From NCBI GenBank assembly GCA_009859145.1, contig VRVR01000011.1:377047-398540 (forward strand): a DNA stretch of 21,494 nucleotides, given 5' to 3'. The notes below the pieces were generated by a model, which was not told the origin of the DNA, searched no databases, and saw only the letters and a list, made by a program, of their open reading frames with translations. The position numbers and the translations under genes were made by a program. Below, piece by piece: positions 1 through 21,494 of this stretch. Numbering within the stretch: position 1 is the first letter of the stretch; every line of letters begins with the position of its first letter. Source of the DNA: Andalucia godoyi And28 (taxonomy: Eukaryota > Protista > Jakobida).

Positions 1-148
<148 letters not shown>

Positions 149-472
149 CTCTTTTTTAAATTAATTTTTTTTCCTTTTCCTCCTTCTTCTTTCTCTCGCG
201 CCGGTAGCCGCTTTTCTGGCCCGTGCTGTTTGTACAGTCCCCTCCTCTTTGTAATCATTGTACATAGATAGCCCTAAGTGGACCGTCGCGCCTCCTTTGC
301 TTTACTTTTGTTTTTGTTTTTGTTGATACCTTCTTCCCGTTGTTTCGTTTTCGCTCTCCCGGTGGTTTCCCTTTCGTTGGTCTTTCTGGGTTCATTGATC
401 AGTGATACGCCTGGAGACCTTGTTTGCACGAATCGCGAGAAAGTGGGAATAGCATAAGAAAAAGAAGGAAGA

Positions 473-2695
473 ATGGAGCGGATGGACGCAGCGGACCAGC
501 AGCATCGTCATCCTACGCTTTCCGTGCCTGTTGCAAAGCACGCATCGCCTTTGCTTTCCGAGGATTTCTCCACTGCCTTTCTGTCTGGCGGCGACGCAGG
601 GGGATCGTTTTTGAGTGATGCAAATGGAAACAGCGGGTCTGGAAATATGGGGGGTTCAAGAATTCTTTCCATGGGTCTTGACATCAGCAAGATCCGGTCG
701 TTTTCAGCGCCACCGTCGGCAGCTCTTGGGCCGGACAGCTCGGCCACGGGAATAGCAAATGTGCTTGGTGATGCGGATGACGACGACGAGGACTTCCGGT
801 GGGATCCCAACTATGCTGCGTACTATTATAAGGAACACAATCCGCGGCTGCCAAAACCTCTTGTCAATCCTGTGTTTACGTTTTCCTCGAGTACGCTTGC
901 GGGAATGCATGCTGCAGGCGGTGCGCAGACTTCAGATCAGAATGCCGGATCAGGACTCGACTCGTACCTTGCGTCGCGGTATGCCGCACAGGTATCTGCG
1001 TCGGCCGGAACAACCGGGTCTTCTTCTCTAGGTCCCTCTGCTGATGCTGGCGGAATGGGTCCCGGCTCTTCGATTTCCGGTGTCCCATCCTCGTCTTCGT
1101 CGCTGTCTGCTGGATCTGGATTGTCAACGTCTATGCACCAGCATCAGCACCAGCAGCAGTACCAACATCACCAACATCAGCAGCAGTACCAGCAGCAGCA
1201 GCAGCATCACCCGCAGCAACAGTCCTCTGGGCCGGTTGCGGTTCCGTCTGCACATGCCCCCGTTGCACACGTGCTCGTGCAATCACACGGTTCGCTCGCA
1301 GAGAACTTATCGCGCAAGGCCTCGCTTGTGGATATGATTCAGTCGGATTTCCCTCGCACGCCATCGCCCATGGTCCCCGGGGGTGTTCAGGGTGTGGTGG
1401 TTCCTCCGCGGCAAACGTCCCCTGCAAGCAACGGACAGTTGCGGCCGACGACGTCACCTGTTCATCAGTTGCCGCAATCGCAGCAGCAGCAGCTGCCACA
1501 GACACAGGCGCATCACGCACAGGCGCAACACCAGCAGCAGCAACACATTCCTCATGTTATTACAACTGGATATCATCCGCAGCAGCATCCACAACATCAG
1601 GCCCAACTGTATCCGCCGATGCAGCAACAGTTTCCTGCCTATCCGGGTGCGCAGAGCCATCAGACAGGTGGCGCGTATCCGTATGCTCAGCCTGGTATCA
1701 TTGCATCTTCCACTGTGCAGCAACAGCAGCAGCAGCAGCAGTGGATGGTTGGACCTCGAGGTGCTTCTGTTCCTAATGCACAAGGCTATCCATATCCCCA
1801 AGGATATTCAAAGTTCCCCCAATATCAATATCCACACGGAATGCCTCCTCCGATGCCTCAGCAGAACCACCAGCAAACGCATCAGCAACCCTCGCACCGT
1901 GCATATCACCATACGCCGTATCCTTCGCATCAGCAGCCCCAGTCTCCGCAATCTCATCTCCAACAAGTGCAACATGCTCAACATTCGCAGTACGATTCGC
2001 AGAGCACCGATGCAATGAGTATGGCAACAGCGGGTCTTAATGGAATGTCGTTGAACGGCCGAGGACCATCGGCGCGAGTGGGATCGAAGTATGCAGATAT
2101 GCAACAACAACAGCATCACCAACACCACCCCCATCACCAGCAGCAGCAGATGGAGACTTTCGGATCCGGCTCTTCTGGATCGATTCCAGGGCTTGGTGCT
2201 CCGGTTCCACACATGTCTGCTGTCTACAATGGACAAGGGTATCCGCTGCAATCTTCCGATCCGCATCAGCATGCTGCCCATCCCCAACATGGTAGCCAGA
2301 TTTCTCAGCACCTTCCTGCACAGCACCTTCCTTCAGTTGGAATGCACTCACAATCAGCTGGGCAGGCTGCTGCGAGCCACTCCGCATCCGTTCCGCGCGT
2401 TCCATCGCCCGGAGACGGCAGCATGAGCAGCGGCAACAGCTCAGGAATGCAAGTTGGTGGCTCTCACGTCCGCGCGGATTCCAACAGCCAACACCACCAT
2501 GGCGGTGCTGCCCTCGGAAATGGAAGCGGAAACAGTCATTCGCATGGACATCACGGCCACTCGAATGGACACAGCCATAGCTCCAGCCACAGTCATAGTA
2601 ATAGTCAAGGCCAAGGCCAAGGTCACGGCCACGGCCACAATCACGGTCATGGTCATGGTCATGGTCATGGAAGCGGCAACAACAGCCACAGCAAT

Positions 2696-2730
<35 letters not shown>

Positions 2731-3874
2731 TGGTACTGGAAATGGATCAAGCGGAGGAAACAATAATTCTGCCAACAGTGCCGGAAACAGTGCTTCCCGT
2801 TCTTCCGTGCTGGAAGATTTCCGACATGCCCGCAAGCGCAACTATGAACTTTCCGACATTGTTGGGCATGTTGTTGAGTTTTCTCGGGACCAGCACGGTT
2901 CCCGATTTATTCAGCAAAAACTGGAAACTGCGACCCCCGCTGAGAAAGAGAAGGTGTTCAAGGAAATTTTGCCGTCTGCACGCATCTTAATGACGGATGT
3001 TTTTGGAAATTACGTCATTCAGAAGCTTCTCGAGTATGGGTTGCCGGAACATCGCCATTCGCTCTTCGAGACGCTTCGCGGACACATTTTGGAGCTAACG
3101 CTTCAGATGTACGGCTGCCGAGTTGTGCAGAAGGCCCTGGAGTGCGTTGACGAACCAGGTCACCAGTCGATTCTTGCCGAGCTGCGAGGACCGGGGGTCA
3201 TTGCGCGATGTGTCAAGGACCAGAATGGCAACCATGTCATTCAGAAATGCATTGAGCGCGTCAATCACCCGCTGACACAGTGCATAGTGGATTCCTTCCA
3301 TGGACATGTGGTTGCTTTTTCTCGCCACGCATATGGCTGCCGAGTCGTGCAGCGCATCTTGGAGCACGGAAGCCCACAACAACGGGCTGGCTTGTTGAGT
3401 GAGGTGATACCCGCTGCAATGCATTTAGCTCAGGACCAGTACGGCAATTACGTCGTTCAGCATGTTTTGGAACATGGCTCTCAAGAAGAGCGATCCGCGA
3501 TCGTTGTTCGCATCGTGCTTCCAGAATGCTTCTTGGGTTGTGCGACACACAAATTTGCCTCCAATGTGGTAGAAAAATGTTATGCACACGGTTCTCCAAG
3601 CGATCGCAGCCATATGCTGGATGTTATTCTCGAGCACCGCCGTGTTCAACTCTCCGACGATGCTCCGCAGAACACAATCATGGCCAGCGGAATTTTGTTT
3701 GCCATGATGAAGGATCAGTTTGCCAACTATGTTGTGCAGAAGATGCTGGATGCCAGCACGGATCATGAACAAGGCCGCCTTGTAGATGCCATGCGTCCCT
3801 TGCTGACTACTCTACGCAAATTCCCTTACGCCAAGCACATTATTTCGCGTTTGGAAAAACTGGGTAAGATCTAG
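473..3874 (+). CDS. PUM: Pumilio-family (PUF) RNA-binding protein, 1133 aa; long Q/H/S/N-rich disordered N-terminus and C-terminal PUM-HD (about 2801-3871)
   Basis: Eight PUF repeats with canonical recognition motifs SRFIQ, NYVIQ, CRVVQ, NHVIQ, CRVVQ, NYVVQ, SNVVE, NYVVQ; also [13 protein letters not shown] and [10 protein letters not shown]. Single uninterrupted ORF, TAG stop. Confidence 0.96.
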
Positions 3875-4412
3875 TCGCTGTCGATGACCTAACTCCTCGT
3901 GGGTTCTCTGCTCTCTTCGCTGGTGGCTTTTCTATTTTTGTATCCTTTTCCTTTTGTGTCTTATGTTTCGTGTTTTTTCTTTTTCTGTATGTTTTCGGAT
4001 TCTGTTCTCTCTGCGTTCCCCGTTTGTTTTATACCATTATGTACCGTTCAGTTACAGATTCTTCTTTTTTTATGTGTGTCATTCTGCAATTCAAAAAACC
4101 CGCAAAAAAAACATAGCAAGTAAATAAATAATGAAAATCATCTTAGGTGAATTACCTTTGTGTGGAGCCAAAATTTGGACGTACAGTATGCTACCCGTAT
4201 CCCATATTCCTGCTTTTTGTCGGTTGTTACTGGCGTGCTTTGCGTCGTCACGCATCATTTTCGCTTTTCCCACCACACAGCGCATCACATCAGACAACCC
4301 TCGTTGGCGCCGAGACCACTAGAGAGAGAGAGAGGGTTGGCCGGCATGTCGTTTTTCGTCATTTTTTAATTTTATTTCTGTTCGTTCAAACAAATCGATC
4401 ACGCACAACACT

Positions 4413-4436
4413 CACACACACACACACACACACACA
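4413..4436. repeat. (CA)12 microsatellite in the PUF/UGPase convergent intergenic region
   Basis: Direct reading of the sequence. Confidence 0.9.
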
Positions 4437-4493
4437 CCCTCTTACGAAACAGACGCAAGATACAGGAGACAAACAGGATGAAAGGAAAACGCC

Positions 4494-4508
4494 GGGGGGG
4501 GGGGGGGG
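4494..4508. repeat. G15 homopolymer (poly-C on the UGPase sense strand, just 3' of its stop)
   Basis: Fifteen consecutive G at 4494-4508, followed by AGGGGAGG. Confidence 0.9.
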
Positions 4509-4544
4509 AGGGGAGGAACCGAAGGGAATCCAACCTTCTCTCCC

Positions 4545-6062
4545 TCAGTGTTCGAGAATACGCAGCGTTCCAGTGACGATCTTGTTGTCGAGAATGGCAC
4601 CGTCCGGAATATCGAGATGCTCGCCATCGTTGGCAATGATGATGACAGTCCCTCGCAAGACCACATTCTTTCCAAAAATGACGTCTCCCGACACAGTGAG
4701 CGACTCGAGTTCGATCATGTCCGGGATGCTCTTGAATCGCGACAGATACTGGTCGACCTTTCTAAAGTAGTGACCAAGACGGATCAGCGGCACAGTCGGG
4801 GCACCCATTTTCGAGATGCGTTCAGGGTTAAGAACCAGCGATCCCTTTTCGATCCTATACAAGTTACTCTGTACCACAAGCAAATCTGCAGTCGACTTGA
4901 CTGGCAAGAACCGCGAGCGGGGGACGGAGATTCCAATTGATTTCGTGCCGAACGACCGAATAGCAGCGCCGGATGCTTGCTCGAGCTGAATCACCGCAGT
5001 GCCGTTCGCAAGTGCCTTGGGGTTCACGATGATGTCCATTTCGAGCGAGCCGGACTTGATTGCCTCGCCCATCGCCTGCAATGAAATCCACAAGTTGTTC
5101 GTGTTGAACACTCTAAACTTTGTAATGGACTTGAACTCGTCCACGTACTGCGACGGCACCTGCGCGATTTCCAGGAGCCTGATAGACCCGTCAGTCTTGG
5201 ACGTGACAAGGGTGCCTCCCTTCACATCGGCTCTCGTCTTTGGCGTGACTTCCATGCAAAATGATGCGCCAGTTTTCACAATGTGCGACATGATGCGAGC
5301 ATCCACGGTAGCGCCCAAGTTGTCCGAGTTCGAGATGAAGAGATGCGTCTTTCCAGCATGCAAAAGTTCCTTGAAAAGATCCGAATTATAAAACGAGTCG
5401 TAGACATCGCCATGACCAGGGGGATACCACTTGTCCTTTTCGTCTTCCTGCTCCTTGCCCGCAGGAACCGACGTGTACCATCGAAGCGAGGCAGGCTGCA
5501 GCGTGTCCTTCATGATTCTCGGGACGGCCTTTTGTTCAAACGTGCGGATATCCACGCGTCCCGAGTACCGATTCACGATCTTGAGCGTTGCCTCGTGTGT
5601 GGAGAACGAGTCCATCAGCACGAGCGGGATTGACACACCGTACTGCTGGTTCAGCGACTCGATTTGGCGCACGATGAGGTCCAAAAACGTCATGTTTCTC
5701 GCCACCTCAATCGTCGACTTTGGACCTGAGCAGCCCATCGTGGTCCCAAGGCCTCCGTTCAGTTTCAGCACCACAAGACGTGACAAGAGAGCCTCGGTTT
5801 CCTGACGAGACGGTGCATTTTCAAGAACTTCATAGTCCATAAGACGCGGATCCTGGCCAGGTACAAGCGGATCAATCGAGTCCCATTCGATGGTATCGTT
5901 TTTCTGCGAAATAAACTTCTCAAACAGCTTCTGGTAGCTCTGCAGGTCCTTTTCCGCCTTTTTCCGCTCTGAAGCAGGCACAGTCTCCAGCAATTCCTCG
6001 CACAGATGCTCGAAAATGCCCATTGGAGTCCGTGTGTACGACGAAAGATCAACTTCCGACAT
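4545..6062 (-). CDS. UGP: UTP--glucose-1-phosphate uridylyltransferase (UDP-glucose pyrophosphorylase), about 505 aa. Probable start ATG 6062 (MSEVDL), alternative ATG 6086; the ORF-track extension to 6239 looks non-coding
   Basis: Signature motifs LKLNGGLGTTMGCSGPKS, WYPPGHGD, SNSDNLGA, KTRADVKGG, FNTNNLW, VPRSRFLPVK, and a C-terminal beta-helix region (LTVSGDVIFGKNVVLRGTVII). Confidence 0.96.
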   Translation of the reverse strand: MSEVDLSSYTRTPMGIFEHLCEELLETVPASERKKAEKDLQSYQKLFEKFISQKNDTIEWDSIDPLVPGQDPRLMDYEVLENAPSRQETEALLSRLVVLKLNGGLGTTMGCSGPKSTIEVARNMTFLDLIVRQIESLNQQYGVSIPLVLMDSFSTHEATLKIVNRYSGRVDIRTFEQKAVPRIMKDTLQPASLRWYTSVPAGKEQEDEKDKWYPPGHGDVYDSFYNSDLFKELLHAGKTHLFISNSDNLGATVDARIMSHIVKTGASFCMEVTPKTRADVKGGTLVTSKTDGSIRLLEIAQVPSQYVDEFKSITKFRVFNTNNLWISLQAMGEAIKSGSLEMDIIVNPKALANGTAVIQLEQASGAAIRSFGTKSIGISVPRSRFLPVKSTADLLVVQSNLYRIEKGSLVLNPERISKMGAPTVPLIRLGHYFRKVDQYLSRFKSIPDMIELESLTVSGDVIFGKNVVLRGTVIIIANDGEHLDIPDGAILDNKIVTGTLRILEH

Positions 6063-6475
6063 GGCTCGGATAGGCGCGCGCTCCATTCTCAGCAGTCGTA
6101 GGCAGTCAGAGGACAACGGACGATGAAGACAATCTACACTGCGTATGCACTTCCAAAAAATAGAAATAAAGAACAATAAAGAAGAAGAAGAGTTATCATA
6201 AGAAACATAATAACTGCAAAAATCACAAAGGACTTGCACGACGGACGAGGGACTTGAACAGGCAAAAACTTGAAGCTAGCTACGGTCGTTAGGCGCGCCG
6301 CTGTCCCGTCTTGCACGTTTCCCAACGATTCATTGATCAAAAATATTTTTATAACAATAAAAATGATGGCCAGCAAGACGAGAGCTTTCTTCTGAACGCA
6401 ACAAGATGCACTGAGCACAGTGTTTTTCTTCTTAACCATTGCATGTACTTGGATAGATAATTTGGATATTTTTGG

Positions 6476-6480
<5 letters not shown>

Positions 6481-6556
<76 letters not shown>
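6481..6556. repeat. (GA)38 microsatellite in the divergent UGPase/PKD2 promoter region
   Basis: Direct reading of the sequence. Confidence 0.97.
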
Positions 6557-6562
<6 letters not shown>

Positions 6563-6642
6563 AGAATAGTTTCGTTGTTTTTACAATCAATATTGGTATT
6601 GGTGTTGCTTATTTATAGTTGAACATACATCATAATAGCAGC

Positions 6643-8844
6643 ATGGCTGCGTCGAGTAGTGGGAATGCTGGGCTAGGAGGAGTGCCATCGACTCCGCTTT
6701 CGCTGTCTTCCGTACCGCTTTTAGCACCTGCACCGCAGCGGATGTCTTCACCGAGTTTTGTGAAGCCGCGGAATTCCTCCTCATCAAGCAGTGGTAGTAG
6801 CAGTAATGGTGGTGGATATGGGCTGTTGCATCGACGAAACATTCGGCCGAGTTTAGTTTCGTTTATTGTATCGTTTGAAAAGAAGGCACTGAGGCAGAAG
6901 GCGACGAAGAATCTGCTTATTTATATTCCTTTTCTGGTTCTGGTGTTTTTCTACGTGTTGGGCTCGCGATCTTTCGAGCAGGCGTTTTTCGCGCGCGATA
7001 ATCTTGAAGAAGTGATCATTCGTGAGCCGTGGTTCAATCTTCCTGCGCAGAATGTCTGGGATACGTTTGCAGACATTTCGAGCTTTGAGGACTGGTTCGA
7101 CTGGGCGACGCAGCCGCTTGTTACGGAGTTGTGGCCGGTTTCGTCGGTCCGGTACAACGTTCCGATTGGCGCAGTGCGATTGCGCCAGTTTCGGGTGTCC
7201 ACTTCGGACTGCAGTATCATCCCCGAGTACAATCCAAGCGCAAGTAACCCTTACTTTGATCCTGACTGCTATCCCGAGGCATCCGATGCAACTCTCATGA
7301 AGGGCGGCGGACGCATTTCGGGTTACCAGGACTGCGCCGAGGCTCCTGCAACGCCGATTTGGGGTCAGTCGAATATTGTGTATCCTTGTGGAGGCTACAT
7401 CGTGGACATTTCGCTGCCCAATACGACGTACGCGGACGCACTGGCTGTGTTTCAGCAGCTGAAGCAGGGACTTTGGCTGGACCAGCACACTGCCGGCGTC
7501 GTCGTGGAGTTCTTCACATACAACCCAAACGTTGATGTGTTCATCTCCAACAAGTATTTTGTCGAGTATCACTTCACCGGTGCTGTGATTCCGCAGGCGA
7601 TTTTTAGACCGTTCAAGCTGAAGTTGGCGTGGTTCGTTTCGCCGTGGGAGACCACTGTGCTCATGCTTCAGATCGTCTTTGTGCTGTACACATTCTACTA
7701 CCTCGTCGACTGGGTTCTGCGACTCGTGCATGCGATGCGTTTTGCACGGTCCAAGCTGGAATTCTTTACGTTTTGGAACATTTATGACTCTCTGTTCTTT
7801 CTCTTTTTCCTCAGTTCGTTTATCTCTCGCGCGGTCGTCATCGGGCGTATATACGCCTCATCGTTCAACATCAATGGAAGCTCTTATCCAGATCTCGACG
7901 AGATTGTCAACAATTACGTCATCAATGCGCAACTTGATGGACTGCTTGCGGTGCTGTGCTTTCTGCGAACGTTTCAGTTTTTGCGACTCAATGATCGTCT
8001 GAATCTGCTGGGTAGGACGCTTTCCGAAGCTGTGGGAGATCTCGTAGGATTCCTAGTCATGTTTGTGATTGTGTTTTTGGGGTTTGCATCGATGGCATTC
8101 ATCGTCTATGGCCCCGAGTTGGACGAATACCGAACGTATGCGCGGTCCATCTCCGCCTGCTTCTTCATTCTGCTCGGCGACTCGGACTACGAGTCACTGC
8201 TTCATGTGCATCGCATCCTCACTCCATTCTTTTACTTTGGTTTTATGCTACTCGTTTTCTTTGTGCTCTTCAACGTGTTTCTTGCCATCGTCAATGATTC
8301 GTACCAGAAAGCGACGGAGTCGTCCTCGTCACAATCCGTGGGAACCCAACTTCTCAAGGCATTCCGACGATGGAAGGAAAGTGTTTTAGCGTGGTGGCAT
8401 CGAAAACGTCGTGGTTCTTCTTCTTCCGATGGCGATTCCGGTATGTTTCATTCAGCAGTTCGTCCGTTTCCCAAAGGACGGCTCTCGAAGGTTGATCTTG
8501 CGCTTCGATTGCGGACGTATTTTTTACCCCATTATGACGCATCCATAGGCGACCAGAGGGTTCTACATGAAGGACCGCCTATTTTTCGATCCGAGCTTGC
8601 TCTGCGCGTGAAATTCGCTTTGTCGGGAGACGCAACGCAGCAGCAACTCGAGGAGATTCTTCGATTGTTCGACGAGTATGACGCGACGTATTCATCCTCG
8701 GAGCAGGATGCTTTGGCACAGACTCCGCAGTCGCCGCAAGACTCCTCCCCTTTGCTGACATCCGAGTCAAAACGCGTTTCAGACCTCTTGGGTCAGATTG
8801 AAGAGCGGCTTTCCTTTCTCCAATCCAAGATCAAGACTTCATAA
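6643..8844 (+). CDS. PKD2: Polycystin-2-like (PKD2/TRPP-type) cation channel, about 733 aa from the first ATG (6643)
   Basis: TM1 followed by a TOP/polycystin domain (GAVRLRQFRV, YPCGGY, WLDQHTAGVVVEFFTYNPN), further hydrophobic helices, pore motif ILLGD (8167-8181) and an S6-like segment FVLFNVFLAIVNDSY. C-terminal coiled-coil-like tail. Confidence 0.88.
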   Translation: MAASSSGNAGLGGVPSTPLSLSSVPLLAPAPQRMSSPSFVKPRNSSSSSSGSSSNGGGYGLLHRRNIRPSLVSFIVSFEKKALRQKATKNLLIYIPFLVLVFFYVLGSRSFEQAFFARDNLEEVIIREPWFNLPAQNVWDTFADISSFEDWFDWATQPLVTELWPVSSVRYNVPIGAVRLRQFRVSTSDCSIIPEYNPSASNPYFDPDCYPEASDATLMKGGGRISGYQDCAEAPATPIWGQSNIVYPCGGYIVDISLPNTTYADALAVFQQLKQGLWLDQHTAGVVVEFFTYNPNVDVFISNKYFVEYHFTGAVIPQAIFRPFKLKLAWFVSPWETTVLMLQIVFVLYTFYYLVDWVLRLVHAMRFARSKLEFFTFWNIYDSLFFLFFLSSFISRAVVIGRIYASSFNINGSSYPDLDEIVNNYVINAQLDGLLAVLCFLRTFQFLRLNDRLNLLGRTLSEAVGDLVGFLVMFVIVFLGFASMAFIVYGPELDEYRTYARSISACFFILLGDSDYESLLHVHRILTPFFYFGFMLLVFFVLFNVFLAIVNDSYQKATESSSSQSVGTQLLKAFRRWKESVLAWWHRKRRGSSSSDGDSGMFHSAVRPFPKGRLSKVDLALRLRTYFLPHYDASIGDQRVLHEGPPIFRSELALRVKFALSGDATQQQLEEILRLFDEYDATYSSSEQDALAQTPQSPQDSSPLLTSESKRVSDLLGQIEERLSFLQSKIKTS

Positions 8845-8979
8845 TTTTAAAAAGAAATCAAAAAAAGAAATTAATAAATAAATAGTAAAGTACAAGAAAA
8901 ACACACACTTCAAACCCACACGCGCCTACATTATACACTGAACATGCTGCATATCTACGAATAGACAATGCATATTCAA

Positions 8980-9263
8980 TCTTGGATCCCGTTGCCGGGA
9001 AGCGGATAGGCCCCAACACGCCACACGGCGTTCTTCAGATAAATGCTCCGCGCTCCGTTCCCAATCTCGATCAATCGGTGAGCCACTTTCTCAGCGTGAC
9101 ACGTTGTTCCTGAGAAGGGTGCATTTTTTGATTCTGACGGCCCTAGCAGCAGGCGTAGTGACACGTGGTCTCTTAGGAGGTCTGCGGGACCTAGGAGGCC
9201 CCGTATCGAGCGGCGTAGGCGTAGGCGCAGGCGAATGCGTCATCCCAGCGCGCCCACGCCCAT
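8980..9263 (-). ncRNA. Candidate structured non-coding RNA of about 280-290 nt, possibly SRP (7SL) RNA
   Basis: GC-rich island between AT-rich flanks. Shows a 13-bp 5' helix with G-U wobbles, nested long-range helices, two GNRA tetraloops, and an SRP helix-8-like motif GAGAUUG-GGAA-CGGAGCG (9068-9051). Folded by hand only. Confidence 0.45.
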
Positions 9264-9550
9264 ATTTGAATAAAACGTGAAACCGGCGAATGATAGAATA
9301 GATGGCTATGGATGTTGCGTTAAAGAGTGTCGAAAATGCGGAGCGTGTGTCACCGGCTAGTGTGGGCCAGCATTGAAGGTGTCTGTTTATTCATACTTCC
9401 GTATGCATGGCAACGACGTGTTATTATTCAACGGCAAGCAAATTCCATCAAGGACACGACAGAAGAGGAGAAAAGTTTGTTTTGTTTACAAGGTACTCTG
9501 AACTGACTCAATAACATAATTTGAAGTGGACATCATAATATAAAGTAGGA

Positions 9551-9577
9551 GAAGAAGAAGAAGAAGAAGAAGAAGAA
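9551..9577. repeat. (GAA)9 in the ARF 3' region
   Basis: Direct reading of the sequence. Confidence 0.9.
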
Positions 9578-9651
9578 AAAGAAAGAGAAAAAGAAGGAGA
9601 AGAACAGGGTGGCAACGACCACGAAGAAGAAAAAAACAACGAATCCGCGAC

Positions 9652-10317
<666 letters not shown>

Positions 10318-10722
10318 TTCTTAGTTCTCTGAAAAGCGGACTGTATGAAAAGAGAGCGAGGAAGAATCAAAACAAGTCGAAAAGAAAGGAGAAACCAGCA
10401 GGCGGAAGTATAAAAGACAAGGACAAGGACAAAAGACGCGAGAGAAGAAGGAGAAAGGAATATATATTGGGTTTTTGTTATTCGGTCCTTTTTTTCGAGT
10501 TGAGAGTTTTGACAGACAGAACTGGTGGGACTCTCCCCACAACAGGAGCTCATAGTTTGCCGATCTAAATGTCAGTCCCCGACAGTCCTGACATTGTGCC
10601 CTCAATTGATTCTATTCCCCACGCGCCGTTATTGCATTTGTCTTTTGTTTCGAAATGTCTTTTCTCATTTCTTTGTGTTTCTACGTTTCGTTGGCAGATT
10701 TGGGAGTTGATTTCGTTTGATT

Positions 10723-10776
10723 GTCCTTGTCCTTGTCCTTGTCCTTGTCCTTGTCCTTGTCCTTGTCCTTGTCCTT
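10723..10776 (+). repeat. (GTCCTT)9 hexamer repeat upstream of the Rab-like gene; explains the spurious VLVLVL N-terminus in the ORF track
   Basis: Nine perfect copies. Confidence 0.93.
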
Positions 10777-10812
10777 ATTGTCATTGTACAGACGGTGGCC
10801 GGGAAGAAAACA

Positions 10813-13071
10813 ATGTCTGGCGTGATTAGGATCTGTATAGTAGGGGACTCGAGGGTTGGAAAGTCCAGTTTGGTCGCTGAGTTTGCGGGTCGCGGATTAG
10901 CGGGGTCGGCCTACAGCGAAACGCGGGGCTTGGTGACAGAACAGTTTTCGCTGGGGTCGGGTATTATGGCCGAGATGGTGGATCATCGGTCAAACATTCC
11001 CGCTGCAGAAAAGCAGTCATTTTACAAGTCTGCGGATTTTGTGCTTCTCTTGTATGACATCACCGTTCATTCGTCGTTCGAGTCTGCGACGTCGAGGCTC
11101 TACAGGGAGGCACATCACTATGCTCCCGATGCAATTGTCATGCTTATCGGATGCAAAATGGATATGAATCTTGAACGTGCCGTCACGATCAAGGAAGCCG
11201 AGACCTTTGCGACGTCCGCAGGCCTGTTCTTCATGGAAGTGTCGTGCAAAGACCACACGAATATCGAACTTACGTTGAAGATTATGCGGATTCGAGCTCA
11301 GCATATCCTCAGAAGAAGATCAATCTCAATCTCCTCTTCTGCGGCTGCACAGTCTCCCTCTGCATCACAGGCGGCTTCTGGAGTCCAAACACCAAGAAAA
11401 ATGGATGTGGCAACATCGACTCCGCCACGAGATTCCGCTTCTCAGAGTTCCATTCCTGCACAAAGACCACCTGCATTCAATAGTGGAGGTGTCGTCAATC
11501 TTAAAACGCTGGGAGCGGGCAGCGGTGAAGACGATATCGCTTCTGCAGATGCTTTTCGAGCGATTTCGTTTGGAGATTCTGGAGACCCACTCAATACCAG
11601 CGTCGGCAGCAGCAGCAACAACAATAACAATAACAATAGCAGTGGTAGCGGCAGCAGCAGTCGGAGCAGTAGTAGTGGTATCAACAACAACAACAACAAC
11701 AACGGCAACAATAACACTGGAGGAAATGCAGAGCATCTTGCGGCGCTGCAAGATCGATACAATAGGCTTCGGGCAGAGCTTCATCAGCTTACGTCGCCGC
11801 CGCCTTCCGGCTCAGGTTCTCAGTCCCAACGCGAATCGTATTATTCTCCGAATATCTCTGCCCTCCCGAGACCTGCTTCGGTGATCTCGTCTTCTGATAA
11901 TGCGTTATCGACGTTTTCGCCGCCCCATGTGAAGGATTTCACGAGAACCGCGGATGGATCGCTGGTGCCGATTGTCGAGACTGCACTGAGCAGAGAAGGG
12001 GTCACACCGAACATGATGCTTACGTCCACCCAGGTCCTTGCAGAGCTACCCGTGCACTCGTCAGTGTACGAACGAAATAGAAATGTGCAGACGTCACCGT
12101 CGCGTATCATGAGAAATCTTGCCCATCCCGTGAAGGAGCCGCAGCTGTTCATCGACATCAACATTGGCGATGGGCGTGTTGGCCAGATTGGAGTCCGCGA
12201 GGGTGACAATGCGTACACGCTTGCAGAGACGTTTGTGCGGGCCTTCCGATTGGAGAAGTCGTTTGTGCGGAAACTGGCTGCGCTGATCCAAACGCGGGTG
12301 CAAGAGTTCAATTTGGAGCAAAAGAGGCAGCTGGGAAGACCGATGTCCGCTCGTGCGGAAACGAAGAAGCAGCCGGTCGATGTGAAGCCGTTCAAGTTTC
12401 ACACCGATGACCGCTTGCAAAATCGCTCCGAGGTGCTTTTGCGGCTGCATGTTGATGTAGGCAAGGGCAAGTTTGGCACGATCGCTGTGCGAAAGGGCGA
12501 CGATCCAACAATGCTTGCCCGGAATTTTTCGCAGGCATTTGCGATTCGTGGTGAGCGGGTGGCCGAGATTGAAAGCAAGATCCGCGAGCATATTTTGAAC
12601 TACTTTATTCGAGAGGCATCGGACCCGAATTCTAATCCAGCTCAGGGTCCGCCGCAGGTGATTGAAGCCACTGTTTCATTGTCGTCTCTCCTTGGCGAAT
12701 CCACGTCTTCAGCGTCGTCTGGTTATCATCATCCGAGCGCCAGCCCAGGCTACAACGTTGGAGCATCCGGATCTGCATCTGGGGCAGGTTTGGGATCTGG
12801 ACAGGCTTCACGAGCCACGAGTCGTCACGTTGGGCCATCCTCGCAGTCCGCGAAACTGAGCAACGTTGCGAGCCATACGCTGTTCTACCTCGATGTGGAT
12901 ATCGGCGACGGGCGCACCGGTCGGTTGAAAGTAACTGACCGTGATGCACCCGCGGATCTTGCGCGCTCCTTTGGCGTCCAACATCATCTCGATGAGCGAG
13001 CCATTCACAAGCTGGATTCGATCCTGACTCGTAATATGCGCGAGTATGTAAAGGCGTCTTCGAAGTCGTAA
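10813..13071 (+). CDS. Large atypical Rab/Ras-like GTPase, 752 aa: N-terminal small-GTPase domain, low-complexity linker with short coiled coil, and three ~55-aa repeats; no C-terminal prenylation Cys
   Basis: P-loop GDSRVGKS (10843-10866), ADFVLLLYDIT, G4-like GCKMD, G5-like FMEVSCK. Internal repeats at about 12142-12309, 12433-12603 and 12877-13047. First ATG is at 10813; an upstream exon is not excluded. Confidence 0.85.
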   Translation: MSGVIRICIVGDSRVGKSSLVAEFAGRGLAGSAYSETRGLVTEQFSLGSGIMAEMVDHRSNIPAAEKQSFYKSADFVLLLYDITVHSSFESATSRLYREAHHYAPDAIVMLIGCKMDMNLERAVTIKEAETFATSAGLFFMEVSCKDHTNIELTLKIMRIRAQHILRRRSISISSSAAAQSPSASQAASGVQTPRKMDVATSTPPRDSASQSSIPAQRPPAFNSGGVVNLKTLGAGSGEDDIASADAFRAISFGDSGDPLNTSVGSSSNNNNNNNSSGSGSSSRSSSSGINNNNNNNGNNNTGGNAEHLAALQDRYNRLRAELHQLTSPPPSGSGSQSQRESYYSPNISALPRPASVISSSDNALSTFSPPHVKDFTRTADGSLVPIVETALSREGVTPNMMLTSTQVLAELPVHSSVYERNRNVQTSPSRIMRNLAHPVKEPQLFIDINIGDGRVGQIGVREGDNAYTLAETFVRAFRLEKSFVRKLAALIQTRVQEFNLEQKRQLGRPMSARAETKKQPVDVKPFKFHTDDRLQNRSEVLLRLHVDVGKGKFGTIAVRKGDDPTMLARNFSQAFAIRGERVAEIESKIREHILNYFIREASDPNSNPAQGPPQVIEATVSLSSLLGESTSSASSGYHHPSASPGYNVGASGSASGAGLGSGQASRATSRHVGPSSQSAKLSNVASHTLFYLDVDIGDGRTGRLKVTDRDAPADLARSFGVQHHLDERAIHKLDSILTRNMREYVKASSKS

Positions 13072-13194
13072 TGTAAACAAGAAATCTCAAGAAACGGCAT
13101 TTTATGATATAATCAAGCCAAGGCAATGGACACCAGCGAAAAATGAGAAATGACACACACACACACACACACGCAGCAGACAGCAGCAGCAGGA

Positions 13195-14058
13195 TCATGG
13201 AAGAGCCAACCAATTGCGAATAATCGGGAACCAGTCGTCTGGGATCGGAGCGTCCCAGATATCAATCTCGCGCACGCCGGCCTGTTGAATTGCGTCAAAC
13301 CGGAATTGCATGTCCTCCACGGTAAACGGCTTGTTTGTGTTGGGGTTGACGGTGATGAGTCCCATTCCGAGCCTGTCGACTCCGAATGCCTCTACTGCTG
13401 CGTTGAAGTACTGCAGCCACAAATCGTTGCTTCCAATGTAGCCATCCATGGAGAACACCTTGTCAAGACGCGACGTGTTCAGCACGTTGTATGCCAACAT
13501 GGGAGCCCAGTGCGCAATGTCCACAGTGACCAGCTTACCGACCTTGTGCATTGCATCCGAAAACGTGTTGAGAAAATCGGCGTACAGATACGCATCGGAA
13601 ACCAGAGAGCCATCCGGCTCAATGTCCAGGTTGATTCCCGCATACCCATTCTCCAAGCACTCGCGGACAGCAGCCTCAATGAACGGAGTCGGGTTTGCAA
13701 ACAGCTTGCGCGCCCACTCGACCGTGTCGTTGCGACGGTGCGGCGGTGCATCCATGTACGTCGACACCATTGGGAACGTCTGGATTCCCCATTTTTCCAG
13801 CGTAGGGTTCACCACAGTCAGGTTATTTTTAACAAGGGTGCCGTCCTCTCCGAGATTGTAGCACTCAAATGCAGCGTGGTTCACAACGTCCAGATTCGCT
13901 GCAATCTGCGCCAAATCCGAGGATATGTCTTCTCCAGTCCGTTCGAGCCCCATCCAAGGCATCACAATCTTCTTGCTTGCTGCATTGCACAACACCACTC
14001 CACATGATGCCACCACCAGCACACTCAGCACAAACGACGCTCTCGCAAGCCCCGCCAT
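13195..14058 (-). CDS. Secreted glycoside hydrolase family 18 (chitinase/chitobiase-like) protein, 287 aa, with signal peptide
   Basis: Hydrophobic leader MAGLARASFVLSVLVVASCGVVLCNA from ATG 14058. Catalytic-strand motif GYAGINLDIEP (NxDxE at 13632-13618). C-terminal ...REIDIW resembles the last GH18 barrel strand. Confidence 0.72.
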   Translation of the reverse strand: MAGLARASFVLSVLVVASCGVVLCNAASKKIVMPWMGLERTGEDISSDLAQIAANLDVVNHAAFECYNLGEDGTLVKNNLTVVNPTLEKWGIQTFPMVSTYMDAPPHRRNDTVEWARKLFANPTPFIEAAVRECLENGYAGINLDIEPDGSLVSDAYLYADFLNTFSDAMHKVGKLVTVDIAHWAPMLAYNVLNTSRLDKVFSMDGYIGSNDLWLQYFNAAVEAFGVDRLGMGLITVNPNTNKPFTVEDMQFRFDAIQQAGVREIDIWDAPIPDDWFPIIRNWLALP

Positions 14059-14451
14059 CTGAAAACGCTCCTGCTCGGTATCGCTTGCGTTTCCTTGTTC
14101 ACGCGCGCGAACAATGGAATCGGGAGATTGGTCTTTCCATTCTTCGGGTCTTTTCTTTTTTTGGGATGTCGGAAAACCGTCATTGCACGTTAGCAATTGC
14201 ACCGTCATCTTTTTTTTTCACCCTTGGCTTTTTGCTCACTTGACTTGAATCGAATTTTCAAATCCTCTATTTGTTTCTCCTTTGGTCCTTTCTTCTTCTG
14301 AGCTTTTATTTTCTTCGTAATTTTTTCCCAACTTTTTTTTTTGAAAAAATATTATTATTATTATTAAATCATCAGTTTGAATATTGATACAATTAATCCA
14401 TCCGCTTTCTCGTATTCATTCTTTTAAACTGATTCCTATAACGGAAAGAAA

Positions 14452-15370
14452 AGTATGTATTTTGTCTCCTTGCTGCTAAGCCGTGTTCTGTATCCCGACG
14501 ACGACTAACGAGTTTTTTTTTTTTTGTTGTTGTTGTTGCTGTTGTTTTTGCTTCCTCATTTGGTTTAATGGTGCAGTGTTCCGAAACTCGTATGACACGG
14601 ATGTGACCTTGTGGTCTCCCCAAGGCCGTCTTTTTCAGATCGAGTATGCGATGGAGGCGGTGAAGCAAGGCAGTGCCGCAGTTGGTCTCAAGTCTTCTTC
14701 GTATGTTGTTCTGGCGTCGTTGAAGCGAGCGCCGCATGCGGAACTGTCTTCGTATCAAAAGAAGATTTTTACCGTGGACACGCACATGGGAATTGCAATT
14801 GCAGGTCTTACCTCGGATGCTCGAGTGCTGTCTCGGTTTATGCGGACTGAGTGTCTCAATCACAAATACGTGTTTGATGCACCGATGCCGGTGGGCCGTC
14901 TTGTGCTTAAGGTTGCCGACAAGTCGCAGACATGCACACAAGAGTCCTCAAAGCGCCCGTTTGGCGTTGGCTTGCTTGTGGCCGGATTTGATGAGACAGG
15001 AACTCATTTGTACCAGACGTGCCCCTCTGGAAACTACTGGGATTACAAGGCAGTGGCCATTGGCGCAAGATCGCAGTCTGCAAAGACGTACTTGGAAAAG
15101 AACTTTGATTCGTTTGCCTCTCTCGGAAAAGAGGAACTCGTTCGACATGCTCTTCTTGCATTAAGAGAAACTACGGGAGACAATGTGGAGCTCACCACGA
15201 AGAATACGGCAGTGTCGATTGTCGGTGTTGATACTGCGTTCACGGTGTTTGAAGACGAAGGCGTGGAGCCTTTTATCCAGCTCATTTCTGCCGAACAGGC
15301 ACAAGCACAGGCACAGGCACAGGCGCAGCAAGCTTCTGCACCACAACCATCGCCCATGGACACTGAGTGA
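14452..15370 (+). CDS. PSMA1: 20S proteasome subunit alpha-6 (alpha type-1), 264 aa; start codon assembled from A14452 and TG 14577-14578
   Basis: FRNSYDTDVTLWSPQGRLFQIEYAMEAVKQG, RPFGVGLLVAGFD and AIGARSQSAKTYLE are diagnostic for alpha-6. No in-frame ATG exists without splicing. Confidence 0.96.
14453..14576 (+). other. Spliceosomal intron, 124 nt, GTATGT...TGCAG, splitting the start codon; branch-point-like GACTAAC at 14503-14509
   Basis: Removal yields A|TG TTC CGA AAC = MFRN, the canonical alpha-6 N-terminus. Confidence 0.88.
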
Positions 15371-15735
15371 TGAAAAATAAAAACACGATTGGCTACTGAT
15401 TATATTTCCCCCCTTCCTCTTCCTCTTTCCGTTTCTGTTGTGTTTCAGCTTCCCCTCCCGTAGTTCAGATCTTTGATGGTCAATCGATTGGAAAATCCGG
15501 ACATTGAGGCTCGGGCATGTTTAGTCGTGGCTCTACAGCTTTGTTTTTCCATTGGCTCGAGGACTGTTTCCCCCCCTTTCTGTCTTGTTGTTTTTGTTGT
15601 TATTGTTGTTGTTCTTCTTTTTTCTTGTTGCTGTTGTTGCTAGACTCGTCAGGTTTCGAGATTTGCTGTTGTCCATTTCAATAGTAGAACACAGGAAAAT
15701 ACAGAATCAGAGGGGCGCGTCAGAACTGAAATGAA

Positions 15736-18676
15736 ATGGAGGAATTTGCAAGGATAGAAACACAAGAGACAATTACTGCTATTGCAATCGCAAGTATGTG
15801 TTATGTCGTTATCTCGCTGGCTTTTTTAAAATATTCACTCCGACTGTGATTTGGTTGTTTGTGATGGCTTGACCAGATTCACTTATTACTATTACTATTC
15901 GTATCACTATGTCTGTTATTTGTTTTTGTTTTTGTTTTTGTTTTTGTTTTTGTTTTGGTTCGTTGTCGTTGTCGTTGTCATTGTCGTTGCCGTTTGTTTG
16001 TGTGCTCAACAATGGGAAATAGAAGAGACATTGGTGGTTGGAACGTCGGAAGGAAATGTGACGTTGCATCGGATGACGGTGAGCACGTCTCCGGACGGAG
16101 GAGTGACAGAGGAGTTTTTTGAGGACTGGACAAAGCAGATTGCTTCGAAGAAACATATCGACGAAATCCGCATTGCCGAAGACGATGGAAACGTGTATGT
16201 TCTGTGCGATTCTTCTCTTTCGGCTCTCGAGATTTACTCGGGGGAGCCGGTCTGGAAGTCCAAAGATGCAAAGCACGCCGCATGCTTCGATGTTTGCGAA
16301 TCGTTCATTGCGTTCAGCTCGAAAAAGAGGATTTTGCTGCAGGATGCGTATGAAAACTACGGCACAAGAGCAGAAGTGTTTTCCCCAGAAGCGTGCTCGT
16401 GCCTTGCTCTGTTTTCGACCGATGTAGCCGTGGTTGGGTTCAAGAAGGAGTATGCACTCGTGACCTTTTCGACGCAGCAGCTGCAGTCACTGGCGCCGAT
16501 TCCAGAGTCCGTGTCGGGCCCGCTTTGCGTGGTGATTCCCGAAACCGGAGAGGCTCTTCTACGATTGGAAGATTTAGGACAGATTGTTTGTGTGGAGGAG
16601 GGTTCCAAGAAACTGATGGTGACCAGATCTGCGTTTCGATGGACAGAGGTTCCCCGAGGCGTTGCGGTATCGTATCCATTTATCATGGCCCTCGAGTCTC
16701 GGTGCATCGAGATACATTCCATGTTTGACAGCAATCTCAATTTGATCGATACGGTCCCTTTCAAAGACGGTGTTGCAATCGCAGCGTCTCTGAACGGCGA
16801 GCACGTGGCGGTGGCATCTACTCGGAAGGTGGTTATTTACAAGCCGACTGCACCCGAAAAAATCATCAAGAAGCTCATTCAAGAACGCAGAATCGATGAG
16901 GCTTTCGAAGTGTTTGAAAAGACACAAAAGGACATGGATCCGGAGGAGAAGAAAAAGGTGCTATCGGACATGTCGCGAGATGGAGGCATCCAGTACCTTG
17001 TTGCTGCGAATTTCTCAAAGGCGTTTGAAACGTTCAAAAAGTCCTTGATGGACCCGCGGGATGCAATCGCGTTTTTCAAAGATCTTGTGTATTCGTCCAG
17101 AATCCCCTTCGTCCCGTACAAACCTCTTGACATTGACAATATCATTCGTGCCATTGCACGAAGTACGGTTACTTCCAGCTCTTCAGCGGTCTCAGGCTCA
17201 GGTTCAGGAATATCTTCTTCCGCGTCCTCAAATTCCTTATCTGCATCGTCAGCGGGGTCCTCATCTGCTTCCGGCCCTACCGGAAGTGCGTCAAACGCAA
17301 ACTCGAGTCCATCGGTGCAAGCCCAAATTTCGCAACTGCGAGAAGCGGCACGAGTTGAGTTGCGCAAATATCTGTTTCATTGTCGGAGTCGCCAGGGAGT
17401 CAACTGGCCACCAGAATCGTACGAAGCTGTTGATTTTGCGCTTGTCAAGGTGTTGCTGGAGTCGGCCGCCGCGAACGCAAATGACATGCTCTTGTCACTT
17501 CTTCGTGATAAGAACTCCTGCCCTCAAGAGTGCGAAAACTTGCTGCGGAATGCAAACAAGATGCTCGCTCTCGGCTTCTTGCAAAAATCCCGCGGTCGTC
17601 TGCGCGATGCTCTCCAGATATGGAAGGACATGAGTGATGTTGATGCGGCCCAGGCGGCGATCGATTCCCTCGTGACGGAGAACCAGCTGCCGTTCATCTG
17701 GACCCATGGAAAGTGGGTGTTTGACAAGTTTCCGCTGCGTGCTGTCAAGATTTTTGCACTGAATCCAGCACACGCAAAGAATGCAGGCGAAATTCTTGAC
17801 CGACTGCGTGTCTATGGGTCCGAGGTGGTGATTGCTTTCCTCGAGTCGCTTGTGAAGGACGAGGCACGTCAAGATGCCTTTATTTTCCACACCGAGCTGG
17901 CGGTGCGGTACATTGAGATTGCGCAGAATTTGAAGGTGCAACTGGGACCGGCACTGCAAGACCGAGATAGCAAGTCTCGTATCGAGGCGGGCTCCGAACC
18001 CGGCATGCTCGGGGAGACGCGAACAAAATTGCTGTTTCATTTGCAGAATTCGAAGATGTACGATGCGGGCTCCGTTCTAAGCGCTCTGAAAGGGACTGAT
18101 CTTTGGGAAGAGCTGGTTGTCGTGTATACAAAGGCACAGATGTGGACTGAAGCGTTGCGCGGGATGGTCTACCATTTGGAGAACTTTGAAGGCGCCGAGA
18201 AGTTCTGTGTCGATCGAAAGATCCCGCTGACTGCGTTGCTCGAAGTTGTGGTGCATGAGGAAGCCCGTGTATTTTCATTGCTGGATCGCCATGCCACACG
18301 CATGGATCCCTGCACTGTGCTTAGGATTCTCCCGGACACTCTTCCGATCAACAAGATGAAGGACTATCTGTCGCGAGTCGTTGCCCACGCCAACGCTGTG
18401 AAGAACGACCGCGTTGTCGTGAAGAACCTCGCGAAAGGATCGAGAATGGAAATTGAGTACACGCGAATGTGTGCTGTGAGTCGGCGTGCAGTCATTGGTG
18501 AAAACAAAATGTGTGGCGTGTGCAAGAAACGCATCAATGAGAACCACTTTGTCGCCGTCTACCCTAACCTACGTGTCGTCCACTATTCATGCCACAAGAA
18601 TGTCCACATTGACCCGGTGGACGGCAGAGATTTCCGCACTGACTCCGTTCGATTCCAAGATTTGGATTTACCTTGA
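15736..18676 (+). CDS. Vps39/TGFBRAP1(Vps3)-family HOPS/CORVET subunit, about 903 aa; exons 15736-15793 and 16023-18676
   Basis: CNH-like N-terminus (spliced ITAIAIAK-ETLVVGTSEG), central helical/CHCR-like region (FHTELAVRYI, LWEELVVVY) and C-terminal Zn-finger-like CGVCKKRI...YPNLRVVHYSC. Which paralog it is cannot be resolved by eye. Confidence 0.85.
15794..16022 (+). other. Spliceosomal intron, 229 nt, phase 1, GTATGT...ATAG, filled with microsatellites including (TTTTTG)n
   Basis: The donor matches the other two introns and the phase is compatible with the acceptor at 16021-16022. It replaces the implausible YYYY/FLFL/VVVV N-terminus of the ORF-track protein. Confidence 0.8.
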
Positions 18677-19045
18677 CCTTCGCCGCGATTCCTCCCTCCC
18701 TCTCTCCTCCTCTTTGTATAAATTAAAGCACAATCAAACATGAAGTGTCCGTGCTTCTGTGTCCGCATGGGGGACTTTGTATTTTCTTCACGTTTTTCAA
18801 GAATGCTGTGCCGCCCCAAGGCGGATCAAGGAAAAGACGAAAGAAAACGAAAAGAAAAGAAACAATAAGGGAGGGTGACCGTCTGCTCACGCGATGCCCA
18901 GCTGACAGGCATCATCCGAGCAGGAAGGGGGAGGGCACCTGGGAAAGAGTCGACAGCCGACCAAAATGTCAAAAAGAAATAATCGAACGTGCACGAAGGC
19001 GTGGGCCCTTGTAGTTCTTTTTAATGCTATTGCAAAAGCAGCACG

Positions 19046-19588
19046 ATGTCCCGTCTGTACCTGTCTGGATTGGGAGGCTCTCCACGATCAACTGACCGAG
19101 CTTCGTCCTCGTCCGTGATTTTAGCACAGCAACCATCCAGTGCCGCATCTCCCTCTTCAGCTTCGAGTTTCCATCGGCAAGGATCATCGTCTGCTCTCGA
19201 CTTTGGTACGGGGCTTCGTCCGTCCTCTCCTTCTGTCTCGAGCACGTCTTCCATGCAGAACAGCATGTCCGGCGGACGCAACTCTGGAACCCCGTCCACG
19301 AGTCTGGAGCTGATGGGTGCGTTGGCGATTCTCAGCAGCGACATCAAACGCAGGCTCGTGGATCTCGAGGAAGAGAACTCACGCATCCGGACGCAGCTGG
19401 AGGAGTCTGAGCGCAAGTACGAGTCGGAGTTCCGTTTACGTCAGAACCTTGAAAGGGTTGTTCAGGACCAGTCTCTCCAGATCCAGCTTCTTGAGCGCCG
19501 AGTTCGCGAAGAGGTCCAAGCACGCGCAGAGCTCGAGACTCTGCAGTCGCGCGCAAATGCTCTTCTTTCCCACTCCTCGCGCTCTTGA
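19046..19588 (+). CDS. Hypothetical protein, 180 aa: Ser-rich disordered N-half and predicted coiled-coil C-half
   Basis: ATG-initiated ORF filling a GC-rich segment bounded by AT-rich flanks, with heptad-like E/R/L/Q composition (LVDLEEENSRIRTQLEESERKY...). No family recognised. Confidence 0.7.
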   Translation: MSRLYLSGLGGSPRSTDRASSSSVILAQQPSSAASPSSASSFHRQGSSSALDFGTGLRPSSPSVSSTSSMQNSMSGGRNSGTPSTSLELMGALAILSSDIKRRLVDLEEENSRIRTQLEESERKYESEFRLRQNLERVVQDQSLQIQLLERRVREEVQARAELETLQSRANALLSHSSRS

Positions 19589-19784
19589 GCGACCCTCCAA
19601 CTCTGCGGTTGTTATTATTATTTAAACTTGCAAGAACCTCAGTGTCAATATATATTAATTTAAAAAATCGTTTTCCTTCAACGTTTACTATCTACAATAA
19701 AATGGCCATCATCTCTCCCTTTCCCTTCTGTTTTTTCTTACCTTTTGTTGCACTTCCCCAACCTTTTTCTTGGTCCGATCCCGT

Positions 19785-20174
19785 CTAATTGTTAACGGAC
19801 CACTTGTGTGCGCATTTGAGGCAAGTATAAAACACGGTCTGTCCTTCATCTGCAGATCGAAGCTGCATCGTGAAGAACGAAGCTTGGCCAAACGAGCATT
19901 TCGGGCATGTTTCATTCACGACAGCATTGTCCGATTCGTTCTTTTTCCCAGAGCCTCCAGCGGCCAGGTTCGCTCTGCGCTCTCGATCTCTGCGCACCAG
20001 ATCCAATTCGCGTTTCGGCGCAAAGGAAAGAACAGACGATCGAGTCGATGCTTCCGACAGCGGAATTGCATGGTCGCAAACACTGCACAGTACCTTGTCA
20101 TGTGCACCATTTGAAAATTGCAAAAGCGCATTGCATCTTGGACAAAATGGGGCAGGCCGCTCTACACTCGTCAT
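19785..20174 (-). CDS. RPA12: DNA-directed RNA polymerase I subunit RPA12, 129 aa
   Basis: Two zinc ribbons (FCPRC...CSVC; TCPKC...CLKC) and the TFIIS-like motif QLRSADEGQTVFYTC. The EG variant is typical of RPA12 rather than RPC11 (ADEP). Confidence 0.93.
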   Translation of the reverse strand: MTSVERPAPFCPRCNALLQFSNGAHDKVLCSVCDHAIPLSEASTRSSVLSFAPKRELDLVRRDRERRANLAAGGSGKKNESDNAVVNETCPKCSFGQASFFTMQLRSADEGQTVFYTCLKCAHKWSVNN

Positions 20175-20687
20175 CGCTTATATCAGCGTCGTCGTCGTCG
20201 CCGTTGTTGTTGTTGTTCAAACAAAGACCAGGATATCGCGCATTTTTTCCCCCCCTTGTCCTTTACCATTGTCCCGGAACCTGCTGAGGAAAGATGTTTG
20301 AATGTCGACAGCTGTCGAATGCTGAACTCAAGCGTGCAAGAAGATGCACGAAACCCCAGAACGCGGACGGAATCCAAAAAAGGGAATAATGTGTTCAACA
20401 GCACCCTTTTTTTGTCTGGTTTCAGCACTTTTTTGAGCGTTTTGGTGCTTTTCCAGGTTTCGGTGTAAAAATAAACTCTTGCTTGCGCTCCGTTCCTATT
20501 TATTGATGTGGGCGTTGCTATTTTTCATTTTCTGTGAACCATTTTTTCCCCTCCTGATTATGTCTTCTTCTTTTTTTCCCTTCTCTTGGTTCGTCAGCAC
20601 TTTTTATTGCCATTTTGCAACAAATTAGCAGTAGCGCCATTTGGGCAAGAAAGTAGAAGAGAAGGGGAAAAGAACGGCAAACAGAAA

Positions 20688-21446
20688 ATGTCTGGTGGTT
20701 GTCCATTCGTTCACATTGAAGAGCCTCGTTTGGAAACAGACCTCGGTTATCGGGCGCAGTATATCTGCAAGTTTGTTGAATTCGATGCAGAAGATGTAAA
20801 GACCATGAACGCGCTTGCTCCTGTACTTGCGCCTCTTGTGCCGACCGTTGTGGACGCAGTATACACTAAGCTGTTTTCGTTTGATGTAACGAAGTCAGTG
20901 TTTCTGAAGCGCAACGAGGGGTTCCAGGGACGACTAGACGCCGATCTTGCGCATCTTTCTCAGAATTCCGAGCAGATCAAGTTCCGCAAGGACATGCTTT
21001 CCAAGTATCTTGTGCGTGTCGTGACCGGAAACTACGACACGGCGATGATCAGCTACCTGGACTGGGTCGGCAAGATCCACACTGACAAGGCAGGTGCAAA
21101 AACCATTAATGTCGATTATATCCACTGCGGCCTGCTCATGGGTTATGTGGAAAATGTTCTGCTCGGCGCCGTTCTCGGAGCGGGACTGGATGCGGAGACC
21201 ACCAAGCGCGCCGTGATCGCCATCAACAAGGTCCTGTGGATTCAGAATGATCTCTTTGTTCGCCACTATCTCCCCACTGCAGAGGAAAAGGCGATTCTCG
21301 CACATTGTCGCTCGAACTCTTCGTCTTCCTCCTCCTCGTGTTGCCCTGTTTCAAAGTCTTGCTGTGCGTTCAGCATGCAGAACATCTCGGCTCTCGTCGG
21401 TGGCATCGCCCTCGGCCTTGGTCTTGCGAAGGCGTTCTCCCGTTAA
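20688..21446 (+). CDS. Protoglobin/sensor-type single-domain globin, 252 aa, with Cys-rich linker and C-terminal hydrophobic tail
   Basis: From ATG 20688. Resembles fungal-type sensor globins as I recall them (LETDLGYRAQYICKFVEF, VDAVYTKLFSFDVT, RKDMLSKYL, YLDWVGKIH, VDYIH, KVLWIQNDLF). Putative proximal His131 at 21078-21080. Confidence 0.8.
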   Translation: MSGGCPFVHIEEPRLETDLGYRAQYICKFVEFDAEDVKTMNALAPVLAPLVPTVVDAVYTKLFSFDVTKSVFLKRNEGFQGRLDADLAHLSQNSEQIKFRKDMLSKYLVRVVTGNYDTAMISYLDWVGKIHTDKAGAKTINVDYIHCGLLMGYVENVLLGAVLGAGLDAETTKRAVIAINKVLWIQNDLFVRHYLPTAEEKAILAHCRSNSSSSSSSCCPVSKSCCAFSMQNISALVGGIALGLGLAKAFSR

Positions 21447-21494
21447 GGACCGCCAGAACTGCTGTAAAAAAAGAAAAACCAAAAATCATTTGTT

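Follow-up and report, generated by a model that had tools for sequence, protein, structure and literature searches.

The locus considered here raises the question of what kind of protein results when a Rab-like GTPase domain is followed, in the same polypeptide, by three related small segments, and of what these segments could bind. The first part of the question can be answered with high confidence: the anatomy of the protein, and its assignment to a family, are those of a GTPase with three modules of the type of the C-terminal sub-domain of PFU (PFUC). The second part can be answered only in graded terms, which are given below together with the evidence on which they depend.

The open reading frame and its Rab-like G domain

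In the window, by which the whole stretch of 21,494 nucleotides that was analysed is meant, translation of the forward strand yields a single uninterrupted open reading frame holding both the GTPase domain and all three repeats (Table 1). In the list of open reading frames this frame starts already at a TTG at position 10717, because a (TTGTCC)9 microsatellite at 10721–10776 happens to read open; the microsatellite abuts the start codon of the 10813–13071 frame. A full-length syntenic orthologue with the same continuous frame is found in the metagenome contig L001 (691 bits), and the same arrangement of GTPase and repeats recurs in Gefionella, Stygiella, and Diphylleia, in proteins derived from transcriptomes. 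The closest named homologues are from the jakobid Stygiella (349 bits) and the malawimonad Gefionella (300 bits). Rfam and tRNA scans of the whole window came back empty.

Table 1. Features of the gene for the GTPase with three PFUC-like modules (nucleotide positions within the window)
Feature	Position	Strand	Basis or remark
Complete CDS, 752 aa + stop: Rab-like GTPase, disordered linker, three PFUC-like modules	10813..13071	+	Translation
Rab-like GTPase domain, aa 1–170	10813..11322	+	Pfam Ras E 2.5e-21, Roc E 9.6e-8
G1 P-loop GDSRVGKS, intact	10843..10866	+	Family alignment
G3/switch II position, VDHRSN in place of DTAGQE	10978..10995	+	Family alignment
G4 variant GCKMD (canonical NKxD)	11149..11163	+	Family alignment; [C/T/N]KxD conserved
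G5 variant VSCK (canonical SAK)	11239..11250	+	Family alignment; FFMEVS[A/C]K conserved
Ser/Asn/Ala/Gly-rich linker, aa 171–371	11323..11925	+	S 46, N 24, A 22 of 202 residues
Short conserved segment within linker, helix-like by eye, AEHLAALQDRYNRLRAELHQL	11728..11790	+	P0002 counterpart TLTALQDRYLRLKAELQSM
Conserved linear motif K.F.(E)T.DG..[IV]P[IV][IV]ET.L, about 50 aa upstream of R1	11926..11988	+	Regular expression
R1, aa 442–505, beta-beta-alpha-alpha PFUC-like module	12136..12327	+	Pfam PFU 22.4 bits alone; single-repeat AF2 pLDDT 95
KPFKFHTDDR ([KQ]PFxFxT/SxxR), just upstream of R2	12385..12414	+	Recurrence in relatives
R2, aa 540–603	12430..12621	+	HMM envelope; AF2 hairpin + two helices, pLDDT 81–85
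R3, aa 688–752, reaches C terminus, no Cys	12874..13068	+	Pfam PFU 14.3 bits alone; AF2 pLDDT 89–93

A fusion to a Rab-like GTPase had been proposed in an earlier note made from the letters of this DNA, and the proposal is borne out, both here, where the Pfam Ras match spans residues 7–155 in the frame of the repeats, and in L001 and the transcriptomes. The score of this match is only 76 bits. The top PDB sequence matches of the G domain are EhRabX3, RabA1a, Rab25, and Rab11A, and all 60 of the 60 PDB matches listed are Rab, Rab-like, or likely Rab-family proteins, Ran, Rho, and Ras being absent among them. The domain also contains the sequence LLLYDIT, which we take to resemble the RabF5 motif.

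Measured against a bona fide Rab with intact G1–G5 the domain falls short, since G3 reads VDHRSN, G4 CKMD, and G5 SCK. In the family alignment the glycine of DxxG and the catalytic glutamine are both missing at switch II, and G3 is degenerate throughout the family (e.g., WDCGxx, WDVSPN, and LDHRPN). The P-loop, a G4 of the form [C/T/N]KxD, and a G5 of the form S[A/C]K are kept, for which reason the domain probably still binds guanine nucleotide. With the DxxGQ of switch II lost, it probably acts as a docking unit that hydrolyses slowly or not at all, is locked in the GTP state, or is regulated by a partner. A C-terminal cysteine prenylation motif is absent from the protein, which ends ...REYVKASSKS, and none of 39 family sequences has a cysteine within the last 10 residues; these sequences therefore lack a terminal prenylation motif.

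The linker that follows the G domain (aa 171–371) is only 16–37 % identical to its orthologues. From its composition and low conservation we infer that this linker, which lies outside the region that was modelled, is disordered. The short conserved segment AEHLAALQDRYNRLRAELHQL also sits outside the modelled region.

Fold and conservation of the three repeats

The three segments quoted in the earlier note are the exact translation of positions 12142–13047 of the forward strand, within the frame described above. They had been taken for tandem repeats of about 55 residues. There are indeed three repeats, but the unit is about 64 residues long and the copies are not strictly tandem, being separated by predicted-disordered linkers of 34 and 84 residues. 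When the repeats are compared with one another, Smith-Waterman scores of 69–86 are obtained against a shuffled mean of about 21–22 (sd 4.2–4.3), which corresponds to z = 11–16, and the observed score was reached in 0 of 2000 shuffles. With the family profile, three copies and no more are found in a six-frame translation of the whole window, with 62–77 bits each and envelopes at nt 12136–12324, 12430–12615, and 12877–13056. Tandem Repeats Finder detected no repeat at the DNA level over this region.

In the AF2 model of residues 400–752 there are three separate units with pLDDT 80–93, each of them predicted as a beta-hairpin followed by a short and then by a long helix, and the linkers have a pLDDT below 50. 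The pTM of this model is 0.27, and fixed packing between the units is therefore not indicated. The positions at which the repeats are conserved (G11, G13, V20, A30, F33, L39, and I51) have the look of core and turn residues rather than of an obvious ligand surface.

It could be argued that the resemblance between the repeats is due to chance or low complexity, or that the fusion results from an error of assembly or ORF calling, and the long low-complexity Ser/Asn tracts, together with the microsatellite in front of the start codon, might be quoted in support. This reading is refuted, and its probability is close to nil: the shuffles, the profile score of each repeat, and the confident AF2 models speak against it, as does the finding of the same architecture in contig L001, which is syntenic, and in transcriptomes from several phyla.

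By eye the earlier note had seen a resemblance to the PFU domain of PLAA/Doa1. The resemblance stands in sequence and in predicted structure, but only for the C-terminal half of PFU. The whole sequence scores 30.9 bits with Pfam PF09070 (PFU), above the curated cutoff of 26.2 bits (E 3.3e-7), with the match confined to positions 59–111 of the 113 in the profile; the two repeats that are recognized singly (Table 1) both stay below the cutoff, and R2 alone gives no match. The relatives P0053 and P0077 show the same half-model coverage, and PF09070 is also listed in the precomputed annotation of the protein. The check by AlphaFold and Foldseek that had been suggested for the repeat fold agrees with this. 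With the single-repeat model of pLDDT 95, the top four entries in the PDB are 2k89 (PLAA PFUC) and 3pst, 3psp, and 3l3f (Doa1 PFU), at TM 0.64–0.69, rmsd 1.6–2.0 Å, probability 1.00, and 18–25 % identity, so that the predicted fold is that of PFU(C). Next in rank are the repeats of SMARCB1/SNF5, the CCT domains of WNK1/2 and OSR1/SPAK, and the VCPID of VCPIP1. It should be noted that all Foldseek E-values are above 0.01, which is to be expected when a query has 66 residues.

When PDB sequences were searched with the repeat profile A5, TAL-effector repeat proteins came out on top. They were rejected as an artefact of summing over repeats, every stretch scoring less than 4 bits over a helix segment of 16–18 residues and 16–23 such repeats being added up.

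Distribution of the family and its possible identity with RabTitan

A survey of the repeat across eukaryotes with an HMM, also suggested beforehand, was carried out as an exhaustive profile search of representative proteins at E <= 1e-3. It returned 1604 proteins, in which the partners of the repeat include the GTPase, an NPL4 domain (in one protein), and C2, EH, or EF-hand domains in others. A word-indexed protein search with the repeat profiles gave two fragments with A1 and none with A5 (98 sequences). Of the best 153 sequences, which were examined further, 39 have an N-terminal GTPase, and 27 of the 39 have exactly three repeats; the members are 584–2029 residues long, and in most of them no more than a few residues follow the last repeat. 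A Pfam scan of 152 representatives gave PFU for 55 and Ras for 38.

The architecture is shared by at least 39 representative proteins, which belong to jakobids, Heterolobosea, metamonads, a malawimonad, Diphylleia, and stramenopiles. The named members are from Stygiella, Naegleria (two species), Willaertia, Percolomonas, Paratrimastix, Dysnectes, Aduncisulcus, Gefionella, Diphylleia, Cafeteria, and Hondaea. Among the sequences inspected there was no member that came from an animal, a fungus, or a plant. The label 'taxon 87120' (a basidiomycete) of MMETSP0961 was treated as unreliable, its G domain aligning closest to the Hondaea member.

Each of the three modules is orthologous to the module at the corresponding position in other members, and conservation is higher in the modules than in the G domain. 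Across 26 orthologues the best match of R1 is to R1 in 26, that of R2 to R2 in 22, and that of R3 to R3 in 13, from which it follows that the triplication is ancient. R1 is the best-conserved part of the protein (87, 62, 62, and 62 % identity to orthologues), compared with 42–71 % for the G domain and the much lower values of the linker.

The author of the earlier note knew of no described architecture combining a GTPase with three PFU-like repeats. This is consistent with the literature searched, in which neither a description of this family nor its accessions were found. In the databases, however, it is a recurrent family to which the automatic annotation Ras+PFU is already attached, and all named homologues are labelled hypothetical or have been named automatically. 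It is a recurrent family of free-living protists, widespread and unstudied.

There is one group of GTPases with which the family may coincide. Elias et al. in 2012 reportedly gave the name RabTitan to large Rab-like proteins that have no C-terminal cysteines, are ancient by inference, and are of unknown function. If the two were the same, the GTPase family would already have been named and at most the PFU-type modules would be new, a possibility to which we give less than half of our belief. RabTitans are described as lacking C-terminal cysteines, as distantly Rab-like, and as present in Naegleria gruberi (Kloepper et al., PMC3425129), and the present family agrees by description on each point: the last 10 residues contain no cysteine, the similarity to Pfam Ras and the length are as given above, and N. 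gruberi XP_002683358 is a member. Kinetoplastids and alveolates have been reported to lack RabTitan (PMC5399786, PMC5391186), and no named member of the present family comes from either. On the other side, RabTitans have also been reported from Branchiostoma and Dictyostelium (PMC3425129), whereas the source was looked up for 30 proteins of the present family and is in no case metazoan or amoebozoan. The supplements of Kloepper et al. (PMC3425129) contain no RabTitan identifiers with which the two sets could be matched.

Candidate ligands and comparison with known systems

In summary of its anatomy, the protein is a soluble, non-prenylated Rab-like GTPase with three independent small PFUC-type modules strung on disordered linkers. 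We propose that such a protein would work as a multivalent adaptor, in which the three PFUC modules would be weak protein-binding units strengthened by avidity. By homology with the PFU of PLAA/Doa1 the most likely ligand would be ubiquitin or ubiquitylated proteins, and a possible setting would be Cdc48/p97-linked or endosomal sorting. PFU is known to bind mono-ubiquitin, with a Kd of only about 1 mM, and also the SH3 domain of Hse1 (PMC4828692, PMC12232612). The NPL4 domain and the C2, EH, or EF-hand domains that accompany the module in other proteins are a further hint to the ligand. For the explanation as a whole, i.e., anatomy, multivalent adaptor, and putative ubiquitin ligand, we consider the chances to be even. 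The identity of the ligand as ubiquitin, taken by itself, is less likely than not and is put forward only tentatively. The earlier note had suggested a ubiquitin-reading or protein-interaction adaptor linked to trafficking or the flagellum; a role of this kind is likewise conjectural.

The fold of these repeats also serves interactions other than with ubiquitin, as in the SNF5 repeats, the CCT domains of WNK and OSR1, and the VCPID of VCPIP1. Some CCT/PF2-like domains, including the autoinhibitory domain of WNK1, act in cis as autoinhibitors. The modules could accordingly be peptide-motif readers of the WNK/OSR1 CCT (PF2-like) type that bind short linear motifs either of partners or of their own linkers. 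In the latter variant K.F.ET.DG..VPVVET.L and PFxFxTxxR would be bound in cis, and the adaptor would stay auto-inhibited until the G domain or a partner sets it free. In the Foldseek comparison the repeat is aligned with 2lru, the autoinhibitory domain of WNK1 (TM 0.70, rmsd 2.2 Å, 56 columns), and also with WNK2 CCT1 (6elm) and OSR1/SPAK CCT (7okw, 7o86, 2v3s). Moreover, the two short motifs are conserved across distant lineages inside otherwise unconserved linkers, a pattern typical of docking motifs. The regular expression for the motif upstream of R1 (Table 1) matches 10 family members, including those of Naegleria and Gefionella, and the segment is 77 % identical to that of L001; [KQ]PFxFxT/SxxR is found in about half of the three-repeat family members, across supergroups. 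It must be set against this that the conserved linker motifs are not RFxV-like, that Pfam OSR1_C (PF12202) finds no similarity in the protein even at E <= 10, and that PFU and SNF5 outrank CCT in sequence and structure searches. We regard motif reading of the CCT type as unlikely.

With respect to the second motif, no Pfam family accounts for it. PFxFxTxxR resembles, as we assume, the microtubule-binding motif of TPX2/FAM161; this reading is unsupported, there being no Pfam TPX2 match and for FAM161A_B only one homologue segment at E 0.17.

In chromatin remodellers SNF5 repeats hold the SWIRM domain of Swi3/SMARCC. If the present modules acted in the same way, they would hold on to a helical domain belonging to a stable partner, and the protein would be a constitutive complex subunit. 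When single stretches are considered, both repeat profiles find their best PDB sequence match in the yeast Snf5 repeat (E 0.0074 and 7e-4), the two-repeat BAF47/Snf5 arrangement comes first when the multi-repeat model is searched with Foldseek, and one relative in the family matches Pfam SNF5 at 6e-4. In addition, a published model is cited as linking Rpt1 of SMARCB1 to PFU (in PMC7604603, at second hand). SNF5 repeats, however, pack against each other, whereas those considered here are split by disordered linkers of 34–84 residues and show no confident packing, and the protein of the window itself has no match to Pfam SNF5 (PF04855) at E <= 10. A subunit of this kind is thus improbable, and the multivalent PFUC adaptor remains the reading that we prefer.

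What would follow depends on the ligand. A 2025 paper calls PFU "unique to PLAA family proteins" (PMC12232612). The C-terminal sub-domain of PFU is a free-standing, repeatable module in about 1600 representative proteins, foremost in a Rab-like GTPase family spread over several supergroups; if it is read as a mobile module, PFU would occur in well over a thousand representative proteins and would not be exclusive to PLAA. If the modules bind ubiquitin, the protein would be a direct fusion of a GTPase to a ubiquitin reader, of which none is described in the literature searched, and evolutionary cell biologists would have a new ancient component of trafficking or quality control that is testable in tractable protists. 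If they do not, the family would still be one more piece of evidence that PFU, SNF5 repeats, and CCT domains share an old fold for interactions. Concerns of a practical or safety nature do not arise. The most far-reaching version, to which we assign a low probability, is that of an ancient non-prenylated Rab-like GTPase family, possibly as old as LECA, which has been kept in jakobids, heteroloboseans, metamonads, malawimonads, CRuMs, and stramenopiles and whose three PFUC modules, none of them redundant, would use avidity to read ubiquitin or poly-ubiquitin. The GTPase switch would in this way be coupled directly to ubiquitin-dependent sorting or Cdc48-linked extraction, and PFU would be mobile.

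Among known systems, the G domain has its closest PDB sequence match in EhRabX3 from Entamoeba (PDB 5c1s/5c1t; E 1.5e-21), whose C-terminal G domain likewise has no DxxG signature in the alignment; EhRabX3 is, however, a tandem G-domain protein without PFU-type modules. The CCT/PF2-like domains of OSR1, SPAK, and WNK have a similar core fold (TM 0.57–0.70) and are also appended to a signalling enzyme. They bind RFxV motifs, which are not conserved in the present family, and the likeness to them is structural only. The repeats RPT1 and RPT2 of SNF5/SMARCB1 (INI1, BAF47) are likewise beta-beta-alpha-alpha units, more than one per protein (TM 0.56–0.64 to the single-repeat model), but they are adjacent and packed together, whereas the units here are separated by linkers. 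Closest by sequence profile as well as by structure is the PFUC sub-domain of PLAA/Doa1 (Ufd3) (2k89, 3l3f, 3psp). With the PFU of Doa1 the modules share the signature h-x-h-D-h-x-x-G...h-x-V...GD-x-P...LA..F....L and the long helix. The architecture of PLAA/Doa1 is not shared, since Pfam finds only Ras and PFU and neither WD40 nor PUL in the protein: there PFU is present once, between the WD40 propeller and the PUL domain, whereas here the module occurs three times and is fused to a GTPase.

The gene and its surroundings

In the window, 12142–13047 (+) translates exactly into the three segments quoted in the earlier note, all of them within one uninterrupted reading frame. In the mechanical ORF list this frame begins at TTG 10717 and is inflated, because its first 32 codons cross a perfect (TTGTCC)9 microsatellite that lies just 5′ to the start codon and contains no in-frame stop. 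Translation almost certainly begins at ATG 10813 (MSGVIRICIVGD...), from which 752 amino acids are encoded up to a stop at 13069–13071. A second, A-rich simple repeat is listed with the other features in the table. The same gene is found on L001, a contig (1–5010) of JGI metagenome 3300042934 from an uncultured relative with the gene order of the window, as a continuous 740-codon frame beginning a few residues ahead of the first G-domain strand. It should be noted that a prokaryote-style gene caller cut it down there to its C-terminal 481 amino acids.

Features of the window (+ and −, strand)
Feature	Position	Strand	Remarks
Pumilio, 8 PUF repeats	473–3874		ORF list
UDP-sugar pyrophosphorylase	4545–6239	−	ORF list
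Polycystin-type cation channel	6619–8844		ORF list
(AAAAAC)n	10171–10227		A-rich
(TTGTCC)9	10721–10776		microsatellite
Motif K.F.ET.DG..[IV]P[IV][IV]ET.L	11926–11988	+	aa 372–392
R1 (first repeat)	12136–12324	+	77 bits, family repeat profile
Motif [KQ]PFxFxT/SxxR	12385–12414	+	aa 525–534, just upstream of R2
R2 (second repeat)	12430–12615	+	64 bits, family repeat profile
R3 (third repeat)	12877–13056	+	62 bits, family repeat profile
337-aa ORF	13195–14208	−	hydrophobic segment near N terminus
Proteasome alpha subunit	14483–15370		ORF list
Vps39	15851–18676		ORF list
Protoglobin-domain protein	20586–21446	+	Pfam Protoglobin, E = 7e-40

The 337-aa ORF has a weak GH18 match (E = 0.017) in mid-model (profile positions 92–139) and no relative among PDB sequences. 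It is conserved and syntenic on L001 (3140–3991, −), where it follows the GTPase gene on the opposite strand and precedes a contig-end gene (+), which occupies the place that the proteasome alpha subunit has in the window. The window is eukaryotic overall and apparently intron-poor, and so seems the genome, since the neighbouring genes all look like single uninterrupted ORFs; tRNA and Rfam scans of the 21.5 kb gave no match. Protoglobins, one of which lies in this eukaryotic neighbourhood, are mostly archaeal and bacterial.

The three repeats and their fold

Pairwise local alignments of the three repeats score 69–86 against a shuffled mean of about 21–22 (sd 4.2–4.3; z = 11–16), values reached by none of 2000 shuffles, and a profile of 98 diverse family repeats (A5), run over all six frames of the window, detects three copies and no more. 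The claim of three repeats thus stands, with a unit of about 64 rather than 55 amino acids. The units are not head-to-tail, as "tandem" had implied: spacers of 34 and 84 residues, disordered in the AlphaFold model, lie between them. A DNA-level tandem repeat was not found in the repeat region, which fits an old, diverged triplication. Judged by sequence, the repeats are position-specifically orthologous: the first repeat of a homologue best matches R1 in 26/26 cases, the second R2 in 22/26 and the third R3 in 13/26. Such orthology implies that the triplication is older than the split of these lineages and that the copies are not interchangeable. R1 is the best-conserved part of the protein (62–87% identity to four orthologues), followed by R2 (50–78%), the G domain (42–71%), R3 (38–54%) and the long linker (16–37%).

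Pfam PFU (PF09070) matches the protein with 30.9 bits (E = 3.3e-7; curated cutoff 26.2), over profile positions 59–111 of 113 only; singly, R1 scores 22.4 bits, R3 14.3 bits and R2 has no match. Against PDB sequences, the C-terminal region matches Doa1 first, and the alignment reproduces the PFU pattern that had been recognized by eye (VFDVDIEDGKPPLKLPINVSDNPYTAADNFLARYELPMSYRDQVVQLI). An AlphaFold model of aa 400–752 (four orthologues as input) contains three separate units, each a β-hairpin with a short and a long helix (pLDDT 80–93); a pTM of 0.27 and linker pLDDT below 50 indicate units without fixed mutual arrangement. R1 alone (11 repeats as input) is modelled with pLDDT 95. In Foldseek against the PDB, the single-repeat model finds first human PLAA PFUC, the C-terminal sub-domain of PFU (2k89; query-normalised TM 0.64, rmsd 1.6 Å over 51 columns), and at ranks 2–4 yeast Doa1 PFU (3pst, 3psp, 3l3f; TM 0.67–0.69, identity 24–25%, probability 1.00). 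SMARCB1/Snf5 repeats follow (TM 0.56–0.64), then WNK1 autoinhibitory, WNK2 CCT1 and OSR1/SPAK CCT domains (0.57–0.70) and the p97-binding VCPID of VCPIP1 (0.49–0.52). The multi-repeat model retrieves the identical set. All Foldseek E-values exceed 0.01, which is normal for so small a query. The repeats are therefore homologues of PFUC, AlphaFold and Foldseek pointing to the proposed PFU-like fold and not to a different known one.

Real single-stretch matches of repeat profiles to PDB sequences are Snf5 (E = 7e-4 to 7e-3) and Doa1 (6e-3 to 8e-2). TAL-effector repeat proteins, which head the A5 list (E down to 2e-12), are a repeat-summing artefact: each match has less than 4 bits, covers a 16–18-aa segment (HGL.p.qV.aIA) and is summed over 16–23 repeats. 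Summed scores call for caution whenever a short helical profile meets a highly repetitive protein.

The GTPase domain and the family

The fusion to a Rab-like GTPase is confirmed by a Pfam Ras match at aa 7–155 (E = 2.5e-21) in the repeat-bearing frame; Roc matches more weakly. The best PDB matches of the G domain are Entamoeba EhRabX3, then RabA1a, Rab25, Rab11A, Rab2 and Rab14, so that "Rab-like" is a fair label. By its motifs, the protein is no canonical Rab. G1 (GDSRVGKS) is intact, G4 is CKMD and G5 SCK. Switch II is lost, VDHRSN standing in place of DTAGQE without the γ-phosphate glycine and the catalytic glutamine, and so is the lipid anchor, the C terminus (...KASSKS) having no cysteine for prenylation. 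The deviations are family-wide traits, not peculiar to this protein: G3 is WDCGxx, WDVSPN or LDHRPN, G4 [C/T/N]KxD and G5 FFMEVS[A/C]K, and the α5 helix LTL.ILRIRA.H is conserved.

An exhaustive HMMER search of 1.84 billion representatives with the repeat profile matched 1604 proteins at E ≤ 1e-3, 213 at ≤ 1e-10 and 23 at ≤ 1e-30. Among the best 152 of the 1604 plus the L001 ORF, 39 also have an N-terminal G domain, 27 of these 39 with exactly three repeats; in most members only a few residues, if any, follow the last repeat. Of the 152, Pfam independently assigns PFU to 55 and Ras to 38. The combination is thus a conserved family and not a one-off. Source look-up places members in jakobids (Stygiella), Heterolobosea (Naegleria gruberi XP_002683358, N. 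lovaniensis, Willaertia, Percolomonas), metamonads (Paratrimastix, Dysnectes, Aduncisulcus), a malawimonad (Gefionella), CRuMs (Diphylleia) and stramenopiles (Cafeteria, Hondaea, one marine MMETSP transcriptome). Of the named relatives, Stygiella (349 bits) and Gefionella (300 bits) come nearest to the window protein, whose source is probably a discobid-like flagellate. Named members carry the labels hypothetical, predicted, "small GTPase like" or, as an automatic name, "Rab-14".

Putative function and relation to known systems

The window protein would be a soluble multivalent adaptor, in which the G domain probably binds nucleotide, would hydrolyse it poorly and may serve as a regulated docking surface, and in which three PFUC units, each a weak binder, would act together. 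Because of the PFU homology, ubiquitin or ubiquitylated proteins are rated the most likely ligand; ubiquitin specifically is a tentative choice, possible rather than probable. The module also occurs in other architectures, for example in the representatives P0053 (837 aa), P0079 (881 aa) and P0115 (1066 aa), one of which has 7 stretches matched by the repeat profile (Pfam PFU 114 bits), one an NPL4 domain and one three C2 domains; EF-hand and EH are further partners. The Kd of PFU for mono-ubiquitin is about 1 mM (PMC4828692; PMC12232612), with which three copies would make functional sense.

The repeats also fall in a wider β-β-α-α interaction fold common to SNF5 repeats and CCT/PF2-like domains; SMARCB1 Rpt1 was previously linked to PFU by a modelling study, as cited in PMC7604603. 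In the main rival to ubiquitin binding, the repeats would bind peptide motifs as CCT domains do, possibly in cis on conserved linker motifs; PLAA and Doa1 PFU precede the CCT domains among the structural matches. The motif at aa 372–392, kept in 10 members in an otherwise unconserved linker, could be a docking or cis-regulatory element. That at aa 525–534, kept in heterolobosean, jakobid, malawimonad and stramenopile members, resembles TPX2/FAM161 microtubule-binding motifs, a reading unsupported by Pfam (just FAM161A_B, E = 0.17, in one homologue). An SNF5-like structural clamp is the lesser rival. In the profile matches Snf5 has lower E-values than Doa1; by structure it ranks after PFU. The named taxa bearing the family are flagellates or have flagellate stages; the flagellar role suggested in the earlier note is pure speculation.

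The literature search found no paper on PFU alongside Rab-like or Ras-superfamily GTPases or on any family accession, so that the statement that no GTPase with three PFU-like repeats had been described holds for the papers searched, whereas public databases already auto-annotate these proteins as Ras plus PFU. The distribution of the module contradicts a 2025 paper in which PFU is called unique to PLAA proteins (PMC12232612). The family may coincide with RabTitan, a large, cysteine-less, weakly Rab-like group inferred to be ancient (named by Elias et al., 2012; described by Kloepper et al., PMC3425129). RabTitan, however, is reported from Dictyostelium and Branchiostoma besides N. gruberi, whereas no amoebozoan or metazoan was seen among the members with source looked up. 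The individual domains are known, and their conserved combination is uncharacterised.
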